This document shows, in pieces, positions 1 to 64,000 of a DNA stretch of 64,000 bases (positions within the stretch are counted from its first letter, which is position 1; every line of letters starts with the position of its first letter). The position numbers and the translations under genes were made by a program. The stretch spans positions 573-64,572 of the forward strand of contig CAJTPF010000017.1 of NCBI GenBank assembly GCA_910578175.1. The letters run 5' to 3'. The notes beneath the pieces are model-generated. The model was not told the origin of the DNA and did not search any database. It was given only the letters and a program-made list of their open reading frames with translations. Source of the stretch: an uncultured Lachnospiraceae bacterium. Its GTDB lineage: Bacteria > Bacillota > Clostridia > Lachnospirales > Lachnospiraceae.

Positions 1-241
1 GGGAACAGACGCCCTATGGGGCCGGCATATGCGGGGGAGTCATCCTCCACGGCCGGGAGAATCTGGAAAAGGCGTACTATGGGATACATACCTGACCGGA
101 GAGGGCAGGACAAGTTATGGTGTAAAAAACAGGACACGGCAGTCAATATGCTGCTGGTCCTGTTTTTTTATTTTTTTGTTGAAAAAAGACGTATTCAATG
201 CGTAAAGAATAAGTATAAAGGAAAAAAGGAGATGAAAAACT

Positions 242-1999
242 ATGTTAATTGCAATCGACCACGGGAACAAACAGATGAAGACGATCCACAGCAGGCCCTT
301 TGTGTCCGGGCTGGTGGAGAGCATTGCCAGGCCGTTCGGCAGCGACATCCTGGAATACCAGGGAAAGTTTTATACGCTGTCAAACCAGAGGATTCCTTAT
401 AAAAGAGATAAGACGGAGGATGACCGCTTTTTCATCCTTACCCTGTTCGGGATCGCAGAAGAACTCCATTTAAAGGAAAGGTATGGGGAAGAGGTGGTGC
501 ATGTCTCTCTTGCAGTGGGGCTTCCGCCAGCACATTATGGGGCGCAGAACCAGTCCTTTATACGGTATTTTTCCAATAGGGGCATTGTAAACTTCCAGTA
601 CCGCGACAACCCGTACACCATCTATATTGAGGATGTGCGCTGCTATCCACAGGCTTTTGCGGCGGCAGTGACCATGATGGACAGGCTGTTAAGCCAGTGT
701 AATATCATTCGGAATCATCTGATCAGCCAGAATTATCTGGATACCGGGAAATCAGAGTCTATCGATGCGGAACTGGCCCAGTTATCTTCCATGTATGACG
801 GCAGGGTATTGATCATTAATGATAATTTTACCATCATAAAAGATACATATGTCATGGATGAAGGGAAAACAAGCATATCCGGAAATGTGATCCGGTGTTA
901 CCGCGGGGAAAACATTTCCTATTACAGTTCAAAAGACCATTATATTGAGATTGGTTTATCACTGACAAATGAAAATAAACATGTTATAGGTGTATTACTG
1001 GTAACCTTTTCTACTCTGGATGTGGAAGAGAATATGGATAAGATTGAAAGCAGAATGCTGGTGGCGGAATCAGTGATTGCAGTTATAGAGTTTATGATCT
1101 CCTTTTTTCTGGCCAGAGAACTGGTAAAACCCTTTGATACCATTGAAGCCTCCATTGACAAGATTTCCAACGGATATTTTGATGAAAAATTATCACTGGA
1201 CGGATATAAGGAGACGGAAGAGATTGCGGATGCGTTTAATACCATGCTGCTGAAGATGAAACAACTGGATGAATCCCGGCAGGAATTTGTATCCAATGTA
1301 TCCCATGAATTAAAAACGCCGATCACCTCTATTAAGGTACTGGCCGATTCCCTGTTGGTACAGGAGGAAGTTTCCAACGAAATATACCGGGAGTTCTTTC
1401 GGGATATTGTAACTGAATTGGACAGGGAAAATGCCATTATCACGGACTTACTGACCATGGTACGTCTGGATAAAAAGAATACCACGCTGAATTTTGTACC
1501 GATCAATATCAATGAACTGGTGGAAGTGATATTGAAGCGTTTAAGGCCCATTGCCGCAAAGCGCAATATTGAAATGGTACTGGAAAGTTTCCGTCCCATC
1601 ATAGCAGATGTGGATGAGGTTAAAATTACCAGCGCCATCTCAAATCTTGTGGAAAATGCCATTAAATACAATGTGATAGACGGATGGGTAAGGATCACCC
1701 TGAATGCGGATTACCGGTATTTCTATTTAAAAGTGGCGGATTCCGGAATCGGTATACCGGAGGAATCCCAGGAACTGGTATTTGAGCGGTTTTACCGGGT
1801 GGATAAGACAAGGGCAAGGGAGACCGGAGGAACCGGACTGGGACTTGCGATCACCAAAAATATCATTTTACTGCATGAAGGCGCTATCAAAGTATACAGC
1901 AAAGAGGGAGAAGGAACGACTTTTACAGTGAGAATTCCGTTGAATCATATTACGGACAGCAGGGAACAGGTGCAGACGATCATGATGGACAACGCATAG
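242..1999 (+). CDS. Sensor histidine kinase (HAMP + HisKA H-box SHELKTP + HATPase_c with N/G1/G2 boxes). The ~265-aa N-terminal domain starts with an ASKHA/ParM-like phosphate-1 motif (IAIDHGNKQMK).
   Basis: H-box VSHELKTPITSI, N-box LVENAIKYN, G1 DSGIGIP and G2 GGTGLGLAI are all present. RBS aaaggag lies upstream of the ATG at 242. No response regulator is adjacent, and upstream is non-coding. Confidence 0.8.
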   Translation: MLIAIDHGNKQMKTIHSRPFVSGLVESIARPFGSDILEYQGKFYTLSNQRIPYKRDKTEDDRFFILTLFGIAEELHLKERYGEEVVHVSLAVGLPPAHYGAQNQSFIRYFSNRGIVNFQYRDNPYTIYIEDVRCYPQAFAAAVTMMDRLLSQCNIIRNHLISQNYLDTGKSESIDAELAQLSSMYDGRVLIINDNFTIIKDTYVMDEGKTSISGNVIRCYRGENISYYSSKDHYIEIGLSLTNENKHVIGVLLVTFSTLDVEENMDKIESRMLVAESVIAVIEFMISFFLARELVKPFDTIEASIDKISNGYFDEKLSLDGYKETEEIADAFNTMLLKMKQLDESRQEFVSNVSHELKTPITSIKVLADSLLVQEEVSNEIYREFFRDIVTELDRENAIITDLLTMVRLDKKNTTLNFVPININELVEVILKRLRPIAAKRNIEMVLESFRPIIADVDEVKITSAISNLVENAIKYNVIDGWVRITLNADYRYFYLKVADSGIGIPEESQELVFERFYRVDKTRARETGGTGLGLAITKNIILLHEGAIKVYSKEGEGTTFTVRIPLNHITDSREQVQTIMMDNA

Positions 2000-2021
2000 T
2001 GAAACGAAATGGAGTTTTGAG

Positions 2022-2957
2022 ATGATTTATAGAAAAAAAAGCAGAAGCCATATGGCGGTTATTATTTTTCTGATTCTTACAGCATTGCTCCTGGGTGCAT
2101 GCGGGGAAGAGCATTCGGAGGGAGCATACGGGGACATTCATTTATATTTTGTGGACAGCAATCAGACAAAACTGGTCACCATGACATACGGATTAAAAAG
2201 CGGGACTGTTTCCGGTCAGGTAGAAGAAGTGCTGGAACAGATGAATAAAAAATCCAAGAAAATAAATTATCTGCCGGCCATTCCGGATCAGGTCCATGTG
2301 CTGAGTACCAGCGTTACGGATAAGATTTTATATGTGGACTTTGATGCCGGTTATCTTCAGATGAAGGTTGTGGAGGAATTATTGTGCCGTTCGGCAATCG
2401 TGTTGACCATGTCACAGTTGAACGAGATCGATTATGTGATTTTTACGATCAATCAGCAGCCGTTGGCCGATGCTTCCGGGAATCCCAGAGGCAGTATGAA
2501 AGCTTCGGATTTTGTAGGCGAGTCCGGTTCCAGCATTAATGCCTATCAGGAGAAAAAGGCAGTGTTATATTATGCCAATGAATCCGGAGACAGATTGGTG
2601 GCGGAAGAGTACAGCGGTCTCTATGCACAGAATACGCCGGTTGAAAAATTTATCATTGATCGTCTGATGAAGAGTCCTTCCGGCCATTCTTTAAAAAGTC
2701 CCCTTCCGTCGGATTTAAAGCTGATCAGTGTAACTACAAAAGACGGTATCTGTTATGTGAATTTTGACAGTACATTTCTGGAGGAAACTCTAGGGGTGAC
2801 GCCGGAAGTACAATTGTACTCCGTTGTAAATTCGCTGGTGGAACTGCCGTATGTAAATAAGGTTCAGATCAGCATTAACGGGGAAACCGACCGGAAATTC
2901 AGGGATTACGTTTCCCTTCGGGATGCCTTTAACCGGAATCTGGATCTCATAGAATAA
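2022..2957 (+). CDS. GerMN-domain lipoprotein (YycH/GerM-like, two GerMN repeats)
   Basis: The signal peptide carries a lipobox (LLLGAC). The HLYFVDSN and YYANESGDRLV motifs are typical of GerMN domains. It sits immediately downstream of the kinase, as in walK-yycH-like operons. Confidence 0.55.
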   Translation: MIYRKKSRSHMAVIIFLILTALLLGACGEEHSEGAYGDIHLYFVDSNQTKLVTMTYGLKSGTVSGQVEEVLEQMNKKSKKINYLPAIPDQVHVLSTSVTDKILYVDFDAGYLQMKVVEELLCRSAIVLTMSQLNEIDYVIFTINQQPLADASGNPRGSMKASDFVGESGSSINAYQEKKAVLYYANESGDRLVAEEYSGLYAQNTPVEKFIIDRLMKSPSGHSLKSPLPSDLKLISVTTKDGICYVNFDSTFLEETLGVTPEVQLYSVVNSLVELPYVNKVQISINGETDRKFRDYVSLRDAFNRNLDLIE

Positions 2958-2989
2958 CAGGAGGGATATGTATAAAACGACCGCTTTTC

Positions 2990-5431
2990 GTGATTGCAGC
3001 GGCCTTGATACTTGGAGAATATATATATAAAATTTTGGGGAGTTCTATTGGGAGGTTTTTAGTTTTTACGGCCGTTCTTTCCGGAACGGCTGTTTTTTTA
3101 AATATTTTTGTCAGGTTCATTTTAAAAAAACAAAATGGAACCGGGAATGGAAAAAGGAAAATCCTGTTTAAAGGAACGGGAATGATTCTGGTCATAGCGA
3201 TTTCCGTGGGAGTGGGAGCCGGGCTTTATGACGGGGCAGCAGGACAGACAGAGAAAATCAGGCAATTCTGCAGAGACGGCAGCAGTTATGATATCTATGG
3301 ACGTATAAAAGAAATAGGGGAAAGAAAAGAAAACGGAGCAATATATGTATTGCTGGAGCATGTCAGAATAGGGGATGCCGAAGGTTCCGTGAAAATCGGC
3401 GGAACCGTTCAGGTGGTGTTTGAGAAAACAACCGTATGGTTAAGACCGGGGCGGGATATCCGGCTGACAGGCACTTTTGCGGAGTTTCGGGAACCAAGGA
3501 ATGAAGGAAGTTTTGACAGTCAGACTTATTATTACAGTATGGGGATTTATGGAAGGTTCTATGCGGAACCGACGGATGTCCAATGGGTGAAAAAAACATA
3601 CTGCCGGTACCGGAACGGGATAATGTATGTCCGAAAGGTTATGCAGAACCGTCTGTATGATATAACAGAGGAAAAATATGCCTCTATATTGGCCGGAATC
3701 CTGTTGGGCTGCAAATCGGAAATCCATGGCGATACAAAAGATTTATACCGGATGGCAGGAATTTCCCATTTGCTCAGTATATCCGGGCTGCATATATCCA
3801 TGCTGGGAATGTGTGTATACCGGATGATGAGGAAACGCTTCCGTTTTGCCGTTTCCGGCGGAGCCGCCTCTGTTTTTGTGATTTCATATGGTATGATGAC
3901 CGGAGGCGGAGTATCGGCGGAACGGGCAGTGATCATGTTTCTGTCAGGTATTGTGGCGGATATGACCGGCAGAACCTATGATGTGATATCAGCATTATCT
4001 CTTGCCGCCATTCTGATCACGGCAGACATACCCATGGCACCGGAGTCGGCTGCCATGCAATTGTCTTTCGGAGCAGTCTTTGGAATTGTGCTGGCAGGCA
4101 GAACGGTATCCGCATTTTTAAATATAAAATCCAAAATGGTACGGACGGTCATGGTCAGTGAGTGTATCAATCTGATTACAAGACCGGTAATAGCCGTTAA
4201 TTTTTATCAGACAGCTCTTTATTCCACCATGATAAATCTTGCTGTGCTTCCGGTGTTCGGAATTGTACTGTGTGGCGGTTTTATCAGTCTGCTTTTCGGA
4301 TTTTTATGTGAGGAAATTTCCCGTTTTATGGTAATGATGCCGGTGGGGATTCTGAAACTGTATGAAATTTTATGCAGGACATATGAAATGGTACCGGGGG
4401 CTGTCCGGATCACTGGAAAACCTCCGGTTCCGGTACTTTTTCTTTATTATGGAATTATGGCTCTGACCGCAGGTTTCCTTTGGATGACGGTACAAAAGCG
4501 AAGCCGCGGACCGGATGGGACCGGCTGCGAAACTGACTGTGAGGAGTTCTGGTATATCCGTCTGGTCAGAAAAATCGTGATACTAATTGTTTTTGTTTTG
4601 CTGAATGTGCTTGTCTTATACGGACGATCCGGTGAAAACTGTATAAAAATGCTGGATGTAGGGCAGGGCGACAGTATTTATATCGGGACGGAACAGGGGA
4701 CTAGTCTTCTGGTCGATGCAGGGAGCAGTAGTCTTACTAAAGTTGCGGAATATGAAATCCTGCCGTTTTTAAAAGCAAACGGAGTAAAAAGACTGTCATA
4801 TCTGATGGTGACACATACCGATCAGGATCACATCAGCGGAATGATTCCTCTTTTAGCAGAGGAATACGGAAACAGGCCTTATGTAAAATGTCTGATCCTG
4901 CCGGATATTCGGGAAGAACTTCGGGATGAGTCTTATCACCGGCTGGAAGAAGCGGCTTTGGAGCATGGGATTCCGGTATTATATCTGTCGGCCGGCATGG
5001 AGATTAGCGGAAGCAATCTTCAAATCTCCTGTATTTATCCTTCCAAAGAAATTGCATTTCGGGATAAGAACGAATTATCACTGAATTGCTTTGTGTCCGT
5101 TAACGGAGTTACCGCCATGTTTACCGGAGATTTGGAAGAACAGGGAGAAAATTTTCTGATCCGTTCCGGCAGGCTTAAAATATGCCATGTCTTAAAAGTG
5201 GCCCATCATGGTTCCAACAGTTCTACCGGACAGGAATATCTGCGCCTGATACAGCCGGAAACGGCTCTGATTTCCTGTTCTAAGCAGAACCGGTACGGAC
5301 ATCCGGGAACGGAGACTTTGAAACGGCTGGAGGCTGCGGGCAGTCAGGTACACATAACCGGAAATTCCGGACAGATTACCCTTCGCATAGGCAAAAAGGG
5401 AAGATATACGGTTGAAAGATTCAGGGATTAA
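2990..5431 (+). CDS. comEC: DNA internalization competence protein ComEC/Rec2 (competence domain + metallo-beta-lactamase domain)
   Basis: It has the multi-TM competence domain (LSISGLHISMLG) and MBL motifs (HTDQDHISG, VAHHGS). It is followed by holA, as in Firmicutes. Confidence 0.85.
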   Translation: MIAAALILGEYIYKILGSSIGRFLVFTAVLSGTAVFLNIFVRFILKKQNGTGNGKRKILFKGTGMILVIAISVGVGAGLYDGAAGQTEKIRQFCRDGSSYDIYGRIKEIGERKENGAIYVLLEHVRIGDAEGSVKIGGTVQVVFEKTTVWLRPGRDIRLTGTFAEFREPRNEGSFDSQTYYYSMGIYGRFYAEPTDVQWVKKTYCRYRNGIMYVRKVMQNRLYDITEEKYASILAGILLGCKSEIHGDTKDLYRMAGISHLLSISGLHISMLGMCVYRMMRKRFRFAVSGGAASVFVISYGMMTGGGVSAERAVIMFLSGIVADMTGRTYDVISALSLAAILITADIPMAPESAAMQLSFGAVFGIVLAGRTVSAFLNIKSKMVRTVMVSECINLITRPVIAVNFYQTALYSTMINLAVLPVFGIVLCGGFISLLFGFLCEEISRFMVMMPVGILKLYEILCRTYEMVPGAVRITGKPPVPVLFLYYGIMALTAGFLWMTVQKRSRGPDGTGCETDCEEFWYIRLVRKIVILIVFVLLNVLVLYGRSGENCIKMLDVGQGDSIYIGTEQGTSLLVDAGSSSLTKVAEYEILPFLKANGVKRLSYLMVTHTDQDHISGMIPLLAEEYGNRPYVKCLILPDIREELRDESYHRLEEAALEHGIPVLYLSAGMEISGSNLQISCIYPSKEIAFRDKNELSLNCFVSVNGVTAMFTGDLEEQGENFLIRSGRLKICHVLKVAHHGSNSSTGQEYLRLIQPETALISCSKQNRYGHPGTETLKRLEAAGSQVHITGNSGQITLRIGKKGRYTVERFRD

Positions 5432-5473
5432 GGATATAATAATCTGCAGAGAATGATCACGGATGGTAGATAA

Positions 5474-6475
5474 ATGAAGAATATAAAAAAGGATTTGGAG
5501 CAGAAAGATATAAAAAGAGCATATCTGATTTTTGGAGAAGAACGTTTTCTGGTACGAAGCGCTAAAAATATGTTACTCCGTGGACTGGTAACCCAGGGGG
5601 ATACCATGAATTTTACCGGATATTCCGGCAGGGAGTGCAATGCATCCAAGATCATTGATCTGGCGGAAACACTACCCTTTTTTGCGGATTACCGGGTAAT
5701 TCTGATTGAGGACAGCGGGTGGTTTAAGACGGCTGCTGAGGAAATGGCGGAGTATGTCAGACAGATCCCGGAGTCTGCCTGTATCATTTTTATAGAAACC
5801 GAAGTGGATAAACGGAATAAATTATATAAACAGGTAAAGGCTAACGGCTATATCTGTGAATGTAAACGGGCATCCGGCAGGGAGCTTGCCCAGTGGGCTG
5901 CACGGTATCTTGCAAGGGCCGGAAAAAAGATTACCGAAAATGATATGAAATATCTGTTAGAGAAGCTGGGAGATGATATGGATAATATCTCCGGTGAACT
6001 GGAAAAACTGATCGCGTATACCTATGGGCGGGAAGTGGTGGAACGGTGTGATATTGATGCCGTCTGCGTCAGTGAGATCACGGGAAAAATTTTTGAGATG
6101 GTGGATGCCATCGGAGGAAGGAAACAGCAGAAGGCATTGGAACTGTATTATGATCTGATCGCTTCCAGGGAAGCGCCGATGAAGATTCTGTTTATGCTGG
6201 CCAGGCAGTTTAATATCATGCTTCAGATCAAGGAAATGAGCGAATATCATATTCCGGCTTCAGAAATGGCGGCAAAGCTTGGAATGCAGAATTTTATTGT
6301 GAATAAGACGGTATCCCAGTGCCGGAATTTTAAATATAAGACGATCCGAAGCGCATTAAAATATTGTATTCGTATGGAAGAAGCGGTGAAACAGGGAAAT
6401 ATGAGTGATAAAATGGCAGTGGAACTGATCATCATCCGATACAGCCGGGCAGAAGGACAGCAGGAACCGAAGTAA
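5474..6475 (+). CDS. holA: DNA polymerase III delta subunit
   Basis: The N-terminus (YLIFGEERFL) is typical of HolA. The conserved comEC-holA-rpsT arrangement supports the call. Confidence 0.8.
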   Translation: MKNIKKDLEQKDIKRAYLIFGEERFLVRSAKNMLLRGLVTQGDTMNFTGYSGRECNASKIIDLAETLPFFADYRVILIEDSGWFKTAAEEMAEYVRQIPESACIIFIETEVDKRNKLYKQVKANGYICECKRASGRELAQWAARYLARAGKKITENDMKYLLEKLGDDMDNISGELEKLIAYTYGREVVERCDIDAVCVSEITGKIFEMVDAIGGRKQQKALELYYDLIASREAPMKILFMLARQFNIMLQIKEMSEYHIPASEMAAKLGMQNFIVNKTVSQCRNFKYKTIRSALKYCIRMEEAVKQGNMSDKMAVELIIIRYSRAEGQQEPK

Positions 6476-6499
6476 GGAAAGTTATAAAATAAAAAAAGA

Positions 6500-6538
6500 A
6501 ACCGGAGCAGGGAATCATCCTCTGAACCGGTTTTTTTG
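6500..6538. terminator. Bidirectional rho-independent terminator between holA (+) and rpsT (-)
   Basis: The stem aaccgg...ccggtt is flanked by an A-tract upstream and a T-tract downstream. Confidence 0.6.
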
Positions 6539-6571
6539 TTATATTTTGTATAGAATCTAAATCAATAGAAA

Positions 6572-6835
6572 TTAAGCAAGTTTGTTAACGGCCTTGCTCA
6601 AACGTGAAACTTTTCTTGCGGCATTATTTTTGTGGTATACACCTTTTGTACATGCCTTGTCGATTTCAACGGTAGCAGCATTCAGTGCTGCAAGAGCGGC
6701 TTTCTTGTCGCCGGTTTCAATGGCAGCAAAAACTTTTTTAACAGCTGTCTTAACCTTAGAGCGGATTGCTTTATTTCTTGCTGTTTTTGTTGCGGTTACT
6801 AAAATTCTTTTTTTTGCAGATTTGATGTTAGCCAA
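6572..6835 (-). CDS. rpsT: 30S ribosomal protein S20
   Basis: The sequence ANIKSAKKRILVTATKTARNKAIRSKVKTAVKK matches S20. A TTG start is likely three codons inside the listed ORF. Confidence 0.9.
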   Translation of the reverse strand: MANIKSAKKRILVTATKTARNKAIRSKVKTAVKKVFAAIETGDKKAALAALNAATVEIDKACTKGVYHKNNAARKVSRLSKAVNKLA

Positions 6836-7084
6836 TCTGTCCACCTCCGAAATTATTGTTCTGTTTTTTAATGTAAGTATATTTTATTTGTATCAGACTC
6901 ATTGAGAGAGTTTAGAGCCTGACTATTGTTTACATTTTAAAAGACGCGGACGTGTCGAATGTAAACATACTAATGTAGTTTATTCCAAAATCATACGGTT
7001 GTCAATACATAATAACAAAAAAAACGGAAATAATTTAAATATAAGCAGCGTTTTTGAATCTGAGTTTTTGGAAAGGATTGAATC

Positions 7085-8044
7085 ATGCAGGAATTTAAAG
7101 TCAGAACGGATTTGGCAGTTGAACTGAAAGAAGATGTGGCGGCACACAGTTATCCCGAAAACGGCGTCAGCTTTCAGGAAGATTATATATATGACGGAAG
7201 AATAAAAGTTACAAAAGTTATCATAGAAAATTCTGCTGGTGAAGAATTGACCGGAAAACCCGTCGGAAAATATATTACAGTGGAAGCAAAAGAACTGTCC
7301 CAGCAGGATACGGATTTTCACAGGGACATATCAGAAAAGATTGCGGTATATATCAAGGAACTGCTTCCAAAAAAAAGAAAATGCCGGGTATTGGTGGTAG
7401 GACTGGGAAACCGGATGGCAACGCCGGATGCATTGGGACCTGCAGTGGTGGATAATCTGTTCATTACAAGAAATATGGACGAGCAGTTTTTATCGGAGGA
7501 ACTGCTTAAAAAGTGCGGCAAATATGAAGTAAGCGGCATTGTACCGGGGGTTATGGCCATGACTGGAATGGAATCGGCGGAAATCGTGAAAGGTCTGGTG
7601 AAGACCACAAAGCCCCATGTGGTAATTGCCATTGATTCGCTGGCAGCCAGAAATACGGCAAGATTAAATACTACGATACAGATAGCGGATACCGGGATCA
7701 ATCCGGGTTCTGGTGTGGGAAATCACCGTATGGGTCTGACGGAGGAAAGTATCGGAGTTCCGGTGATTGCCATAGGGGTTCCTACCGTGGTAGATGCGGC
7801 TACCATAGTAAATGATACGATGGAGAATATTCTGGATATATTTTCTCTCAGCGATAAATTGAAAAGTATGGCCAAGGTATTAAAAGATTTTTCTCCGGCA
7901 GAAAAATATGCCCTGATCCGGGAAGTTATTGAGCCGGAAATCGGAAATATGTATGTCACGCCCAAAGACATTGATGAAAATATCAAGAGTTTAAGTTTTA
8001 CAATATCGGAAGCATTGAATATTATATGGTCCGGCGGCATATAA
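7085..8044 (+). CDS. gpr: Germination protease GPR (spore protease)
   Basis: The N-terminal RTDLAVE motif is present. The conserved gpr-spoIIP pairing marks a spore-former. Confidence 0.85.
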   Translation: MQEFKVRTDLAVELKEDVAAHSYPENGVSFQEDYIYDGRIKVTKVIIENSAGEELTGKPVGKYITVEAKELSQQDTDFHRDISEKIAVYIKELLPKKRKCRVLVVGLGNRMATPDALGPAVVDNLFITRNMDEQFLSEELLKKCGKYEVSGIVPGVMAMTGMESAEIVKGLVKTTKPHVVIAIDSLAARNTARLNTTIQIADTGINPGSGVGNHRMGLTEESIGVPVIAIGVPTVVDAATIVNDTMENILDIFSLSDKLKSMAKVLKDFSPAEKYALIREVIEPEIGNMYVTPKDIDENIKSLSFTISEALNIIWSGGI

Positions 8045-8065
8045 TGATATTGGACAAAATCTTAG

Positions 8066-9439
8066 TTGATCGTACGAAAAGGGGCAGTCGTTTTGCATAA
8101 TCATTCAATGACAGGAAAAAGCAGGCTGGTTACGGTTATCATTTACAGCCTGCTGTTATATATCGTGATATCCATGATAAGACCGGTGATTCCGAATCTG
8201 GCGGCGGAAGATGATGTTTATCAGTATATGAAGAAAATGATACTTCACGGCATACCCTCTGCGGAATATGTACATAACGTAAATACCGGATTTGATTCGG
8301 AAGCGGATATAATGGGCCGTGTGGTAAAAGATATGCTGAATACACCTTACAGTTCCTATATTGAACATACAGTGGCAGTTAATGTGGCACAGAGACCGGA
8401 ATATCATTTTCTGGGAGACAGCGAGCTTACAAATGAAGAGGCCGTACAGGACATAGCCAATTCCGGCCAGCATACGGGAAATGAACTTACCGGAAATCCG
8501 GAAAGCACTTCCGTAGGCGAAACCCAGCCGGAATCACCGGCAGACGGCAATCCAGGGGAACCGGCCACAGATGGAGAAGAGGTACCGCCGGAGACCACCA
8601 GGACCCAGCCGCCGGCGGAGCAAAATCCGGGTACCAGCCCGGCAGGGATTAATGTGACCCTGCCTGCAAAAGTAAAAGAGATCGATCCCAATATCCTGAG
8701 TTTTGATTTTTTAATGGCAAATTATTATACGGTAGTATCCAGTACGACGATAACGCCGGAGGATTTAAATGCACAAAGCCTGATGGCAGTGGATCTGAAG
8801 ATGCAGCAGGATAACAGCCAGCCGCAGATACTGATCTATCATACCCATGGAATGGAAGCGTTTGCAGACAGCAATCCGGAAGACCGGAATACAGGTATAG
8901 TAGGGGTTGGAAATTATCTGACACAATTGCTGACGGAACAATATGGTTATAACGTTATTCATATAGAAGATTCCTTTGATTATGTCAACGGCGTGTTGGA
9001 CCGAAGCAAGGCATATGATTATGCATATAACAGGATTTCCCAGATACTGGCGGATTATCCTTCGATCGAGGTCGTACTGGACATTCACCGGGACGGCGTC
9101 AATGAAAATAATCATCTGGTGACCACCGTAAACGGGAAGCCAACCGCAAAGATCATGTTTTTTAACGGTATCAGCCGTTTAAACGGGGTCGGGGAAATCG
9201 GTTATCTCTATAATCCGTACCGTTCCCAGAATCTTGCCATGAGCCTGCAGATGAAAGTGCTGGCAGAGGAGTATTTTGAAGGATTTACCAGAAGAAACTA
9301 CATACAGGCATATCAGTATAATCTGCATCTGCGGCCGAAGTCCATGCTGATCGAAGTGGGAGCCCAGACTAATACGTTCGAGGAAGTAAAAAATGCAATG
9401 GAACCCCTGGCAGCTTTGCTGTATATGAAACTGCAGTAA
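8066..9439 (+). CDS. spoIIP: Stage II sporulation protein P (SpoIIP), with a Pro/Glu-rich low-complexity insert
   Basis: It lies downstream of gpr and carries the LIYHTHGMEAF motif and a C-terminal amidase-like region. The P/E/T-rich stretch spans about aa 140-195. Confidence 0.8.
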   Translation: MIVRKGAVVLHNHSMTGKSRLVTVIIYSLLLYIVISMIRPVIPNLAAEDDVYQYMKKMILHGIPSAEYVHNVNTGFDSEADIMGRVVKDMLNTPYSSYIEHTVAVNVAQRPEYHFLGDSELTNEEAVQDIANSGQHTGNELTGNPESTSVGETQPESPADGNPGEPATDGEEVPPETTRTQPPAEQNPGTSPAGINVTLPAKVKEIDPNILSFDFLMANYYTVVSSTTITPEDLNAQSLMAVDLKMQQDNSQPQILIYHTHGMEAFADSNPEDRNTGIVGVGNYLTQLLTEQYGYNVIHIEDSFDYVNGVLDRSKAYDYAYNRISQILADYPSIEVVLDIHRDGVNENNHLVTTVNGKPTAKIMFFNGISRLNGVGEIGYLYNPYRSQNLAMSLQMKVLAEEYFEGFTRRNYIQAYQYNLHLRPKSMLIEVGAQTNTFEEVKNAMEPLAALLYMKLQ

Positions 9440-9440
9440 T

Positions 9441-10553
9441 TTAACGGCAGTTGTCATTTAGCAGGCCGCAGAGGATATCCAGCACCTCGTCCACATGTTT
9501 TGGCCATGCATTTTCTCCCATGTGCCCGATCCGGATAACGGTTCCCGCCAGAGGTCCGAAAGAACCGGCCAGCATAATATCATGGTCCTTCTTACAGATG
9601 TTTAAGATCTCTTCTGCAGTGAATCCTTCCGGTACGTTTATAACGGTAACGGTATTGGAAAAACCGCTGTTCTGATAAAAAGTATAACCGGCCCCGGAAA
9701 GAACCTTCCGGACATGGGAAGCCACCGATGCATGGCGGCCGATGATGTCCGGTTCCGCCTGAATATTATCAAAAGCGGTACGCAGGCCGTAAATATCGCT
9801 GATAGGCATGGTATAAGGAAACCATTTTTTTTCGTAATAATCATCAAATATGGTAATATTGGCATAAAAAGAAGCAATCGGTGTTTTTCTTGCATGCATG
9901 GCGGCTTTCGCCTCCGGGCTGACGGTGACAAAGGTCAGTCCTGCAGGAGCAGATACCACCTTTTGGGAACCGCCGCAGAGAAAATCAATCTGAAATTCAT
10001 CTACATGTACATATTCTCCAAACATGGCGGATACGGAATCAACCACTGTGAGGATCCCGTATTTTTTTAACAGGGGGCAAATCCTGCCGATATCATTCAG
10101 CATACCGCTGGGGGTATCGCAGTGGACAACGGTTGCATATTTAAAATCGTGGTCTGCGGCAAGATAGGTTTCCAGTTCACCGACATCAATGGTTTCATGA
10201 TAATCCGATGTATAAAGGACAGGGATACCGCCGTACAAAGATACAAAATCCTTAAAACCATTTCCGTATATACCATTGTCAATGACCAGGATCCTGTCTC
10301 CGGGTTCTGTCAGACCTGCACAGGCCGTTTCCAGTCCAAGGATTCCCTCGCCGCTTAATATCAGGGTTTCGTTATTTGTATGAAGCAGGGAACTGATCAG
10401 TTCACAGGTTTCCTTATAAAAATCATAAAATTCTTTATCAATATCCGGATTGGTACAGGCAACGGATCTTGCCATTCTCACATTCCCGGCGACCCGGGTC
10501 GGACCGGGAGTCATTAATTTATATCTGGTATCTTCCATAATCAATAAAAACAT
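9441..10553 (-). CDS. PLP-dependent class V aminotransferase (serine-pyruvate/alanine-glyoxylate aminotransferase-like)
   Basis: The N-terminal MTPGPT motif and the Schiff-base lysine context (GGSQKV) are present, giving a class V fold signature. Confidence 0.75.
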   Translation of the reverse strand: MFLLIMEDTRYKLMTPGPTRVAGNVRMARSVACTNPDIDKEFYDFYKETCELISSLLHTNNETLILSGEGILGLETACAGLTEPGDRILVIDNGIYGNGFKDFVSLYGGIPVLYTSDYHETIDVGELETYLAADHDFKYATVVHCDTPSGMLNDIGRICPLLKKYGILTVVDSVSAMFGEYVHVDEFQIDFLCGGSQKVVSAPAGLTFVTVSPEAKAAMHARKTPIASFYANITIFDDYYEKKWFPYTMPISDIYGLRTAFDNIQAEPDIIGRHASVASHVRKVLSGAGYTFYQNSGFSNTVTVINVPEGFTAEEILNICKKDHDIMLAGSFGPLAGTVIRIGHMGENAWPKHVDEVLDILCGLLNDNCR

Positions 10554-10586
10554 CCTTTCTATTTATAAAATTGATCGCGGACAAAA

Positions 10587-11114
10587 CTATGCAGTATGTA
10601 CGATTCCTGCCGCCGCCTTTTTTAACAGTGGTGCAATGGGAATTACGATTACGGCTGCCGCCGATATCTGCAGGACGTTTCCCGGGATGGAAGATAACGG
10701 AGCGGCAAAGTTTCCGTATAAAAGAACCTCGGCAATATAATATCCGGCAATCTTGACCGTGCCTGCAGCGGTTACTGCCAGGATGATCCGGTTTAAGGAA
10801 TATGCTGTGCCGGTAATTTTGCCCATGATATAACCCATCAGGGAAACTATGACCAAAGTAAAAGGAGCCCAGACCGTCCAGCCGGAGAGAAGGTCAAACA
10901 GCGCCATGCCGATTCCGCCGGATATGGCGCCTACGCAGCTTCCAAATGTGATCGCGGCTATGAATAAAGGGATATTTCCCAGATGAATCAGTCCGCCGTT
11001 GGCGGTAACGGGAAGGCGGATATTGATAAAGGCGGTAAACACATAAGTAAGAGATGTAAAAACAGCGGCCAGCGCCATGGTTCTTGTATTGCTTTTTTTT
11101 TCTGTCTGAATCAT
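10587..11114 (-). CDS. ECF transporter S component (substrate-specific membrane subunit, family undetermined)
   Basis: It is about 175 aa with 5-6 TM helices and Gly-rich helices (GSCVGAISGGIGMALFDLLSG) typical of ECF S units. The start is probably at MIQTEKK. Confidence 0.55.
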   Translation of the reverse strand: MIQTEKKSNTRTMALAAVFTSLTYVFTAFINIRLPVTANGGLIHLGNIPLFIAAITFGSCVGAISGGIGMALFDLLSGWTVWAPFTLVIVSLMGYIMGKITGTAYSLNRIILAVTAAGTVKIAGYYIAEVLLYGNFAAPLSSIPGNVLQISAAAVIVIPIAPLLKKAAAGIVHTA

Positions 11115-11281
11115 GAAAGTTTTATATCCTCCTGAAAAATCTGATGATTGACCGGTCTGTATAGAGATTACCACAAATTGACCTTTTTTAAATAGCCAGT
11201 TATTGAAAAATTAACCATACCAGTTTGCAGAAAAACATGAGAAATGCCCGTTTACAAAGGGTTTTTTTGGTTTACATATAA

Positions 11282-11299
11282 CACACAATATATTGTGTG
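11282..11299. promoter_or_regulatory. NrdR box (perfect 18-bp palindrome cacacaatatattgtgtg) upstream of nrdDG; extended -10 tggtataat at 11347-11355
   Basis: It matches the NrdR box consensus acaCwAtATaTwGtgt. A second, weaker palindrome (aaaacattgtatgtttt) lies at 11365-11381, downstream of the -10. Confidence 0.55.
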
Positions 11300-11440
11300 C
11301 AAACATAAATTTAATCCTATATTTAGTAGACAAAAGGAAATACAGGTGGTATAATGAAGCAGGTTTAAAACATTGTATGTTTTTGGTCAGGCAGAAGAGC
11401 AACATATCTGTCTGAAGTATGAAGGAGGATTTTTGGAATT

Positions 11441-13567
11441 ATGAAAGTAATAAAAAGAGACGGCCGCCGTGTGGAATATGACCGCAACAAGATTGTCCTG
11501 GCCATTCAGAAAGCCAATGAAGAAGTAGAGGCACATGAAAAAGTCAGTGAAGAAAAAATTTATAATATCGTGGCATCCATTGAAAACCGCGGATTCGATG
11601 AAATGCAGGTAGAGGATATCCAGGATATTATTGAACAGAAGCTGATGGCAGAAAAAAAATATGTGCTTGCCAAGACCTATATCATTTACCGTTACACCAG
11701 AGAAATGGTGCGGAAAGCCAATACCACGGATGAATCGATCTTAAGCCTGATTAAAAACAGCAATAAGGACGTAATGGAAGAGAATTCCAATAAAAACGCC
11801 ACAGTGGCATCTACCCAGAGAGATTTGATCGCGGGAGAGGTATCCAAGGACCTGACAAAGCGTATGTTGCTTCCGGAGAAGATCTCCAAAGCACATGAAG
11901 AAGGCGTGCTCCATTTTCACGATGCGGATTATTTTCTGCAGTCTATATTCAACTGTTGTCTGATCAATATTGGGGATATGCTGGAAAATGGTACCGTAAT
12001 GAACGGTAAGCTCATTGAAAGTCCGAAAAGTTTTCAGGTGGCATGTACGGTTGTGACACAGATCATTTCAGCAGTGGCATCCAGTCAGTATGGCGGACAG
12101 TCGGTGGATATCCGGCATTTGGGCAAATATCTGAGAATCAGCCGGGAAAAGTATAAAAAGCATTATACGGAAAAGTATAAAGACCGGATTCCGGCTGATC
12201 TGATGGAACAGTTTATCGATGACCGGCTTCATGATGAACTGCGCTCCGGCGTACAGACCATTCAGTATCAGATCAATACCCTGATGACCACAAACGGACA
12301 ATCTCCGTTTGTGACCCTGTTTCTGAATCTGGAAAAAGATGATGAATATATAGAAGAAAATGCCATGATAATCGAAGAGATTCTTCGTCAGAGACTGGAG
12401 GGCATCAAGAATGAAAAAGGTGTCTTTGTAACGCCGGCATTCCCGAAACTGATCTATGTGCTGGATGAGCATAACTGTCTGAACGGCGGGAAGTACGATC
12501 ACATTACAAAGCTTGCGGTGAAGTGTTCATCCAAGCGGTTATATCCGGATTATATATCTGCAAAGAAAATGCGGGAAAATTATGAAGGAAACGTGTTTAG
12601 TTGTATGGGATGCAGAAGTTTTTTAAGCGCATGGAAAGATGAAGACGGAAATTATAAATGGGAGGGAAGATTTAATCAGGGCGTTGTAAGCCTGAATCTT
12701 CCGCAAATCGGTCTGATCGCCAGAGGCGATAAAGAACTGTTCTGGCAGCTGTTAGAAGAGCGTCTGGCTCTTTGCTTTGAAGCGCTGATGTGCAGACATC
12801 ATGCACTGGAGGGAACGTTATCCAGTGTCAGTCCGATTCACTGGCAGTATGGCGCCATCGCCCGTCTGGGAAAAAACGAAACCATAGACAAGCTGCTGCA
12901 TGACGGATACTCAACCATATCATTGGGATATATCGGGCTTTACGAGGTGACAAAACTTATGACCGGCGTCAGCCATACGGAACCGGAGGGACTGGAATTT
13001 GCCCTGAGGGTAATGAAACGGCTGCGTTCCGCAACGGATACCTGGAAGGAAAATACCGGAATCGGTTTCGGACTTTACGGCACTCCGGCAGAAAGTCTCT
13101 GTTACCGGTTTGCGAATATCGATAAAAAACGGTTTGGAGATGTGAAGGATATTACCGATAAGGGATATTATACCAATTCCTATCATGTGGATGTCAGGGA
13201 AAAGATCGATGCATTTACCAAATTTAAATTTGAAAGTCAGTTTCAGGATATTTCTTCCGGCGGCGCCATTTCTTATGTGGAAATACCAAACATGAGAAAT
13301 AATCTGGAGGCGTTGGAGGAACTGGTAAAATATATTTATGATAATATTCAGTATGCGGAGTTTAATACCAAGTCGGATTATTGCCATGAATGCGGATTTG
13401 ACGGGGAAATTCTCATAAATGAAAATATGGAATGGGAATGTCCGCAGTGCCATAACAAAGACCATTCAAAAATGAATGTAACCAGAAGGACCTGCGGTTA
13501 TCTGGGTGAAAATTTCTGGAATGTGGGAAAGACCAAAGAAATAAAGTCGAGAGTGCTTCATATTTAA
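11441..13567 (+). CDS. nrdD: Anaerobic ribonucleoside-triphosphate reductase (class III)
   Basis: It has an N-terminal ATP-cone, a C-terminal Zn-ribbon cysteine pair and the glycyl-radical motif RTCGYLG. Confidence 0.9.
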   Translation: MKVIKRDGRRVEYDRNKIVLAIQKANEEVEAHEKVSEEKIYNIVASIENRGFDEMQVEDIQDIIEQKLMAEKKYVLAKTYIIYRYTREMVRKANTTDESILSLIKNSNKDVMEENSNKNATVASTQRDLIAGEVSKDLTKRMLLPEKISKAHEEGVLHFHDADYFLQSIFNCCLINIGDMLENGTVMNGKLIESPKSFQVACTVVTQIISAVASSQYGGQSVDIRHLGKYLRISREKYKKHYTEKYKDRIPADLMEQFIDDRLHDELRSGVQTIQYQINTLMTTNGQSPFVTLFLNLEKDDEYIEENAMIIEEILRQRLEGIKNEKGVFVTPAFPKLIYVLDEHNCLNGGKYDHITKLAVKCSSKRLYPDYISAKKMRENYEGNVFSCMGCRSFLSAWKDEDGNYKWEGRFNQGVVSLNLPQIGLIARGDKELFWQLLEERLALCFEALMCRHHALEGTLSSVSPIHWQYGAIARLGKNETIDKLLHDGYSTISLGYIGLYEVTKLMTGVSHTEPEGLEFALRVMKRLRSATDTWKENTGIGFGLYGTPAESLCYRFANIDKKRFGDVKDITDKGYYTNSYHVDVREKIDAFTKFKFESQFQDISSGGAISYVEIPNMRNNLEALEELVKYIYDNIQYAEFNTKSDYCHECGFDGEILINENMEWECPQCHNKDHSKMNVTRRTCGYLGENFWNVGKTKEIKSRVLHI

Positions 13568-13588
13568 CGGCAGGAAAGTTGGTACAAT

Positions 13589-14125
13589 ATGAATTATGCA
13601 GATATCAAGCAGTATGACATAGCCAATGGTCCGGGGATAAGGATATCCGTGTTTGTCAGCGGATGTAATCATCACTGTAAGGATTGTTTTAACGAAGTGG
13701 CCTGGGATTTTAATTATGGAACTCCTTTTACAGAGGCGACCATTGAAACGGTGATTGAATATATGAAACCTTCCTATATAGCAGGACTGACACTGTTAGG
13801 CGGCGAACCCATGGAACCGGCCAATCAGAAAGGTCTGCTTCCTTTGGTCCGAAAGGTAAAAGAAGTCTATCCCGAAAAAAATATCTGGTGCTTTACCGGC
13901 TTCCTGTTTGACAGGGATATAGTGGAAACCATGTTTGACACCATACCGGAAACCAGAGAACTGGTATCCTGTTTTGATGTTATGGTGGACGGAAAATTTG
14001 TTGCGGAACTGAAGAATGTGAATCTGAGATTTAAGGGTTCTTCCAATCAGAGGACCATAATGGTCCAGGAATCCCTGAAGAGAAAAGAGATTGTATTGTG
14101 GGACCCTCCCTCATATGATTATTAG
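13589..14125 (+). CDS. nrdG: Anaerobic RNR activating protein (radical SAM)
   Basis: The CNHHCKDC radical-SAM cluster motif is present. It lies immediately downstream of nrdD. Confidence 0.85.
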   Translation: MNYADIKQYDIANGPGIRISVFVSGCNHHCKDCFNEVAWDFNYGTPFTEATIETVIEYMKPSYIAGLTLLGGEPMEPANQKGLLPLVRKVKEVYPEKNIWCFTGFLFDRDIVETMFDTIPETRELVSCFDVMVDGKFVAELKNVNLRFKGSSNQRTIMVQESLKRKEIVLWDPPSYDY

Positions 14126-14131
14126 CAGAAT

Positions 14132-14178
14132 AAAAACAGGCGGCTGCCTCCAAACTATGGGGCAACCGCCTGTTTTTT
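14132..14178. terminator. Bidirectional intrinsic terminator between nrdG (+) and htpG (-)
   Basis: The stem caggcgg...ccgcctg has a 5' A-tract and a 3' T-tract. Confidence 0.6.
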
Positions 14179-14186
14179 AATGCTTT

Positions 14187-16187
14187 TTATTTTGTCAGCA
14201 TCATCATGATTTCATTGCTGCGCATAATGAATTTCGTCATTTCTTCCGGTGAAAGCTGTTTATGGCTGATCAGGGCTAAATCGTAGAGCTGTTGGCACAT
14301 CATGGCTGTATGCTCGTTTTCTTTGTGTTCCAGAATATATTTTACGAGGGTATTATTTGCATTTAATACAAGCGTAACGTTTGTACCGAACATATCCGGA
14401 TTCATACCGGCCATGCCATACATTTTCATCATATCCTGCATACGTCTGCTTTCTTCAGATAGGGTGACCATGGAGGATATGGATTCATTCTTTAATTTCT
14501 CCACTTTAACATCCAGTTTATCGTTATTCAGCGCTTTTCTAAAGATCTCGGTGAGGGAATCCGCAGTATTCTTAAATTCTTCGTCATCTTCTTTTATTTC
14601 ATCTTTGAAGGAATCATTTAAATCGGAATCGATTCGAAGGAATTTTACGCCTTCGTTTTTTTGTTCCAGATGGCTGATAAACGGCTCGTCAATGTTGTGG
14701 TTTAAGATGACCGCATCGATGCCTTCTTCCCGGAACATATTGATATACTGGCTCTGCTGGATTTCATCCGTTATATAGAAAACCGTATTTTTATGTTTTT
14801 CTTCGTTCTTTGACAGGCAGTCCGGAAGTGTCAGATATTCCTTATCCATGTTTTTGAATAAGATATAATCATTCATCTTTTCGCAGAATTTTTCATCCTT
14901 TAAGCAGCCGAATTTAATAAACGGTCCAATATCGTCCCAGTATTTTTCGTAGGATTCCCGCTGGGTTTTACACATGCCGGAAAGTTTATCCGCTACCTTC
15001 TTGGTAATATAATCGGAAATTTTCTTTACAAAACCATCGTTCTGAAGGGCGCTTCTGGAAACATTCAGCGGAAGGTCCGGACAGTCGATCACGCCTTTTA
15101 ACAGCATAAGGAATTCAGGAATCACCTCTTTGATATTATCGGCAATAAATACCTGATTGTTATATAGCTTAATGGTGCCTTCAATGGTATCGTACTGGGT
15201 ATTCAGCTTTGGAAAATACAGGATCCCTTTCAGATTAAACGGATAATCCATATTCAGATGAATCCAGAACAAAGGCTCTTTATAGTCATTAAATACCTTG
15301 CGGTAGAAGTCTTTGTATTCCTCTTCGCTGCATTCGTTTGGATGCCTGGTCCAAAGAGGATTGGTATCATTGATGGAAACCGGACGTCTTACGATTTTGG
15401 CTTTTTCCGTTGCAGGAAAGATTTCCTTTATTTCTTTTGTACCATCTTCGTTTTCGATTTCTTCGGTCTTTGCTTCTTCTACGATGGTTTCGATAACGAT
15501 ATCTTTTTCCGTAACTTCATCTTGATCTATGGTGTCATAGACCGGTTCGGCATTAGGATTTTCCAAATAGATTTCGATCGGCATGAAAGAACAGTATTTC
15601 TGCATAACTTCACGGGCCCGGTATTCATTGGAAAATTCCAGACTGTCTTCATTCAGATAGAGGGTGATCACCGTACCGCGTTCCGTTTTGTCACTGTCAC
15701 TCATGTCAAATTCCGTACCGCCGTCGCATTCCCAATGTACGGCAGCAGAACCTTCTTTATAGGAAAGAGTATCAATGGTTACCTTATCGGCTACCATAAA
15801 TGCGGAATAAAAACCAAGACCGAAATGACCGATGATCTGGTCTTCATTGGTTTTATCTTTGTACTGGGCTAAGAATGCTTCTGCACCGGAAAAGGCGATC
15901 TGATTGATATATTCTTCCACTTCATCTGCCGTCATACCGATGCCGTTATCTATAAAGGTAAGGGTTTTTTCATTGGAATCGGCGATCACCCTGATCTTAA
16001 ATTCATTGTCTTCAGGGATTTCGTATTCTCCCATCATATCTAATTTCTTTAATTTTGTGATGGCATCACAGCCATTGGAAATCAGTTCCCGAAAGAAAAT
16101 ATCATGGTCGGAATATAACCATTTCTTGATGATAGGAAATATGTTGTCACTGTTAATAGATAAATTACCATGTAGGTTTTCCATTGT
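14187..16187 (-). CDS. htpG: Molecular chaperone HtpG (Hsp90)
   Basis: The GHKL N-domain motif ELISNGCDAITK is present at full Hsp90 length. The likely start is MENLHGNLSIN, 27 codons inside the ORF. Confidence 0.9.
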   Translation of the reverse strand, partial: TMENLHGNLSINSDNIFPIIKKWLYSDHDIFFRELISNGCDAITKLKKLDMMGEYEIPEDNEFKIRVIADSNEKTLTFIDNGIGMTADEVEEYINQIAFSGAEAFLAQYKDKTNEDQIIGHFGLGFYSAFMVADKVTIDTLSYKEGSAAVHWECDGGTEFDMSDSDKTERGTVITLYLNEDSLEFSNEYRAREVMQKYCSFMPIEIYLENPNAEPVYDTIDQDEVTEKDIVIETIVEEAKTEEIENEDGTKEIKEIFPATEKAKIVRRPVSINDTNPLWTRHPNECSEEEYKDFYRKVFNDYKEPLFWIHLNMDYPFNLKGILYFPKLNTQYDTIEGTIKLYNNQVFIADNIKEVIPEFLMLLKGVIDCPDLPLNVSRSALQNDGFVKKISDYITKKVADKLSGMCKTQRESYEKYWDDIGPFIKFGCLKDEKFCEKMNDYILFKNMDKEYLTLPDCLSKNEEKHKNTVFYITDEIQQSQYINMFREEGIDAVILNHNIDEPFISHLEQKNEGVKFLRIDSDLNDSFKDEIKEDDEEFKNTADSLTEIFRKALNNDKLDVKVEKLKNESISSMVTLSEESRRMQDMMKMYGMAGMNPDMFGTNVTLVLNANNTLVKYILEHKENEHTAMMCQQLYDLALISHKQLSPEEMTKFIMRSNEIMMMLTK

Positions 16188-16307
16188 ATAGTACCTCCTT
16201 AAAACTAAATCGCATAGACATAGTTTAATACCGGTAAAATAAAATGTCAAGAAGAAATTAGCACTCATCTGGAAGGAGTGCTGATTATACAGAGGATCAA
16301 AACGGAG

Positions 16308-17594
16308 TTACAATACTATTTTTAAGGAAAACCATCCGTTTTCCGATGTAAAAGAACAAAAGGCATCATATTTTTTACAGAAAGCCATGATGGAGCGGGT
16401 ACCGATTCCGTGTTCTTCTTCTTTTGACTCGGGAATGCCGTTTTTGGAAAATACAACGGTATTGCCGCATGTATTGGAAATTTCCAGCATCAGTTTTGGT
16501 TTGCAGATGCATTTACAGATGATCGTTCTCTGTCCTTCCGGTAACAGGCGGCAGGCTTTTATGGCATTTTCCAGCGCATTTGCCAGCACAATGGAAAATT
16601 CTCCGGAATCCACCGGAAGGGAATCCGGAAAGGAAAGGTGTGTTTCCAGTACGATTCCTGATTCCCTGGCCTGACCGAAATAAGAGGACAGAGTTGCGTT
16701 TAAAAGTATATCTTTACAATATGTCACAGGCACTTCGGTCTGGAACAATGGGGCGGAGCAGGCAATATAGTCAAGAGCTTCAGAAATTTTTCCGTTTTCC
16801 AGCAGAGAGGCTAACGTTTGAAACCGGTGACGGGTATCATGTCTGTCGATCCTGGATCTTTCTGCAGTTATCGCGTCCAATGCAATTTTTTCTTTTAGAT
16901 TTCCTACCTGAAATTTCAAAAACTCCATATTTAGTTTTGCTGTCTGGAAATGATACTGTATGAACAGATATTGAAACAGGGCGAAATAAAGGATCACGAT
17001 GACTGCTCCCAGCAGATAGATAAAAATAACATTTGTGGGATTCTGGGTATAGGGAACAGGATAGGAAGCCAGAGCCACAGAAAGAACCATTAAGGAGCAG
17101 GGAACCAGTGCCAGTATCAGCCAGCCGTTTTTTGTAATGGCGGAAATCTGCAGAAACAGGCGGCGCAGAAAACGGTACTCCAATAAAATGATGGTGCTAT
17201 AGACCGCCAGGCGGAGCAGAAAGTCGGTCCATTCCGAGCCATGAACGGCAGTATTGATCAAAGTAATGCTTGCAGATATATACAAAGAAAATAAAATCTG
17301 CGTCGCATGGTTAAACACGGCCTTGGACGGCTGATCTCCTGCCAGCCGGAAGACCAGATAAATGGCAGGGGCGGAAATGGTAAGCAGGAACATCCGCAAA
17401 TAGAACGTATAGCCAAACAGGACTATGATGGCAGCGCTGGAAGCGGATACATAGCATAGATACAGAAAAAGAATCAGTGCGATCCGTTTTGCACTGTATT
17501 TGAATTTTGTAGTGGAACACATCATGCCCAGCGTACCGATGACGATCAGTAATGTCTTTAATGTGGAATATGGAATATTATTTTCAAATAACAT
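16308..17594 (-). CDS. Sensor histidine kinase, HPK10/AgrC-LytS type (multi-TM + GHKL ATPase)
   Basis: It has 6 or more N-terminal TM helices, the H-box region SRIDRHDTRHRFQ and a C-terminal HATPase_c. It overlaps the upstream LytTR regulator by 11 nt. Confidence 0.75.
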   Translation of the reverse strand: MLFENNIPYSTLKTLLIVIGTLGMMCSTTKFKYSAKRIALILFLYLCYVSASSAAIIVLFGYTFYLRMFLLTISAPAIYLVFRLAGDQPSKAVFNHATQILFSLYISASITLINTAVHGSEWTDFLLRLAVYSTIILLEYRFLRRLFLQISAITKNGWLILALVPCSLMVLSVALASYPVPYTQNPTNVIFIYLLGAVIVILYFALFQYLFIQYHFQTAKLNMEFLKFQVGNLKEKIALDAITAERSRIDRHDTRHRFQTLASLLENGKISEALDYIACSAPLFQTEVPVTYCKDILLNATLSSYFGQARESGIVLETHLSFPDSLPVDSGEFSIVLANALENAIKACRLLPEGQRTIICKCICKPKLMLEISNTCGNTVVFSKNGIPESKEEEHGIGTRSIMAFCKKYDAFCSFTSENGWFSLKIVL

Positions 17595-18336
17595 GAATAT
17601 CTCCTTTGTTCAGCCAGTAATCCGCCCATTTGGATTTCACGTCTTCATAGGTGCGGCGGGGAACGGGTATTGAGTATCCTCCGGTCAGCAGCATATCTGA
17701 TCTGGTAACTTCTGTTACATGGTACAGATTTACAACAAAGGAGACACCAACAGCAAGGAAGCCGCTATATGCAAGAAGCGGTGCGGCGGCATGCCGGAAA
17801 GTACCACAGAAGGATACGCTGTTTATCGTAGTGTGGTCATTCAGATAATAGCGGATAGAGCGGTTCACACGTTCCGCATATAGAATATTGTGGATGGGAA
17901 CGATGCGGGTGGAGCAGGGAGTTTTGATAGAAACGGTTTCCGACCGGAGATGGTTCAGGCGGCTTACGGCTTTATCCATACATAGGGAAAAACGGTTGCC
18001 GTTAATGGGCTTCAGGAGATAATGCAGGGCGTCCGTATTATAGGATTCCACTGCGAAATCAGGGGATGAAGTCAGATAGATGATAATACCGCCGTCATAT
18101 CGTTCACGCAGGGCGGAGCCAAGCCGGATACCGTTCATATCCGGCATGATGATATCTAGTATGTAAAGGTCAAAAGTTCCTTTATCTTCAATATGATCCA
18201 GCAGTTCTCTGCCGGAAGAAAAGCATGAGAGCTCAAAAGAGAATAGAGAAACCGTCTGTTTATAATCTTTTAATAATCTTTTTATTGTTTCGTGACACGT
18301 TGTTTCATCATCGCACAGAGCAATCCGTATCTGCAC
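17584..18336 (-). CDS. LytTR-family response regulator (REC + LytTR DNA-binding)
   Basis: The REC acidic pocket (ALCDDE ... ILDIIMPDMNG) and a C-terminal LytTR domain are present. Confidence 0.8.
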   Translation of the reverse strand: MQIRIALCDDETTCHETIKRLLKDYKQTVSLFSFELSCFSSGRELLDHIEDKGTFDLYILDIIMPDMNGIRLGSALRERYDGGIIIYLTSSPDFAVESYNTDALHYLLKPINGNRFSLCMDKAVSRLNHLRSETVSIKTPCSTRIVPIHNILYAERVNRSIRYYLNDHTTINSVSFCGTFRHAAAPLLAYSGFLAVGVSFVVNLYHVTEVTRSDMLLTGGYSIPVPRRTYEDVKSKWADYWLNKGDIHVI

Positions 18337-18596
18337 TTCTTTGTTTCCTCCTTTGCCGATTTTGCAAAAAATGATACCACATCTGCAATTAAGCCCATTA
18401 AGAACAGGGAATATGTTAAAATATCGAAAATCAGTGTAACAAAAAACGGCTTATGCGTCAATAATGAATATTTTATATGCAAAATATACCAAAAAAAATG
18501 CGAATTGGTCCAAAACGCAAAGGAGTGCTTGTTTATATTGTATAATTTTATCGTTATAAAAAGGAAAAATAAAGAGTAAAAATGTAATTTTATGAA

Positions 18597-20612
18597 ATGA
18601 GGTGCAGAATTTTGTTAAAGACAATTAAAGGAAGACTTACAGTCAGTGTGATCGGCATTGTGGTAGCCGGTATACTTCTGGCTGCAGCAGGAATCATCAC
18701 GGTAGCAGGAAAGCGTCTGATTCAGGATCAAACCCGGGCCCTGCAGCTGAATGCGGATAAATACGGGGAAGAGATCAATACGTGGATTGAAAATGAAAAA
18801 ATGCTGGCAGTTGGTACAGCCGGCAGTTTGCAGGCCGGGAAGAAAACAGATACGGAATTTATCCAGTCGGTAGTGGATACCCATGCGGATGGCAGAAAGG
18901 AACTTTTAAATCTGTATTGCGGAACAAAAGACGGCAGGTTTATCCAGTCCAACAGAGAGGCAGAGATTCCGGATGGATATGATCCGGTACAACGGGGATG
19001 GTATCAGCAGGCAAAAGAAAAGGGAACAGTGATAGTGACAGATCCTTATTGGGATGTTATAACAAATCAGATGTGTACAACGATTGCGGCGCCGGTTTAC
19101 ATGGACGGAGAGCTGGCGGGAGTGATCGGACTGGATGTAACGCTTGGTACAGTTACAGATCTCACAGGAAGCATCAATTATGAAAAAGGTGTCTATGGTT
19201 TTCTGACGGACAGCAGCGGACAATATGTGGCGCATGAAAACAGGGAATATGAACCGACGGAGGATACGGCAGTTGCAGTAACGGATATAATGCCGGGACT
19301 GCAAGGATTGATCGGGGGGACGGATAACCGTGTGAAAAAGCTTAAGGATTATGACGGAAATATGAGTTATTTTGCAGTTGCCGATATTGAGGGCAGCGGC
19401 TGGAAACTGGGGGTCGTAGTGCCAAGCGCCAATATCAGGGGGGCCCTGCTTGCCATGATTGCAGTGGCGTTTATAATTTCACTTATCGTTATTGTATTTG
19501 TGGTATTGTTTATGGCGGGTCTGATCGGAAAGATGTTAGCACCGATACAGATGTTAAAGCAGTTTGCATCCGGAGATTTTTCGGAAAAAACCATGATTGA
19601 AAAAACGATTCCCAAAGAATATAAAAATGAGACAGAACAGATCCGCACCGCGACCGTGGAGGTCAGACAGCAGATTCGGGAGATTATCCTGAATACGAAA
19701 CAGAAGGCAGGCAATATCAGTACAATTGCCGAAAGCACATCCGGAAGGATGACGGAACTGAATCAGGAAATATCCGGTATATCCGGTCTGGTAGGCCGGG
19801 TAACGACACAGACGGTCCAGGCAAGGGAATTGACATCCATAATTATGAACAACGGAAGAGAACTGGGAGATGCTATAGAAAATGTAGCAAAAAAAGCAGG
19901 GGAAGCGGCAGAACAGTCCGGAAGCATTATGGAGAGGGCCGGAAAGCAGCATGAAACTTCCGGACAGTCTGCAGAAGAAGCTATGGCGCTATACCGGAAG
20001 ACGAAAGAAGATTTGGAAAAAGCAATTACCGACAGTCAGAGGGTACGGGAGATCAATACTCTGACTGATGAGATTCTTGCCATCAGCGCCCAGACAAATC
20101 TTCTGGCATTGAATGCATCCATAGAAGCCGTCAGAGCAGGGGAAGCAGGAAAGGGATTTTCCGTTGTTGCAGACGAAATCAGGCAGTTGGCGGACAATTC
20201 AAAACAGGCTGTGGATAAGATTCGTCAGGTGACGAAAGGGGTTGTACATAACGTTGCTTTTTTGTCGGAAAGTTCAGGAAAATTATTGGAATTTATGAAC
20301 GGAAAAGTAATGGAAGATTACAGGGGAATGACTGAACTTGCAGAAGTATATCAGAAAGATGCCATATTTTATAATGACATTTCCGAAGATCTGGGAGCCG
20401 CATCCGAAGAGATGAGCGCCAGCATGGCAGGCATCAATGAATCTATTGCTGCAATTACGGATCTTGTGGGTGAAATAGCGGAGTTTATGGGTAGTATGAA
20501 ACAGTCTGCAGAAAAATCCAATGAAAATTCAGAAGCCGTGGTAAAGCAGATGGAAGAATTGTTCCGGTTAAGCGAATCGTTAAACCGGACGGTAGCTTCG
20601 TTCAGAGTGTGA
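18597..20612 (+). CDS. Methyl-accepting chemotaxis protein with a periplasmic dCache_1 sensor
   Basis: It has TM1, a Cache-like region ([19 protein letters not shown]), TM2, HAMP and the MCP signalling domain ([31 protein letters not shown]). Confidence 0.85.
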
Positions 20613-20654
20613 TACTTTGGAAAATCATAAGAAAAGCAGGAGGCATGGGAAGTC

Positions 20655-21995
20655 ATGTTAGGTGGTCCGGTATACATAGCGCTGATCCGTTTTTCGGTCA
20701 GCCTTGCAGGAGTGATCATATTGTTTTTCCTGATGAGTGAACCGCGATATGAAAGAAAAAAGATGATCATCGGTTATGGTTGTTTTAGCACCGTGGTGAT
20801 CGTGTCGGCATGTATCTGGTATATGACCGACTGGGAAAGCTGTATAAAATTGGTGGCATTTGTAATGTTTATTTGCTTTTCTGTTTTTGCAGTATGTATG
20901 AGCAGCGACCATATCTATCTTTCGGTATATAAACTGGCTCTTACATTCTATCTGCTGGCAGTATTTCTTGTAGGCGGTCTGGAAGTATCCATATTGATTT
21001 TTCAAAGAAACGTGTGGGCCGATATTATTACCAGAATCATTCTGATCGTGCTCATGGCGCTTTTTATTGAGAAAAAAATAAAATATGCCATCCGTGGATT
21101 TGGCTATTATGTAGAAAACGAACTGGATCATATAAGTGTTACCATTATGATCATCAGCATCCTGTTTGGCATAGGCTTTATTTTAAATCCGAGTATTACG
21201 GATCAGACACCGTACCGCCTGTTTCAAATGGCCATAAACTTTTATCTGACCGGAGCCCTTCAGTTTCTGGTGTTCCGGCTTTATCTTCATATTGGTCAGG
21301 AAAAGGAATATCAGAAAGAGAATCAGTTGATGAAAATGAATCAGAGACTGTTGGAACGGAATATGGAACTTCTGGAGGAATCGGCGGAGTCCGGCAGAAG
21401 GATTCGTCATGATGTAAGGCATCATAACACAGTCATAGCTGAATATGCCCGAAGAGGACAAAACGGAGAATTGCTGCAATATCTAAAGGAATATACCAGA
21501 AAAACGGACAGTGGGATTTCGGAGAAAATTTGTGCCAATACTGCGGTCAACAATATACTTTCAGCCTATACAAGAAAGGCGAAAAGGCAGCAGATTCAGG
21601 TTACGCTGGATGTGGAACTGAACAGAAAACTGTCCATACCCAATATTGATCTGGTAACAATACTGGCAAATGCCTATGAAAATGCCATATTCGCCTGTAT
21701 GGAAGTAAAAAATCAGTCAGCAGGCAGATCATGCTTTATTCATTTAATGCTTAAAAGAAAGAAAAATAAACTGGTCATTTGTTGCCGGAATACCTGCCGG
21801 GCAGAAACCGAATTAAAAAACGGAGAGCCAAAACCGGAATTTACGGGTGGTATCGGTGTCCTCAGCATAATCAAAACAGCGGCTAATTATGATGGGGAGT
21901 ATGATTTCAGAAATGATAACGGGGTCTTTATTTTTCGACTGATCATGAAAATTCCTTCGACAGACGGAAATTTAAATAAAAATCTGAAAATTTGA
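20655..21995 (+). CDS. Sensor histidine kinase, HPK10/AgrC-type, paralogous to the kinase at 16308-17594
   Basis: It has multi-TM N-terminal helices, the H-box RRIRHDVRHHNTV and a GHKL C-terminus. Confidence 0.75.
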   Translation: MLGGPVYIALIRFSVSLAGVIILFFLMSEPRYERKKMIIGYGCFSTVVIVSACIWYMTDWESCIKLVAFVMFICFSVFAVCMSSDHIYLSVYKLALTFYLLAVFLVGGLEVSILIFQRNVWADIITRIILIVLMALFIEKKIKYAIRGFGYYVENELDHISVTIMIISILFGIGFILNPSITDQTPYRLFQMAINFYLTGALQFLVFRLYLHIGQEKEYQKENQLMKMNQRLLERNMELLEESAESGRRIRHDVRHHNTVIAEYARRGQNGELLQYLKEYTRKTDSGISEKICANTAVNNILSAYTRKAKRQQIQVTLDVELNRKLSIPNIDLVTILANAYENAIFACMEVKNQSAGRSCFIHLMLKRKKNKLVICCRNTCRAETELKNGEPKPEFTGGIGVLSIIKTAANYDGEYDFRNDNGVFIFRLIMKIPSTDGNLNKNLKI

Positions 21996-22008
21996 AAGGA
22001 GTCTGTAA

Positions 22009-22737
22009 ATGTATCAGATAGCGATTTGTGATGATGAGACGGAAGAGTTGGATAAAACGGAACAAATGCTGATCGGTTATGGAAAAAAATATCCGGAAAC
22101 AAAATTCATGATTCAACGTTTTGAAAGTGCAGATGAACTGCTGGATATGATCAGCAGTAACAATTATATACCGGAACTGATTCTGATGGATATATATATG
22201 CCCGGAAAAATCGGAATTGAAGCAGCCGGAGAACTACAGGAAATGGGAAACAGAGCGCGGATTATTTTTCTTACCACATCGAAAGAGCATGCGTTAGCGG
22301 CATTTGGTGTTAAGGCGTCGCAATATCTGGTAAAACCGGTATCCGAAAAAATCTTGTTTCCTGTATTGGACAGTTTGCTGGAGGAGATTGAGGAAGAGCG
22401 AAAAAGATATCTGCTGCTCCGTATTGAGGGAAGGATTCAGCGCATTGCAGTCAATGAAATTGAATACTGCGAAGCTCAGGGAAAAACACAGTATTTGCAT
22501 CTGGCAGATGGCAGAAAGTATTTGCTGCGCATAACCATGGCGAAGATCTATGAAAAGCTTTCCCGGTACCGGGAGTTTGTTAGAGTAGGAATCGCATATA
22601 TTGTGAATCTCGAACATATTGACAGTCTGAATGCCCAGGATATCTGTTTTGGTACCGGAAAGAAAATCTATCTGCCAAGGGGAGCCTATAAAACTTTAAA
22701 AGAGCAGTATTTTCGGTATTATTGTGAGGAGAACTGA
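22009..22737 (+). CDS. LytTR-family response regulator
   Basis: The REC domain (AICDDE ... ILMDIYMPGKIG) and a LytTR domain are present. Confidence 0.8.
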   Translation: MYQIAICDDETEELDKTEQMLIGYGKKYPETKFMIQRFESADELLDMISSNNYIPELILMDIYMPGKIGIEAAGELQEMGNRARIIFLTTSKEHALAAFGVKASQYLVKPVSEKILFPVLDSLLEEIEEERKRYLLLRIEGRIQRIAVNEIEYCEAQGKTQYLHLADGRKYLLRITMAKIYEKLSRYREFVRVGIAYIVNLEHIDSLNAQDICFGTGKKIYLPRGAYKTLKEQYFRYYCEEN

Positions 22738-22791
22738 CGGCCGGGAAACAGTACCAGTTTCCCGGCATGTCAGAATATATAAAAAGAAACA

Positions 22792-23274
22792 TCAGGAAAG
22801 ACCAGAAATGAATTCAGAGATATATTTATCGAATGCATGTTCCAGGGATTTATCCATCGTAAATATCTTCAGAGAGGCGCCGGTCACACAGCATGCGGCG
22901 CCGTTTTCATATTTAATATTGATAAACAGTTCATTGACATCATTTAGGGTAAGAGTGGTTTCAACGGACTCGATCAGTGAATTTATAAATGATTCGTTCA
23001 TGGCAAATATGATCTTCATTTTTACCGGTGTTTTATGTCCCTTGATCAGGTTATAACAAATAGGCCGCAGCGTTTTGTAGCTGCTTAATTTCTGTTGGGT
23101 CAATCCGTTAAATTCATCATCCGAATAGAACTCTCTGCAGATATGTCCGTCAATCCGGAAGGTATTATAGGTAGTAATGCTTATGCTGTTTACCAGAAAA
23201 GCATCGAATTTATCAGAGGCCAGCAGGAAGTTCATGAATTTTTTTAAATCTTTAATTTCTTCTGCGATCATGGT
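22792..23274 (-). CDS. Hypothetical protein (~160 aa), divergent from purO
   Basis: The ORF has RBS aaagga before the ATG (MIAEEIKDLKK). No domain was recognised. Confidence 0.4.
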   Translation of the reverse strand, partial: TMIAEEIKDLKKFMNFLLASDKFDAFLVNSISITTYNTFRIDGHICREFYSDDEFNGLTQQKLSSYKTLRPICYNLIKGHKTPVKMKIIFAMNESFINSLIESVETTLTLNDVNELFINIKYENGAACCVTGASLKIFTMDKSLEHAFDKYISEFISGLS

Positions 23275-23379
23275 AATCCTTTCAAAAAAGATAAAATATT
23301 CAGGCAAACGCAGCCTGGTAAGATATAAATAAAATCATAACATAGATAAAATGATTTTTCAAATATAATAGTTTAGGAA

Positions 23380-24067
23380 ACTATTCAGACAGAGTTGTTG
23401 TGGTTAGATTATAATTATCTGAAACAGACGCATGTATGCCCGGTGAAATTGGTTCGATGTTCCACTACAGACAGAAGGAAGTTCTTAGTGTTCTGCAACA
23501 GGTATTTTCAGACGGACGCTACCGGCGGATATTCGGCATCCTGCCTCAATTCCGCCTTTTTCTGACCTCGTGTCAGAAAATAGCTGAGATTCCAGCAGAA
23601 CACTTAGAACTTCCAATCTGTCTTCCGTAGTCACATCGAACCAATTTCACCGGGCATACATGCTGTGTGTTGACAGAATTTATAATAGAAAATCTCAATC
23701 ATCTATATTTTGTCTGAGTAAGTCACGTGGAAAGAACATAGCTGATTCTGGAAATCTGGTAGAGAACAGCAGATGTGAAAGCCTTCGGACACCGGTTGGC
23801 GATTTTCGGAAAACGTCTGATAGTTCTTGGTGTTCTGCCTGAAAAAAACAGCTATTGTCTGACAGGAGGTCAGACAAAGTCAGCAGTTGAGGCATGGATG
23901 CCGAATTGCTGACGGTAGCGTCTGCCTAAGAATATCTTCCGCAGAACACTTAGAACTATCAGGCTTTTGAAGATGAGCTAACCGGTGTCCGAAGGCTTTC
24001 ACATCTGCGTCCGGCTAGACAAATCCCCAAAGCAGAAATCTAACCACAACAACTCTGTCTGAATAGT
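23380..24067. repeat. Nested inverted-repeat complex: a 31-bp perfect outer IR enclosing two hairpin units (X 23430-23663, Y 23769-24008) with mutually inverted ~100-bp cores
   Basis: The outer IR is 23380-23410 / 24037-24067, perfect. Unit X's IR is 23430-23460 / 23633-23663, perfect over 31 bp. Unit Y's IR is 23769-23797 / 23980-24008, perfect over 29 bp. Both units share an inner 17-bp IR (agttcttagtgttctgc, one or two mismatches) at 23480-23496 / 23595-23611 and 23822-23838 / 23941-23957. Core X (23497-23594) is close to the reverse complement of core Y (23839-23940). Confidence 0.8.
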
Positions 24068-24146
24068 ATTCTATTGTAAAATATTTAAAATAATGGTATG
24101 ATAATACAATCTATGAAAACACATACATTAGGAGGTCTTTGAACGA

Positions 24147-24860
24147 ATGGAAATGATTTCAATTGAAAAGGAACTGAAAGAGAATGCCTATCCGGGCAGA
24201 GGTATTATCATCGGTAAAACACCGGACGGCACCAAAGCGGTGACTGCATATTTCATAATGGGAAGAAGCGAAAACAGCCGGAACAGAATCTTTGTGGAAG
24301 ACGGACAGGGAATCCGTACGGAAGCTTTTGACCCTTCCAGATTAACAGACCCAAGCCTTATCATATACGCACCGGTACGGGTACTGGGAAACAAGACCAT
24401 CGTAACCAACGGCGACCAGACCGATACCATTTATGAACTGATGGATAAGCAGCAAACCTTTGAGCAGTCCTTAAGAACCAGGGAATTTGAACCGGACGCT
24501 CCGAATTATACCCCGAGAATTTCAGGAATCCTGCATATGGAACATGGAGAGTATAATTATGCCATGTCGATTTTAAAGAGTAATAACGGAAATCCGGAAG
24601 CCTGTAACCGGTATACATTTTCTTATATGAATCCTGTAGCCGGAGAAGGTCATTTTATCCATACATATCAATGTGACGGAAATCCGCTTCCAAGTTTTGA
24701 AGGCGAGCCTAAATTAATTGCAGTAAAAGACAGCATGAGAGAATTTGCAGAGGATCTCTGGAGTTCCTTAAATGAAGACAATAAAGTATCTTTATTTGTA
24801 CGGTATATTGATATTGCCACGGGAAAATACGAAAGCCTGATATATAATAAAAACAAATAG
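24147..24860 (+). CDS. purO: IMP cyclohydrolase, archaeal PurO type
   Basis: The GRGIIIGKTPDGTKAVTAYFIMGRSENSRNR N-terminus is characteristic of PurO. The gene lies next to an AICARFT-only purH. Confidence 0.75.
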   Translation: MEMISIEKELKENAYPGRGIIIGKTPDGTKAVTAYFIMGRSENSRNRIFVEDGQGIRTEAFDPSRLTDPSLIIYAPVRVLGNKTIVTNGDQTDTIYELMDKQQTFEQSLRTREFEPDAPNYTPRISGILHMEHGEYNYAMSILKSNNGNPEACNRYTFSYMNPVAGEGHFIHTYQCDGNPLPSFEGEPKLIAVKDSMREFAEDLWSSLNEDNKVSLFVRYIDIATGKYESLIYNKNK

Positions 24861-24911
24861 AACGGAGCAGTCCGAATAAAATATATGGAATGAAGAAAGC
24901 AGAGGTTAAGT

Positions 24912-26090
24912 TTGATGAAAGAATTAGAATTAAAATACGGATGTAATCCGAATCAGAAACCTTCCAGAATCTATATGAATGAGGGGGAACTGCCGATTCA
25001 GGTATTAAACGGAAAACCGGGATATATCAATTTTCTGGATGCCTTTAACGGCTGGCAGCTGGTCAGTGAATTAAAAAAAGCGACCGGGCTTCCGGCGGCC
25101 ACATCATTTAAACACGTTTCTCCGGCAGGAGCGGCAGTGGGACTTCCGCTTACCGATGTGGAAAAGAAAATATACTGGGTAGAGGATATGGAAGAGTTTA
25201 CTCCGTTATCCAATGCCTATGCCAGAGCCAGAGGCGCAGATCGTATGTCTTCCTTCGGAGATTTTATATCCTTATCCGATGTCTGTGATGCGGCCACTGC
25301 AAAGCTGATCAAACGCGAAGTATCCGACGGGGTCATTGCTCCGGGATATGAACCGGAGGCACTGGAGATTTTGAAAGCAAAGAAAAAAGGAAACTATAAT
25401 GTGATTCAGATCGATCCGGATTATAAGCCGAACCCGTTGGAACGGAAAGAAGTATTTGGTATCACATTTGAGCAGGGAAGAAATGAACTTATCATCGATG
25501 ATGATTTTCTTGGCAATCTGGTAACAGAAAATAAAGAGATTCCGGAACAGGCAAAAATCGATCTGATCATTTCACTGATCACGTTAAAATATACCCAGTC
25601 CAATTCCGTATGTTATGCCAAAGGCGGACAGGCCATCGGTATCGGTGCGGGACAGCAGTCCAGAATCCATTGTACGAGACTGGCGGGATCCAAGGCGGAT
25701 AACTGGTTTCTGCGTCAGTCGCCGAAGGTACTGGGATTACAGTTTGTGGACAGTATCGGACGGGCGGACCGGGATAATGCCATAGACTTATACATTGGCG
25801 AGGATTATATGGATGTGCTGGCAGACGGCGCATGGGAGAATATTTTCAAAGTAAAGCCGGAAGTATTTACCCGGGAAGAAAAGAGAGCATGGCTGGACAA
25901 TATGCAGGATGTGGCTCTGGGTTCCGATGCGTTCTTTCCGTTTGGAGACAACATTGAGCGGGCGCATAAGAGCGGTGTGAAATATGTGGCGCAGCCAGGC
26001 GGTTCCATTCGTGATGACAATGTCATAGAGACATGTAATAAATATAATATGGCAATGTGCTTTACAGGATTGCGTTTATTCCATCATTAA
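24912..26090 (+). CDS. purH: AICAR formyltransferase (PurH AICARFT domain only, no IMPCH/MGS domain)
   Basis: The KYGCNPNQ motif matches the AICARFT KYGENPHQ signature. At ~390 aa it lacks the N-terminal cyclohydrolase domain. Confidence 0.8.
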   Translation: MMKELELKYGCNPNQKPSRIYMNEGELPIQVLNGKPGYINFLDAFNGWQLVSELKKATGLPAATSFKHVSPAGAAVGLPLTDVEKKIYWVEDMEEFTPLSNAYARARGADRMSSFGDFISLSDVCDAATAKLIKREVSDGVIAPGYEPEALEILKAKKKGNYNVIQIDPDYKPNPLERKEVFGITFEQGRNELIIDDDFLGNLVTENKEIPEQAKIDLIISLITLKYTQSNSVCYAKGGQAIGIGAGQQSRIHCTRLAGSKADNWFLRQSPKVLGLQFVDSIGRADRDNAIDLYIGEDYMDVLADGAWENIFKVKPEVFTREEKRAWLDNMQDVALGSDAFFPFGDNIERAHKSGVKYVAQPGGSIRDDNVIETCNKYNMAMCFTGLRLFHH

Positions 26091-26155
26091 TTTGATTTTG
26101 GTTTGTATGGATGTCAGGGAAAGGATTCAATCAGAAAACAGGAGGAGCAGTTTTA

Positions 26156-27364
26156 ATGGAAAAGATTAAAATGACTACGCCATTGGTGGAGATGGATGGC
26201 GATGAAATGACAAGAATATTGTGGAAGATGATAAAGGAGGAATTGCTGCTGCCTTTTATCGAGCTGAATACGGAATATTATGATCTGGGGCTGGAGCATA
26301 GAAATGCCACGGATGATAAAGTTACGGTGGAATCTGCGGAAGCAACGAAAAAGTATGGTGTTGCGGTAAAATGTGCCACCATTACCCCTAATGCGGCAAG
26401 GATGACGGAATATGATTTAAAAGAGATGTGGAAGAGTCCTAACGGAACCATTCGTGCCATTTTAGACGGAACCGTATTCCGGACACCGATCATCGTTAAG
26501 GGGATCGAACCTTGTGTCAAGAACTGGAAGAAACCAATCACCATCGCCAGACATGCCTATGGTGATGTGTATAAAGCCACGGAACTGAAAGTTGCCGGAG
26601 CGGGGAAAGCAGAACTGGTATTTACCGATGAAAACGGAACGGAGACCAGAGAGCTGATTCATGAATTTAAAGGCGCCGGCGTCATTCAGGGACAGCATAA
26701 TCTGAACGGTTCCATTGAAAGTTTTGCAAGAAGCTGTTTTACTTATGCGCTGGCTACGAAGCAGGATTTATGGTTTGCCACGAAGGATACTATTTCCAAG
26801 AAATATGACCATACTTTTAAGGACATATTTAATGAAATATTTGAGGCGGAATATGCGGATAAATTTAAAGAAACCGGCATAGAATATTTCTATACACTGA
26901 TAGATGATGCCGTTGCCCGTGTTATGAAGTCGGAAGGCGGATATATCTGGGCCTGCAAAAATTATGACGGCGACGTGATGAGCGATATGGTATCTTCCGC
27001 CTTCGGTTCCCTTGCCATGATGACTTCCGTACTGGTATCCCCGGACGGATATTATGAGTATGAAGCGGCTCACGGCACCGTACAGAGACATTATTACAAA
27101 CATCTGAAAGGGGAGGAGACGTCCACAAACTCGGTGGCTACGATTTTTGCATGGACCGGAGCTTTGAGAAAACGTGGAGAATTAGACGGAAATACAGCGT
27201 TATCGGATTTTGCCGATAAGCTGGAACAGGCATGCATTAAGACCATAGAAGACGGAAAGATGACCAAAGACCTTGCGTTGATCACAACGAATCCGAACCC
27301 GTCCGTTTTGAACAGCCGGGACTTTATAAAGGCAGTCAGAGCAACATTACAGGAGATGGTATAG
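26156..27364 (+). CDS. icd: NADP-dependent isocitrate dehydrogenase (homodimeric ~400-aa type)
   Basis: The [15 protein letters not shown] and KCATITP motifs are present. The likely start is at MEKIKM. Confidence 0.85.
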
Positions 27365-27369
27365 TATAG

Positions 27370-28020
27370 ATGGCAGATAACAGGAGAGTCCTGCGTCCGG
27401 GACAGATTTACAGGCATTTTAAAGGGAATTTATATCAGGTGCTTACAGTGGCGGTTCATTCCGAAACGGGAGAAGAACTGGTCATTTACCAGAAACTTTA
27501 TGAAGATTTCAGGGTTCATGCCAGACCGCTGGAAATGTTTCTGAGTGAAGTGGACAGGAGAAAATATCCGAGAGTCAGACAGAAATACCGGTTTGAACTG
27601 CTGTATGAGCCGGGATTCCAGGTAAAACGGAATACCGTTTTGGAATCGACCGGATCGGCAGAGGAACCGTTGAGCGGAACAAACACAGTGCAGACAAATG
27701 GCAGCAGTGCAGGTAACGTTAACGGGATTGAGCAGAATCTTTCCGTTTTTGGAGCATTAAAAGAAGAGACTGGCGCTGCTGATGAGAATGAACAGCAGGG
27801 AGCCAATCCCTATCTGCTTCAGTTTTTAGATGCGGATACATTTGAAGAAAAGAAAAATGTATTGGTCAGCATTAAAAACCGGATGACGGACCGTCTGATC
27901 GACGATATTGCGGCGGCGCTGGATGTGACCGTGGATGAAGGAGAACTGGAAACCAGATATAACAGCTTGATGAACTGTGTGGAAACCAGAAGAAAATTTG
28001 AATGTAACCGTTTCCGGTAA
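27370..28020 (+). CDS. DUF1653-domain protein with a C-terminal extension
   Basis: The N-terminal YRHFKGNLYQVL motif is characteristic of DUF1653. Confidence 0.5.
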   Translation: MADNRRVLRPGQIYRHFKGNLYQVLTVAVHSETGEELVIYQKLYEDFRVHARPLEMFLSEVDRRKYPRVRQKYRFELLYEPGFQVKRNTVLESTGSAEEPLSGTNTVQTNGSSAGNVNGIEQNLSVFGALKEETGAADENEQQGANPYLLQFLDADTFEEKKNVLVSIKNRMTDRLIDDIAAALDVTVDEGELETRYNSLMNCVETRRKFECNRFR

Positions 28021-28046
28021 AATGGAATCTCTGCGGGATTATGATA

Positions 28047-28097
28047 AAACGGAACGAACCATGGATGTAAAAGAATTATGGTTCGTTCCGTTTTTAT
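28047..28097. terminator. Bidirectional intrinsic terminator (stem aaacggaacgaaccat / atggttcgttccgttt)
   Basis: A perfect 16-bp stem followed by T-tract lies between convergent genes. Confidence 0.7.
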
Positions 28098-28106
28098 TTC
28101 TGATAG

Positions 28107-29048
28107 TTATTCAATGATGGTTCCGATCTTCAGGCTGACACCGGCTTTTGCTTTTTCCAGATTGGTAATGATGGCTCTTCTTCCGGTTCCGGCCGCTACG
28201 AAATTGACAGCGGCTTCAATTTTCGGAAGAGTGGTCAGAGGGTTCAGTCTGTTATCAGCGATCAGTTTGTTTGCCTCAGCCACACTCAGTTTGCCCAGTT
28301 CTTTTTTCGTTCCGTTCTCATCCGTAACAGAAACATAGTCGCTGGAGGTGAGGATCAGCAGGGCGTCGGCATGGATCATATCCGCAAGCTTTGCGGCCGT
28401 ATAATCTTTTTCGATCACCGCACTGGCGCCTTTCAGGCCGGTCCGCTGGTCCAGAACCGGAATACCGCCGCCGCCGGCAGCGATCACCAGCTGGTTTGCA
28501 TCGATCAGAGCTTTGATGGCATCGATTTCATAGATGTCGATCGGTTTTGGAGAAGCAATGATCCGGCGATAACCTTTGCCTTCTTCTGATTCTTCATATG
28601 TGACATAATTTCCTTTATGTTCTTCCAGTTCCGCCTCTTCTTTGGTCATGTAACGGCCGATTACTTTGGTAGGGTTGTGAAATGCACTGTCAAAAGGGTC
28701 TACCCTGACCTGGGTGATGACTGTGGAAACCGGTTTATAAATGCCTCTGTGCAGTAATTCCGTCCGGATGGAGTTTTGTAAGTCGAAACCGATATATCCC
28801 TGACTCATGGCGCCGCAGACAGACATGGGAGCAACTGTATATTTATTGTCCAGACGGCTGAATTCCGTCATGGCAGTCTGGATCATACCGACCTGGGGAC
28901 CGTTGCTGTGGGTGATCACGATCTCATATTTTGCTTCCACTAAATCTGCTATGGCAACCGCCGCTTTCTTAACGTTTTCCTGCTGCTTCGGAAGGGTAGA
29001 GCCAAAAGCGTTCCGGCCGAGAGCAACGACAATTTTTTTTGAATCCAT
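28107..29048 (-). CDS. arcC: Carbamate kinase
   Basis: The N-terminus IVVALGRNAF...ITHSNGPQVG and full carbamate-kinase length (313 aa) support the call. It is not embedded in an arcABD operon. Confidence 0.85.
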   Translation of the reverse strand: MDSKKIVVALGRNAFGSTLPKQQENVKKAAVAIADLVEAKYEIVITHSNGPQVGMIQTAMTEFSRLDNKYTVAPMSVCGAMSQGYIGFDLQNSIRTELLHRGIYKPVSTVITQVRVDPFDSAFHNPTKVIGRYMTKEEAELEEHKGNYVTYEESEEGKGYRRIIASPKPIDIYEIDAIKALIDANQLVIAAGGGGIPVLDQRTGLKGASAVIEKDYTAAKLADMIHADALLILTSSDYVSVTDENGTKKELGKLSVAEANKLIADNRLNPLTTLPKIEAAVNFVAAGTGRRAIITNLEKAKAGVSLKIGTIIE

Positions 29049-29423
29049 ATGATAAAACCAAGTATCACATCAGTGATAACTGCCCATACAATAGTAAAAT
29101 ACTGATAAACACGCAGTATATAAAAGAAACGATAGCGGGCATCCTTTCTCAGATAATTTGTTTCTTCATACTGCCGGATGTTCCGGCCGGGAATCGAACC
29201 GGAAATCCGCTTCAAAATATAAAATCATTATAGTAGATATAACCATAAATTACAAGTAAATTCTGTTATCCGAATGTTTCGGGATGATTTTTGTAATTGT
29301 TATCCACAATTTCCACAGGGTTATACACAATAATAACTCTATTTGCACATTATTTTTTAAAAAGTCTGACAAATCATACATATTATTAATAGAATTACAT
29401 GAAAATTGTGGATAACTGTATCG

Positions 29424-31355
29424 TTAACTGTCCAGCTCCTCTGATAACTGTTCCCATTGTTCATAAAGAAAAGAAAGTTTTGCATTAATTTCTTCCTGTT
29501 CTTTAGTGATCTCTATCAGTTTTCCGGCATTGGAAGCAATGGAGACATCATTTAACCGCTCGTTTAATTCGGAAAGTCTTTCTTCCAGAACAAAGATATC
29601 CTCTTCGGTCTTTTTAAACAGATTCTGTTTTTTTCGGAGTTTTGCCTGCTCTTCTTTTTGGGATTTCCAGTCATTTTTTGCAGCAGTCTCTTCTAAATCA
29701 TCTCCGAAAACGGAAATCCCCGGGGATTCCGGTGCATAGACCGCAGTCAGTTCCTCTCTTTTTTCAAGATAGTAATCATAATTACCAATATAGTTTACAA
29801 ACTGCTGATTGGTCAGTTCCAAGATCCGGGTGGCGGTTTTGTTGATAAAATACCGGTCATGGGAGACATATAATACGGTACCGCTATAATTGTTTATGGC
29901 CTCTTCCAGAATCTCCTTGGAAACAATGTCCAGATGGTTGGTAGGTTCATCCAAAATCAGGAAATTGGCTTCCGATAACATTAGTTTGGCCAGGGAGATC
30001 CGTCCCCGTTCCCCGCCACTCAGTTCGGATATGCGCTTCATCACGTCATCTCCGGTAAAAAGGAACGCAGCCAGTACGTTACGGATTTCCGTAATCGTCA
30101 TGTCGGGATAAGTGTCTGACAATTCTTCGAATAACGTATTTTCCATGGTCAGAACATGGTGTTCCTGGTCGTAGTATCCGATATTAACTTTGGAACCCAG
30201 CGTAAATTCACCGGTATCACTGTGGGTCAGACCATTGATGATTTTTAGCAGGGTAGTCTTTCCGGTACCGTTGTTGCCAATGATACCAACTTTTTCCCCG
30301 CGTTTGAGCTCGAAACTGATATCCGAAAATAATCGGTGGTTTCCATAAGATTTCGAAAGGTTTTTGACGGACAGGACATCATTTCCGCTTAATATCCTGG
30401 GAGTCAGGTTTAGATGCATTTCGCTGTCGATCTCCACCGGCTTTTGAATCCGCTGGATCTTATTTAATTGCTTTTCCCGGCTTTCTGCCCGGCGGACGGA
30501 TTTTTCCCGGTTGAAGGAGCGGAGCTTTTCAATGACCGCTTCCTGATGTCTGATTTCCTTCTGCTGATCGTAATACTGTTTTAACTGTGCAGTTCTTAAA
30601 CTTTCTTTTTTTATGGCATAATCGCTGTAGTTTCCCATATATGTAACGGCGGCCGTCTGTTCGATTTCGATCACTTTGGTAACGATCCGGTCAAGAAAAT
30701 ACCGGTCATGGGAAATTATTAAGACAGCTCCTTTGTAATTACCCAGAAAGGTTTCCAGCCATGCAATGGAGTTTAAATCCAGATGATTGGTAGGCTCGTC
30801 CAGCAGAATGATATCCGGTTCCGACAACAGAAGACGGCTTAAAAATACTCTTGTTTTCTGACCGCCGGATAAAGTACGGACAGGCTTGGAAAAATCGTCC
30901 TCCGAAAAACCAAGACCTTTCAGAACGCCTGTAATCTCACTTTTATATGCATAGCCGTTGTTTAATTCAAAAGTATGGGATAAACGGGAATAGTCTGCCA
31001 GCATGGTTTCCAGGGTTTCGCCGGAAGCCTGTTTCATATCGGTTTCGAGTTTCCTTAAGTTTTTTTCTATCTGAATGATATCTTTTTTAACCTCCAGCAT
31101 TTCATCATAAATCGTACGGTTTCCGGAAATATCCGGATGCTGGGATAAATATGCCAGTGTTTTGCCTTTTGAAACGATTACGTCTCCGGAATCCGGTGTC
31201 AGTTCGCCGGTTATTATTTTAAACAAGGTAGATTTTCCGGCACCGTTAATACCGATCACAGCTGCCTTTTCATGGTCTTCGATATGGAAGGAACAATCGG
31301 ATAAAATGGTTTTTCCGTCAAAGGTCTGATTTATGTTATTACAGGAAAGAATCAT
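29424..31355 (-). CDS. ABC-F family ATPase (tandem ABC domains, no TMD; translation factor / ribosome protection type)
   Basis: There are two Walker A motifs (GINGAGKST, GNNGTGKTT), two signature motifs (LSGGQK, LSGGER) and a C-terminal coiled coil. Confidence 0.85.
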   Translation of the reverse strand: MILSCNNINQTFDGKTILSDCSFHIEDHEKAAVIGINGAGKSTLFKIITGELTPDSGDVIVSKGKTLAYLSQHPDISGNRTIYDEMLEVKKDIIQIEKNLRKLETDMKQASGETLETMLADYSRLSHTFELNNGYAYKSEITGVLKGLGFSEDDFSKPVRTLSGGQKTRVFLSRLLLSEPDIILLDEPTNHLDLNSIAWLETFLGNYKGAVLIISHDRYFLDRIVTKVIEIEQTAAVTYMGNYSDYAIKKESLRTAQLKQYYDQQKEIRHQEAVIEKLRSFNREKSVRRAESREKQLNKIQRIQKPVEIDSEMHLNLTPRILSGNDVLSVKNLSKSYGNHRLFSDISFELKRGEKVGIIGNNGTGKTTLLKIINGLTHSDTGEFTLGSKVNIGYYDQEHHVLTMENTLFEELSDTYPDMTITEIRNVLAAFLFTGDDVMKRISELSGGERGRISLAKLMLSEANFLILDEPTNHLDIVSKEILEEAINNYSGTVLYVSHDRYFINKTATRILELTNQQFVNYIGNYDYYLEKREELTAVYAPESPGISVFGDDLEETAAKNDWKSQKEEQAKLRKKQNLFKKTEEDIFVLEERLSELNERLNDVSIASNAGKLIEITKEQEEINAKLSFLYEQWEQLSEELDS

Positions 31356-31530
31356 GGTATAAACTCCTTTATATCTTTCTAAAATAGTATCATGATATAA
31401 ATATAATGGATATTTCTGAAAAAGTAAATCCGCTTTCTATTTTTTTTGAAATGATTGTTTAAATATTATCAAAGTTGTGCTATAATGTGATAAGGTTTGC
31501 TTTATAGAATGGGAACGAGGATGGTGCCAT

Positions 31531-32175
31531 ATGATTAAGAATGAAATTTCAACAGCGGTAGTCAGAAGACTTCCACGATATTACCGGTATCTTGGTGAAC
31601 TTTTGGAATCCGGTATAGAGAGAATTTCATCCAGTGAATTAAGTAAGAAAATGAATGTCACCGCATCACAGATACGACAGGATTTAAATAATTTCGGAGG
31701 ATTCGGTCAGCAGGGATACGGATATAATGTAGAGTTTTTATATCTGGAAATCGGAAAAATACTGGGCGTAGATAAAAAACATAATATGATAATCATCGGT
31801 TCCGGCAATCTGGGGCAGGCAATTGCAAATTATGCCAATTTTGAAAGAAGAGGATTTGTCGTTACCGGAATGTTTGATAAAAATCCGTCATTGGTGGGTA
31901 AGACCGTAAGAAATATTAAAATAAAACCGATGGAGGAATTAAAAGAATATATTGTGAAGCATAATATTGATATTGCCGCTCTTACCATTCCGAAAGTGGA
32001 AGCGGTTCATGTGGCAGAAGAACTGGTTAAATACGGGATAAAGGCAATATGGAATTTTGCCCATACAGATCTGAATCTGCCAAAGCATATTGTCGTTGAA
32101 AACGTACATTTGTCAGAGAGTCTGATGCGTCTGTCCTATAACCTGACACGGGTAGAAAATCAGAATATACAGTAG
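31531..32175 (+). CDS. rex: Redox-sensing transcriptional repressor Rex
   Basis: The N-terminal wHTH (RLPRYYRYL) and the Rossmann motif IIGSGNLGQA are present. Confidence 0.85.
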   Translation: MIKNEISTAVVRRLPRYYRYLGELLESGIERISSSELSKKMNVTASQIRQDLNNFGGFGQQGYGYNVEFLYLEIGKILGVDKKHNMIIIGSGNLGQAIANYANFERRGFVVTGMFDKNPSLVGKTVRNIKIKPMEELKEYIVKHNIDIAALTIPKVEAVHVAEELVKYGIKAIWNFAHTDLNLPKHIVVENVHLSESLMRLSYNLTRVENQNIQ

Positions 32176-32286
32176 TTTTTATACTGTCCGGTGAAATTTT
32201 CCGGACAGCCGGATATTTCCAAAAAAGGAGTGCTTACATTGGCTAGAAAAACAACAAATGAATATTCTTATGCAGGAAAGATCAAT

Positions 32287-32862
32287 ATGAAAAAGGTCCC
32301 GCTGTTACCGTTGGATAACAGATGGCATCAGTTGTTTCCGGCGGAAGAGAAGTCAAATCATATTAAAAAACTGGAAAATGAGGTCATGGCTATCATTAAG
32401 GCAGAAAGCCGTGTGTCCAAAGATCTGAAAGACCTGGTAAAACTGAAGAAGAAACTGATGGATGAAATCGTACAGAATATGGAGGAAACCACAGATGAAA
32501 AGGAGGCTTTGAGACAAAAAAAACTGTCGGCCAGCCAGAAACTCATTCAGGATATCAATGAAAAGATGGAAAAGCTGGAAACTGAAGATCTGGAAATTCC
32601 CCATAAGTTATTAAAGGCAAATGAAGCACTTTTATATGCCAGCATAGAGGACTGTTATGCACGGCTTGACCGGAATACCGGACAGATAGAAGTATTAACG
32701 GAGTGGATCAACCGTACCAGGGATGAGTTAAAAAAGAACGTGATCATTAAGCAGGAAAAAGAAGAGATGAACCAGAGAATCTATTCTTATATGCATGATA
32801 TGCTGGGACCGCGGTTTATGGAAATTTTTGACCGGGAACATAAAACGGATTCTGAATCTTAG
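32287..32862 (+). CDS. Hypothetical coiled-coil protein
   Basis: The ORF is charged and coiled-coil-rich with no recognised domain. The start is uncertain (the listed ORF starts at 32191). Confidence 0.35.
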   Translation: MKKVPLLPLDNRWHQLFPAEEKSNHIKKLENEVMAIIKAESRVSKDLKDLVKLKKKLMDEIVQNMEETTDEKEALRQKKLSASQKLIQDINEKMEKLETEDLEIPHKLLKANEALLYASIEDCYARLDRNTGQIEVLTEWINRTRDELKKNVIIKQEKEEMNQRIYSYMHDMLGPRFMEIFDREHKTDSES

Positions 32863-32899
32863 ATATAGTATATACATAAATGAATGATGCAGAGGTATT

Positions 32900-33289
32900 A
32901 TGATAGTTGGTATTGGAAATGATATTGTAGAGATCAGCAGATTTGAGACCATAATGGAACGGGAATCCGTACTTCATAAAATGTTTTCTGAGAGGGAGGT
33001 TGCACTTGGAGGTAAACGTCCCTCCTTTTTTGCAGGCAGTTTTGCGGTAAAGGAGTCGGTATCAAAAGCATTTGGAACGGGAATCCGGGGATTCCGCCTG
33101 TGCGAGATCGAAGTTCTGCGTGACGAAATGGGAAAACCTTTTGTAGAGCTTCAGGGCAGGGCAAAAGAACTGGCGTCGGCGCTTGGAATTGAAAATATTT
33201 ATGTATCCATATCGGATACGAAAGAACTGGCGTCGGCTGTGGCAGTGGCGGAAGCCGGAGATTCCCGCAACGGAAACGGAGGGAAGTAA
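32900..33289 (+). CDS. acpS: Holo-ACP synthase
   Basis: The MIVGIGNDIVEISR N-terminus is typical of AcpS. Confidence 0.8.
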   Translation: MIVGIGNDIVEISRFETIMERESVLHKMFSEREVALGGKRPSFFAGSFAVKESVSKAFGTGIRGFRLCEIEVLRDEMGKPFVELQGRAKELASALGIENIYVSISDTKELASAVAVAEAGDSRNGNGGK

Positions 33290-33293
33290 GCGT

Positions 33294-34850
33294 TTGAAAC
33301 AATATATATTATCAGGTAAACAGAGTGGATTTATAGATGAATACTGCATCCGAACCATGGGAATCCCTTCCGTGGTACTGATGGAACGGGCGGCTCTGGC
33401 AGTGGCGGAACGGATTAAAAAAATATGTCCCGCGGATGCCGGGATACTGGCAGTATGCCATGTTGGAAACAACGGAGCGGATGGTCTGGCGGCAGCAAGG
33501 ATTCTGGACGACCTCGGGCATCGGGTAAAAGTGATTATTGTCGGCCGGCCGGAGAAAGGGACTGAAGAATTTCATTTGCAATCGGAAATATTAACACATA
33601 CGGATATAACGGTAGAGTATGCGGATGAAAAAACTTTTGAATGCAGCGGATATGATGTTATCATAGACGGAATATTCGGCATTGGTCTTTCCAGGGATGT
33701 TCAGGGCGTTTATGCGGATATTATTGAGAAGATCAACCAGTCGGATAGTACAGTCGTTTCTATTGATATTCCTTCCGGTTTAAATGCGGATACCGGACGT
33801 CCCATGGGAATTTCGATAGAGGCAGATCATACGGTAACTTTTGGGAATCTGAAGCTGGGTCATAAGATTTCCGGAGGAAAAGATTATTGCGGGAATATTT
33901 ATACTGCAGACATCGGTTTTCGAAAGGAACCATATCGTCAGCTTTCCCGACAGGAACCCGTTCGATATACCTATATACCGGATAAAGATCGTGATCTTTT
34001 TGATTCCCCCGGCCGGCAGAAACTGAGACTGCCCGGGAGGATACAGGCATCCAATAAGGGAACCTATGGTAAAGTGGCGGTAATCGCCGGTTTTGGAGGG
34101 ATGACAGGGGCAGCGTACTTTTCCGCCAAGGCTGCATATCTGTGCGGTGCAGGTCTGGTAAAAGTGATTTCCGTTAAAGAAACTACGGATATCCTGAAAT
34201 CCATGCTGCCGGAAGCCATCTATGCGGAAATAGACGAAAAGAAGGATACCAGCAGCAGGATCCGCGAGCTGGTGTCCGACTGCCGGGCTGTGGTGATCGG
34301 ACCGGGTCTGGGACAGGGAGATGCCGCATGTGAAGCCGTGAAGGCCGTGCTGACACTGGAACTTCCGGTGGTCATGGATGCAGATGCATTGAATATTCTC
34401 GGCAGACACCGGAATCTGTCTGGCCATCTGGGGAAAAACATCATCATTACGCCCCATGTTCTGGAACTTTCCAGAATGACTGGAATCAGCAGGAGGGAGA
34501 TCACGGAGGATATCGTGGCAGCGGCAGAGGCTTTTGCCGGGACCCGTCAATGTATCTGCGTATTAAAAGATTCTTCTACCGTGGTTTCCTCTATGGCAGG
34601 AGACCGGCTGCAGACATATATTAATATAACCGGAAACAGCGGGATGGCAGCAGGGGGAAGCGGAGACGTGCTTTCCGGTATTCTGGGCGGATTGCTGGCG
34701 CAGCAGACCGGCTGCAGGGAAGCGGCGGAGCTGGGAGTATATATCCATGGGACTGCCGGGGATCTGGCGGCTGAAAAAAAGACGGAATACGGTGTAACGG
34801 CATCGGATATTCTGGAAGCCATACCGGGAGCTATCAGCCGGCTGATATAG
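33294..34850 (+). CDS. nnr: Bifunctional NAD(P)H-hydrate epimerase/dehydratase (YjeF N + C domains)
   Basis: It has the YjeF-N region (GNNGADG) and a C-terminal carbohydrate-kinase-like dehydratase (GPGLGQ ... GSGDVLSG). A TTG start lies after the acpS stop. Confidence 0.8.
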   Translation: MKQYILSGKQSGFIDEYCIRTMGIPSVVLMERAALAVAERIKKICPADAGILAVCHVGNNGADGLAAARILDDLGHRVKVIIVGRPEKGTEEFHLQSEILTHTDITVEYADEKTFECSGYDVIIDGIFGIGLSRDVQGVYADIIEKINQSDSTVVSIDIPSGLNADTGRPMGISIEADHTVTFGNLKLGHKISGGKDYCGNIYTADIGFRKEPYRQLSRQEPVRYTYIPDKDRDLFDSPGRQKLRLPGRIQASNKGTYGKVAVIAGFGGMTGAAYFSAKAAYLCGAGLVKVISVKETTDILKSMLPEAIYAEIDEKKDTSSRIRELVSDCRAVVIGPGLGQGDAACEAVKAVLTLELPVVMDADALNILGRHRNLSGHLGKNIIITPHVLELSRMTGISRREITEDIVAAAEAFAGTRQCICVLKDSSTVVSSMAGDRLQTYINITGNSGMAAGGSGDVLSGILGGLLAQQTGCREAAELGVYIHGTAGDLAAEKKTEYGVTASDILEAIPGAISRLI

Positions 34851-34857
34851 AAAGGAA

Positions 34858-36057
34858 ATGGTTATGGACGGATTGGAAAAATATTACAGAGTGTATGTAA
34901 CAATTAATTTAGATGCTGTATATAATAATGTAGTGAATCTGAAGAAAAATCTGAAACCGGATACCGGTGTGATCGCAGTGATCAAGACAGACGGATATGG
35001 ACATGGCGCCATACCGATTGCATATACCATCGATCCGCTGGTGGAGGCGTATGCGGTTGCAACTATTGATGAAGCGGAAAACCTGAGAAACCATAAGATC
35101 ACAAAACCGATTTATATTTTAGGTTATACCCACAGCAGTCAGTATGACCGGGCCGTTCGGAATGATATCCGGCTGACGGTTTATAATTATGAGGATGCGG
35201 TATGTTTCGACCAATGTTCGGAGCAGGCGGGCAGAACGGGACGCATACATTTAAAAGTGGATACCGGAATGAGCAGGATTGGATTCCCGGATACGCAGGA
35301 AAGTGTGGAAACGGTGAAAAAGATTGCAGAATTAAAGCATCTGGAAATAGAAGGAATATTTACTCACTTTGCTACTGCGGATGAAAAGGATAAGACAAAG
35401 ACAATTCTTCAGTTCCAACGGTTCCGTGATTTTCTGGAGCGGCTGGAGAAAGAAGGGATACACATTCCGGTGAAGCACTGTTCCAACAGCGCTGCCATGA
35501 TGGAACTGCCGGAGGCAAACATGGACTCCGTCAGAGCGGGAATCGCCATGTACGGCTTATATCCTTCCGGGGAAGTGGATAAAACAAAGGCAGAACTGAT
35601 TCCGGCGCTGGAACTGAAAAGTCATATCATCCATGTAAAGGAACTGGAGCCGGGAGTGGAGATTGGCTATGGCGGTACGTATATTACCGGGAAAAAGACA
35701 ATGGTGGCAACCATTCCGGTGGGGTATGGAGACGGTTACAGACGAAGTCTTTCCAACCGTGGTTACGTTCTGATCCATGGACAACGGGCTCCGATCCTGG
35801 GCAGGGTATGTATGGATCAGTTTATGGCGGATGTATCCCATATAGAGGATGCCAAAACCGGAGATGTGGTCACTTTGATCGGCAGGGACGGAGATGACGG
35901 GATAACGGCGGAAGAAGTGGCACAGATGGCAGGAGAGACATTTAACTATGAGATCGTCTGTGACCTTGGGAAACGAATACCCCGTGTGTTCTGCAGAGAC
36001 GGAAAAATCGTCTGCATGAAAGATTATTTTGATGATAAATATGATGTAAATATGTAG
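34858..36057 (+). CDS. alr: Alanine racemase
   Basis: The PLP lysine context AVIKTDGYGHGA is present. The acpS-nnr-alr-ndoA synteny is as in Bacillus. Confidence 0.85.
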   Translation: MVMDGLEKYYRVYVTINLDAVYNNVVNLKKNLKPDTGVIAVIKTDGYGHGAIPIAYTIDPLVEAYAVATIDEAENLRNHKITKPIYILGYTHSSQYDRAVRNDIRLTVYNYEDAVCFDQCSEQAGRTGRIHLKVDTGMSRIGFPDTQESVETVKKIAELKHLEIEGIFTHFATADEKDKTKTILQFQRFRDFLERLEKEGIHIPVKHCSNSAAMMELPEANMDSVRAGIAMYGLYPSGEVDKTKAELIPALELKSHIIHVKELEPGVEIGYGGTYITGKKTMVATIPVGYGDGYRRSLSNRGYVLIHGQRAPILGRVCMDQFMADVSHIEDAKTGDVVTLIGRDGDDGITAEEVAQMAGETFNYEIVCDLGKRIPRVFCRDGKIVCMKDYFDDKYDVNM

Positions 36058-36136
36058 ATTGCACCGGGAATTTTCTGAAATATTTGGAATACACACTTTT
36101 TTTTAGGCAATACTAATTGTATCAAACAAATGGAGT

Positions 36137-36493
36137 GTGAATTCGTTGATAGTGAAAAGAGGAGATGTGTTTTATGCAGACCTTAGACCGGTCATCGGTT
36201 CGGAACAGGGCGGCATAAGACCGGTATTGATCATTCAGAATGATATGGGAAACAAACATAGTCCGACAGTGATATGCGCCGCCATTACCTCAAAAATGAA
36301 CAAGGCAAAGCTTCCCACCCATGTGGAGCTTGACAGCAGCAAATATGAGATGGTGAAGGATTCGGTAATTTTGCTGGAACAATTGAGGACGATTGATAAA
36401 AAAAGGCTGAAAGACAAAGTATGTCATTTGGATGCGGAAATTTTAAATAAAGTGGACCGGGCATTGCTGATTAGTCTTGAATTAAATACATAG
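36137..36493 (+). CDS. ndoA: MazF/PemK-family endoribonuclease toxin (EndoA/NdoA-like)
   Basis: It aligns closely with B. subtilis EndoA ([12 protein letters not shown]...[12 protein letters not shown]). No antitoxin-sized ORF lies in the 79-bp gap after alr. Confidence 0.85.
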
Positions 36494-36568
36494 AAGTTGA
36501 CTAATAGGGCAGAAAATGATATATTTTTTAAGTATTTTAAAATATTTGAAAAAAAGGAGTCGAATACG

Positions 36569-37891
36569 ATGGACGGGAGTAGTCCCCTATTAGAGATAAT
36601 ATGGTTTGCGGTATTATTTATATTTAATATCATTGTATACGGATATAGCGCCGCAATACAAAATATCAGTGAAGTACAGTTGGAAGAAATCGGTGACAGG
36701 AACGGGAAACTGCGGGATAAGATCATAAGGATCATAGAGGATCCTCATAAGTTTATCAATACGGTCCAGTCGTTATCCATGCTGATGAACATTTTTGCTG
36801 GAGCGTATGAATTAAAACTTTTACATTATTATATCCGGTATGCGGACTGGAATATATCAGGTGCCATGCAGCTCCGGCTGATACAGATTCTCATGTTTAC
36901 GGTTATTGCGTTTCTGATGGTATTTTTACTGCTTACGTTTTCCGTGCTGCTTCCCAAGAGGATCGGAAATAAACATCCGGTTTCTTTTGCGGTTTCCCTT
37001 ACAAATATCACTTATATCATTATGATCCTGCTTACGCCGCTGACGTTTATGGTACACGTCACTTCAGGAGCATTATTAAAAATATTTGGCATGGACGTCA
37101 AAGAGCCGGAAGATAATGTTACGGAAGAAGATATCATATCGGTGATCCATGAAGGACATGAGCAGGGAGTCCTGCTTGCCAGCGAAGCGGAAATGATTAA
37201 TAATATTGTGGGTTTTGGTGATAAAGAAGCAAAAGATATCATGACCCACCGCAAAAGTATTGCAGCGGTAAATGCGGAAATGACACTGACTGAGGCTGCC
37301 GGTTATATTTTGGATGAAAATAATTCAAGATTTCCGGTATTTGAAGGCGATATTGATAATATTATCGGAATCGTGACTCTTCGGGATGTAATGGTGGAGT
37401 TTCAGCAGGGGATTCATTCAGACAGGAATATCCGGGAGATTCCGGGATTGATCCGGGCCGCCACCTTTATTCCGGAGACAAGGAAAATAAATGTATTGTT
37501 TAAGAATATGCAGTCTGAAAAAATACATATGGCGATCGTTGTCGATGAGTATGGTCAGACATCTGGTATTGTGGCAATGGAAGATATACTGGAGGAGATC
37601 GTCGGTAATATTCTGGATGAATATGATGAGGAAGAGATGAATATTATTCACAGAGAGGACGGAAGCTTTGTGGTCAGCGGTCTATCTTCCTTAGAAGATA
37701 TAAGCGATGCCACGGGGATTAAATATGACGAGGAATATGACACTTTAAACGGTTATCTTACCTCAAAATTTGAGAGGATTCTGTCTAATGATGAAAGGCC
37801 GGAGATCACTGTTGACGGAGTGACCTATAAGATTTTAAATGTTCAGAATAAAATGATTTCCTCTGTTCAGATTATTGTAACCGGACTATGA
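36569..37891 (+). CDS. CNNM/TlyC hemolysin-family protein (DUF21 TM domain + CBS pair + CorC_HlyC)
   Basis: It has 4 TM helices, tandem CBS domains and a C-terminal transporter-associated domain. Confidence 0.8.
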   Translation: MDGSSPLLEIIWFAVLFIFNIIVYGYSAAIQNISEVQLEEIGDRNGKLRDKIIRIIEDPHKFINTVQSLSMLMNIFAGAYELKLLHYYIRYADWNISGAMQLRLIQILMFTVIAFLMVFLLLTFSVLLPKRIGNKHPVSFAVSLTNITYIIMILLTPLTFMVHVTSGALLKIFGMDVKEPEDNVTEEDIISVIHEGHEQGVLLASEAEMINNIVGFGDKEAKDIMTHRKSIAAVNAEMTLTEAAGYILDENNSRFPVFEGDIDNIIGIVTLRDVMVEFQQGIHSDRNIREIPGLIRAATFIPETRKINVLFKNMQSEKIHMAIVVDEYGQTSGIVAMEDILEEIVGNILDEYDEEEMNIIHREDGSFVVSGLSSLEDISDATGIKYDEEYDTLNGYLTSKFERILSNDERPEITVDGVTYKILNVQNKMISSVQIIVTGL

Positions 37892-38001
37892 TTTTGATAT
37901 AATATCACAAGATGATACCAGATGAGTGCGAAACGTATGGCTATAGGCCATAAGTGTCGTTTCTATTTATAAAATATGATACAAATAAAAGGAGTAACAG
38001 T

Positions 38002-38730
38002 ATGTCAGGACATTCAAAATTTGCAAATATCAAGCACAAGAAGGAAAAAAATGATGCTGCAAAAGGCAAGATTTTTACGATCATCGGCAGGGAGATCGCA
38101 GTTGCGGTAAAAGAAGGCGGAGCGGATCCGGCAAATAACAGCAAACTCAGAGATGTCATTGCAAAGGCAAAGGCAAATAATATGCCTAATGATACCATTG
38201 ACCGGGGAATTAAAAAGGCGGCGGGAGATGCCAATTCCGTAAATTATGTAACGGTTACATATGAAGGATACGGTCCGAACGGAACTGCGATCATAGTGGA
38301 TGCCTTAACCGATAATAAAAACAGGACAGCCTCCAACGTCAGGAATGCTTTTACCAAAGGCGGCGGAAACGTGGGCACACAGGGCTGTGTATCGTTTATG
38401 TTTGATAAAAAGGGCCAGATCATCATTGATAAAGAAGCTTATCAGGGAGATGCGGATGAACTTATGATGACGGCCGTAGATGCAGGAGCAGAAGATTTTG
38501 CGGAAGAAGAGGACAGCTTTGAGGTTACGACGGCACCGGAAGATTTCAGCGGAGTAAGGGAAGCTTTAGAGGCGGCAGGCATACCAATGGTTTCAGCGGA
38601 AGTGACCATGATCCCCCAGACCTGGGTGGAATTAACCGATGAGAATGATATCAAGAAAATGAACCGGATTTTGGATCTGCTGGATGCGGATGACGATGTT
38701 CAGGCCGTATACCATAACTGGGACGAGTAG
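38002..38730 (+). CDS. yebC: YebC/PmpR-family transcriptional regulator
   Basis: The [15 protein letters not shown]-terminus is diagnostic. Confidence 0.85.
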
Positions 38731-38839
38731 AAGGAATTTATTTATCTGTCTTCTGTTAATTTTAAACCGTAATCTGCCGATAAAATATATAGCGGTTTTT
38801 TATATGATTAAAATATTTTAAGGAAAGGTATGAAAATAA

Positions 38840-41800
38840 ATGGCGAAGATGAAATTAAAGATTAAAAACGTGAGTCGCATATGGAAAGCACTGGCAGTGC
38901 TGGTCATCAGCTTTGTTGTGTTCATGGTTGCTTCCAAGTTTGCCACCGCCAGTACGGTCAGTGTCAGTATTGTCGGTGACGATCTGACCGACGGTACCTG
39001 GGAAGTGGGAAGCGGTACAAAGGTATGGACTGCAAGCGCATATGATTCGGAACTGGACGGCGCCCTGAGTCTGGAAGACGGAGGCAGTATCGTGTGGACA
39101 TCTTCCGACAGGAATATCGTGGATTTTTCCAGCAGTTCCCAGGGAACGGAATCCACGGTCACACTGCGGCCGGTCAGCGCCGGACGTGTTACCATCACGG
39201 CTACATATTCGAAAGTAGTGACATCTCCGGATGGAGATTACGAGATCCGGGAGTCTTCCAGCAGGGATGTGGTCGTCCGGTTTAAGCTGGATGCCACGAA
39301 GCTGCCACAGGCGCCGTATGAGGATGACTGGATGGTTCCGACCATATTATCCAATTCCACAAAGCCGGTAACCTGGACATCTTCCAATGAAGGCGTCATT
39401 ACGGTAGCCGATGACGGAAACGGAAACGGTATCGTCACACTGACAGGAGCCGGTTCAGCGACCGTTACCGCAACCACCGAGGACGGACAGAGCCAGAGTT
39501 TTCCGGTTGTGGTAAATGCAAAGTTAAAAGAAAATTCAGCCCTTATTACTATACCTTATAAAGATGATTATACCCTTAGCACCAATGCGGTGAATCCGTC
39601 CAACATTGTCTACGGAAGTGCCAATCCGGCCATTGTATCGGTGGATACCGACGGAACCGCCAGAGGTAATTCCGCCGGAAGGACCACATTGTATGTCTAT
39701 GCGGTAGATGAAAATCACGAATGGTATCCGTTGCTGCCGTCTCCGGCCCGTTCGGTTCAGGTAAAAGTGGATCTGCAGATTGATACGGATTCTACGATAG
39801 TAGCGGTAGGAGATACCCTTCAGCTTTCCGCAAACGTAATTCCGGAGTATGCAACGGGAATTAACTGGACTTCTACCGATACATCGGTTGCTACCATTGA
39901 TTCCACGGGACTGGTTACGGCAGTGAAAAAGGGTACCACCCAGATCAATGCCACAATGGTAAACAAGGAATTATTCGGAACGGACGAGATGCATACCGCA
40001 ACGATTACCATTAACGTTATTGACTCATTTTCGGTCAGCGAATCCCAGCATATCATGAATGTGGGCGACAGTTTTGAGATCAGCGCCATCGTTACTGACC
40101 AGTCGGCTACTGTTACATGGGTTTCCAGTGATGAATCCGTGGCAAAAGTAGCGGTATCAAAAGATAATAAATTTGGTGCCACCGTAACCGGTGTTTCCAA
40201 GGGAACGGCAACGATTACGGCAACACAGATTATTGACGGCGTGGCAAAATATGCTACCTGTGAAGTATCCGTGAAAGAACCGGTGGTAAATGTAGAGATT
40301 TCACCGGCTCAGATTGAGATCATACGGGGAAGCAAATATCCGCTGGTAATTGAATTTACACCATTCCGACCGGATAATATGAATGTAACATGGGTTTCAT
40401 CCGATCCTTCAATTGTAACTGTAGATGACAAGGGAGTTATAACTGGTGTTAAGGGGGGACAGGCGGCAGTATCCGTTATTACGGAAGACGGAATAAAGGT
40501 AGCATCCTGTACCGTTACGGTGAGAGAACCGGTGACATCCATCAAACTGGATGTTCACAGAGTGACAACCAGTCTTCTAACAGGTACCTATCAGCTTACC
40601 TATACGATTGAACCAAAGACAGAAGGTGTAAACCGTGATGTTACATGGACATCATCCGCACCGGATATAGCTACTGTCAGTGAAAATGGTCTTGTTACCT
40701 TTTTAAAGCCAGGCAAGGCAACAATCGTTGTTAAGACCATAGATGCAGGTACTAGCGGCAATTTAATAGATACATGTGAATTTTACATAAATAATCCGGT
40801 GACATCGGTTGATCTGGATTATACGGATATAACATTAAAGATGGGAGAGGAATTCCGTTTAACTGCGTTGGTTTTACCGGAGGATGCTTCTGATAAGACA
40901 GTTTTATGGTCGTCCAGTGATACGAACGTGGCTACCGTCAATGAAAACGGTATGGTTACTGCAGTGAACAGCGGTTCCGCTACTATTCTCTGTAAATCGG
41001 CAGACAGCGGAGAAACATCTATGTGTAACGTAACCGTATACCAGCCGGTTACAGGAGTTACTATCAGTAATGAATCCATGACGGTTCGTAAAGGTCAGGA
41101 GTTCTGGCTGAATGCCACCTGTCAGCCGGAAAATGCCATGAATAAACTGATCATTTGGTCTTCCAGTGATACCAGTATCGCAACGGTTGATAAAAACGGT
41201 AAAGTAACAGCAGTGGAGCCGGGAGATTGTGTGATTACGGCAACCAGTCAGGACAGCGGTGTGACAGCCAGATGTTCATTAACCGTTACACAGCCGATTA
41301 CAGGTATATCTTTGAATACAAATGCCAAGACGATTCTGGCGGGTGAAAAATTTGTTATCATTCCGACCATTGAACCGTTGGATGCGGATAATAAGAACGT
41401 TACATATACTTCCAGCGATACTTCAGTGGCAACGGTAGATTCTGACGGAATAGTTACCGGTGTCAGAGGCGGAAAAACGGTGATCATAGTTAAGACGGAA
41501 GAGAGAGGCCTGATCGCAAGCTGTCTGGTCACCGTTCAGGAGTTTGTATCTTCCGTTAACATAACGCAGGATTCTGCACAGATGAATCTGGGTGCAGTCC
41601 TTCAGTTACAGGCAGAAGTTTTAAATGAAACGGCTACAAACAGAAAACTGACATGGTCTTCCACAAATAACGGTATCGTTCAGGTGGATTCCACCGGAAA
41701 AGTAACGGCAGTCGGTATGGGTACCGCAACGATTTATGCTTATGCAACGGACGGCAGCGGTTTGTTTGATACCTGTCAGATTACGGTTATCAAACCGGTT

Positions 41801-42517
41801 GGAAGCATAGTGATCCAGCCAAGCAGTGTGACCGTCTCAGAAGGTAAGACGGCACGGGTAACTGCAACGGTATATCCTGCCGATGCATCCATTCAGGATA
41901 TTGAATGGTCCAGTTCCGATCCTGCGGTTGCAACTGTGGATTACAACGGAGAGATTACCGGTATTACAAAGGGAATCTGTAAGATATTTGCAACCTCTTC
42001 CGACGGAAATAATATTGTAGGCGTTTGTCGGGTAACGGTTAAAGAAACCGTTCCGGCAACCGGGATCACCATTAATTCCAAAAATATCACAATGCTGCCG
42101 GGACAGACCAGAGGTTTGTCGGCAAGGATCAAACCGGCCCGTTCTACGGAAGGTATTTATTGGGTATCCGGTGATACATCGGTTGCCACGGTATCGTCTG
42201 ACGGTGTGGTAACAGCCAGAGGCCAGGGCATGACTGAAATTTACTGTATTTCGGATGAAACAGGGGTGGAAAGTTCCTGTGAAGTGATCGTACTGGCAAT
42301 GAATGCCACATTTATCACACTGGGACAGTATGATACCTTTGATCTGGATGTATTCGGTTCCACCGAAAGAATCCGCTGGTATTCCAATAATAAGCGGGTT
42401 GCAACGGTAACTGCCTCCGGTCAGGTGGTGGCCCGTATGCCGGGAACAACTACGATAACCGCAAAGGTAAACGGAAAGATTTTATATTGTACCGTAACCG
42501 TAACCACATTATATTAA
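38840..42517 (+). CDS. Large cell-surface protein with about 13 tandem Big_2 (bacterial Ig-like) domains and an N-terminal signal anchor
   Basis: The VTWxSSDxSVATVDxxGxVTAV motif recurs about 13 times over 1225 aa. Confidence 0.8.
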   Translation: MAKMKLKIKNVSRIWKALAVLVISFVVFMVASKFATASTVSVSIVGDDLTDGTWEVGSGTKVWTASAYDSELDGALSLEDGGSIVWTSSDRNIVDFSSSSQGTESTVTLRPVSAGRVTITATYSKVVTSPDGDYEIRESSSRDVVVRFKLDATKLPQAPYEDDWMVPTILSNSTKPVTWTSSNEGVITVADDGNGNGIVTLTGAGSATVTATTEDGQSQSFPVVVNAKLKENSALITIPYKDDYTLSTNAVNPSNIVYGSANPAIVSVDTDGTARGNSAGRTTLYVYAVDENHEWYPLLPSPARSVQVKVDLQIDTDSTIVAVGDTLQLSANVIPEYATGINWTSTDTSVATIDSTGLVTAVKKGTTQINATMVNKELFGTDEMHTATITINVIDSFSVSESQHIMNVGDSFEISAIVTDQSATVTWVSSDESVAKVAVSKDNKFGATVTGVSKGTATITATQIIDGVAKYATCEVSVKEPVVNVEISPAQIEIIRGSKYPLVIEFTPFRPDNMNVTWVSSDPSIVTVDDKGVITGVKGGQAAVSVITEDGIKVASCTVTVREPVTSIKLDVHRVTTSLLTGTYQLTYTIEPKTEGVNRDVTWTSSAPDIATVSENGLVTFLKPGKATIVVKTIDAGTSGNLIDTCEFYINNPVTSVDLDYTDITLKMGEEFRLTALVLPEDASDKTVLWSSSDTNVATVNENGMVTAVNSGSATILCKSADSGETSMCNVTVYQPVTGVTISNESMTVRKGQEFWLNATCQPENAMNKLIIWSSSDTSIATVDKNGKVTAVEPGDCVITATSQDSGVTARCSLTVTQPITGISLNTNAKTILAGEKFVIIPTIEPLDADNKNVTYTSSDTSVATVDSDGIVTGVRGGKTVIIVKTEERGLIASCLVTVQEFVSSVNITQDSAQMNLGAVLQLQAEVLNETATNRKLTWSSTNNGIVQVDSTGKVTAVGMGTATIYAYATDGSGLFDTCQITVIKPVGSIVIQPSSVTVSEGKTARVTATVYPADASIQDIEWSSSDPAVATVDYNGEITGITKGICKIFATSSDGNNIVGVCRVTVKETVPATGITINSKNITMLPGQTRGLSARIKPARSTEGIYWVSGDTSVATVSSDGVVTARGQGMTEIYCISDETGVESSCEVIVLAMNATFITLGQYDTFDLDVFGSTERIRWYSNNKRVATVTASGQVVARMPGTTTITAKVNGKILYCTVTVTTLY

Positions 42518-42655
42518 ATGATATAGCTGCCACGCCGGCAGAAATTACCGGCGTGGCAGTTTTTATGTTGACAGATTGGAAAATATTGGGTATTCTATAT
42601 AGGCATATTTATTTACATTAAAATTTATAAACAACAGAGAAAGAGAGGAAGAAAA

Positions 42656-43552
42656 ATGTATTGTATTAAGTGTGGATTTAAAAATAAAGACGAAGCGATT
42701 TTTTGTGCAAATTGCGGTAACGTTATGACAAAAAAGCCATCCGATGCATTTGACCAGAAGATACCATCAGAAGAAAATATTGCGGATGAAAACCAGGAAT
42801 CCGGTATAGAGGCTATACAGCCTGCAGAACAGGTAATGGAAGAGGATTCTTCCGGAGTAAGTCTGGTAAAACCAGAAACCAGAGAAAATAATCAGGTATT
42901 TCGTTTCAGGAAGTTTTCAGTACCGAGATTTATATTCAGCCTGATCATTATACTGGCTACTTTTTGCTCCATTGCTTCGATTGCTTTTAATTATGCAAGC
43001 CTGACGCTGACAATGGAAATAGATACGTATGATTTTAGCGATAGCGAAACAGAGTATCATAATGCGAAAGGTTATAAAATCATTAAAGATAAAGATTATC
43101 TTAAAAGTACAAAGTTCATAAAATCTTTGGAAGAAATGGGAGGAGACACTGATAAGTTTGTAGATACCCGCAATACGTACAGATATATCATTATAGCGTT
43201 TATGGTTGCAATACTGGTATTCTGTATTATTGATTTTGTGCTGCTGTGTCTGGTAAGGAACAGGATAGCATATATATTTACAATGATATTTGTCTTTGTA
43301 AAAGCAGCGTTGGGAGGTATTGCCATCTACATCTGGTCTGTAGATCTGCTGGATCACTTTAAAAAGGCATATGAATTATCTCTGCTTGATGTAACTGATT
43401 TTGGCAGCTTCAGTATTCTGATAGAATGTGTGCCGGGCATTGGCCTGGTTTTGGCGATGGCGATGCAGGCAGTCATTTTGATAAGCGCTGTGGTATTATT
43501 ATGTATCAGACCAAAGTATCAGGATGTAGCACCACAAACCATCAGTGCATAA
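42656..43552 (+). CDS. Zinc-ribbon domain membrane protein (hypothetical)
   Basis: It has an N-terminal CxxC...CxxC zinc ribbon (YCIKCG...CANCG) and multiple TM helices. Confidence 0.5.
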   Translation: MYCIKCGFKNKDEAIFCANCGNVMTKKPSDAFDQKIPSEENIADENQESGIEAIQPAEQVMEEDSSGVSLVKPETRENNQVFRFRKFSVPRFIFSLIIILATFCSIASIAFNYASLTLTMEIDTYDFSDSETEYHNAKGYKIIKDKDYLKSTKFIKSLEEMGGDTDKFVDTRNTYRYIIIAFMVAILVFCIIDFVLLCLVRNRIAYIFTMIFVFVKAALGGIAIYIWSVDLLDHFKKAYELSLLDVTDFGSFSILIECVPGIGLVLAMAMQAVILISAVVLLCIRPKYQDVAPQTISA

Positions 43553-43774
43553 CTTTTATAGTAAAATATGGGATCGCTTTTATTCTGTGGGAACACGGAA
43601 TAAAGGCGATTTTTTAACTAAATCTCTTGCCTTGATTATTGAATTATGATATTATATTTAGTGTTTTATTGTTTATGATAGGATTGTGCTATTAGCGGAT
43701 ACAGACTATCAAACTTTGACAGACCGGAGCAGTTTGCAGCTTACAAGGATACTGTTCCAATATGGAGGATTCAT

Positions 43775-45418
43775 ATGAAATGCAGTAAATGTGGAGAAGA
43801 ATGCAGAGAAAACCAGGCATTTTGTTTAAGATGCGGAACGCCGATCCAGGTGGTGCCGGATTTTAACCTGATAGAAGCGGAACTGGCTAACAATGTCGGA
43901 AAATTAATGAAGGAAGAGAAACAGAAAGCCGGTTCGGAAAATAGAAGTCGGGATTTGGATTATCTGGAAGATGAGCAATATGTTACAAAAAATTATATTC
44001 CAAGAGAAAAAAGGATGTCGCAGACCGGAGGGACCAGAAGACTGGCAGAACCGTCTGTCACACAGACAGATTTTCTTGTGGATGGTACCGGTTTTTCCGA
44101 ACAGACCCCTAAATCTTCAAAAAATAGTAAACATCAGCCGAACAGACAGGAAGATATAAAGAGAGAGAAAAAGATATTTAAAATTAAACTGGCTATTTTC
44201 AGTATATTTGTAATCATAATATTAACGATTGCAGTCTTATTATTAAAAGGTGTCAGCGGAACCGGCAATAAAGAGTCCTTTGCTTCCAAATATAATCAGG
44301 GATATGATTACTATACTGCAAAAGCTTATAACGAGGCGCTGACTGAATTTTTAGCGGCAAAAAAGGTTACGGACAGTAAAGAGGATAAGATTAAAGTAAA
44401 TAAATCTTTGCTTGCCACTTATGAAAAACTGGGTAGCCGGGATTTGGATATGATCGAGATCTTAAAGGAATTAATCGGACTTGAACCGAAAGAAGCAGAA
44501 TATTATGATGAACTGGCACAGTTATACGATAAAAATGAAATGATCGATGAGCTGGATGCTTTTCTAAACTCCGTTACGGATGTTTCGATTTCATCTAAAT
44601 TAAGTGAGTACAGTGTTTCTGCCCCGCAGTTTAGTCAGAAAGAAGGAGTATATGATACATATATTTCCATAAAGCTTTCTTCCACAGGAAGGAGTACGAT
44701 TTATTATACTATTGACGGTTCAGAACCGACTGCGTCCAGTACACAGTATACGGAAGAGATAAAGCTCAATTCACAGGGAACCTATACGATCAAAGCATTA
44801 GCAGTGAATGAAAAAGGTATATCCAGTAAGGTTGTAACAAAAAATTATGAAATAAAGCCAAGTATAATTGAAGCTCCGGCAGTTACTCCGTCCAGCGGGG
44901 AATACACTACGGCTGCCAATATTACTGTGAACGTGCCTGAGGGAATGAAGTGTTATTACACCTATGGGGAAACCTCAGCCATTCCTACGGCTGCAGATAA
45001 AATATATACGGAGCCGGTTCCGATGCTTCGGGGAAAATATATTTTTTCAGCGGTTTTGATAGATGCAGACGGCAAGACCAGTGAAGTTACCCAGAACGTA
45101 TATCAGCTTACCATTCCTCGGAATGTTGAGTACAGTTCGGCACTGACCCTGCTGGAAAGTTATCTGATTCAGAATCAGATAGCGGTAAAAGCAGAAGACG
45201 GAACACTGATGAAAAGCAATCAGGCGAAGATAAAGTTTAGTTATAACAGTATTAAAAATATAAATAATAATGAATACTATGTCATAAATTTAGAAGAGCT
45301 GAATGATTCCCAGCAGGTGGTATCAACGGAACATTTTGGTGTGGACACTGTTACCGGCAGTGTGGCAAAGCTTATTGCGGATACGGAGCATGCCGGATTA
45401 TATAAAATAACAGAATAA
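43775..45418 (+). CDS. Zinc-ribbon / TM / TPR-like protein with two chitobiase/beta-hexosaminidase C-terminal-like (Fn3-like) domains
   Basis: It has an N-terminal zinc ribbon (CSKCG...CLRCG), one TM helix and CHB_HEX_C-like repeats (YYTIDGSEPT). Confidence 0.5.
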   Translation: MKCSKCGEECRENQAFCLRCGTPIQVVPDFNLIEAELANNVGKLMKEEKQKAGSENRSRDLDYLEDEQYVTKNYIPREKRMSQTGGTRRLAEPSVTQTDFLVDGTGFSEQTPKSSKNSKHQPNRQEDIKREKKIFKIKLAIFSIFVIIILTIAVLLLKGVSGTGNKESFASKYNQGYDYYTAKAYNEALTEFLAAKKVTDSKEDKIKVNKSLLATYEKLGSRDLDMIEILKELIGLEPKEAEYYDELAQLYDKNEMIDELDAFLNSVTDVSISSKLSEYSVSAPQFSQKEGVYDTYISIKLSSTGRSTIYYTIDGSEPTASSTQYTEEIKLNSQGTYTIKALAVNEKGISSKVVTKNYEIKPSIIEAPAVTPSSGEYTTAANITVNVPEGMKCYYTYGETSAIPTAADKIYTEPVPMLRGKYIFSAVLIDADGKTSEVTQNVYQLTIPRNVEYSSALTLLESYLIQNQIAVKAEDGTLMKSNQAKIKFSYNSIKNINNNEYYVINLEELNDSQQVVSTEHFGVDTVTGSVAKLIADTEHAGLYKITE

Positions 45419-45437
45419 GAGAGAAAGTGAGAAAAAT

Positions 45438-46325
45438 ATGTACAAGATAGTAAAAGCAAAAGAATTATCGACAAACATCTACTTAATGGATGTAGAAGCA
45501 CCTAGAATTGCTAAATCCTGTCAGCCGGGCCAGTTTATTATTGCGAAATTGGATGAAAAAGGAGAGAGGATTCCGTTGACAATCTGCGACTACGACAGGG
45601 AGCAGGGACTTATCACCATTGTTTTCCAGGTGATCGGCGCCTCTACGGAAAAGATGGCAAAGCTTCGGGAAGGCGACTCGTTCCGGGATTTTACCGGTCC
45701 TCTGGGTCAGCCGTCTGAATTTGTAAATGAAGATCCGGAAGAATTAAAGAAGAGAAAATATCTTTTTGTGGCCGGCGGCGTTGGAACCGCACCGGTGTAT
45801 CCGCAGGTGAAGTGGCTGCATGAGCATGGCATTGAGGCGGATGTCATTGTGGGAGCAAAAACAAAAGACATTCTGATCCTGGAAGAAGAAATGAAGGAAG
45901 TGGGCAATCTGATCGTTGCCACAGATGACGGTTCATACGGATTTAAGGGTATGGTGACCGGTGCGATTGAAGACCTTGTAAATAATCAGGGTAAGAAGTA
46001 TGATGTCTGCGTGGCTATCGGACCGATGATCATGATGAAGTTCGTCTGCCTTTTAACTAAAAAATTAGAGATTCCTACTATCGTATCGCTGAATCCGGTC
46101 ATGGTAGACGGTACCGGTATGTGCGGTGCCTGCCGTGTACAGGTTGGAGATGAAGTGAAGTTTGCATGTGTGGACGGTCCTGAATTTGACGGACATAAGG
46201 TAGATTTTGACCAGGCTATGAAGAGACAGCAGATGTATAAAACTGAAGAAGGCAGAGCGTTATTAAAACTCCGTGAAGGTGATACTCACCAGGGTGGCGG
46301 ATGTGGCTGTGGAGGTGACAAGTAA
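45438..46325 (+). CDS. nfnA: NADH-dependent reduced ferredoxin:NADP+ oxidoreductase subunit A (FAD/[2Fe-2S], sulfide dehydrogenase SudB-like)
   Basis: The ferredoxin-NADP reductase-like fold, a C-terminal Cys cluster and pairing with the GltD-like subunit support the call. Confidence 0.7.
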   Translation: MYKIVKAKELSTNIYLMDVEAPRIAKSCQPGQFIIAKLDEKGERIPLTICDYDREQGLITIVFQVIGASTEKMAKLREGDSFRDFTGPLGQPSEFVNEDPEELKKRKYLFVAGGVGTAPVYPQVKWLHEHGIEADVIVGAKTKDILILEEEMKEVGNLIVATDDGSYGFKGMVTGAIEDLVNNQGKKYDVCVAIGPMIMMKFVCLLTKKLEIPTIVSLNPVMVDGTGMCGACRVQVGDEVKFACVDGPEFDGHKVDFDQAMKRQQMYKTEEGRALLKLREGDTHQGGGCGCGGDK

Positions 46326-47707
46326 TGGATGTATTAAAGAAAGTACCTGTAAGAGAACAGGAGCCGAAAGTCAGGGCAACAAATTTTGAAGAAGTATGTC
46401 TGGGATATAACATGGAAGAGGCACAGGAAGAAGCCAGCAGATGTTTAAAGTGCAAGAATCCCCAGTGTCAGAAGGGATGTCCGGTTTCTATTGATATTCC
46501 GGCATTTATAAAAGAAGTCGAAGAAGGAAATATAGAAGAAGCGGCAAAGGTAATCGGAAAATCGTCTGCACTTCCGGCAGTATGCGGACGTGTGTGTCCT
46601 CAGGAAAGCCAGTGCGAAGGAAAATGTATCCGGGGGATCAAGGGTGAACCAATCTCCATCGGAAAGCTGGAACGTTTCGTGGCAGACTGGTCCAGAGAAA
46701 ATGGCATTGAACCGGAAAAAGCAGAAGGAACAAACGGAAAGAAAGTAGCAGTTATCGGTTCCGGTCCTTCCGGTCTGACCTGTGCGGGAGACCTGGCAAA
46801 GCTTGGATATGAAGTTACGATTTTTGAAGCGCTGCATGAGCCGGGCGGTGTATTGGTTTATGGTATTCCGGAATTTCGTCTGCCGAAAGATACGGTTGTA
46901 AAACATGAAATTGAAAATGTGAAAAAATTAGGCGTTAAGATTGAAACTAACGTTGTCATCGGACAGTCAACCAAGATTGATGAGCTTCTGAATGAAGAAG
47001 GTTTCGATGCGGTATTTATCGGTTCCGGCGCAGGACTTCCGAGATTTATGGGTATTCCGGGAGAAAGTGCAAACGGTGTATTCTCCGCTAATGAATACCT
47101 GACGAGAAGTAATCTGATGAAAGCGTTTAATGAGGATTATGATACTCCTCTTGTAGCAGGTAAGAAAGTTGCTGTTGTGGGCGGCGGTAATGTTGCAATG
47201 GATGCGGCAAGAACTGCATTAAGACTTGGTGCGGAAGTACATATTGTGTACAGAAGAAGCGAGGAAGAGCTTCCTGCCAGAGTGGAAGAAGTTCATCATG
47301 CAAAAGAAGAAGGCGTAATTTTTGATCTGCTCACCAATCCGGTTGAAATCTTTGAAGATGAAAAAGGCTGGGTAAAAGGAATGAAGTGTATCCGTATGGA
47401 ACTTGGCCAGCCGGATGCTTCCGGCAGAAGAAGTCCGGTTGAAGTTCCGGGTTCTGAGTTTGAACTGGATGTAGATACTGTCATCATGTCATTGGGTACT
47501 TCACCAAATCCGCTGATATCGTCTACGACGATCGGTCTGGATACGGACAGAAGAAAATGTATTATAGCCGATGAATCCGGCAAGACCACCAAAGAAGGTG
47601 TTTATGCCGGAGGAGATGCCGTTACGGGTGCGGCTACCGTTATTCTGGCAATGGAGGCCGGAAAAGCAGGTGCGAAAGGAATCCATGAGTTTCTTTCCAA
47701 TCAGTAA
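46325..47707 (+). CDS. nfnB: NfnB / glutamate synthase small-subunit-like protein (2x[4Fe-4S], FAD, NADPH)
   Basis: It has N-terminal ferredoxin Cys motifs and two dinucleotide folds (VAVIGSGPSG, VAVVGGGNVAMD). Confidence 0.8.
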   Translation: MDVLKKVPVREQEPKVRATNFEEVCLGYNMEEAQEEASRCLKCKNPQCQKGCPVSIDIPAFIKEVEEGNIEEAAKVIGKSSALPAVCGRVCPQESQCEGKCIRGIKGEPISIGKLERFVADWSRENGIEPEKAEGTNGKKVAVIGSGPSGLTCAGDLAKLGYEVTIFEALHEPGGVLVYGIPEFRLPKDTVVKHEIENVKKLGVKIETNVVIGQSTKIDELLNEEGFDAVFIGSGAGLPRFMGIPGESANGVFSANEYLTRSNLMKAFNEDYDTPLVAGKKVAVVGGGNVAMDAARTALRLGAEVHIVYRRSEEELPARVEEVHHAKEEGVIFDLLTNPVEIFEDEKGWVKGMKCIRMELGQPDASGRRSPVEVPGSEFELDVDTVIMSLGTSPNPLISSTTIGLDTDRRKCIIADESGKTTKEGVYAGGDAVTGAATVILAMEAGKAGAKGIHEFLSNQ

Positions 47708-47741
47708 AAAATAACAAAACAGTTTTGGAAACGAGAAGTTT

Positions 47742-47785
47742 AAGGGAGACGCTCCGTATGGAAGCGGTCTCCCTTCGATTTTAAA
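47742..47785 (+). terminator. Intrinsic terminator after nfnB
   Basis: The stem aagggagacgc/gcggtctccctt (one bulge) is followed by a T-rich tract. Confidence 0.55.
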
Positions 47786-47808
47786 TTTTTTGGAAGGATG
47801 GGAGAACC

Positions 47809-48801
47809 ATGAAGATCGTATTACCGGATATAAAAACCCTTACGGACGGGGATCTGGATTTATCCGTACTGGAGCAGTTTGGAGAAGTGATCGCTTATCC
47901 GCTGACGAAATATGAAGAGATAGCCGGACGGATAGCTGATGCCGATGCGGTATTATGTAATAAAACGCTGATGAATGCAGAGACGTTAAAAGATGCCGGA
48001 AAGCTGAAATATATCGGATTGTTTGCAACAGGATATAATAATGTTGATCTGGACTATACAAATGCCCATAATATCACTGTATCAAATGCTGGCAGTTATT
48101 CCACCGAGGCAGTGGCACAGCATACCTTTGCCCTGTTATTAAATTACTATGGGAGAATCCGGGAATATGCAGAATATACGGCTTCCGGCGGCTGGAAACG
48201 GAGTGATATCTTTTGTTCCTTTGCGTATCCAATGCAGGAAATGGCAGGAAAGACTCTGGGGATCATCGGGTTTGGCAGCATCGGTCAGAGAGTGGCGGAG
48301 ATTGCATTGGCTTTTCGGATGAAAGTGCTGGTCACTTCCGGAACCCGGACCAAAGCAGAGAAAATATGCAGGGAATCATTTATAAGGCCGTATGGGGAAG
48401 GTATGATCGGGGTGACGGATTTGGAGACACTGGTTTCGGAATCCGATGTGGTGACGGTCCATTGTCCTCTCAACGACCGGTCGGAACGAATGATTGACCG
48501 GAGTTTACTGGAAAAATTTAAATCTTCGGCATATCTGATCAATACTTCCAGAGGTGGTATCATAGATGAAGAAGCATTGTATCATGCTTTGGAGGAGGGA
48601 AGGATTGCCGGTGCAGCGCTGGATGTAATGCAGACGGAGCCTATGCCGGATAATTGCAGACTGTCCGGAGTGAGAAATCTGGTGATCACTCCTCATGTAG
48701 CCTGGGCGCCGCTGGAGACCAGACAGAGACTTCTGGATATTGCAGTGGAAAATCTGGACGGTTACCGGAAGGGGACGCCCAGACATGTGATTCAAAAATA
48801 A
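47809..48801 (+). CDS. D-isomer-specific 2-hydroxyacid dehydrogenase (glycerate dehydrogenase / hydroxypyruvate reductase-like)
   Basis: The NAD motif GIIGFGSIGQ and the catalytic R/E/H triad region (PHVAW) are present. Confidence 0.8.
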   Translation: MKIVLPDIKTLTDGDLDLSVLEQFGEVIAYPLTKYEEIAGRIADADAVLCNKTLMNAETLKDAGKLKYIGLFATGYNNVDLDYTNAHNITVSNAGSYSTEAVAQHTFALLLNYYGRIREYAEYTASGGWKRSDIFCSFAYPMQEMAGKTLGIIGFGSIGQRVAEIALAFRMKVLVTSGTRTKAEKICRESFIRPYGEGMIGVTDLETLVSESDVVTVHCPLNDRSERMIDRSLLEKFKSSAYLINTSRGGIIDEEALYHALEEGRIAGAALDVMQTEPMPDNCRLSGVRNLVITPHVAWAPLETRQRLLDIAVENLDGYRKGTPRHVIQK

Positions 48802-48839
48802 GAATGAAAATGTGCTGAGACGGGAAAGGGAGCGATAAT

Positions 48840-50156
48840 ATGAAACAGATTAAGAAAGACGAAAGAACGGACAGCCAGAAGTTTCCGAATGGAATGATAC
48901 GTATGGCAGTTTTACTGCTGATGTCATTTCTGATGCTGACAGGATGCGGAAAATCGGACCGTGTTCCGGCCGGGAATGATTTGGTCACTATGTACACTCC
49001 TTCTGAGATGAGTGAAACATTGCCAACCGTTCCGGAACCGTCACAGGAGGAACCGGCAGGCACAGAGCAGTCTGATCTATCAGAACCGGCAGGAACACAA
49101 GTGACCGCCCCGGACAATACGGTGAGAATTCTGATGGCTGGTGATATTTTACTGCACGAGAGGGTCAGTGACAGCGGGGCAATGCCGGATGGAACATATA
49201 ATTATGACCATTTATTTGCAAATCTGAAACAGGAAATATCATCTGCAGATCTGGCACTGGTGAATCAGGAGGTAATCCTTGGCGGAAGAGAAATCGGATT
49301 ATCCGGCTATCCTTCTTTTAACGGAGCCTATGAAGTAGGAGATGCCCTGGCTGAGGCAGGATTTGATGTGGTTCTCCATGCCACCAATCATGCACTGGAC
49401 CGGGGAAAGAAAGGGCTTTTAAATTGTATTTCATACTGGAAGACAAATCACCCGGAAATGGGAGTACTGGGAATCCAGGAATCGGAAGAAGAGCAGGAAT
49501 CCATCTATGTAAAGGAAGTTAACGGTATCCGAATCGCGATCTTAAATTATACCTACGGCACTAACGGGATTCCTCTTCCTTCCGATATGCCTTTTGCAGT
49601 AAATCTTCTGAATAAAACCCAGGTGGCGGCCGATGTGATAAAAGCAAGATCAGTTGCTGAATTTATTATCGTATGTCCGCATTGGGGAACAGAATATATA
49701 TACGGAATCAGCGATTATCAGCGGGAGTGGGCAGAATATTTTGCCTCTCTGGGCGTCAATCTGGTTCTGGGAACACATCCCCATGTCATTGAACCGGTGG
49801 AATGGGTCGGAGGAGAAAACGGTAACGGGGGGACGCTGGTATATTATTCCATTGGAAATTTTATAAATGCCACAAATGAAAACGGCAGCGGTGTAGGCGG
49901 CCGGATGCTGGGAGCTTTGGCTGAAGTCACGATCCGGAGAAATTCCGACGGTTCGGTGAGCATAGCGGATTATGGCGTTTTACCCACGGTAACCCATATA
50001 AAGACCGGTGCAGGACAGATTACCACATATAAGCTTCAGGATTATACGGAAACACTGGCAGGAGAGAACGAAATCCTCAAACAGGATGCCGGGTTCTCCT
50101 ACCAGTACTGTGTTAAATTGTGCAGGGAGGTTTTTGGGGAATTGTATATGAAGTAA
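48840..50156 (+). CDS. CapA-family lipoprotein (PGA_cap metallophosphatase fold)
   Basis: It has a lipobox (LTGCGKS) and CapA-like motifs (ILMAGDILLH, HWGTEY). Confidence 0.7.
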   Translation: MKQIKKDERTDSQKFPNGMIRMAVLLLMSFLMLTGCGKSDRVPAGNDLVTMYTPSEMSETLPTVPEPSQEEPAGTEQSDLSEPAGTQVTAPDNTVRILMAGDILLHERVSDSGAMPDGTYNYDHLFANLKQEISSADLALVNQEVILGGREIGLSGYPSFNGAYEVGDALAEAGFDVVLHATNHALDRGKKGLLNCISYWKTNHPEMGVLGIQESEEEQESIYVKEVNGIRIAILNYTYGTNGIPLPSDMPFAVNLLNKTQVAADVIKARSVAEFIIVCPHWGTEYIYGISDYQREWAEYFASLGVNLVLGTHPHVIEPVEWVGGENGNGGTLVYYSIGNFINATNENGSGVGGRMLGALAEVTIRRNSDGSVSIADYGVLPTVTHIKTGAGQITTYKLQDYTETLAGENEILKQDAGFSYQYCVKLCREVFGELYMK

Positions 50157-50194
50157 AAGCATTGTCCCCCGTCTATGGGAAGGGTTCTGGGTTT

Positions 50195-50965
50195 TTAGGT
50201 TATATTATTTATGATTGACAAAAATATCCGGTTTAATTCTTCATAGCCGCAAGGAGTTTCCTGTTTCAGAAAAGGAAGGGAATCAGGAAGTTCCTTTAGG
50301 TTTCTGTCAATATATCTGTTTAAATCTTCGATTTGCGGGCATAGTTCAGTTTCTGGCGAATGCATTTTTAAATCCAGCAGTTTATGAATGACCGGTTGCA
50401 GTTCCGGTTCCAGTTCCGCCTCTGCCAGAGTTTGGAAAAATACCGGCGGAGGTGAATTTTTATCCAGAATCCACTTACAGGCCAGAAGGGGACGGATGAC
50501 ATAGAAATATTTTTTTAGTCGTACCATATCACCCTTCCGGCAGCTTTTGTAGTTATTGATGGCAATATTCAGATAGTGATGGAATCCGGCTTTTGGAGAA
50601 AAATACTGACTGAGCAGTGATTTTAACCGGTTCCATTCCTCTGTATACCGATAGATAATGGGAGAATCTGCCCATTCGAATAATGTGGGATTGGAGCCTT
50701 TTAACAGCCGTAGCGCTTTTTGCAGGTCCCAACCGTTGATATCCAGCGTATCATCTAACTGCCATTCGATGACATCTCTGGTTTTTTCTAATTTCAGATA
50801 AAAATCCGGACGTCGTACATAAATAAATCTTACGTCGTAATCGCTGTCCGGGGAAGCGAATCCCCAGGCACGGCTGCCGGATTCCAGGGCATAAATGATT
50901 TTTACCTGTTCCTGTTTTTCGATTTCTGAAATTTTTTTCTGAATGATCGGATCCAATAAGAACAC
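50195..50965 (-). CDS. Pol-beta-superfamily nucleotidyltransferase, RlaP-like (RNA-repair-associated NTase)
   Basis: The minimal NTase motif GSRAWGFASPDSDYDV is present. It lies immediately downstream of rtcB on the same strand. Confidence 0.6.
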   Translation of the reverse strand: MFLLDPIIQKKISEIEKQEQVKIIYALESGSRAWGFASPDSDYDVRFIYVRRPDFYLKLEKTRDVIEWQLDDTLDINGWDLQKALRLLKGSNPTLFEWADSPIIYRYTEEWNRLKSLLSQYFSPKAGFHHYLNIAINNYKSCRKGDMVRLKKYFYVIRPLLACKWILDKNSPPPVFFQTLAEAELEPELQPVIHKLLDLKMHSPETELCPQIEDLNRYIDRNLKELPDSLPFLKQETPCGYEELNRIFLSIINNIT

Positions 50966-50991
50966 CTTCTTTCTAATGATTAGTTGTAGAT

Positions 50992-52215
50992 TCAGGAGCC
51001 TGCTTTAAAATTGTAAACAGGTTTGATCATTTTGATGATATCAGCAGTAGGAGTGATATTATTTACTATGTCTTCCGCATTTTTATATGCCATCGGACAT
51101 TCATCCAAGGTGGAAGGGTGAATGGAAGTGGTATAAATGCCTTCCATTTCTTTTTCAAACTCTTCTAACGTGAATTTTTCTTTTGCTGCAGAGCGGCTGT
51201 ACAGGCGTCCGGCTCCATGAGGAGCGGAGCAGTTCCAGTCTTTATTTCCTTTGCCGATACAGATCAGACTTCCGTCCCGCATGTTAATGGGGATTAAAAG
51301 TTTTTCTCCTTTTTTAGCGGAAACAGCTCCCTTTCGGACGATATTGCTGTCATGATCGATATAGTTATGAACGGTTTCAAAGGATGGGAAGTCTGACAGT
51401 TCTTTATTCAAAAGTTCTTTTAGAATGATATCGGCAATCGTTAGCCGGTTTAAGTTTGCAAAATGCTGGCATATTTTCATGTCTGCCAGATAATCATCTC
51501 TGTATGTTCCGGTGAGATAACATAAATCCTTTGGCACATGAATATCTTTTGCTTCAAACCGGGATTTTAATTCCCTGATCGCCGTCTGTATATCGTTTTT
51601 TCTTCCTGCCGCCTTATATTCTGCTATGATACGGTCCCGTTCCTGAAAAAGAGTATCCTTCCCGCAGAGAATCTCATATGCCATATTCTGATGGTATTCC
51701 GCAACCTGTTTTCCAAGGTTCCGGCTTCCGGTATGAATCACCAGATACTGGTTTCCATCCCCGTCCCGGTCAACTTCTATAAAATGGTTGCCGCCGCCCA
51801 GGGTTCCGATGCTGCGCTGAATACGTTTGGTATCTTTTAAAGCCCGGTAGCAGGTTAAAGCCTGTAATTCAGGGAATCGTACGATTCTTCCGGGATGGAC
51901 CTGTTTTCCGGCGGGTACATAGGCGCGGATGATGGTGTCCAGCCTTTTCAGATCAATGGTTTCTTTTCCAAGCTCTACCGTCAGCATACCGCATCCGATA
52001 TCCACGCCCACAATGTTGGGAATCACCATATCCCCAAGATTGGCAGTAAATCCGATCACGCAGCCGTTTCCGGTATGAACATCCGGCATGATACGGATCT
52101 GACAGCCTTTTACAAAGGGCTGGCTGCATAACTGTTCAATTTGGGAAATGGCGCTGTTTTCGATTATATTTGTAAAAACGGTTGCGGATGCATAAGTTCC
52201 GTTGATAATATTCAT
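50992..52215 (-). CDS. rtcB: RNA 3'-phosphate/2',3'-cyclic phosphate-5'-OH ligase RtcB
   Basis: The metal/GMP-binding motifs DVHTGNGCVIG, HNYID and APHGAGR are present. RBS aaaggagga precedes the start. Confidence 0.85.
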   Translation of the reverse strand: MNIINGTYASATVFTNIIENSAISQIEQLCSQPFVKGCQIRIMPDVHTGNGCVIGFTANLGDMVIPNIVGVDIGCGMLTVELGKETIDLKRLDTIIRAYVPAGKQVHPGRIVRFPELQALTCYRALKDTKRIQRSIGTLGGGNHFIEVDRDGDGNQYLVIHTGSRNLGKQVAEYHQNMAYEILCGKDTLFQERDRIIAEYKAAGRKNDIQTAIRELKSRFEAKDIHVPKDLCYLTGTYRDDYLADMKICQHFANLNRLTIADIILKELLNKELSDFPSFETVHNYIDHDSNIVRKGAVSAKKGEKLLIPINMRDGSLICIGKGNKDWNCSAPHGAGRLYSRSAAKEKFTLEEFEKEMEGIYTTSIHPSTLDECPMAYKNAEDIVNNITPTADIIKMIKPVYNFKAGS

Positions 52216-52412
52216 GGTGTTGTCCTCCTTTATATGGTTTGAAAAAATATTTTTTGGCGGCTGTGCATCGGCAGCAAAAAACTTTTTTTTGTATTAACTT
52301 TAAAATTAATATAAGAAGTTTAAATTTGTTGCGGTTAAACATCATATCAGCCGGGAAACAGCCGCCGGACCCCGTTCCCCCGCTCCGGCGGCGTCCTCTT
52401 TGTCGATATGAG

Positions 52413-53519
52413 TCAACCGACTGCATTTCCGCCCCGCATAATCGTATTAAGCTGTGACAGCAAATCCGCATTCCCATTCACCGATATATTCCCCACATTT
52501 TCGCAGATTCTCTCCAGATATTCCAGTTCTTTTAATTTGTACAGTGTCCGGTTTTCGTCCATCAGTTTTGCAGTATTTAACAGGGAGCGGGTTGAAGCTA
52601 CCTCTTCTCTGCGGGTGATGACATTTGCCTGTGCCCGTTTTTCAGCAATCAGTACGGAATTCATGATTTCACGGATTTCTCCCGGAAGAATGATATCCCG
52701 GATTCCGGCATCCATGATGTCGATATAAAATTCTCTGGCTTTCAGTTTCAGCTTTTCGAATACCTGTTCAGAGATTTCGTCTTTATTTTCCAGTATTTCA
52801 TCAATGGTATGTCTGCCGATGTATTCACGGAGTGCAAGTTGCGCCGCTATATGCAACTGTTCCTCATAATTGTCAATTTCGGTCAAAACTTTTGTGTAAT
52901 CTGTTATTTTATAATTGCAGATGAAATTGATTCGAAGGCATACTTTATCTTTGGACAGGATTTCCTGACCGGTAATGGTAAGCTGGGTTAAGCGTGTATC
53001 CACGTAATCGGCATTTACTTTCGTTTTGTATTGCCAAAAGTAATAGATACCGGAATCCAGCAGACGAACCAGGTGTTTATTATAGTAAAGACGGGCTTTC
53101 ATATATTCGGCCACCTCAACTTTGGTATACAGGTGCGTAGGAATCCGTGTGAACATGAATTGCGGTATTTCAGCGGCTGATTCCGGTTCCGTCATATTGA
53201 TCCGTGTAAAAGTATGTTTATCATGAACAGACCAGAATGCATATGTACCGGCTGTCAGGGCTTCCGTAAATCTGCCGTTTATGAAATGGAGCGCCAGTTC
53301 CTCATCCGGCACATCGATCACCGTGGTATCTGCAGCCACGGCAGAATTTTTAAGCAGTACATCCAAAGAAGCAATTTTTGAAGCAAGAGGCTGATCCAGG
53401 GATACCAATTCTATCTTTTTTTCGCCGAAGACATGATATTTACCGGCGTTTAACAGTGTTATGAATTTTCCGTTATGAAAGAGAAGTCCTCTTTGATTTT
53501 CTGTGATTATTGTTTTCAT
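52413..53519 (-). CDS. Cytosolic SPFH/band-7 (stomatin-prohibitin-like) protein with triplicated N-terminal beta-hairpin repeats, no TM segment
   Basis: The SPFH core (IDIMDAGIRDIILPGEIREIMNSVLIAEKRAQANV) is present. A repeated G.Y.FW motif occurs three times N-terminally. RBS caggagg precedes the start. Confidence 0.6.
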   Translation of the reverse strand: MKTIITENQRGLLFHNGKFITLLNAGKYHVFGEKKIELVSLDQPLASKIASLDVLLKNSAVAADTTVIDVPDEELALHFINGRFTEALTAGTYAFWSVHDKHTFTRINMTEPESAAEIPQFMFTRIPTHLYTKVEVAEYMKARLYYNKHLVRLLDSGIYYFWQYKTKVNADYVDTRLTQLTITGQEILSKDKVCLRINFICNYKITDYTKVLTEIDNYEEQLHIAAQLALREYIGRHTIDEILENKDEISEQVFEKLKLKAREFYIDIMDAGIRDIILPGEIREIMNSVLIAEKRAQANVITRREEVASTRSLLNTAKLMDENRTLYKLKELEYLERICENVGNISVNGNADLLSQLNTIMRGGNAVG

Positions 53520-53825
53520 ATATTAAACCTCCTGTTGTTAAAAATAATATCAATCCTTGAAAGCGCCTTTTTCCATGCAGGAAATGCGGCCGATAAATTT
53601 AGTTTTACTGCGGCATAAGCGGAAGCGCTGCTTTGGCTTATGAAGGATTAAAACGGTATCCTTTTCGGGCAGGGCATTTTCTGCATTGTTACTTCAAAGC
53701 AGATATGAAATGCAGGGCATTTGATACCTGACATCGAGTAACCGGAAAATGGCTGTTCTGATTTTGATTGTGTTCCTAACACAATGGCATAAAGCCAAAA
53801 ACCAAAGCCACTTGGCCGGAAGGAA

Positions 53826-53890
53826 AATCCGGGCAGGATTCGAACCTGCGATGTAAAAAGTTTTAGCATACATTTTGGTATAACCGGATG
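53826..53890 (-). ncRNA. tRNA-like element: acceptor-like stem, U8, 4-bp D-stem and canonical T-arm (GCAGGTTCGAATCCTGC) but no anticodon stem. It could be a Y-RNA/YrlA-like tRNA mimic or a degenerate tRNA-Arg remnant.
   Basis: The minus strand reads CATCCGG-TT-ATACcaaaatGTAT-g-(17 nt unpaired)-GCAGGttcgaatCCTGC-CCGGATT. It lies between the WYL gene terminator and the SPFH-rtcB operon. Confidence 0.4.
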
Positions 53891-53972
53891 AACTATGGTG
53901 AAATCCGTTAGGATTGATTCACCAACTGTTTTACAAGGGATATTGTAATGGAAAATCATGGAAGAATCACGG

Positions 53973-54024
53973 AAAAAAAGTTGCGAACTCTTATTTCGGT
54001 CCGCAACTTTTTTGTTGGATAAGC
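53973..54024. terminator. Bidirectional intrinsic terminator after the WYL-pair operon (minus strand)
   Basis: The stem agttgcg...cgcaact has an A-tract and a T-tract on either side. Confidence 0.6.
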
Positions 54025-54917
54025 CGTTCTTTTATTAAATCAATAAATGAACACGGCTCTGTGACTTTGATAAGTGGCCCGAAGGACAGAACCCGGATCA
54101 CCAGTTCGGTTTCATCCTCCCGGTTATAACGGATTTTAATCTGATACCGGTCGTCGGACAGGCGTCCCGCTTCTTTTTCAAAGTGGGCAAAATGCATCAT
54201 AACACGTTCCAGGGCATTCCGCCGGTCCTCCAGCTCCAGTATAAAATAACTGGAATTGGTTTTGGAGATATGATTTCTTATATCTGTATCTTCTGATAGT
54301 ATCCCGCAGGTTTCTATACGGCTTACATTGATGATATCCGTAAACCGGCAGCCGTCTACCAGCAGCCGGAATTTATCATCTTTTTCCGAGTATTCCAGCC
54401 GGACGGGGGAGCAGAAAAAGTTCCGGCGTATGCCTTTCTTACCCAAATAACAGACTTTTATTTTTTTTCGTGTCCGAAGGGCGGTTAAAATGGTATGGAA
54501 TATACGGATATAATGTTCCTCGGTGTAAGGGTCTCCGTCTCCGTATTGATCAAAGTTTACATAATCCGACGGGGTAAACAGCGGAGGTATATCTGTTTTG
54601 ATTATTTTCTGCAGAAATTCATATTCCTGCCGGAACAGACGGACGCGCGGATCCAGTGCGACAGCTTTCAGCCAGCGTAGTTCCAGTGTGGAAAGGGGAA
54701 GCGTGGGAGGGTGTTTTAACGGAGTATGCAGGGAAGAATCCAGTAACTGCCAGCGCTCCTGTTCCAGAGCCGGCAAAATAGTGAGAAAGCTTTCCGAGAA
54801 TGTATTCCGGGTGACGAGTTCTTTCATTCTGGCTTCCGTTAAAGTTCCGCTGACAGCGGAATCCAGTATTCTGGCTACCGCATTGTAATAGCAGCCGTAT
54901 ATTTCATGAAACAGCAT
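53991..54917 (-). CDS. WYL-domain regulator (WYL + C-terminal WCX), PafC-like partner
   Basis: It has a WYL-like core (IKVCYLGKKGIRRNFFCSPVRLEY...FRLLVDGCRFTDIINVSRI) and a WCX-like tail (LVIRVLSFGPLIKVTEP). It is translationally coupled to the upstream WYL gene. Confidence 0.55.
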   Translation of the reverse strand: MLFHEIYGCYYNAVARILDSAVSGTLTEARMKELVTRNTFSESFLTILPALEQERWQLLDSSLHTPLKHPPTLPLSTLELRWLKAVALDPRVRLFRQEYEFLQKIIKTDIPPLFTPSDYVNFDQYGDGDPYTEEHYIRIFHTILTALRTRKKIKVCYLGKKGIRRNFFCSPVRLEYSEKDDKFRLLVDGCRFTDIINVSRIETCGILSEDTDIRNHISKTNSSYFILELEDRRNALERVMMHFAHFEKEAGRLSDDRYQIKIRYNREDETELVIRVLSFGPLIKVTEPCSFIDLIKERLIQQKSCGPK

Positions 54918-56191
54918 TAGCAGTCACCTCCGATCTCATAGAGCTGATACATAGCTTCCAAATCCTGCCGGAACTGGTTTTCGATCGTACGGTTGGAAAA
55001 ATCCATAGAAGTAATGCGGCAGATAAAGGTTCGGATCCAGGGAATCATTTCATTGGTATCGAAGACATCTGCCGTAAAACGGTATGTATGTTCATCGGAA
55101 CGTTCCACGGCGCCGCAGCGTTTTTCACGTTCCAGACGCTGATATATGTATTCTTCACCGGTCTCTATACGAAGGGTAAATTCAACGTGTTCCAGACGAA
55201 ACTCTTTTATTTTTTCGTATCCGTTAGAAATTTCAAGGGAGACGTTACAGGAAATTCCCCACATATGGGATTGGATCTGCTGAAGTATTTCCCTTAGCCG
55301 GTCAAATTCATGAAAGGGTTCCAAAGGTTTTATACCGGTGATATAATCCAGCCGGTAGGATTTCATACAGTGAAGTTCCGGGTTATAAGACATAAGATAG
55401 CAGCGTCCGCTTTGGACACTGATAAATATTTTAAGAGGAATCACCCTCCATTCCCGGTGACGGCCGGTGCGACGGGAATAATTGATGATGGACACACATC
55501 GTTTTTCACTGATTGCCTCAAATAACCGGCAGAGAATTTCACTTTCCAAAGCATGGGTGATGTAGTGATGTTTAAACGTAAAATATTTCGTGTGATTTTC
55601 TGTTTTATCCAGCAGGAAACTTCCGATTACACCACAGGGAGCCGTTTCGGAGAAAAATTCCAGCATATCGGTGAAAGGTGGGAGTTTTGCCGGTCCGGTC
55701 CGGCTATATAGTATCTGACGGCCCTGTCTGCTGGCGGTCAGCAGACCCAGTTCCATATATTCCTTTAATTTTTTACGGACTGTAGATTTATCAAACAGGA
55801 TCGGACTGGTAAAGCCGCAGAGATATTCGTTGTCGATTTTATCAATGATTTCATCAATGGAAAGCCGCTGCTCCTCCATATGAAGAATGTCAAACAGAAT
55901 GAAGTGCAGCGTAATGTCTCCGTCCGTAAAACTTTTGGCTTTTAAGGCTTTGTAAAGCGGATTGTGAAAAGAATTTCTACTGTCAATGGATAGGAATATA
56001 TTTTTTCCGGCAGCAGTCTGATGAAATCCCATATAGTCTCCCAGATAGCTTTCAATCCTTCTCCGTTCATTATCATAGGAGCGGGCGCTTTTTTTATTAT
56101 ATTCCTCCCGGCTTTTAAAACCATACAGATAAAATTCCCGCATATAGTCCCGGATACGTTCAAAATTTTTGATCAGTTCATGGTAAGCCAT
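54917..56191 (-). CDS. HTH-WYL-WCX transcriptional regulator (PafB/BrxR/CapW-like)
   Basis: It has a WYL domain (REWRVIPLKIFISVQSGRCYLMSYNPELHCMKSYRLDYITGIKPLE), an N-terminal wHTH-like region and a C-terminal WCX-like segment. Confidence 0.65.
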   Translation of the reverse strand: MAYHELIKNFERIRDYMREFYLYGFKSREEYNKKSARSYDNERRRIESYLGDYMGFHQTAAGKNIFLSIDSRNSFHNPLYKALKAKSFTDGDITLHFILFDILHMEEQRLSIDEIIDKIDNEYLCGFTSPILFDKSTVRKKLKEYMELGLLTASRQGRQILYSRTGPAKLPPFTDMLEFFSETAPCGVIGSFLLDKTENHTKYFTFKHHYITHALESEILCRLFEAISEKRCVSIINYSRRTGRHREWRVIPLKIFISVQSGRCYLMSYNPELHCMKSYRLDYITGIKPLEPFHEFDRLREILQQIQSHMWGISCNVSLEISNGYEKIKEFRLEHVEFTLRIETGEEYIYQRLEREKRCGAVERSDEHTYRFTADVFDTNEMIPWIRTFICRITSMDFSNRTIENQFRQDLEAMYQLYEIGGDC

Positions 56192-56272
56192 TGGTATCTC
56201 CTTCCGGTATTATAACAGGCGATTGAAAAAATTCTTTCGAAACGGGGGAATCTTTTCAATCGCCTGAGTTTG

Positions 56273-57205
56273 TCAGGTTTCGAATACGGCCTGATAGATC
56301 TGTTCGATCAGATCTTCTAAATATGCTTCGTCCAGATTGCCGTATCTGGCGGTAATCTGTTTTCTCAGATAGTCGGTGCGGTTAAAATACAGGGTTCCTT
56401 CGTTTTCGGTGGTTTCGTAGTTGGAATCCAGCTCTGCTGCCGTTTTTTCGGTAAATTCAGACAGGATATCTGCGGTCAGCTGTTCTTCCTCACCGATTTC
56501 GTTTTTTATGGTATTGGATTTTTTGTAGGCCAGGAATCCGCCGATGAGAAACACATTAAAAAGGGCTCCCATAACGATCAGAAATAAAATATTAGTGATT
56601 CCGTTGTAATCAGGACCGAAAGGAATCAAGCCCAAAGACTTTCCGATCAGATAAATATCTCCCAGCAGTCCTGTCAGAATCAGGGTCAGGGCAGAACCGC
56701 GCAGGTCTTTGTATTTATCCGCTTTTTTTACATAATTGGCAGGAGCCTCTTCCAACGGGGCAGAAGCAGGCTGTTCCGGATCCGGCGCATTTGCGGCTTC
56801 TTCTTTTAATTCATTGTCAAAAAAGATATTTAACAGACGTTTTACGTTTTGTTCATGGGGAGCGTCGGTATAGATACAGAAGCTTTCCTTTTCATCATCA
56901 TAGTGCTGTTCCACCGCGTTTATTCCGGAATATTTCAGGTATTCGGTTAGTTTTGATATGTATTCCTCATCTTTATCAAAATACATGGGAATCTTTAATT
57001 CAAAGTCTGGAAGTTTATCGATTAACGGACTGTTACAGTCCGTACAGAGTGTTATGCCGTCTTCGTATTCCAGTTTACATTTTGGACAAATTGCCATAAG
57101 ATGCTCCGTTCCGCCGTACGGTTCTGATATCGTCCGGCATTTTATTTTTATCGTTTTATATGCCTTTGTATAGTATGGATTTTCCTGCTTTACGGTCTGA
57201 ATCAC
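56273..57205 (-). CDS. Zinc-ribbon membrane protein (hypothetical)
   Basis: A Cys4 ribbon (CPKCK...CTDCN), two TM helices and an acidic C-terminal region are present. Confidence 0.4.
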   Translation of the reverse strand: MIQTVKQENPYYTKAYKTIKIKCRTISEPYGGTEHLMAICPKCKLEYEDGITLCTDCNSPLIDKLPDFELKIPMYFDKDEEYISKLTEYLKYSGINAVEQHYDDEKESFCIYTDAPHEQNVKRLLNIFFDNELKEEAANAPDPEQPASAPLEEAPANYVKKADKYKDLRGSALTLILTGLLGDIYLIGKSLGLIPFGPDYNGITNILFLIVMGALFNVFLIGGFLAYKKSNTIKNEIGEEEQLTADILSEFTEKTAAELDSNYETTENEGTLYFNRTDYLRKQITARYGNLDEAYLEDLIEQIYQAVFET

Positions 57206-57993
57206 TTCTTTAAAGGAAAATTCCGGATTTCGTAGGCTGTATATTCGTGGTCATAATGATACCCTAATTTTTCCGCTAATGCAACAGAAATTTTGTTTTG
57301 GGCGTCCCATGACGGATACAGGTTTCGGGCGAGACATTCCAGTATCAGCCGGGCTCCGCAGGCATAAGCCAGTCCTTTTTGACGGAATTCTTTTCTGGTA
57401 TCGATTTCTATTTCGATTCCGTTTTGGTATCTGGAATAGGAAGAAGCGCCGGAAACCAGGGTGTCTTTATAAAAAACAGCAGCGCCCAGTCCCAGCTTCC
57501 GGTATGCGGGATAGTCCGGGAACCGGGAAACGAGGTCGCGGCTCCATTCTTCTTTCTGACAGAGATGATAAATTTCATCGTCTATCAGTTTCATTGAATA
57601 TCCGGATGAAAGTGAGGAAACGACCTGATGTAATTTTTTTATGTCAAAGATATCCGGCTCTTTTCTGATGGCATAGCGTGTTACTTTTTTTGCATTGGCA
57701 CCATAACAGGTTTCGATCAAAGCCTGCCACTGAGGCGTTTGGGGAACCAGAATGAGAAAGTCCAGATCAAAATCGGGAGCTTTTCGGTTTTGGATGAATG
57801 TTACCAGTTCCCGGCTGGGAACGCCTGCCAGAAAGCAGAAATCCCCTAAGACAGCCGCTGAAGATCCGGGGTCTTGCACATCATCTGCATAGATACTGCC
57901 CATGGTCCGGTCCAGACAGGACCAGATGATTGTTTCATTCCAGTGTCGGAACAGATAGGCAGCGGTTTGTGTATGTTCTATTCTATATATCAT
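57202..57993 (-). CDS. GNAT-family N-acetyltransferase (C-terminal GNAT fold) with an N-terminal unknown domain
   Basis: A motif-A-like segment (RQKGLAYACGARLI) lies in the C-terminal half. Confidence 0.45.
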   Translation of the reverse strand: MIYRIEHTQTAAYLFRHWNETIIWSCLDRTMGSIYADDVQDPGSSAAVLGDFCFLAGVPSRELVTFIQNRKAPDFDLDFLILVPQTPQWQALIETCYGANAKKVTRYAIRKEPDIFDIKKLHQVVSSLSSGYSMKLIDDEIYHLCQKEEWSRDLVSRFPDYPAYRKLGLGAAVFYKDTLVSGASSYSRYQNGIEIEIDTRKEFRQKGLAYACGARLILECLARNLYPSWDAQNKISVALAEKLGYHYDHEYTAYEIRNFPLKK

Positions 57994-58333
57994 TTCTTTT
58001 TCTCCGTTTGGGTTTTACCAGATCATAACTCTCACCGATCAGTTGTTTTACGGTATCTGCCGGTACGCTTCCGTCCATGATAACGGAATTCCAGTGTTCT
58101 TTATTCAGATGGTAGGCGGGAAGGATGGAGGAAAAAGAGTTTCTAAAGAAGTCCCGCCATTCCGGATCTGTTTTCAGGTTTATCCAGATCTGCTCCTGCC
58201 GTTCAAAGATCCAGGCAAAGATTTTGTTATTCTGTTTACATCGGATCACTGTCCAGTTGACATCACGAAACGGATAATCTTCATAAGTATCCGGCATGGT
58301 CAGACAGTAGTTGATTAATTCCTGCCGAGTCAT
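57983..58333 (-). CDS. MmcQ/YjbR-family DNA-binding protein
   Basis: The N-terminus (YCLTMPDTYEDYPF...W) is typical of YjbR. Confidence 0.65.
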   Translation of the reverse strand: MTRQELINYCLTMPDTYEDYPFRDVNWTVIRCKQNNKIFAWIFERQEQIWINLKTDPEWRDFFRNSFSSILPAYHLNKEHWNSVIMDGSVPADTVKQLIGESYDLVKPKRRKRNDI

Positions 58334-58710
58334 GGGTACCTCCTTGTTTTGTGGTTTTCATTGCCAGCTATTTTTAATTTTTCCTGAAAGAGTTATAACT
58401 TATATTATAAATGGGAATCCCATAAATTACAATCATTTGTCATTTGAAAACGAAGCTGACAGGAGGTATAATAATACTATCCGGCGGATTTGTGTCTGTA
58501 TTGATGATACGAATCCGTTTATACAGTAAGCAGAATGAAAGGGAGGAAAAAAGATGAAGAAACGGATTTTATTAAGAAACAGCCTTGACCAATCCATTGC
58601 CCATGCAGAATAGCAGACATATTTAAATCTGTATGGGCGGATAACCCTGTATGTTCTGCTGATTCTGCACTTTATTTATTCTAAAATAAATAAGGAGCAA
58701 AGGAATTGAA

Positions 58711-58971
58711 ATGAAATATAAAAATGCAGCAGAAATTTTACCAGCATCTTTATTGAAGGAGTTACAAACATATATCAATGGGGATATTTTGTATGTTCCC
58801 AAAGCGGATTCCAAAATGGAATGGGGCAGTCTCAGCGGGTCGAGACTCTATTATCAGCAGCGGAACCGGGAAATCAGGGAGAGATGGAATACCGGAGTTT
58901 CCATTGATATGTTGGCGAATCAATATGGATTGACAGGCAGTACCATCAAAAAAATCATATATCGGCAATAA
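58711..58971 (+). CDS. CD3324/Mor-like small DNA-binding protein
   Basis: It is about 86 aa with a conserved W...SR..YY..RN..I signature and an HTH-like tail. Confidence 0.45.
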   Translation: MKYKNAAEILPASLLKELQTYINGDILYVPKADSKMEWGSLSGSRLYYQQRNREIRERWNTGVSIDMLANQYGLTGSTIKKIIYRQ

Positions 58972-59109
58972 AAAGAGATGTCTGAATAAGTCAGGTGTTT
59001 CTTTAAAAGAAAATACTTTATGGTTTGGCGGCAGAGTCCGGAGATACGGACTCTGCTGTTTTTTCATGATTAATCAATGTATTTATTAACAAAATCAAAG
59101 GATTCATTC

Positions 59110-59589
59110 TTATTTGTGATACGGTTCATTTGAATTAATCCGAAAGGAGCGGTAGATCTGTTCCAGCAATATTACCCGCATAAGCTGATGCGGAAATGTC
59201 ATTTTTGAAAAACTCAGTTTATAATCGGCCCGTTTGGAGACGGCTTCCGAAAGTCCGAGGGAGCCGCCGATTATGAAAGTAATATGACCTCGTCCGCTGA
59301 CACCAAGGGAACTGATGTGTGAGGCAAGTTCCGGTGACGTCAGCATTTTTCCGGCGATCTCAAGGGTGATGACGTAAGAATCCTCTTTCAGCTGTTTTAG
59401 GATTCGCTCGCCTTCTTTTCTTTTAACGCTCTCGTTTAATGCTTCAGAAGCATTTTCTTCTGTTTTTTCGTCAGTAACTTCTATAATATCCAGTTTGCAA
59501 TATCTGCCCAGGCGTTTGGTGTATTCATCAATTGCCATTGTAAGATATTTTTCTTTTATTTTTCCGACACAGATAATTGTGATATGCAT
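59110..59589 (-). CDS. rlmH: 23S rRNA (pseudouridine1915-N3)-methyltransferase
   Basis: The [16 protein letters not shown]-terminus and SPOUT fold at ~159 aa support the call. Confidence 0.85.
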
Positions 59590-59814
59590 TTGTAAAACCT
59601 CGTAGGATGATTTATTTTTAAAGTATATTATAGTGTTATTTTACAATGACTTGATTAAAATTACAATAATATAAAAAATGAAAAAGATATTTACATTATT
59701 AAAAAAATGTTATATACTGTGTTTAGTGTAAAATTTTAGCGAAAGGTTATGTATAAAGTCGATATCGCAGGTAAACGGTATCTTTGCTTTCATTACAAAT
59801 AGAGGAATTGTGAA

Positions 59815-60993
59815 ATGAACAAAAACAGTGAAAAAGTACAGTCTCAGCAGATGATTTGCCCGGTTGCAAAAAAATGCGGCGGGTGTTCTTATATTGGAGT
59901 GGATTATGCGGATACGTTGGAGGAAAAGCAGAAGGTTGTAAATAAACTGATGAAGCGTTGCGGTACTGTTGAGAAGATTATAGGCATGAAGGAGCCTTGG
60001 TATTATAGAAATAAGGTTCATGCCGCATTTGGAAGGTTGAAGAACGGTACGATTATTTCCGGAACCTATGAGGCTAAGAGCCACAGAATCATTAATGTTG
60101 ATAGCTGCCTGATTGATAATCAAAAGGCGGATAAGATTATATATGATATTCGGAATCTGTTAAAATCATTTAAGATTAAGACTTATAACGAGGATACGGG
60201 ATATGGCCTGCTTCGCCATGTCTTGATCCGATGTGCGGAGGCAACCGGGGAAGTAATGGTGGTATTGGTACTTGGTTCACCGATTCTGCCGTCCAAGAAT
60301 AATTTTGTGAAAGCTATCAGAAAAATTCACCCTGAGATAAGCACCGTTATCGTTAATGTGAATGATAAAAAGACAAGCTTGATATTAGGTGAGAAAGAAC
60401 AAGTGATATATGGAAAAGGATATATTGTAGATGAACTGTGCGGTCTGAAGTTTCGGATTTCTTCAAAATCTTTTTATCAGGTCAACCGGAAACAGACAGA
60501 AGTTTTGTACGGAAAAGCCATGGAGTTTGCAGGATTGTCCGGCAGGGAGAGAGTGATCGATGCTTACTGCGGAATCGGAACCATTGGTATGGCGGCAGCA
60601 GGAAATGCCAGGGAAGTGATTGGAGTAGAGGTTAATAAGGATGCAGTTCGGGATGCGGTTCACAATGCGAAGTTGAATGGAATTCGGAACATTAGTTTTT
60701 ATTGTGCGGATGCCGGAGAATTTATGGTTGGCATGGCTGAACGGAAGGAGCATATTGATGTGGTGTTTATGGACCCGCCGAGAGCAGGCAGTGATGAGAA
60801 ATTTTTGAAATCGGTAGTGAAGCTGGGACCAGATAAAGTGGTGTATATATCCTGCAATCCGGTGACGCTGGCAAGAGATGTGGAGTATTTGAGGAAGATG
60901 GAGTATGAGGTGAAGAAGATACAGCCGGTGGATATGTTTGGGTGGACGGGGCATGTGGAGACGGTAGTATTGATGTCAAGGAAAGATAAATAA
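59815..60993 (+). CDS. 23S rRNA (uracil-C5)-methyltransferase RlmD/RumA family (Fe-S Cys cluster + SAM MTase)
   Basis: The CPVAKKCGGC cluster, the SAM motif DAYCGIGTIG and the catalytic-Cys region are present. Confidence 0.8.
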   Translation: MNKNSEKVQSQQMICPVAKKCGGCSYIGVDYADTLEEKQKVVNKLMKRCGTVEKIIGMKEPWYYRNKVHAAFGRLKNGTIISGTYEAKSHRIINVDSCLIDNQKADKIIYDIRNLLKSFKIKTYNEDTGYGLLRHVLIRCAEATGEVMVVLVLGSPILPSKNNFVKAIRKIHPEISTVIVNVNDKKTSLILGEKEQVIYGKGYIVDELCGLKFRISSKSFYQVNRKQTEVLYGKAMEFAGLSGRERVIDAYCGIGTIGMAAAGNAREVIGVEVNKDAVRDAVHNAKLNGIRNISFYCADAGEFMVGMAERKEHIDVVFMDPPRAGSDEKFLKSVVKLGPDKVVYISCNPVTLARDVEYLRKMEYEVKKIQPVDMFGWTGHVETVVLMSRKDK

Positions 60994-61175
60994 AAGCCAG
61001 AAAGTGGCGTATTTCCGGGCTTTTTAGGAAGTTGGGATTAGAAGCCTAACTCCTGAAAAGGCTCGGTTATTTTATATGGAAACATATCTACTGCGAAAAT
61101 GTGTGTCAGGTTGTGACTTCGGATTAGATAACACAAATTGAGTTAGTGGATTAGATGTCAGGGATTTTTGAGTGA

Positions 61176-62141
61176 GTGCTGAAAAATGACAACAAATCCG
61201 GCAACTCGATAGTAAAGGCATTTTCGGGCAGTGGATTAGATGTTATGGAAGGAGAAAAGTATATGATTGATACAAAGGAAAGAATAGCACGTTCAAATAT
61301 TTACAGCATTTTTGGAAAACTTATGAATAGACTCATTGACAATAACGATGATGGTGAAGTATTACTTAAAAAAGCAGGTTTATCATCATTTGTAGATGAA
61401 TATGAAAATAGATTATGTCCTTATTGGTATAATAGGGGTTATCAAAACAGAAATGACCAGTATAATCCAGAATACGCATTTATGTCTATCTGTGAGAAAA
61501 TAGAATCCGATGAAACGGCGTTGTTAAGATTTTTAAACACAATTTTGGAAAGTATTCATCAGATAGATGAACAGCAGTATGAGAAGTTAACGAATTACCT
61601 CAATGTAATTGGATATGAGTTGCTTGAAACTGTTGAGGAGGATGATTATTACGAAACAATAAATTATTCTCTTATTCCTGCTTCTAGTGGTGCGCAGCAA
61701 AGAAATTCAGACGTTACATATTTACGTTCTATGTTAGTAATGCATCATTCAGATTTGGTAATTCTTTACGATGAAGCTATTTCAAATTTTGGTTCGGGTC
61801 AATATGTAAGTTGCATTGAGAACTGTAGGTCACTTTTCGAGAGCTTTTTCAAAAAATTAGATACAGTTAATAATGATTATATTAAAGGCATTCTCAATGC
61901 AACTGGTGAGACAATTATAGAGAACGGTGCACAGCTTACATCTATAAAGAAGATATATACATATTGGATTACTAACAAAAAAGGTGCAAACAGATTCCGT
62001 TTATTTCAAACCATGTATAGTGTGATGTCTGGATTGGGGACACATCACGAAGATGTCGCTAGTAAAGAAGATGCATTATTGTTATTACGATATGTAGAAG
62101 ACTGCTTGTTGTGGTGTTTTAGAAAAGGTATTAATTGCTAA
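61176..62141 (+). CDS. Hypothetical protein (AT-rich islet)
   Basis: No recognisable domain was found. The likely start is MEGEKYMIDTK (61245) or MIDTK. GC content is lower than in the flanks. Confidence 0.35.
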   Translation: MLKNDNKSGNSIVKAFSGSGLDVMEGEKYMIDTKERIARSNIYSIFGKLMNRLIDNNDDGEVLLKKAGLSSFVDEYENRLCPYWYNRGYQNRNDQYNPEYAFMSICEKIESDETALLRFLNTILESIHQIDEQQYEKLTNYLNVIGYELLETVEEDDYYETINYSLIPASSGAQQRNSDVTYLRSMLVMHHSDLVILYDEAISNFGSGQYVSCIENCRSLFESFFKKLDTVNNDYIKGILNATGETIIENGAQLTSIKKIYTYWITNKKGANRFRLFQTMYSVMSGLGTHHEDVASKEDALLLLRYVEDCLLWCFRKGINC

Positions 62142-62169
62142 GTGAAATACTTGGAGAAAGGTAATAAAT

Positions 62170-62595
62170 ATGATTTCAGAAGAATTGAAAGCAATTGTAG
62201 ATAAACTTAAGGAACAAGGAAAGATGAATTTTCTTCCTGAAACTTCAGAAGAAAAGATAACTTCGTTTGAAAAAGAGAATAGTGTTAAACTTCCTGAAAA
62301 GTATAAAGAATGGTTGTTGTTTTCTGATGGAGGAGAGCTTTTTCTTCCAGCCGGCATACAATTATACGGCGTTGAACACAAACCACTTATAAATGTGAAT
62401 GACAATTCAAGACCAAGTGAGGACTGTGTTGTTATTGGTGCATTGGCGTCAGGAGACCCTATTCTCTTTAAAAAGGATAGTGAAAAAATTGCAATCTATA
62501 ATCAGGCGGCAGGAAGAATTGAAGATGATGAAATCTATGATAACTTCGTAGCGTTCTTAAATGACCTGTATGATTTGCTTGGCATAGGAGGTTGA
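62170..62595 (+). CDS. SMI1/KNR4 (SUKH-1) family immunity-type protein
   Basis: The LPEKYKEWLLFSDGGELF motif is typical of SUKH-1 at ~140 aa. Confidence 0.65.
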   Translation: MISEELKAIVDKLKEQGKMNFLPETSEEKITSFEKENSVKLPEKYKEWLLFSDGGELFLPAGIQLYGVEHKPLINVNDNSRPSEDCVVIGALASGDPILFKKDSEKIAIYNQAAGRIEDDEIYDNFVAFLNDLYDLLGIGG

Positions 62596-62599
62596 TTCT

Positions 62600-63472
62600 A
62601 TGTCGAGAAGAACAGCAGAATCCAATAAGGCTATTCTTGCTGCGTGGAATAAAGAACAAGAGCTTGTTCAGGAAGGAAAAGGAACAAGAGAGTGGACTCC
62701 TCAGCAACAGCAGGATATCCTTGAAAAAGGAAAAGCCTATGATGATAACGGGAAAGCTTTTGAAGGTCAGCATATGAAGAGTGCTGAGATGTATCCTGAG
62801 TATCAGGGCGAACCCGGAAATATACAATTCCTTACAAGAGCAGAACATTTAGAGGCTCATGATGGTAATTGGCAAAATCCAACGAACTGGTATTTTAACC
62901 CGGTAACAAAAGAAAAATTTGACTTTGGTGACGGGCCATTCATTCCGTGTGAGATAATTCAACTACCAGAACCTATTATTTCTTTAACGGATGATTCGAC
63001 TATACAGGAAATAGTTATTGAAGAAAAAGAAAATTTTAGTAAGGTTGAGGATGCCTTGAAACAATCTACAGAAACAAGTAGAAAAACATACAGTAAACCT
63101 GAACCACCAAAGACTCATAAAGTACAGATTGAAACTCCTAAAAAAGCAAATAATGCTTTTGTTAAAGGGTTAAAATTAGTCGGAAGATTTATTGTTGAGC
63201 ACCCAGTCGAGTCACTTGAAATAGCTGGATTAGCAATTGGTGGTGTAGCAAAAGCAGTATTTTCCATCAAAGGTAGAGGTTCTGGAAGTACACATAGCAC
63301 ACCATCTACTTCTGCAAATTCATCAGTCGCAGAGAAGGTTGCAGATATAGTAGAAAAAGCAAGCAGGTCTTTACCAAGCGAGAACGATGTAACGGGACAT
63401 AAACAACGCTACCATACGAAAAACGGTGTAGTATGGAAAGATAAAGCTCCATACCACAGAGGTGGCAAATAA
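62600..63472 (+). CDS. Hypothetical protein with an HNH/beta-beta-alpha-Me nuclease-like motif (toxin C-terminal-domain-like), lacking a secretion/delivery domain
   Basis: The H...N...H spacing in GQHMKSAEMYPEYQGEPGNIQFLTRAEHLEAHDGNW fits an HNH-like motif. The gene is translationally coupled to the SUKH gene (4-bp gap). Confidence 0.35.
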   Translation: MSRRTAESNKAILAAWNKEQELVQEGKGTREWTPQQQQDILEKGKAYDDNGKAFEGQHMKSAEMYPEYQGEPGNIQFLTRAEHLEAHDGNWQNPTNWYFNPVTKEKFDFGDGPFIPCEIIQLPEPIISLTDDSTIQEIVIEEKENFSKVEDALKQSTETSRKTYSKPEPPKTHKVQIETPKKANNAFVKGLKLVGRFIVEHPVESLEIAGLAIGGVAKAVFSIKGRGSGSTHSTPSTSANSSVAEKVADIVEKASRSLPSENDVTGHKQRYHTKNGVVWKDKAPYHRGGK

Positions 63473-63636
63473 CCAAAACAACCCTCCCTGCCAGTCAAGG
63501 TCGAGAGGGTTTCGTGCGTCGATAGGTATTATCCTTCAATATCAATTTTTAGTCCGGACTTGAGCTCCACCGTGAAGTGGTCTTTCCAGACGGTAATTTG
63601 CTTGAGCCAGCGTTTAACTGGATTGTCAACACTTTT

Positions 63637-63999
63637 TCAGACAACTTTTTTAAGGTTATTTTCCCTATATTGTATTGGTGTTTGATATCCCAAAGAGGAA
63701 TGTATTCTGTGATGGTTGTACCAGTGTATATAATCCCATAGCTTTAGTTTCAGTTCTTCCAGACTGGCAAATGTTTCATTCCATACAAATTCCGTTTTTA
63801 TGATCTTAAATGTCGCCTCTGCCACTGCATTATCATATGGGCAGCCTTTATGGCTCAGGGAGCGTTCTATATGAAACGTTTCCAGTAGTTCCTCTATTGT
63901 CTGGTTTTTGAATTCATTTCCGCGGTCTGTATGGAACAGACGGATCTCTTCGAGGCTTCCTTCTACGCTTTGAAAGGCTTCTTTTACAAGCTCTGCCAT
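63637..63999 (-). mobile_element. IS3-family transposase (OrfB integrase core, C-terminal part; gene continues past the window end)
   Basis: The DDE integrase core C-terminal region (HTDRGNEFKNQ...YNHHRIHSSLGYQTPIQY) is present. Confidence 0.8.
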
Positions 64000-64000
64000 T

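Follow-up and report, generated by a model that had tools for sequence, protein, structure and literature searches.

In the 64-kb stretch of Lachnospiraceae DNA that was analysed here (the window), a gene for a DUF5721 protein, on the minus strand with its ATG at 23271, and purO/purH, which begin at 24147 on the plus strand, are separated by a region in which inverted repeats are nested within one another, which raises the question of what kind of element this is and whether it can change its orientation. An earlier note, made from the sequence alone, had described an outer repeat, two hairpin units (X and Y) and an inner repeat common to both, and had offered three models for their origin: (a) a small element that inserted twice into pre-existing palindromes, (b) inversion between the inner repeats by a recombinase, or (c) a long structured 5' leader of purO-purH.

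Most of this description was borne out by the sequence of the window. The outer repeat is perfect over 31 of 31 positions (23380-23410 and 24037-24067), as had been claimed, and it continues outwards as an imperfect repeat of 54 nt and 85% (23357-23410 and 24037-24090). Likewise, each unit is closed by an inverted repeat of its own. The X arms (23430-23460 and 23633-23663) are perfect over 31 of 31 positions, and the Y arms (23769-23800 and 23977-24008) comprise 32 nt with one G-T position, 29 nt of them perfect. The inner repeat of each unit covers 17-20 nt and is nearly perfect; the 17-bp version named before, AGTTCTTAGTGTTCTGC, is present in X and Y and occurs four times in the window versus 0.09 times expected by chance, but it is not perfect, with one mismatch to its partner in X and two positions at which the Y arms differ. 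The cores of X and Y, said to be about 75% alike and reverse-complemented, are reverse-complementary over 62 nt at 79% and over 31 nt at 90% (78.7% over 136 nt in BLAST), and the gap between the two cores amounts to 174 nt. The palindrome structure is far beyond chance, as the earlier note had assumed, with folding z-scores of -15.7 for X, -16.8 for Y and -29.7 for the whole unit. The following features could be assigned (TIR, terminal inverted repeat; dot, no strand):

23380-24067 (.): entire cassette of 688 bp including both TIRs, which is the segment that is inverted; its in-silico flip gives the contigs L003/L006, and homology between loci stops at the same ends
23380-23410 (.): left TIR (outer repeat arm), ACTATTCAGACAGAGTTGTTGTGGTTAGATT; 31/31 complementary to 24037-24067
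24037-24067 (.): right TIR (outer repeat arm); partner of the left TIR, supported by the comparison of TIRs in the family
23430-23460 (minus): basal stem of unit X, 3' arm; pairs with 23633-23663, compensatory change in L046, covariation across units
23463-23629 (minus): core of unit X, TwoAYGGAY (RF01731); cmscan 109.7 bits, model positions 1-168 of 168
23633-23663 (minus): basal stem of unit X, 5' arm; perfect pairing and fold
23664-23768 (.): central spacer between X and Y, 105 bp; its ends prolong the X and Y stems distally with imperfect pairing (fold with flanks)
23769-23800 (plus): basal stem of unit Y, 5' arm; pairs with 23977-24008 over 32 nt, one G.U on the plus strand
23804-23975 (plus): core of unit Y, TwoAYGGAY (RF01731); cmscan 103.8 bits, model positions 1-168 of 168
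23977-24008 (plus): basal stem of unit Y, 3' arm; pairing and fold
23334-23362 (minus): promoter-like site of DUF5721, TTGAAA-17-TATGAT with TG; outside the element, 17 nt from the left TIR, kept in L085
24074-24102 (plus): promoter-like site of purO, TTGTAA-17-TATGAT with TG; outside the element, 6 nt from the right TIR, kept in L085

Both cores belong to a known RNA class, as full-length matches to RF01731 that score far above the gathering threshold of 43 bits in cmscan. Other Rfam families were not found in the window, and no leader family appeared at E<=1. The earlier note had named assignment to a known leader family as a possible outcome; a known family it is, but TwoAYGGAY is an orphan RNA and not a leader. 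The motif was reported in 2010 from human gut, Clostridiales and gamma-proteobacteria (Weinberg et al. 2010, PMC2864571), and binding of CsrA via its GGA loops has been proposed (PMC4333381). Single-sequence and alignment folds gave two neighbouring hairpins that share a basal stem, with the loops ACGAG and AGGAU in X and AGGAG and AUGGAU in Y; the literal AYGGAY is present in one of these four loops and GGA in three. The window copies resemble the published class in the match to the full model, the two hairpins with GGA-containing loops and the origin from a Clostridia and gut taxon (PMC2864571). They deviate from it in loop 1, which is ACGAG without GGA in X and AGGAG instead of AYGGAY in Y, and in the further near-perfect stem of 31-32 bp on which they stand (X perfect; Y with one G.U). 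Presumably, X and Y are produced as structured RNAs. Homologous cassettes, which are described below, contributed 10 more full-length RF01731 matches and one that is cut by the end of the stretch.

Unit X on the minus strand and unit Y on the plus strand point apart within 2 kb and form a divergent doublet, and the doublets are divergent in all five cases (the window and four in related genomes). The mutual inversion of the cores is readily accounted for, because the divergent doublet is the normal arrangement of the family and no core was found flipped. Much of this has a parallel in Pseudomonas. According to the main text of a recent preprint (Li et al. 2026, 10.64898/2026.09.22.753630), TwoAYGGAY doublets are frequent there and divergent in 68.4% of cases; the median spacing is 249 bp and the doublet spacing 163-312 bp. 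The elements are multi-copy with variable copy number, and the authors' suspicion is that they expanded in a 'mobile-element-like' way. The same text describes an elongated basal stem in Bacillota copies and leaves the link between mobility and function open. The copies analysed here are multi-copy and divergent as well (five of five versus 68.4%), with a gap of 174 bp in the window. In contrast, the Pseudomonas doublets, as far as that main text describes them, have extra hairpins, a pseudoknot, 5-6-nt upstream repeats and REP arrays, whereas the doublet of the window forms a discrete cassette that is enclosed by TIRs and has undergone inversion.

The long arms below the cores can be understood from the comparison between copies. 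Twelve units that belong to the subfamily of the window and stem from seven loci were aligned over their full length. Compensatory double changes are seen in 28 of the 32 predicted arm pairs, where a single position has up to four pair types, and in 42 of the 81 pairs predicted for the whole structure. Every unit has its own set of near-perfect or perfect 32-bp arms, and each copy possesses a very long stem that extends 30-100 bp past the Rfam core. Furthermore, a compensatory change was found in the X arm of the ortholog L046. Because the arms of copies from unrelated loci share homology and covary, they are, judged by this alignment, inherited basal stems of the units and not pre-existing target palindromes. 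The strand-specific wobble evidence for pairing at the RNA level is weak: the 32-bp arms have 9 G.U versus 1 A.C on the modelled strand, the isolated mismatches in the long stems of all copies, counted strand-symmetrically, are 22 G.U versus 22 A.C, and the strand-symmetric arm-to-arm alignment with all mismatches gave 104 versus 119. A wobble count from MFE folds (212 G.U versus 42 A.C) was rejected as support for an RNA strand, since the opposite strand behaves alike (271 versus 51) and the method is biased. Internal copies of the TIR in the units, i.e. a nested self-insertion, were also considered and rejected; the best scores were 8-10 versus a mean of 9.0 for shuffled TIRs.

The earlier note had proposed to test for multiple copies, and these do exist. 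A pattern scan with one genome per species resulted in 60 stretches, nearly all of them in Lachnospiraceae MAGs and several per genome. At unrelated loci, the homology of the copies starts and stops exactly at the outer repeat, and the flanks of TIR-bearing copies are unrelated save at orthologous loci. The hand-built consensus of the family TIR, (A)CTATTCAGGCAGAATTGCTGCAGGTGGATT, is present at the ends of the copies L015, L017, L020, L040, L041, L046, L051, L070, L071, L074 and L082. Both TIR arms of the window depart from this consensus at the same seven positions, which indicates concerted evolution. A full-length homolog of X-Y, 81% identical over 688 nt, is situated at an unrelated locus in L041 (MAG MGBC121271), where its neighbours are an amidase gene and a thiM operon with TPP riboswitch. 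Further doublets are found in L020, L040 and L015, while L017 has a single unit flanked by repeats of this kind. Judged by these boundaries, the outer repeats are TIRs that delimit a discrete element with either one unit or two.

Orthologous loci of two sister species (approximately 89% nucleotide identity; L046, and L071 with L082) carry the element, and other relatives have sites without it. In L085, a more distant relative with a DUF5721 protein that is 80% identical, the gap between purO and DUF5721 measures 175 bp and both promoter-like sites are kept. Similarly, the intergenic region at the amidase/thiM locus has 214 bp in L091-L095 versus approximately 1 kb in L041 and L090. The scan of the empty-site loci L085 and L091 gave no TwoAYGGAY match. 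Thus, the cassette is, on this comparison, an insertion between two putative divergent promoters and not a purO leader, because the promoter-like sites adjoin the element on its outside and are kept in the element-free L085. The contig L081, in which DUF5721 lies beside an isochorismatase gene, proved uninformative; its homology is lost 15 nt upstream of the start codon, and it is either rearranged or chimeric. L046 had at first sight the look of an empty palindrome. However, its Y core has been deleted, and what is left (12 nt of one arm plus unit-internal sequence) is a deletion remnant and not an empty target.

With regard to the mode of insertion, TA adjoins 8 of 12 element ends and CTA 7 of 12, bases that could equally belong to the TIR. 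IS630 elements use a CTAG target and duplicate TA (PMC2577343), and the ends are compatible with an IS630-like CTAG/TA target. Beyond the possible TA, no clear target-site duplication was seen, and the divergence of the empty sites is too great for a decision. An autonomous partner with the same TIRs was not found in the loci fetched. In a scan of JGI metagenomes, the TIR of the window had no match and the family TIR gave only chance matches without TwoAYGGAY core, and the element was not found in viral contigs, PLSDB plasmids and a phage collection.

The whole 688-bp cassette has been inverted precisely at the TIRs in natural populations. Conspecific contigs were fetched via the purO and DUF5721 proteins from gut metagenome assemblies, among which two records are labelled mouse gut (PRJEB7759). 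The orientation of the window is represented by seven full-length contigs (L001, L004/78, L005, L007, L076, L079 and L080) and three partial ones, while four full-length contigs (L002, L003/77, L006 and L075) and two partial ones carry 23380-24067 flipped relative to both flanks. When this segment is flipped in silico, the result agrees with L003 and L006 at every base except for one SNP in the flank. Both orientations of the cassette were seen between assemblies from different samples; none of the samples contained both among its assembled contigs. Regarding the inversion model of that note, inversion does occur, but it concerns the whole 688 bp between the outer repeats and not the inner ones, and a core flipped between the perfect X or Y arms was found in none of approximately 17 contigs of the window's species. 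A flank SNP near 23366 seemed to be linked to orientation; this link is broken by L076, L079 and L009.

The window orientation was obtained with SPAdes, MEGAHIT and Logan and the flipped one with SPAdes and Logan; the SPAdes contigs, for which k is not recorded, thus give both. The junctions must exist in the reads, because the shared identity of 31 bp (9 bp at the second locus) is shorter than the k values in the MEGAHIT labels (k99-k141). Many short contigs break in the cassette region. The contigs fall into two sequence clades, each of which holds both orientations, and therefore at least two inversion events are needed in a tree-like history. In one clade, the two states show zero differences within the element. 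Variants at the inner ends of the repeats keep to the X or the Y side, and therefore the exchange occurs in the outer approximately 25 bp. In the second clade, the identical stretch comprises only approximately 25 bp, and both orientations are present.

A second, unlinked locus is inverted in a sister species. The two sister-species assemblies L041 and L090 are identical at 2746 of 2752 positions after flipping 676 bp (L041 5835-6510). The TIRs at this locus are 76% alike, and the exchange took place inside their single common 9-bp stretch, TTCTGTCAG. At the junctions, the outer bases remain with the flanks and the inner bases move. The Rfam matches swap place and strand between L041 and L090, and the doublet remains divergent. 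The same cassette contains a 93-nt inverted repeat of 95% between the cores as well as 32-bp perfect arms, none of which was used.

The best explanation, to which we give a good measure of confidence, is a copy of a TIR-bounded TwoAYGGAY repeat family that is inverted by an end-recognising enzyme. The cassette would be one copy of a non-coding, TIR-bounded family of mouse-gut Lachnospiraceae, whose copies carry one or two hairpin units each, the tip of a unit being TwoAYGGAY and its base a long near-perfect stem that varies between copies but stays paired. X on the minus and Y on the plus strand would face outward between the 31-bp TIRs, and neither of the flanking promoters would be disrupted. 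An enzyme that recognises the ends of the element would invert the cassette; its gene would lie elsewhere in the genome, and it would be either a site-specific recombinase or a transposase that belongs to the family itself. Such an inversion keeps the divergent doublet: it would swap the unit facing each gene and flip the 105-bp spacer. We infer that such an end-specific enzyme is a more likely cause of the inversion than general homologous recombination, because the exchange occurred at a fixed terminal position with an identity of 9 bp in preference to much longer identities.

The latter argument concerns the most serious rival, a passive quasi-palindrome, i.e. a decaying repeat that is inverted via host homologous recombination or template-switching without any dedicated enzyme. 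A length of approximately 31 bp is close to the minimum for RecA-type exchange, and the outer repeat of the window, identical at 31 of 31 positions, is near this limit; moreover, arm-to-arm conversion would explain the seven common departures from the consensus. The cognate recombinase foreseen in the earlier note did not turn up either, as no serine or tyrosine recombinase is among the 55 ORFs of the 64-kb window, which would suit a passive process. The only mobile-element gene in the window is a truncated rve (DDE) fragment at its very end (63637-63999). Nevertheless, we regard passive inversion as rather unlikely. At the second locus, a 9-bp identity was used while the 93-nt repeat and the perfect 32-bp arms were ignored, the equally long perfect X and Y arms flipped no core in the approximately 17 contigs, and the second clade has both orientations with only about 25 bp identical. 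The inversion could alternatively be a regulatory phase-variation switch of the classical inverton type, in which orientation sets the expression of DUF5721, purO or the RNAs. A repeat-bounded segment between divergent genes, recurrently found in both orientations and at both loci only 6-30 nt from the -35 box of a promoter, is what such a switch would look like. However, the promoter-like sites of the flanking genes are outside the segment and kept in the element-free relative, the cassette is pseudo-symmetric in that an outward TwoAYGGAY unit faces each gene either way, and a sigma-70-type promoter was found neither in the spacer nor upstream of X or Y. The TTGACA (23670-23675) and TATAAT (23681-23686), from which a transcript had been suspected to start, are present with a gap of 5 nt, but this spacing is non-functional and the stretch belongs to the distal X stem. 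In several units, a TG-TAAATT-like box precedes the arm by 12-13 nt, though not in X or Y of the window. Since the same 31-bp TIR abuts each promoter in both states, a classical ON/OFF switch is unlikely, and the inversion is probably not such a promoter switch for purO or DUF5721; the regulatory explanation as a whole seems improbable to us.

Even less credit can be given to the remaining explanations. The first model of the earlier note was right about a TIR-bounded, multi-copy and mobile-looking element with empty sites in relatives, but a small element that entered pre-existing hairpins twice is very improbable. The position of each core at the centre of a 31-32-bp palindrome and the persistence of the Y arms without core in L046 invite this idea, yet X- and Y-type arms share homology between copies at unrelated loci and change together with their units, the L046 remnant is a deletion, TIR-like motifs in the units score no better than shuffled controls, and the same arms were not found as an uninterrupted hairpin at an orthologous site. 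Hardly any weight remains for a structured 5' leader or riboswitch of purO-purH, or for an assembly artefact. The position upstream of purO and the many short contigs that end here would suit one or the other; however, the promoter-like site of purO is situated downstream of the element and persists where the element is missing, which speaks against the leader model, Rfam gives no leader family, and shared identities below k99-k141 place the junction k-mers in the reads.

Taking the enzymatic inversion of a repeat-family copy as the preferred explanation, the cassette can be compared with two known types of elements. Invertons are site-specific invertible DNA segments such as fimS/FimBE, hin/hix and the RecV-dependent switches of Clostridioides difficile. 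The cassette is similar to them as a short, repeat-bounded, non-coding intergenic segment found in both orientations, with an exchange confined to a short core in the repeat (9 bp at the second locus) and an enzyme that may act in trans. Unlike invertons, it comes without an invertase in the 64-kb window and without a detected internal promoter or coding end, the flanking genes own their promoters, and the segment belongs to a multi-copy, mobile-looking family with structured RNA modules. Bacterial MITEs and foldback repeats include Correia/NEMIS, ERIC, RUP, REPINs and IS630-type MITEs. With these the cassette has in common that it is small, non-coding, TIR-bounded and multi-copy at unrelated intergenic sites near promoters, that relatives have empty sites and that it folds into long hairpins. 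It differs in that neither a transposase partner (in the loci fetched) nor a proven target duplication was found, and in unit stems that vary between copies yet stay paired; to our knowledge, inversion of the whole element in situ is not a described property of MITEs. Hence, the cassette behaves as an inverton would and has the appearance of a MITE. It is filed as a member of neither class, because no invertase (in the window), promoter payload, proven target duplication or transposase partner was found.

The TwoAYGGAY core family was already known, and divergent doublets with suspected mobility were described for Pseudomonas in 2026, as stated in the main text of the preprint (10.64898/2026.09.22.753630). 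That main text does not mention TIRs, empty sites or inversion, and the titles of other papers that mention TwoAYGGAY, or invertons together with Lachnospiraceae, do not point to them. Compared with it, the TIR-bounded cassette, the empty sites and the detailed compensated arms are new, and above all the precise and recurrent inversion in situ at two loci. A more far-reaching idea is that the TwoAYGGAY module is more than cargo and represents the nucleic-acid part of a new recombination system, either as RNA or as a hairpin of single-stranded DNA. An enzyme encoded in trans would use it along with the TIRs to invert and to move the cassette. We consider this a long shot; if true, an orphan RNA class would gain a function in DNA rearrangement, loosely like the RNA-assisted IS110 and IS200/IS605 systems.

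Generally, the cassette breaks or flips metagenome assemblies and adjoins promoters, and it may therefore confound regulatory annotation in gut Lachnospiraceae. TwoAYGGAY has been an orphan since 2010, and the locus provides handles at the DNA level for its Bacillota members, namely the TIRs, the empty sites and the recurrent inversion. Since two loci are at hand and the exchange core does not exceed 9 bp, it becomes directly testable which enzyme moves or flips TwoAYGGAY elements and whether the RNA is involved in this.

Many metagenome and MAG contigs have their end point in the interior or at the edge of a cassette (L008-L014, L070, L071, L074, L051, L082), and several contigs of ABMPRH_278_1, another MAG with cassette copies, start at the identical position within a unit core. 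Short-read assemblies are broken by cassette elements.

At the purO/DUF5721 locus, the Y core is gone from the ortholog in MAG MGBC121271 (L046 4743-4799), and what is left of the Y unit is one complete arm plus a 12-nt piece of its partner. Both carry the same two changes compared with the window (GTGGAG for GTGAAAG) and, therefore, the remnant pairing is kept. Furthermore, the DUF5721 gene is joined to an isochorismatase gene in a single contig from an ABMPRH_278_1-like species (L081 1-2003), in which homology to the window ends 15 nt upstream of the DUF5721 start codon. Either DNA was rearranged where the cassette would lie, or the contig is chimeric. In a more distant relative, the DUF5721 protein of which is 61% identical, the DUF5721 gene adjoins a Cas12a (Cpf1)-Cas1-Cas2 locus (L087 4655-6480), and a FliD-like gene lies between the DUF5721 gene and purO.

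Just upstream of the DUF5721 gene, the window contains two paralogous GHKL histidine kinase/LytTR response-regulator pairs (16308-18336, minus strand, and 20655-22737, plus strand), with a dCache methyl-accepting chemotaxis protein gene between them (18597-20612). A MazF/PemK-type toxin gene (36137-36493, plus strand), for which no antitoxin ORF was identified, lies immediately 3' of alanine racemase. At 62170-63999, the gene for a SUKH (SMI1/KNR4) immunity-type protein precedes one for a protein with a Tox-GHH nuclease-toxin domain, and the window closes with an rve ORF (DDE integrase core) that is truncated. The window also holds a gene cluster of RNA-repair type, two ORFs of which had no Pfam match:

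50195-56191, minus strand: RlaP (PF10127), RtcB, SPFH/Band_7 protein, WYL-domain protein

At the second cassette locus of the sister species (L041, L090; empty site in the relative L091), the promoter of the thiM/thiE operon, which is under a TPP riboswitch, lies about 30 nt downstream of the cassette. The riboswitches of this locus are:

L041 6580-6687; L090 4074-4181; L091 3308-3419: TPP riboswitch, thiM/thiE locus
L041 1606-1783: lysine riboswitch, 4 kb upstream

A further TwoAYGGAY subfamily, which scores higher and consists of singletons, was found among the stretches L018-L069, in Lachnospiraceae MAGs from ruminant and other gut sources. Examples are:

L032 595-762: second-subfamily TwoAYGGAY
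L063 2090-2257: second-subfamily TwoAYGGAY
L055 747-904: second-subfamily TwoAYGGAY

Copies of this second subfamily have stems of 60-100 bp, often followed by a U-rich tail, and the outermost stretch of the stem is a distinct conserved repeat, AAGTCGGTCTCTTATATTTTC and its complement. Each TwoAYGGAY subfamily seems to have a separate terminal repeat.

Follow-up and report, generated by a model that had tools for sequence, protein, structure and literature searches.

A gut-Clostridia version of a predicted Band-7-centred RNA-repair gene set with two WYL regulators and a conserved structured RNA

The closest described systems are those of Burroughs & Aravind (2016), who, as quoted in bioRxiv 10.1101/312249, reported the association of a Band-7 protein with RtcB and a tRNA-like RNA (b7a-tRNA), and a Ro/Y-RNA-like cofactor system has been proposed for this trio (10.1101/312249). 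The same 2016 paper (Nucleic Acids Res), as quoted in PMC12776372, identified RlaP as an accessory nucleotidyltransferase. RlaP extends the 3' ends of damaged RNA by one or two NMPs, and tRNA function needs it to recover from excess damage (PMC12776372). The rtc locus of P. aeruginosa includes an SPFH gene (PMC13086221). WYL transcription factors have been predicted to sense RNA fragments, and the regulation of RNA-repair pathways is mentioned in that context (PMC9503650). An earlier note on the DNA studied here regarded a cytosolic SPFH protein as an unusual and uncharacterised partner of RtcB, and the whole combination as not previously described. Both views are overstated, since the association, with RlaP and b7a-tRNA, was predicted in 2016, the P. 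aeruginosa locus has its SPFH gene, and papers after 2016 mention WYL regulators of RNA repair.

Within the window, a stretch of 64,000 nucleotides from an uncultured Lachnospiraceae bacterium, we find a gut-Clostridia version of this previously predicted Band-7-centred RNA-repair gene set, equipped with two WYL regulators. As in the 2016 systems, so far as they are quoted, a soluble Band-7 protein is encoded beside RtcB, a tRNA-like RNA lies beside Band-7, and RlaP is an accessory. Unlike them, the locus has a tandem WYL pair, a sigma-70-type promoter and an invariant putative operator in place of RtcR and sigma-54, although the 2016 supplement may already contain some of this. The RtcR-RtcBA operon of E. 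coli and Salmonella also places RtcB under an adjacent dedicated transcription factor that senses nucleic acid (PMC7790460), as the WYL pair may do here. However, the present operon has no RtcR, CARF domain, sigma-54 promoter or RtcA, and it includes Band-7 and a structured RNA.

All five genes of the locus are on the minus strand, at the coordinates given in the earlier note, and domain searches confirmed the three downstream genes that had been proposed from the sequence. The Band-7/SPFH ('slipin') gene (368 aa, 52413..53519) matches Pfam Band_7 PF01145 with E=5e-29 and is preceded by a Shine-Dalgarno sequence, AGGAGG, at 53528-53533. The RtcB RNA ligase gene (407 aa, 50992..52215) matches PF01139 with E=1.2e-60, and an alignment with RtcB of P. 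horikoshii covers its catalytic motifs MPDVHTG, DIGCG, GGGNHF, HTGSRNLG and PHGAGR. The RlaP nucleotidyltransferase gene (50195..50965; Pfam RlaP, E=1.4e-86) encodes 256 aa when read from a GTG, compared to 253 aa in public gene calls, and its translation contains GSRAWG and DSDYD motifs. Band-7 and RtcB are separated by a spacer with a GC-rich hairpin (52216..52412, minus strand) whose fold is not significant (z=-1.46). At 197 nt, this spacer is similar to that of locus L002 (202 nt) and shorter than that of L001 (652 nt), while most loci have 1-90 nt; the long spacer is probably a lineage-specific insertion.

The Band-7 protein has no transmembrane segment (maximum KD19 of 1.1), as the earlier note had it, and belongs with at least 7,069 relatives. 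It consists of three N-terminal beta-meander repeats (internal repeats, z = 5-6), an SPFH domain and a helix of roughly 60 residues. The AF2 model is elongated, with a pLDDT of 77. Foldseek aligned it to stomatin, HflK/C and prohibitin over 220-270 columns and to the major vault protein (MVP) over 405-429 columns, MVP being the sole source of full-length alignments. The model thus resembles a miniature MVP, at TM-scores of about 0.4. The predicted order of beta-repeats, SPFH-like shoulder and long cap helix is that of the eukaryotic vault; both proteins are soluble and go with a small RNA, in the vault the vault RNA. The differences are substantial, with three repeats as opposed to nine and 368 aa as opposed to about 860. 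Published bacterial MVP homologues are larger, different proteins (10.1101/872010). The absence of a transmembrane segment and the structural matches to cage-forming SPFH proteins and MVP suggest that Band-7 may be a soluble oligomeric scaffold.

Chance does not account for this gene arrangement, which recurs across 80 loci fetched from at least 567 relatives. Both WYL genes lie directly upstream on the same strand in 51 of the 55 loci with enough upstream sequence, and RtcB directly follows Band-7 in 56 of 66, so that the synteny of the WYL pair with the rtcB operon is borne out. At least 24 metagenomic contigs show the same gene order in their public annotation. The proposed SPFH-RtcB-RlaP operon stands in its first part, but RlaP, found in 5 of 61 related loci, is not core in this clade.

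The WYL pair consists of a longer protein (424 aa, 54917..56191) and a shorter one (308 aa, 53991..54917), both encoded on the minus strand and identified from their ORFs, with domain profiles and synteny supporting the former. The two genes are translationally coupled, as claimed before, with a 1-nt overlap of the WYL-long stop and the WYL-short start at 54917. Such an overlap is conserved: of 56 related loci, 37 have one of 4 nt and seven one of 1 nt. The presence of WYL domains in 53991-56191 was also upheld. WYL-long, which has an N-terminal region, a probable wHTH at about residues 100-187, a WYL domain at 219-288 and a C-terminal extension, scored 28.1 bits against Pfam WYL (cut-off 21.8) and 1.7e-14 against PADLOC WYL, and its family profile weakly matched the WYL domains of PafB/PafC and the ArsR/SmtB wHTH. 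WYL-short itself had no match in the Pfam profile search. It was instead recognized by PADLOC WYL (1.5e-9), through homologues at 54-57% identity that exceed the Pfam WYL and WCX cut-offs, and through its AF2 model (pLDDT 80), which Foldseek matched over its full length to DriD, PafBC, CapW and BrxR (E = 7e-9 to 1e-4). Its family has 6,079 members. Assignment of both proteins to the DriD/PafBC/CapW/BrxR class, with HTH-WYL-WCX architecture, is thus supported. To judge by the titles of the matched entries, DriD, PafBC and CapW bind single-stranded DNA.

PafBC of Actinobacteria is similar in comprising two different, tandem-encoded HTH-WYL-WCX proteins, in fold and in having its operator at the -35 position. 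Its DNA motif and regulon differ, however, and sequence comparison found no significant relationship to the present pair (E = 0.07-0.34), for which a heterodimer and a ligand are predicted. Nor did sequence comparison detect similarity or paralogy between WYL-long and WYL-short. DriD, CapW and BrxR, products of single genes and among the best structural matches, share the three-domain architecture and are encoded beside the stress or defence operon that each controls, as may be the case at the present locus, but they act as homodimers on palindromes, whereas here there are two dissimilar proteins and an asymmetric motif.

This motif, the 21-nt TTCGCAACTTTTTTTCCGTGA (53967..53987, minus strand), lies over the -35 region between the WYL genes and the operon and is a candidate operator of the WYL pair. 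It is an imperfect inverted repeat (TTCgCaG-N9-CcGtGAA), present once in the window against 0.02 copies expected, and carries about 2 bits per position in 64 distinct sequences while its flanks are unconserved. Read from the sequence, the -10 box TACAAT is at 53942..53947 on the minus strand, placing the probable transcription start at about 53938-53933. Most relatives have an extended -10, TGGTAAAAT, the -10 position is conserved in 65 loci, and the distance between it and the motif is fixed at 19 nt in 47 of 64. In locus L043, an insertion lies between the WYL genes and the RNA, and the motif has remained beside the RNA. The bidirectional terminator placed here by the earlier note is a real hairpin (53974..54013, minus strand; -18.5 kcal/mol, z=-5.0) with A6 and U7 flanks. 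The final codons of WYL-short contain its 5' arm, and its 3' arm belongs to the motif; about 17 related loci lack the 5' arm, and there the motif in the 3' arm is invariant.

Does the pair activate or repress? Repressors of the CapW/BrxR type would keep the operon off until released by a ligand, and we consider this possible but rather less than probable. The motif overlaps the -35 region, the extended -10 of most relatives could function without an activator, CapW and BrxR, which are repressors, are among the matches of the WYL-short model, and WYL proteins have been described as repressors of defence systems (PMC11888443). On the other hand, DriD and PafBC, which match WYL-short best in structure, are activators. 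The weakness of the -35-like hexamer GTGAAA is what an activator-dependent promoter would be expected to show, and the analogous RtcR is an activator.

The gap of ~470 bp upstream of Band-7 indeed contains no credible ORF, but it is not spacer DNA, as the earlier note took it to be: besides the conserved promoter and putative operator, it carries a structured RNA of roughly 365-420 nt (about 53938-53575; overall fold z=-5.2). No other part of the locus is as conserved or as little characterised as this RNA. Its 5' and 3' domains are supported by covariation, and it is uncatalogued: ARAGORN called no tRNA in the region, and Rfam did not recognize it. The 5' domain (53801..53938, minus strand) comprises a closing helix H1, a hairpin P2, a composite helix P3, a T-arm, a post-T hairpin and a small CCNR...YNGG hairpin. 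CM R1 scored 48.5 bits on it (E about 1e-14); of the 80 loci, it matched 78 once each, on the strand of the operon. Counted on a model-fitted alignment, 94.5% of cells are paired (97.8% in H1), compared to 31-50% when slid, and 32 of 35 pairs show double changes. The tRNA-type T-arm, GCAGG-UUCGAAU-CCUGC (53833..53849, minus strand), is an exact tRNA T-arm; almost every locus has GGTTCGAATCC on the strand of the operon, and its stem covaries (C-G/U-A and G-C/A-U). Many relatives also have an anticodon-like hairpin, mostly with GUN triplets, the anticodon set of queuosine tRNAs; the window RNA lacks it. In the middle region (53687..53800, minus strand), alignments show hairpins that differ by lineage, and the minimum free energy fold of the window also has hairpins there. 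The 3' domain (53575..53686, minus strand) has five nested helices (31 bp) around the invariant blocks GGAUACCG, ACUNAA and GCCGC, with compensatory changes in 28 of 31 pairs by RNAalifold. It is 90.7% paired compared to 36-47% when slid, with covariation of 0.60 compared to 0.08-0.15, a value reached in 0/500 shuffles; related sequences inflate such shuffle statistics. CM R2, built for this domain, scored 103.9 bits in the window and also matched non-seed loci, but found no match in the Citrobacter locus. The length, the covarying 3' domain and the missing anticodon arm of the window RNA set it apart from the 2016 systems as quoted.

Because no intrinsic terminator was found between the RNA and the first ORF, an alternative is a cis-acting 5' leader: a riboswitch-like or tRNA-sensing element that would control the expression of Band-7 and RtcB and would be no trans partner of Band-7. 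The RNA is always directly upstream of that ORF, even where another ORF, of 219 aa, has been inserted, the end of its 3' domain is 40-55 nt ahead of the Shine-Dalgarno sequence, and T-loop motifs dock tRNA elbows in T-box leaders and RNase P. We nevertheless regard a leader as unlikely. Neither a terminator/antiterminator nor a clear helix sequestering the SD is conserved, and the locus already encodes a dedicated transcriptional regulator made up of two proteins. In Citrobacter, moreover, where promoter and regulator are quite different, Band-7 again comes with a T-arm RNA, which thus tracks the protein and not the mechanism of expression.

The reading we favour, with some confidence, casts the WYL pair as the sensor of damaged nucleic acid and as the switch for a particle of RNA and Band-7 that would assist RtcB. 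The two WYL proteins would act together at the asymmetric operator, probably as a heteromer, and would turn the operon on when they bind a nucleic-acid signal of damage (cleaved RNA or single strands). The RNA, released or kept as a stable 5' part, may assemble with a ring or cage of vault-like Band-7, as Y RNA does with Ro60. This particle could hold or present broken tRNA or rRNA while RtcB reseals 3'-phosphate/5'-OH ends, RlaP having acted first to restore one or two lost 3' nucleotides. Ro60-Y RNA (YrlA) particles encoded beside RtcB likewise combine a non-catalytic scaffold protein with a tRNA-mimicking RNA that has a T-arm (10.1101/312249), a combination that this locus may share; unlike them, the protein has an SPFH and not a TROVE fold, and the RNA is several times longer and has no Y-RNA or YrlA match in Rfam.

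An anti-phage or toxin-like conflict system, with RtcB or Band-7 directed against invaders and not housekeeping-type repair, is improbable. WYL regulators are a typical feature of defence loci (PMC4012209), the cassette's neighbours vary between genomes, and the GUN triplets of the relatives' hairpins would fit such a role, but PADLOC models matched none of Band-7, RtcB and RlaP, no homologue was found among 50,697 phage records, the neighbours in the window are ordinary metabolic genes, and the catalytic residues of RtcB are of the ligase type. That the WYL pair is adjacent by chance or controls other genes, its motif being a mere terminator, deserves almost no credence: in the window, a good terminator hairpin does have the left half of the motif as its 3' arm, but synteny already contradicts this reading, and the motif is invariant without the hairpin's 5' arm, at a fixed distance from the -10, and stays beside the RNA in L043.

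In the Citrobacter locus, the slipin (Band-7) gene, a nucleotidyltransferase gene and a T-arm RNA occur together with rtcR and a sigma-54 promoter. Since this homologous Band-7 and nucleotidyltransferase module is beside rtcR and sigma-54, WYL and RtcR-CARF hold the same regulatory position in different lineages. The earlier proposal that a WYL pair takes the place of RtcR-CARF therefore stands as to position, and the pair belongs to the locus; WYL control of RNA repair as such was not new. Judged from gene content, this supports the idea that regulators, a WYL pair or RtcR, may have been swapped between lineages around an RNA-Band-7-nucleotidyltransferase module.

All five minus-strand ORFs lie where the earlier note had placed them, and its observation of the locus was confirmed; its interpretation is partly supported. 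Pfam WYL recognizes the upstream regulator (WYL-long, 424 aa, 54917-56191) with 28.1 bits vs. a cut-off of 21.8. The second regulator (WYL-short, 308 aa, 53991-54917) has no Pfam match of its own, and its assignment comes from the PADLOC WYL model (1.5e-9), from family members of 54-57% identity that pass Pfam WYL and WCX, and from its fold match. Downstream, the 368 aa SPFH/slipin protein (Band-7, 52413-53519) matches Pfam Band_7 with E=5e-29 and 102 bits, its SPFH domain being followed by a long helix at residues 280-342. RtcB (50992-52215) matches PF01139 with E=1.2e-60 (206 bits vs. a cut-off of 27), and its MPDVHTG, DIGCG, GGGNHF, HTGSRNLG and PHGAGR motifs align with P. horikoshii RtcB at the metal-binding Asp/Cys/His residues and the guanylylated His; by these conserved catalytic residues it is predicted to be a 3'-phosphate/5'-OH ligase. 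The adjoining gene (RlaP, 50195-50965) covers the whole PF10127 profile (E=1.4e-86, 290.7 bits) and its translation carries the Pol-beta motifs GSRAWG and DSDYD; public gene callers start it three codons after the GTG previously chosen, giving 253 rather than 256 aa. The same gene arrangement is present in the public gene calls of at least 24 metagenomic contigs. None of the five proteins has an NCBIfam equivalog. The RtcR-RtcBA system includes the CARF/sigma-54 activator RtcR and the cyclase RtcA, whereas a domain search of the genes of the window locus found neither.

Relatives of Band-7 were collected by scanning one genome per species, which yielded at least 567, and 80 loci were fetched. 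Almost all are from Clostridia (Lachnospiraceae, Oscillospiraceae, Acutalibacteraceae, Anaerovoracaceae), the cultured Robinsoniella peoriensis and Hominibacterium faecale included. When counts were restricted to loci with sufficient flanking sequence, the two WYL genes were found immediately upstream of Band-7 and the non-coding gap before it, on the same strand, in 51 of 55 loci, and RtcB immediately downstream of Band-7 in 56/66. Synteny of the rtcB operon with the WYL genes is thus clear in related genomes. RlaP is present in only 5/61. These counts define a conserved core of WYL-long, WYL-short, the gap, Band-7 and RtcB, with RlaP an accessory of the window's lineage. The spacer between Band-7 and RtcB in the window (52216-52412, minus strand) is 197 nt long and contains a GC-rich hairpin, GCCGCCGGA...UCCGGCGGC, with a fold that is not significant (z=-1.46). 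It measures 1-90 nt in most relatives, 202 nt in L002 and 652 nt in L001, and looks like a lineage-specific insertion. In ten loci (L049:5315-5974, L029, L034, L045, L046, L048, L057, L063 and L074 among them) a conserved 219-aa ORF that matches no Pfam family stands between the gap and Band-7.

The earlier note described the ~470 bp between WYL-short and Band-7 as non-coding DNA. This description is incomplete: the gap carries a conserved operator candidate and a large structured RNA, and the whole of it is conserved in blocks among the loci. Nearly all loci have GGTTCGAATCC on the operon strand upstream of Band-7, an exact T-arm comprising tRNA T-loop and stem (53833-53849 in the window, minus strand). 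With 763 columns, a global MAFFT alignment of the whole RNA had too many gaps, and we therefore treated the RNA as two domains. The 3' domain (window 53686-53575) forms five nested helices by RNAalifold, with compensatory double changes in 28 of 31 pairs; 90.7% of its cells are paired vs. 36-47% when the partners are slid, and its covariation score of 0.60 (vs. 0.08-0.15) is reached by none of 500 shuffles. With a covariance model of this domain, the window scores 103.9 bits, and loci outside the seed are matched as well. For the 5' domain, a covariance model built from 17 similar sequences matches 78 of the 80 loci, each once and over its full length, and also the window, at 53801-53938 (48.5 bits, E ~1e-14). 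In the resulting alignment, with the caveat that it is fitted to that model, double changes occur in 32/35 pairs and 94.5% of cells are paired (31-50% slid). The 5' domain is closed by a long-range helix, 97.8% paired, in which the 5' end meets a CUUGC block; a local 5' hairpin considered in its place is weaker (75.5%). Folded alone, the window RNA reproduces the same helices with z=-5.2. Where the 219-aa ORF is present, the RNA precedes that ORF.

In searches of Rfam 15, the window had no match at E = 1 or better, and ten loci had none at gathering score; the Y RNA and YrlA models likewise failed to match at these levels, and the tRNA model stayed below threshold for the gap RNA of the window and the ten loci. 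ARAGORN found no tRNA in the window and called one in the gap of only 3/54 loci. A strong resemblance to an authentic tRNA cloverleaf is not supported by these results, nor by the window RNA, which lacks an anticodon-like arm. Of 55 distinct RNAs, about 20 do have, 4-8 nt before the T-arm, a hairpin with the canonical anticodon-loop shape (CU-NNN-AA), in which the triplets are mostly GUC (8), GUA (4), GUU (3) and GUG (1); examples are L014:975-995, L027, L041 and L064. The window RNA and those of its closest relatives are without it. Queuosine tRNAs (Asp, Tyr, Asn and His) have GUC, GUA, GUU and GUG as their anticodons; these contain the UGU element recognized by TGT and are targets of colicin E5-type nucleases. 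Other RNA variants have a second T-arm-like hairpin, GGGG-UUCAACU-CCCC.

At the upstream end of the gap, the terminator reported after the WYL genes was recovered as a good terminator-like hairpin with an A tract on one side and a U tract on the other (-18.5 kcal/mol, z=-5.0). Its 3' arm forms the left part of a motif, TTCGCA(A/G)C-TTTTTTT-CCGTGA, that is essentially invariant in 64 distinct sequences (~2 bits per position over 21 nt). The flanks of the motif are unconserved in these sequences, and the encoded proteins are only 45-60% identical. In the window it lies at 53967-53987 and occurs once in the 64 kb. About 17 loci without the 5' arm of the terminator, some with a separate upstream terminator, still keep the motif, and in L043, which has an insertion of ~1.2 kb separating the WYL genes from the RNA, it is found directly upstream of the RNA and away from the WYL genes. 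The distance from the motif to the -10 box is a fixed 19 nt in 47/64, which places GTGAAA at the -35 position. The motif is an imperfect inverted repeat, TTCgCaG-N9-CcGtGAA, and would be the natural candidate binding site for two unlike WYL proteins. In L025, L032, L054 and L063 the RNA upstream of Band-7 is kept and there is no WYL pair within ~3 kb upstream, so the regulators can be encoded elsewhere; L025 has a WYL-long homologue ~5 kb downstream, and a strict pattern scan still finds the operator motif in L032 and L063.

The translational coupling proposed for the two WYL genes holds: they overlap by 1 nt in the window, and among relatives by 4 nt in 37/56 and 1 nt in 7/56. PafBC likewise consists of two distinct WYL proteins, in tandem or fused, and the tandem arrangement here (4-nt or 1-nt overlap in 44/56 loci) is comparable. 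Orthology to actinobacterial PafB/PafC is not supported (best profile E-values 0.07-0.34), and by inspection TTCGCARC-T7-CCGTGA differs from the RecA-NDp-type motif that PafBC targets. WYL-long and WYL-short have no significant similarity to each other by BLASTP or hhalign, and single-sequence PDB searches with both gave no matches. Alignments for structure prediction were built from database matches. The AlphaFold model of WYL-short (pLDDT 80) aligns over its full length to DriD, PafBC, CapW and BrxR in Foldseek (E = 7e-9 to 1e-4), and a possible N-terminal HTH of WYL-long has weak matches to ArsR/SmtB (E = 0.07-0.2). At 56210-56262 (minus strand), a second small hairpin is enclosed by a perfect 10-bp inverted repeat, CGATTGAAAA...TTTTCAATCG, just upstream of the TATAAT box that precedes the WYL-long start. 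This repeat may terminate the upstream gene or may serve in control of the WYL genes; a scan of the window did not find the operator motif of the RNA promoter repeated there. That upstream gene, a 310-aa ORF at 56273-57205 (minus strand), matches no Pfam family and has a strong hydrophobic segment near residue 206 (KD19 = 2.5). It and a GNAT gene are kept only in the closest relatives (L001, L002), which places the 310-aa ORF outside the cassette.

Stomatin, HflK/C and flotillin typically have an N-terminal membrane anchor, whereas Band-7 lacks any hydrophobic segment (maximum KD19 = 1.1), as the earlier note held, and has three β-repeats instead. Its AlphaFold model (pLDDT 77) comprises three N-terminal β-meander repeats, also seen in the sequence (z = 5-6), then the SPFH domain and a ~60-residue helix. 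In Foldseek, stomatin, HflK/C, prohibitin and erlin align to the SPFH domain and helix over 220-270 columns, with E = 1e-14 to 1e-8 for the first three. Only the major vault protein (MVP) aligns to the whole of this predicted model, over 405-429 columns (E ~1e-10 to 1e-9), with TM-scores of ~0.4 that make the likeness a resemblance, not a demonstrated relationship. The predicted order of parts may be that of MVP, in which β-repeats are followed by a shoulder and a cap helix, and the predicted shape of Band-7 recalls the vault shell. MVP builds a soluble RNA-containing cage. The bacterial MVP homologues described in the literature are different from Band-7 and larger (10.1101/872010). Some members of the Band-7 family (P0124, P0125, P0128, P0129, P0131) have 496-638 aa vs. 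the usual ~367 aa, with additional domains.

Parts of this system appear in earlier literature. The abstract of Burroughs & Aravind 2016 reportedly describes TROVE and SPFH modules paired with cognate RNAs. In P. aeruginosa the rtc locus includes an SPFH gene (PMC13086221). According to 10.1101/312249, which cites Burroughs & Aravind 2016, some bacteria encode RtcB beside a protein of the Band-7 type and a "band 7-associated tRNA", a predicted RNA whose existence had not been validated, and this protein-RNA pair was proposed as a functional analogue of Ro60 and its Y RNA, YrlA. According to PMC12776372, RlaP was named by Burroughs & Aravind 2016 for its association with RNA ligases, and it extends the 3' ends of damaged RNA by one or two nucleotides. 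CARF- and WYL-domain transcription factors may sense cyclic-ended RNAs and regulate RNA-repair pathways (PMC9503650). From these statements in citing papers, neither the combination of genes nor a WYL sensor as a general idea is new, and the claim that the system was "not described in this form" was overstated. The band 7-associated tRNA is a tRNA-featured non-coding RNA adjoining a Band-7 gene, and the window RNA, with its T-arm on the operon strand upstream of Band-7, fits that description; a strong resemblance to an authentic tRNA, also expected of it, was not found for the window RNA. The locus is a variant of a computationally predicted type of RNA-repair system, and its value is in the operator and the structured RNA more than in the gene list.

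Band-7 also has full-length relatives in Escherichia, Citrobacter and Burkholderia, which share 33-35% identity with it across 95% of the length. In Citrobacter freundii (L081, NZ_CP151862.1) the annotation gives a divergent rtcR, then a 450-bp gap, then the gene of a slipin family protein and that of a nucleotidyltransferase. Within the gap (5544-5991), a T-arm, TGGGTTCGATTCCCA, lies downstream of a sigma-54-type promoter, TGGCACgcttcTGGCA, with a hairpin directly after it, which is the local arrangement of the clostridial RNA. In this locus the 3'-domain model has no match and the 5'-domain model matches the T-loop only. The operon has no rtcB, and a RelE/ParE-XRE toxin-antitoxin pair lies just beyond rtcR. 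The regulatory position next to the RNA-plus-Band-7 module is thus occupied by RtcR-CARF in one lineage, and in the other by two WYL proteins. This comparison is the best evidence for the earlier suggestion that a WYL pair replaces RtcR-CARF; the PafBC-like part of that suggestion did not extend to orthology.

What the analysis shows is the set of parts, how they are ordered and conserved, and the structure of the RNA; we infer the remainder of the mechanism. The WYL pair would act on the candidate operator, as activator or repressor, in response to a ligand that may be a product of nucleic-acid damage; the RNA and an oligomeric Band-7 scaffold would then assist RtcB, with RlaP dealing with missing nucleotides. 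The main rival to an RNA acting with Band-7 is a cis-acting leader, since no terminator intervenes between the RNA and Band-7. As to the direction of control, the extended -10 and the structural matches to CapW and BrxR are consistent with a WYL pair that may repress the promoter, but we lean toward an activator, given the weak -35 and given that DriD and PafBC are the best matches in structure. A defence role is less likely, as PADLOC models have no match for Band-7, RtcB or RlaP, the phage records searched hold no Band-7 homologues, and the neighbours are ordinary metabolic genes.

A rather improbable extension of the RNA-repair reading is that Band-7 is a miniature vault-type cage former that, with the ~400-nt T-arm RNA, makes a vault- or Ro-like RNP for RNA repair, induced on demand by a heteromeric WYL sensor of damaged nucleic acid and widespread in gut Clostridia; the anticodon-like loops of relatives (mostly GUN) would then be mimics or baits for anticodon nucleases or tRNA-modifying enzymes.

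RtcB is among the most widespread RNA ligases. A Band-7 partner and a tRNA-like RNA were predicted ten years ago, and we found no validation in the literature consulted. Hundreds of gut species carry an invariant operator candidate and a large, well-supported structured RNA absent from catalogues, and Robinsoniella peoriensis, Hominibacterium faecale and Subdoligranulum variabile are cultured carriers. The locus supplies parts that can be tested: a defined 21-bp operator candidate, a defined promoter, a ~400-nt RNA with two covariation-supported domains not in Rfam, and a soluble SPFH protein. The exchange of an RtcR CARF sensor for a WYL sensor pair over the same effector module is a clean natural swap that bears on the signal both families read, and the operator, the RNA and the predicted vault-like soluble SPFH protein together make the ten-year-old prediction directly testable.

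Follow-up and report, generated by a model that had tools for sequence, protein, structure and literature searches.

The perfect tRNA T arm on the minus strand of the 64-kb window (the whole stretch of DNA analyzed) is, as its pairing and its relatives indicate, one arm of a circularly permuted tRNA mimic, whose arms follow the YrlA order: T arm, acceptor hairpin, D arm. The mimic lies in a structured RNA of about 370 nt with three domains, which would form the 5' part of the slipin-rtcB-rlaP transcript and which, with a probability of roughly 60%, serves as a cofactor or scaffold of a ribonucleoprotein (RNP). The reality of the RNA, its secondary structure, its conservation and its linkage to particular genes are established by comparing the sequences of related loci. 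The module comprises:

53833..53849, minus strand: T arm GCAGG UUCGAAU CCUGC, with an invariant loop and a covarying stem
53816..53832, minus strand: closed acceptor-like hairpin CCGGA UUUUCCU UCCGG, with compensatory changes in the model pairs
53802..53815, minus strand: D-arm-like hairpin CCAA GUGGCU UUGG, with a conserved loop GG, found in 57 sequences

The T arm can be read directly from the minus strand (GCAGG-UUCGAAU-CCUGC, 53849-53833) and, by sequence comparison, is far beyond chance. A 24-mer over the arm and its 3' flank occurs once in the window, where the chance expectation is 0 matches, and 67 of 80 related loci carry the motif GGUUCGAAYCC at a distance of 260-430 nt upstream of slipin. 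The T loop does not vary (50 sequences), and the stem covaries (GC:43/AU:18 and CG:50/UA:11). In the alignment of 64 sequences fitted to the covariance model, from which the module pairing statistics are taken, the five stem pairs are 100% paired, four of them with compensatory changes. The perfect T arm claimed by an earlier, sequence-only reading of this DNA is thus borne out.

The acceptor-like hairpin abuts the T stem without a spacer, and has 5 bp in the window copy and 7 bp in most relatives. Compensatory changes are seen in all seven of its model pairs, with pairing in 91.8% of cells. RNAalifold, run on an alignment made from sequence only, recovers both this hairpin and the T arm. The GG of the D loop is invariant or nearly so, while the stem takes the forms CCA/UGG, CCG/CGG, CCU/AGG, CCC/GGG and CCAA/UUGG among the 57 sequences, with compensatory changes in two of three model pairs. 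Over the whole module, 13 of 15 pairs show compensatory changes and 94.1% of cells are paired, compared with 78.6% in shuffled and 21-46% in slid controls (64 sequences). With the covariance model (R1), a single full-length copy is detected in the window and in each of 63 loci, always on the slipin strand and upstream of the slipin gene, so that the conservation and covariation to which the sequence-only reading had looked are present in relatives. Matches outside the seed (L028, L062, L053 and L034) score 53-73 bits. The module lies 283 nt (3' end of the D arm) to 330 nt (T arm) from the slipin start codon. Parts of the mimic are dispensable, since the window copy is reduced and an Acutalibacteraceae lineage retains the T arm only.

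The fold drawn earlier was different. It occupied 53826-53890, an interval that does contain the T arm, but the actual module (53849-53802) is mostly downstream of it. CAUCCGG (53890-53884) and CCGGAUU (53832-53826) are complementary at six of seven positions as stated, but do not form a conserved acceptor stem: a standard pair is found in 38.2% of cells (68 homologues). CCGGA pairs with the downstream UCCGG and not with the upstream CAUCCGG, so that the idea of a YrlA-type tRNA mimic survives while the secondary structure proposed for it does not. The letters of the suggested D stem (AUAC/GUAU) are also there, but its 83% pairing comes only from two never-varying pairs, another pair is U-U in 34 sequences, and it overlaps two covarying helices of the 5' domain, P3 (99.5% paired, AU:39/GC:29) and a mini-hairpin (98.5%, AU:33/CG:22/UA:3). 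The true D arm is the downstream CCAA-GUGGCU-UUGG. The 17-mer at 53866-53850, in the place of the anticodon arm, is A/U-rich as described but not unpaired, as it supplies the 3' strand of helix P1. An alternative acceptor pairing in the Rfam style reaches 56.9%, and its 5' side does not vary. The cloverleaf acceptor stem is therefore rejected, because its pairings are weakly kept and its 3' strand pairs locally instead. A cloverleaf with the invariant GUAUGCY as 5' acceptor strand, suggested by the Rfam tRNA alignment of one relative (L033), was likewise discarded.

ARAGORN finds no tRNA in the 64-kb window, and across 60 loci it makes one call inside the element, a tRNA-Asp in L020. Rfam at gathering thresholds gives no match at the site or in 15 related loci, and in E-value mode only sub-threshold tRNA, YrlA and tmRNA T-arm matches. 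At the site, the Rfam tRNA model aligns weakly over its full length (18.6 bits, E 0.47; gathering score 29); in one relative it reaches 28.2 bits. The YrlA model, which aligns the T arm and the next hairpin in the register of the permuted module, reaches 18.3 bits (gathering score 69). With both scores below their gathering thresholds, the two families named by the sequence-only reading receive no confirmation from Rfam. A degenerate tRNA, a tRNA 3'-half left as an att scar or a chance T-arm-like hairpin might account for a perfect T arm with weak tRNA alignments, but such an origin is scarcely credible. In 63 loci, which represent more than 60 species and many Clostridia families, the element stands at the same place relative to its neighboring genes, and compensatory changes occur in helices that tRNA does not have, whereas cloverleaf acceptor pairing is poorly kept (38% in the register of the sequence-only reading, 57% in the Rfam register). 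A single mobile element that spread recently would hardly fit the protein identities, which are 59-67% in most related loci and 95% and 89% in the two closest ones. The integration scar considered earlier is also rejected because the window has no Ro60 gene, no integrase among its large ORFs, no tRNA gene and no att repeat, the T-arm sequence being unrepeated in it.

With YrlA (RF02553), the module shares the order of T stem-loop, spacerless closed acceptor stem-loop and D stem-loop, together with a tRNA-type T-loop and the D-loop GG nucleotides. Neither has a free CCA end, and YrlA is also co-transcribed within an RtcB RNA-repair neighborhood. YrlA itself is encoded beside rsr, binds Rsr and undergoes modification by TruB and DusA. 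Given the common order and the weak match to the YrlA model, the RNA could be a bona fide YrlA Y RNA with Ro60/Rsr encoded elsewhere in the genome. We consider this very improbable. The score is far under the family threshold, and the covariation scan detects no helix joining the T-arm 5' flank to the D-arm 3' flank, as needed for an anticodon-like or Ro60-binding stem made from the 5' and 3' ends. The T-arm 5' flank pairs instead with the 5' end of the RNA, and the D-arm 3' flank forms local hairpins. Unlike in YrlA, a three-helix domain on the 5' side and a 190-nt rod flank the module in this RNA of about 370 nt. None of the 25 ORFs in the 64-kb window that reach 330 aa contains a TROVE (Ro60) domain, in agreement with the earlier remark that a Ro60/Rsr gene is missing. 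The RNA is invariably linked to slipin; its partner gene encodes an SPFH/slipin protein, and WYL proteins rather than RtcR would be the regulators.

Canonical tRNAs and the circularly permuted pre-tRNAs of algae and archaea have in common with the module a T arm, a D arm and a 7-bp acceptor helix. They differ in that here the acceptor helix is loop-closed, with no CCA and no aminoacylation potential, and the module is embedded in a predicted mRNA leader and missed by tRNA finders. An anticodon-type stem-loop, as in canonical tRNA, is found in about 40% of relatives, separated from the T arm by a linker of 5-7 nt. About 27 of 64 relatives have this hairpin, which comes shortly before the T arm and carries a 7-nt loop of the form Y-U-NNN-R-A, mostly CUGUCAA, CUGUAAA or CUGUUAA (GUN 'anticodons'). 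The hairpin is absent from the window copy, from L001-L005 and from others, so that the missing anticodon arm of the earlier description is correct for the window though not for all relatives. The anticodon-like loops, the tRNA-Asp call in L020 and an operon that encodes an RNA ligase and an end-healing nucleotidyltransferase would suit a sentinel or decoy, in which tRNA-targeting ribotoxins cut the mimic and the fragments signal to the WYL proteins or are resealed by RtcB. A sentinel role is nevertheless unlikely, as the window lineage and several others lack the hairpin and the loop triplet varies among relatives.

A free-standing RNA of 65-110 nt, as envisaged before, does not agree with these data, in which the element is one module of a structured leader of about 370 nt:

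53565..53935, minus strand: whole structured leader RNA, bounded by the predicted transcription start and by the 3' strand of helix A
53852..53935, minus strand: 5' domain, a three-helix junction P1/P2/P3, with support that differs by helix
53935-53924 with 53862-53852, minus strand: P1, moderately supported
53923-53916 with 53905-53897, minus strand: P2 hairpin, common core UGAR/YUCA, identified by eye
53896-53888 with 53873-53866, minus strand: P3, with compensatory changes
53885-53877, minus strand: mini-hairpin GGU-UAU-ACC inside P3, with compensatory changes
53768..53797, minus strand: two small predicted capped hairpins, where relatives have a stable capped hairpin
53797-53785, minus strand: hairpin UGGC UUUAU GCCA
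53784-53768, minus strand: hairpin UUGUGUU AGGA ACACAA
53565..53753, minus strand: 3' rod domain of 190 nt, with covariation
53753-53744 with 53574-53565, minus strand: rod helix A
53686-53674 with 53575-53587, minus strand: rod helix B
53670-53662 with 53589-53597, minus strand: rod helix C
53661-53655, minus strand: GGAUACC of the rod
53654-52 with 53602-04, minus strand: GUU/AAC of the rod
53642-36 with 53620-14, minus strand: CAUAAGC/GCUUAUG of the rod, then a terminal AAGC/GCUU hairpin

The leader, whose start is predicted solely from the promoter, is conserved block by block in 68 sequences with covarying helices throughout, and the intergenic region has a folding z-score of -4.1. In P1, the predicted transcript 5' end UGUAAAA(C)AGUU (53935-53924) pairs with AACUUUUUACA (53862-52). 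This variable region misaligns in MAFFT columns, and P1 was assessed by direct complementarity, with shuffled sequences as control: the mean length of the best helix is 6.5 bp, compared with 5.2 in shuffles, and compensatory variants are seen. The capped hairpins that relatives carry at the position of 53768..53797 are, for example, UGCCGGAAACGGCA or GUCCUUCGGGAC. In the rod, 38 of 41 predicted pairs show compensatory changes, and pairing is 88.4%, against 67.9% in shuffled and 37-42% in slid controls, none of 500 shuffles being as high. A 103-aa ORF (53648-53959) overlaps the RNA; it has no Pfam match and is regarded as spurious. Some relatives contain a hammerhead-like CUGAUGAG, dismissed by eye as the remainder of the core is absent.

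In 62 of 68 loci, a stretch of 26-57 nt with no terminator separates the end of helix A from the slipin ATG. No terminator by which the RNA would be transcribed as a unit of its own is found between helix A and the ATG in the 68 loci, and a terminator scan finds none on the coding strand. The position of the leader end counts against a cofactor acting in trans, and because of it a cis-acting leader fits at least as well. The RNA might thus be an autoregulatory leader, in which the tRNA mimic is bound by slipin, RtcB, RlaP or the WYL proteins, repressing translation until damaged tRNAs titrate the bound protein away and de-repress the operon. Such control is possible but rather doubtful. In its favor, the structured RNA invariably lies directly against the ribosome-binding site of slipin, each operon has a single copy on a constant strand, and the linker ACCUUUAAGGAGG is kept in many loci. 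The E. coli thrS operator is a precedent for autoregulation by tRNA mimicry. Like the leaders of thrS and of T-box genes, this one has a tRNA-related structure in a 5' UTR directly before a ribosome-binding site. However, here the elbow and acceptor are mimicked and not the anticodon arm, and 370 nt with three conserved domains far exceeds a typical operator. In addition, no specifier, no terminator/antiterminator switch and no Shine-Dalgarno-sequestering pairing were identified in the leader. Salmonella Y RNAs are likewise co-transcribed, within the rsr-rtcBA operon, so that position alone does not discriminate between action in cis and in trans. The cis-leader and cofactor roles are compatible and not mutually exclusive.

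The cofactor or scaffold role draws on the genes and control elements around the RNA:

54917-56191, minus strand: WYL1 regulator gene (Pfam WYL; PADLOC WYL model, 1.7e-14)
53991-54917, minus strand: WYL2 regulator gene (PADLOC WYL model, 1.5e-9)
53976..54011, minus strand: 13-bp inverted repeat AAAAGUUGCGGAC / GUUCGCAACUUUU followed by a T run, nearly invariant in related loci
53967..53988, minus strand: promoter-proximal motif GTTCGCAACTTTTTTTCCGTGA, overlapping the -35 element
53942..53970, minus strand: predicted sigma-A-type promoter, at a position conserved in 68 sequences
53533-53528, minus strand: Shine-Dalgarno AGGAGG ahead of the slipin gene
53519-52413, minus strand: slipin/SPFH gene, 368 aa (Pfam Band_7, E 5e-29)
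52215-50992, minus strand: RtcB RNA ligase gene (Pfam RtcB, 1e-60)
50965-50195, minus strand: RlaP nucleotidyltransferase gene (Pfam RlaP, 1e-86)

The predicted promoter, directly after the two WYL genes, consists of a -35 element GTGATT (53970-53965), a 17-nt spacer and a -10 element TACAAT (53947-53942), for which relatives have TGGTAAAAT; a generic promoter scan did not pick it up. The inverted repeat, in whose loop the upstream ORF has its stop codon, resembles an intrinsic terminator and would end transcription of the two WYL genes. The motif GTTCGCAACTTTTTTTCCGTGA is a candidate operator for the WYL regulators: its anchor TTTTTTCCGTG is shared by 68 of 81 sequences, and one locus with a divergent gene arrangement (L081) keeps the promoter motif without the other half of the inverted repeat. 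Across 80 loci chosen for slipin (80 by construction), WYL2 is present in 64, WYL1 in 58 and RtcB in 59. Where RtcB is lacking the downstream genes are unrelated, so that the invariant unit is the WYL pair, the RNA and slipin. The order WYL1-WYL2-RNA-slipin(-RtcB) in dozens of species supports, at the level of gene arrangement, the functional tie to the WYL regulators and the RtcB operon that had been considered plausible. The carriers, over 60 Clostridia species of gut and rumen, include the cultured Robinsoniella peoriensis (CCUG 48729, locus L003) and Hominibacterium faecale (SF3, locus L075). The PADLOC models make no defense-system assignment beyond the WYL domains.

The transcription of the leader, any processing, its protein partners and its role can be pictured as follows. 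Signals of nucleic-acid damage would act on the promoter through the WYL proteins. In the folded RNA, contacts between T-loop and D-loop would create a tRNA-like elbow on the capped acceptor helix. The co-encoded SPFH/slipin, the tRNA-recognizing RtcB and RlaP, or all of these, may then bind the elbow together with the conserved 5' and 3' domains. In this way the leader RNA would serve an RNA-repair particle built on slipin as its cofactor or scaffold, as Y RNA serves Ro60.

The slipin model, which is of moderate confidence (pLDDT 65), has N-terminal beta-rich repeats, an SPFH domain and long helices; Pfam gives no matches outside the SPFH domain. Its Foldseek matches are stomatin, HflK/C and major vault protein; the last gives the longest alignments, while stomatin and HflK/C match better. 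The vault particle consists of major vault protein, which has an SPFH-like shoulder, vault RNA and the TROVE protein TEP1. The slipin would likewise combine an SPFH fold with beta-rich N-terminal repeats and a long helix at the C terminus, and its gene is coupled to that of a small structured RNA. Vault RNA has no sequence kinship with the leader RNA, and the comparison is one of genes and a moderate-confidence model, with a slipin cage remaining a conjecture.

The question of tRNA-like RNAs in bacterial RNA-repair operons dates from the finding of Y RNAs beside RtcB. [quoted passage not shown] The sequence-only reading overlooked this prediction, which, as that account describes it, concerns the same gene context. 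The leader RNA most likely corresponds to b7a-tRNA, to go by a second-hand description: both are tRNA-like non-coding RNAs adjoining a Band-7/SPFH gene in an RtcB neighborhood, an arrangement seen here in 63 loci. [quoted passage not shown] Rfam has no family for it, and the literature searched holds no other description of a slipin-RtcB leader RNA. The Band-7-associated RNA has been a bare prediction for a decade. To this are now added a covariation-backed secondary structure, RNA boundaries, a conserved promoter/operator and a model able to locate the RNA in over 60 Clostridia species of gut and rumen, and the small group of large, highly structured bacterial RNAs gains a candidate. Processing of the RNA, its binding by slipin or RtcB and the sensing of RNA damage by WYL proteins become directly testable.

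A bolder version of the scaffold reading can be entertained tentatively, at well under even odds. The RNA of about 370 nt would represent a large, uncharacterized class that assembles with a soluble, vault-like slipin cage and RtcB into an RNA-repair RNP, switched by WYL proteins via a shared operator, with mimic and scaffold forming an interchangeable cassette. If so, the leader RNA would be the slipin-specific counterpart of Y RNA, and in other loci the scaffold would be a DUF2828 protein and the RNAs under the shared WYL operator Y-RNA-like arrays. When the DUF2828 protein of L081 was searched against PDB sequences for a resemblance to Ro60, no meaningful match emerged. In L081 and L082, the same promoter motif and WYL pair lie ahead of tandem Y-RNA-like units, which precede genes for the DUF2828 protein, RtcB, RlaP and a CCA-adding-type enzyme.

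The gap between the second WYL gene and the slipin gene encodes a structured leader RNA of about 370 nt (~53935-53565, minus strand), which has a conserved secondary-structure fold, extends from a predicted promoter to the ribosome-binding site and is linked to the WYL, slipin and RtcB genes. The features concerned are as follows.

56191-54917 and 54917-53991, minus strand: two WYL-domain genes
470 nt, minus strand: gap with the element, between the second WYL gene and the slipin gene
53832-53816, minus strand: acceptor-like hairpin, CCGGA-UUUUCCU-UCCGG
53815-53802, minus strand: D-arm-like hairpin, CCAA-GUGGCU-UUGG
53753-53565, minus strand: 3' rod domain, 190 nt, an irregular rod with a closing helix of 10 bp
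53519-52413, minus strand: SPFH/slipin gene
52215-50992, minus strand: RtcB gene
50965-50195, minus strand: RlaP nucleotidyltransferase gene

All the strings from which the sequence-only reading had built a tRNA-like element are found on the minus strand, namely, GCAGG-UUCGAAU-CCUGC (53849-53833), CCGGAUU right after it, CAUCCGG (53890-53884), AUAC/GUAU and an A/U-rich 17-mer. The 24-mer comprising the T arm and its flank occurs only once in the window. ARAGORN predicts no tRNA anywhere in the 64 kb. At gathering thresholds, Rfam does not recognise the element, and its window matches are limited to two unrelated TwoAYGGAY RNAs (RF01731), a full-length divergent pair about 175 nt apart (23463-23629, minus strand, and 23804-23975, plus strand; 109.7 and 103.8 bits). 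In E-value mode, the tRNA model gives the element 18.6 bits (threshold 29) and the YrlA model 18.3 bits (threshold 69); no part of the leader is matched by any Rfam family. The Ro60 gene is absent, as had been stated: none of the 25 window ORFs of at least 330 aa has a TROVE domain, nor does any have an integrase domain. With SpoIIP, NrdD, HtpG and ComEC, the window resembles an ordinary piece of Lachnospiraceae chromosome. About 3.6 kb past the first WYL gene is a tRNA (uracil-5-)-methyltransferase-family gene (59815-60993, plus strand; PF05958 at 9e-27). The T-loop modification is m5U54, but the nearness of this gene to the WYL genes may be coincidental.

Slipin relatives number in the thousands. 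A scan of species-representative genomes gave 522 loci, and the best 80 of these, all from Clostridia, were fetched (protein identity 59-67% in most, 95% and 89% in the two closest). Of the 80, 67 carry the motif GGUUCGAAYCC at a distance of 260-430 nt 5' of the slipin gene, and in 68 sequences conservation runs block by block through the whole interval, from the promoter-like block as far as the ribosome-binding site of slipin. The gene order in the 80 loci is WYL1 (58), WYL2 (64), the RNA, slipin (80) and RtcB (59), with RlaP next in only six; where RtcB is absent, unrelated housekeeping genes follow. The constant unit is thus the WYL pair, the RNA and slipin. About a quarter of the loci are of the WYL-WYL-RNA-slipin type without downstream RtcB (L003, L009, L020, L024, L027, L030, L055, L067, L068, L075), slipin being followed by genes such as those for SpoVAD, trigger factor, an AraC-type regulator or a sigma-54 activator. 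The RNA-slipin pair thus also occurs where no ligase is adjacent.

The T arm proved real but the cloverleaf drawn around it did not. In a sequence-only MAFFT alignment of 68 leaders, the proposed acceptor stem has standard pairs in 38.2% of cells. The proposed D stem is 83% paired, only because two of its pairs are invariant, and one position is U-U in 34 sequences. It also collides with helix P3 (GUGCRC/GYGUAU; 99.5% paired; AU:39 vs. GC:29) and with a mini-hairpin (GGN-NNN-N'CC; 98.5% paired; AU:33, CG:22, UA:3), both almost perfectly kept with compensatory changes. A cloverleaf in canonical order, taken from the Rfam tRNA model (28.2 bits in one relative), was also rejected (56.9% paired, 5' strand invariant).

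What is conserved instead is a module in which the 7 nt 3' of the T stem have their pairing partner a few bases further 3', forming a closed acceptor-like hairpin (consensus CGUAUGC-loop-GCAUAUCG). It is followed by a D-arm-like hairpin, CCN-GYGGWU-N'GG, whose loop GG is nearly invariant, and then by a small capped hairpin. RNAalifold, run on an unfitted alignment, yields both the T arm and the acceptor hairpin, 10 of their 12 pairs being compensatory. A covariance model built from the T arm, acceptor hairpin and D arm matches 63 loci, once each and at full length, including loci outside its seed, always on the slipin strand; the single match in the window (53800-53857) scores 56.2 bits. In the model alignment 94.1% of cells are paired, as against 78.6% in shuffles and 21-46% with partners slid; double changes occur in 13 of 15 pairs, and none of 500 shuffles is as good. 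Neither a tRNA scar nor a chance hairpin is tenable. In an Acutalibacteraceae lineage (L022, L043, L048, L072), the promoter, 5' domain, T arm (GUGGGUUCGAACCCCAC) and 3' rod are kept; the acceptor-like and D-arm hairpins are absent, and with them a full match to the model. Many relatives (e.g., L008 at 3620-3672, L014, L018, L036, L063) have a second T-arm-like hairpin (GGGGUUCAACUCCCC) upstream of the main one, on whose 5' side lies a stem AUCGA/UCGAU enclosing a further hairpin, and thus two T-loop motifs.

The arms of the window module, T stem-loop, then closed acceptor stem-loop, then D stem-loop, come in exactly the order of the YrlA crystal structure, which its authors described as a tRNA that is circularly permuted and whose acceptor stem is closed. 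Of the earlier interpretation, a YrlA-like mimic tied to the operon stands; a small free-standing RNA and an integration scar do not. Going by the description in Wang et al., the element most likely belongs to the predicted class of Band-7-associated tRNA-like RNAs (b7a-tRNA; Burroughs and Aravind, 2016), because its gene context fits exactly. Wang et al. call b7a-tRNA functionally interchangeable with YrlA but not validated. Literature searches found no later work on b7a-tRNA. A predicted but uncharacterised RNA class is now precisely defined and testable, with the window element as a probable new member.

A hairpin 5-7 nt upstream of the T arm, with a 7-nt anticodon-like loop, Y-U-NNN-R-A (e.g., CUGUCAA, CUGUAAA, CUGACAA, CUGUUAA), is found in about 27 of 64 relatives and leads ARAGORN to call one locus tRNA-Asp. 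The hairpin is indeed missing from the window, as well as from its two closest relatives and the Robinsoniella group. In all of these, the 3' strand of helix P1 (AACUUUUUACA, 53862-53852 in the window) lies directly 5' of the T arm, and the A/U-rich 17 nt taken to be unpaired are this strand. Its partner is the predicted RNA 5' end, UGUAAAA-C-AGUU (53935-53924). The best helix averages 6.5 bp vs. 5.2 in shuffles (at least 6 bp in 76% vs. 33%), and compensatory variants include AUGUAAU/AUUACAU and UGCAAAG/CUUUGCG, lending P1 moderate support.

The 5' end follows from a nearly invariant motif, GTTCGCARC-T7-CCGTGA, which supplies a -35-like GTGAWA. The -10 is 17 nt beyond (TGGTAAAAT in most, TACAAT at 53947-53942 in the window), and these positions predict a start at ~53935. 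In the window, the motif is the 3' half (GTTCGCAACTTTTTTTCCGTGA) of a nearly invariant 13-bp inverted repeat with a T run (53967-54011, minus strand), which spans the stop codon of the second WYL gene and resembles a terminator for the WYL pair. However, in the IMG/VR contig L081, the motif is kept in a divergent gene arrangement without the other repeat half, so that no hairpin is possible, making a promoter/operator element more likely than a terminator only. The motif is plausibly a WYL binding site.

At the other end, the rod has highly conserved internal loops (GGAUACCG, GCCAAAAG...CUUUCCGC, ACUyAA...AGCCGC). In a sequence-only alignment of 55 sequences, 38 of 41 predicted pairs have compensatory changes; pairing is 88.4% of cells vs. 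67.9% in shuffles and 37-42% when slid, and the covariation score is 0.63 vs. 0.25. A 103-aa ORF overlapping the RNA (53648-53959, minus strand) has no Pfam match and is probably spurious, since regional conservation follows base-pairing. The end of the rod and the slipin start codon are 26-57 nt apart in 62 of 68 loci, and no terminator lies between them, indicating that the slipin(-rtcB) transcript begins with this RNA. By analogy, it would most likely act as a Y-RNA-like cofactor or scaffold of a slipin-based repair particle, the tRNA-like elbow and capped acceptor helix offering a docking surface for co-encoded proteins. A serious alternative is an autoregulatory leader of the thrS kind, as the RNA abuts the ribosome-binding site; a ribotoxin sentinel is a minor one.

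The first ~150 residues of slipin have no Pfam match. Its structural model (pLDDT 65) comprises beta-hairpin repeats, an SPFH domain and long helices; the best matches are stomatin, HflK/C and prohibitin, and the longest alignments are to major vault protein. The protein may thus be a soluble, cage-forming member of the SPFH family.

In L081 and a second IMG/VR contig, L082, the WYL pair and promoter motif are as in the window but the RNA region differs. It consists of three to five tandem Y-RNA-like units of ~100 nt (L082, 9880-10270; L081, 5600-6230, minus strand), each closed by a stem AAGRCNNC/GNNGYCUU adjoining AACAGCAA. The canonical order of D arm, anticodon-like arm (CAU) and T arm is seen in some units. 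RtcB directly follows the units in L082, whereas L081 lacks slipin and has, after the units, a DUF2828/DUF7788 protein, RtcB, RlaP and a CCA-adding-type enzyme. This arrangement supports the idea that cassettes of a tRNA-like RNA plus a scaffold protein are interchangeable.
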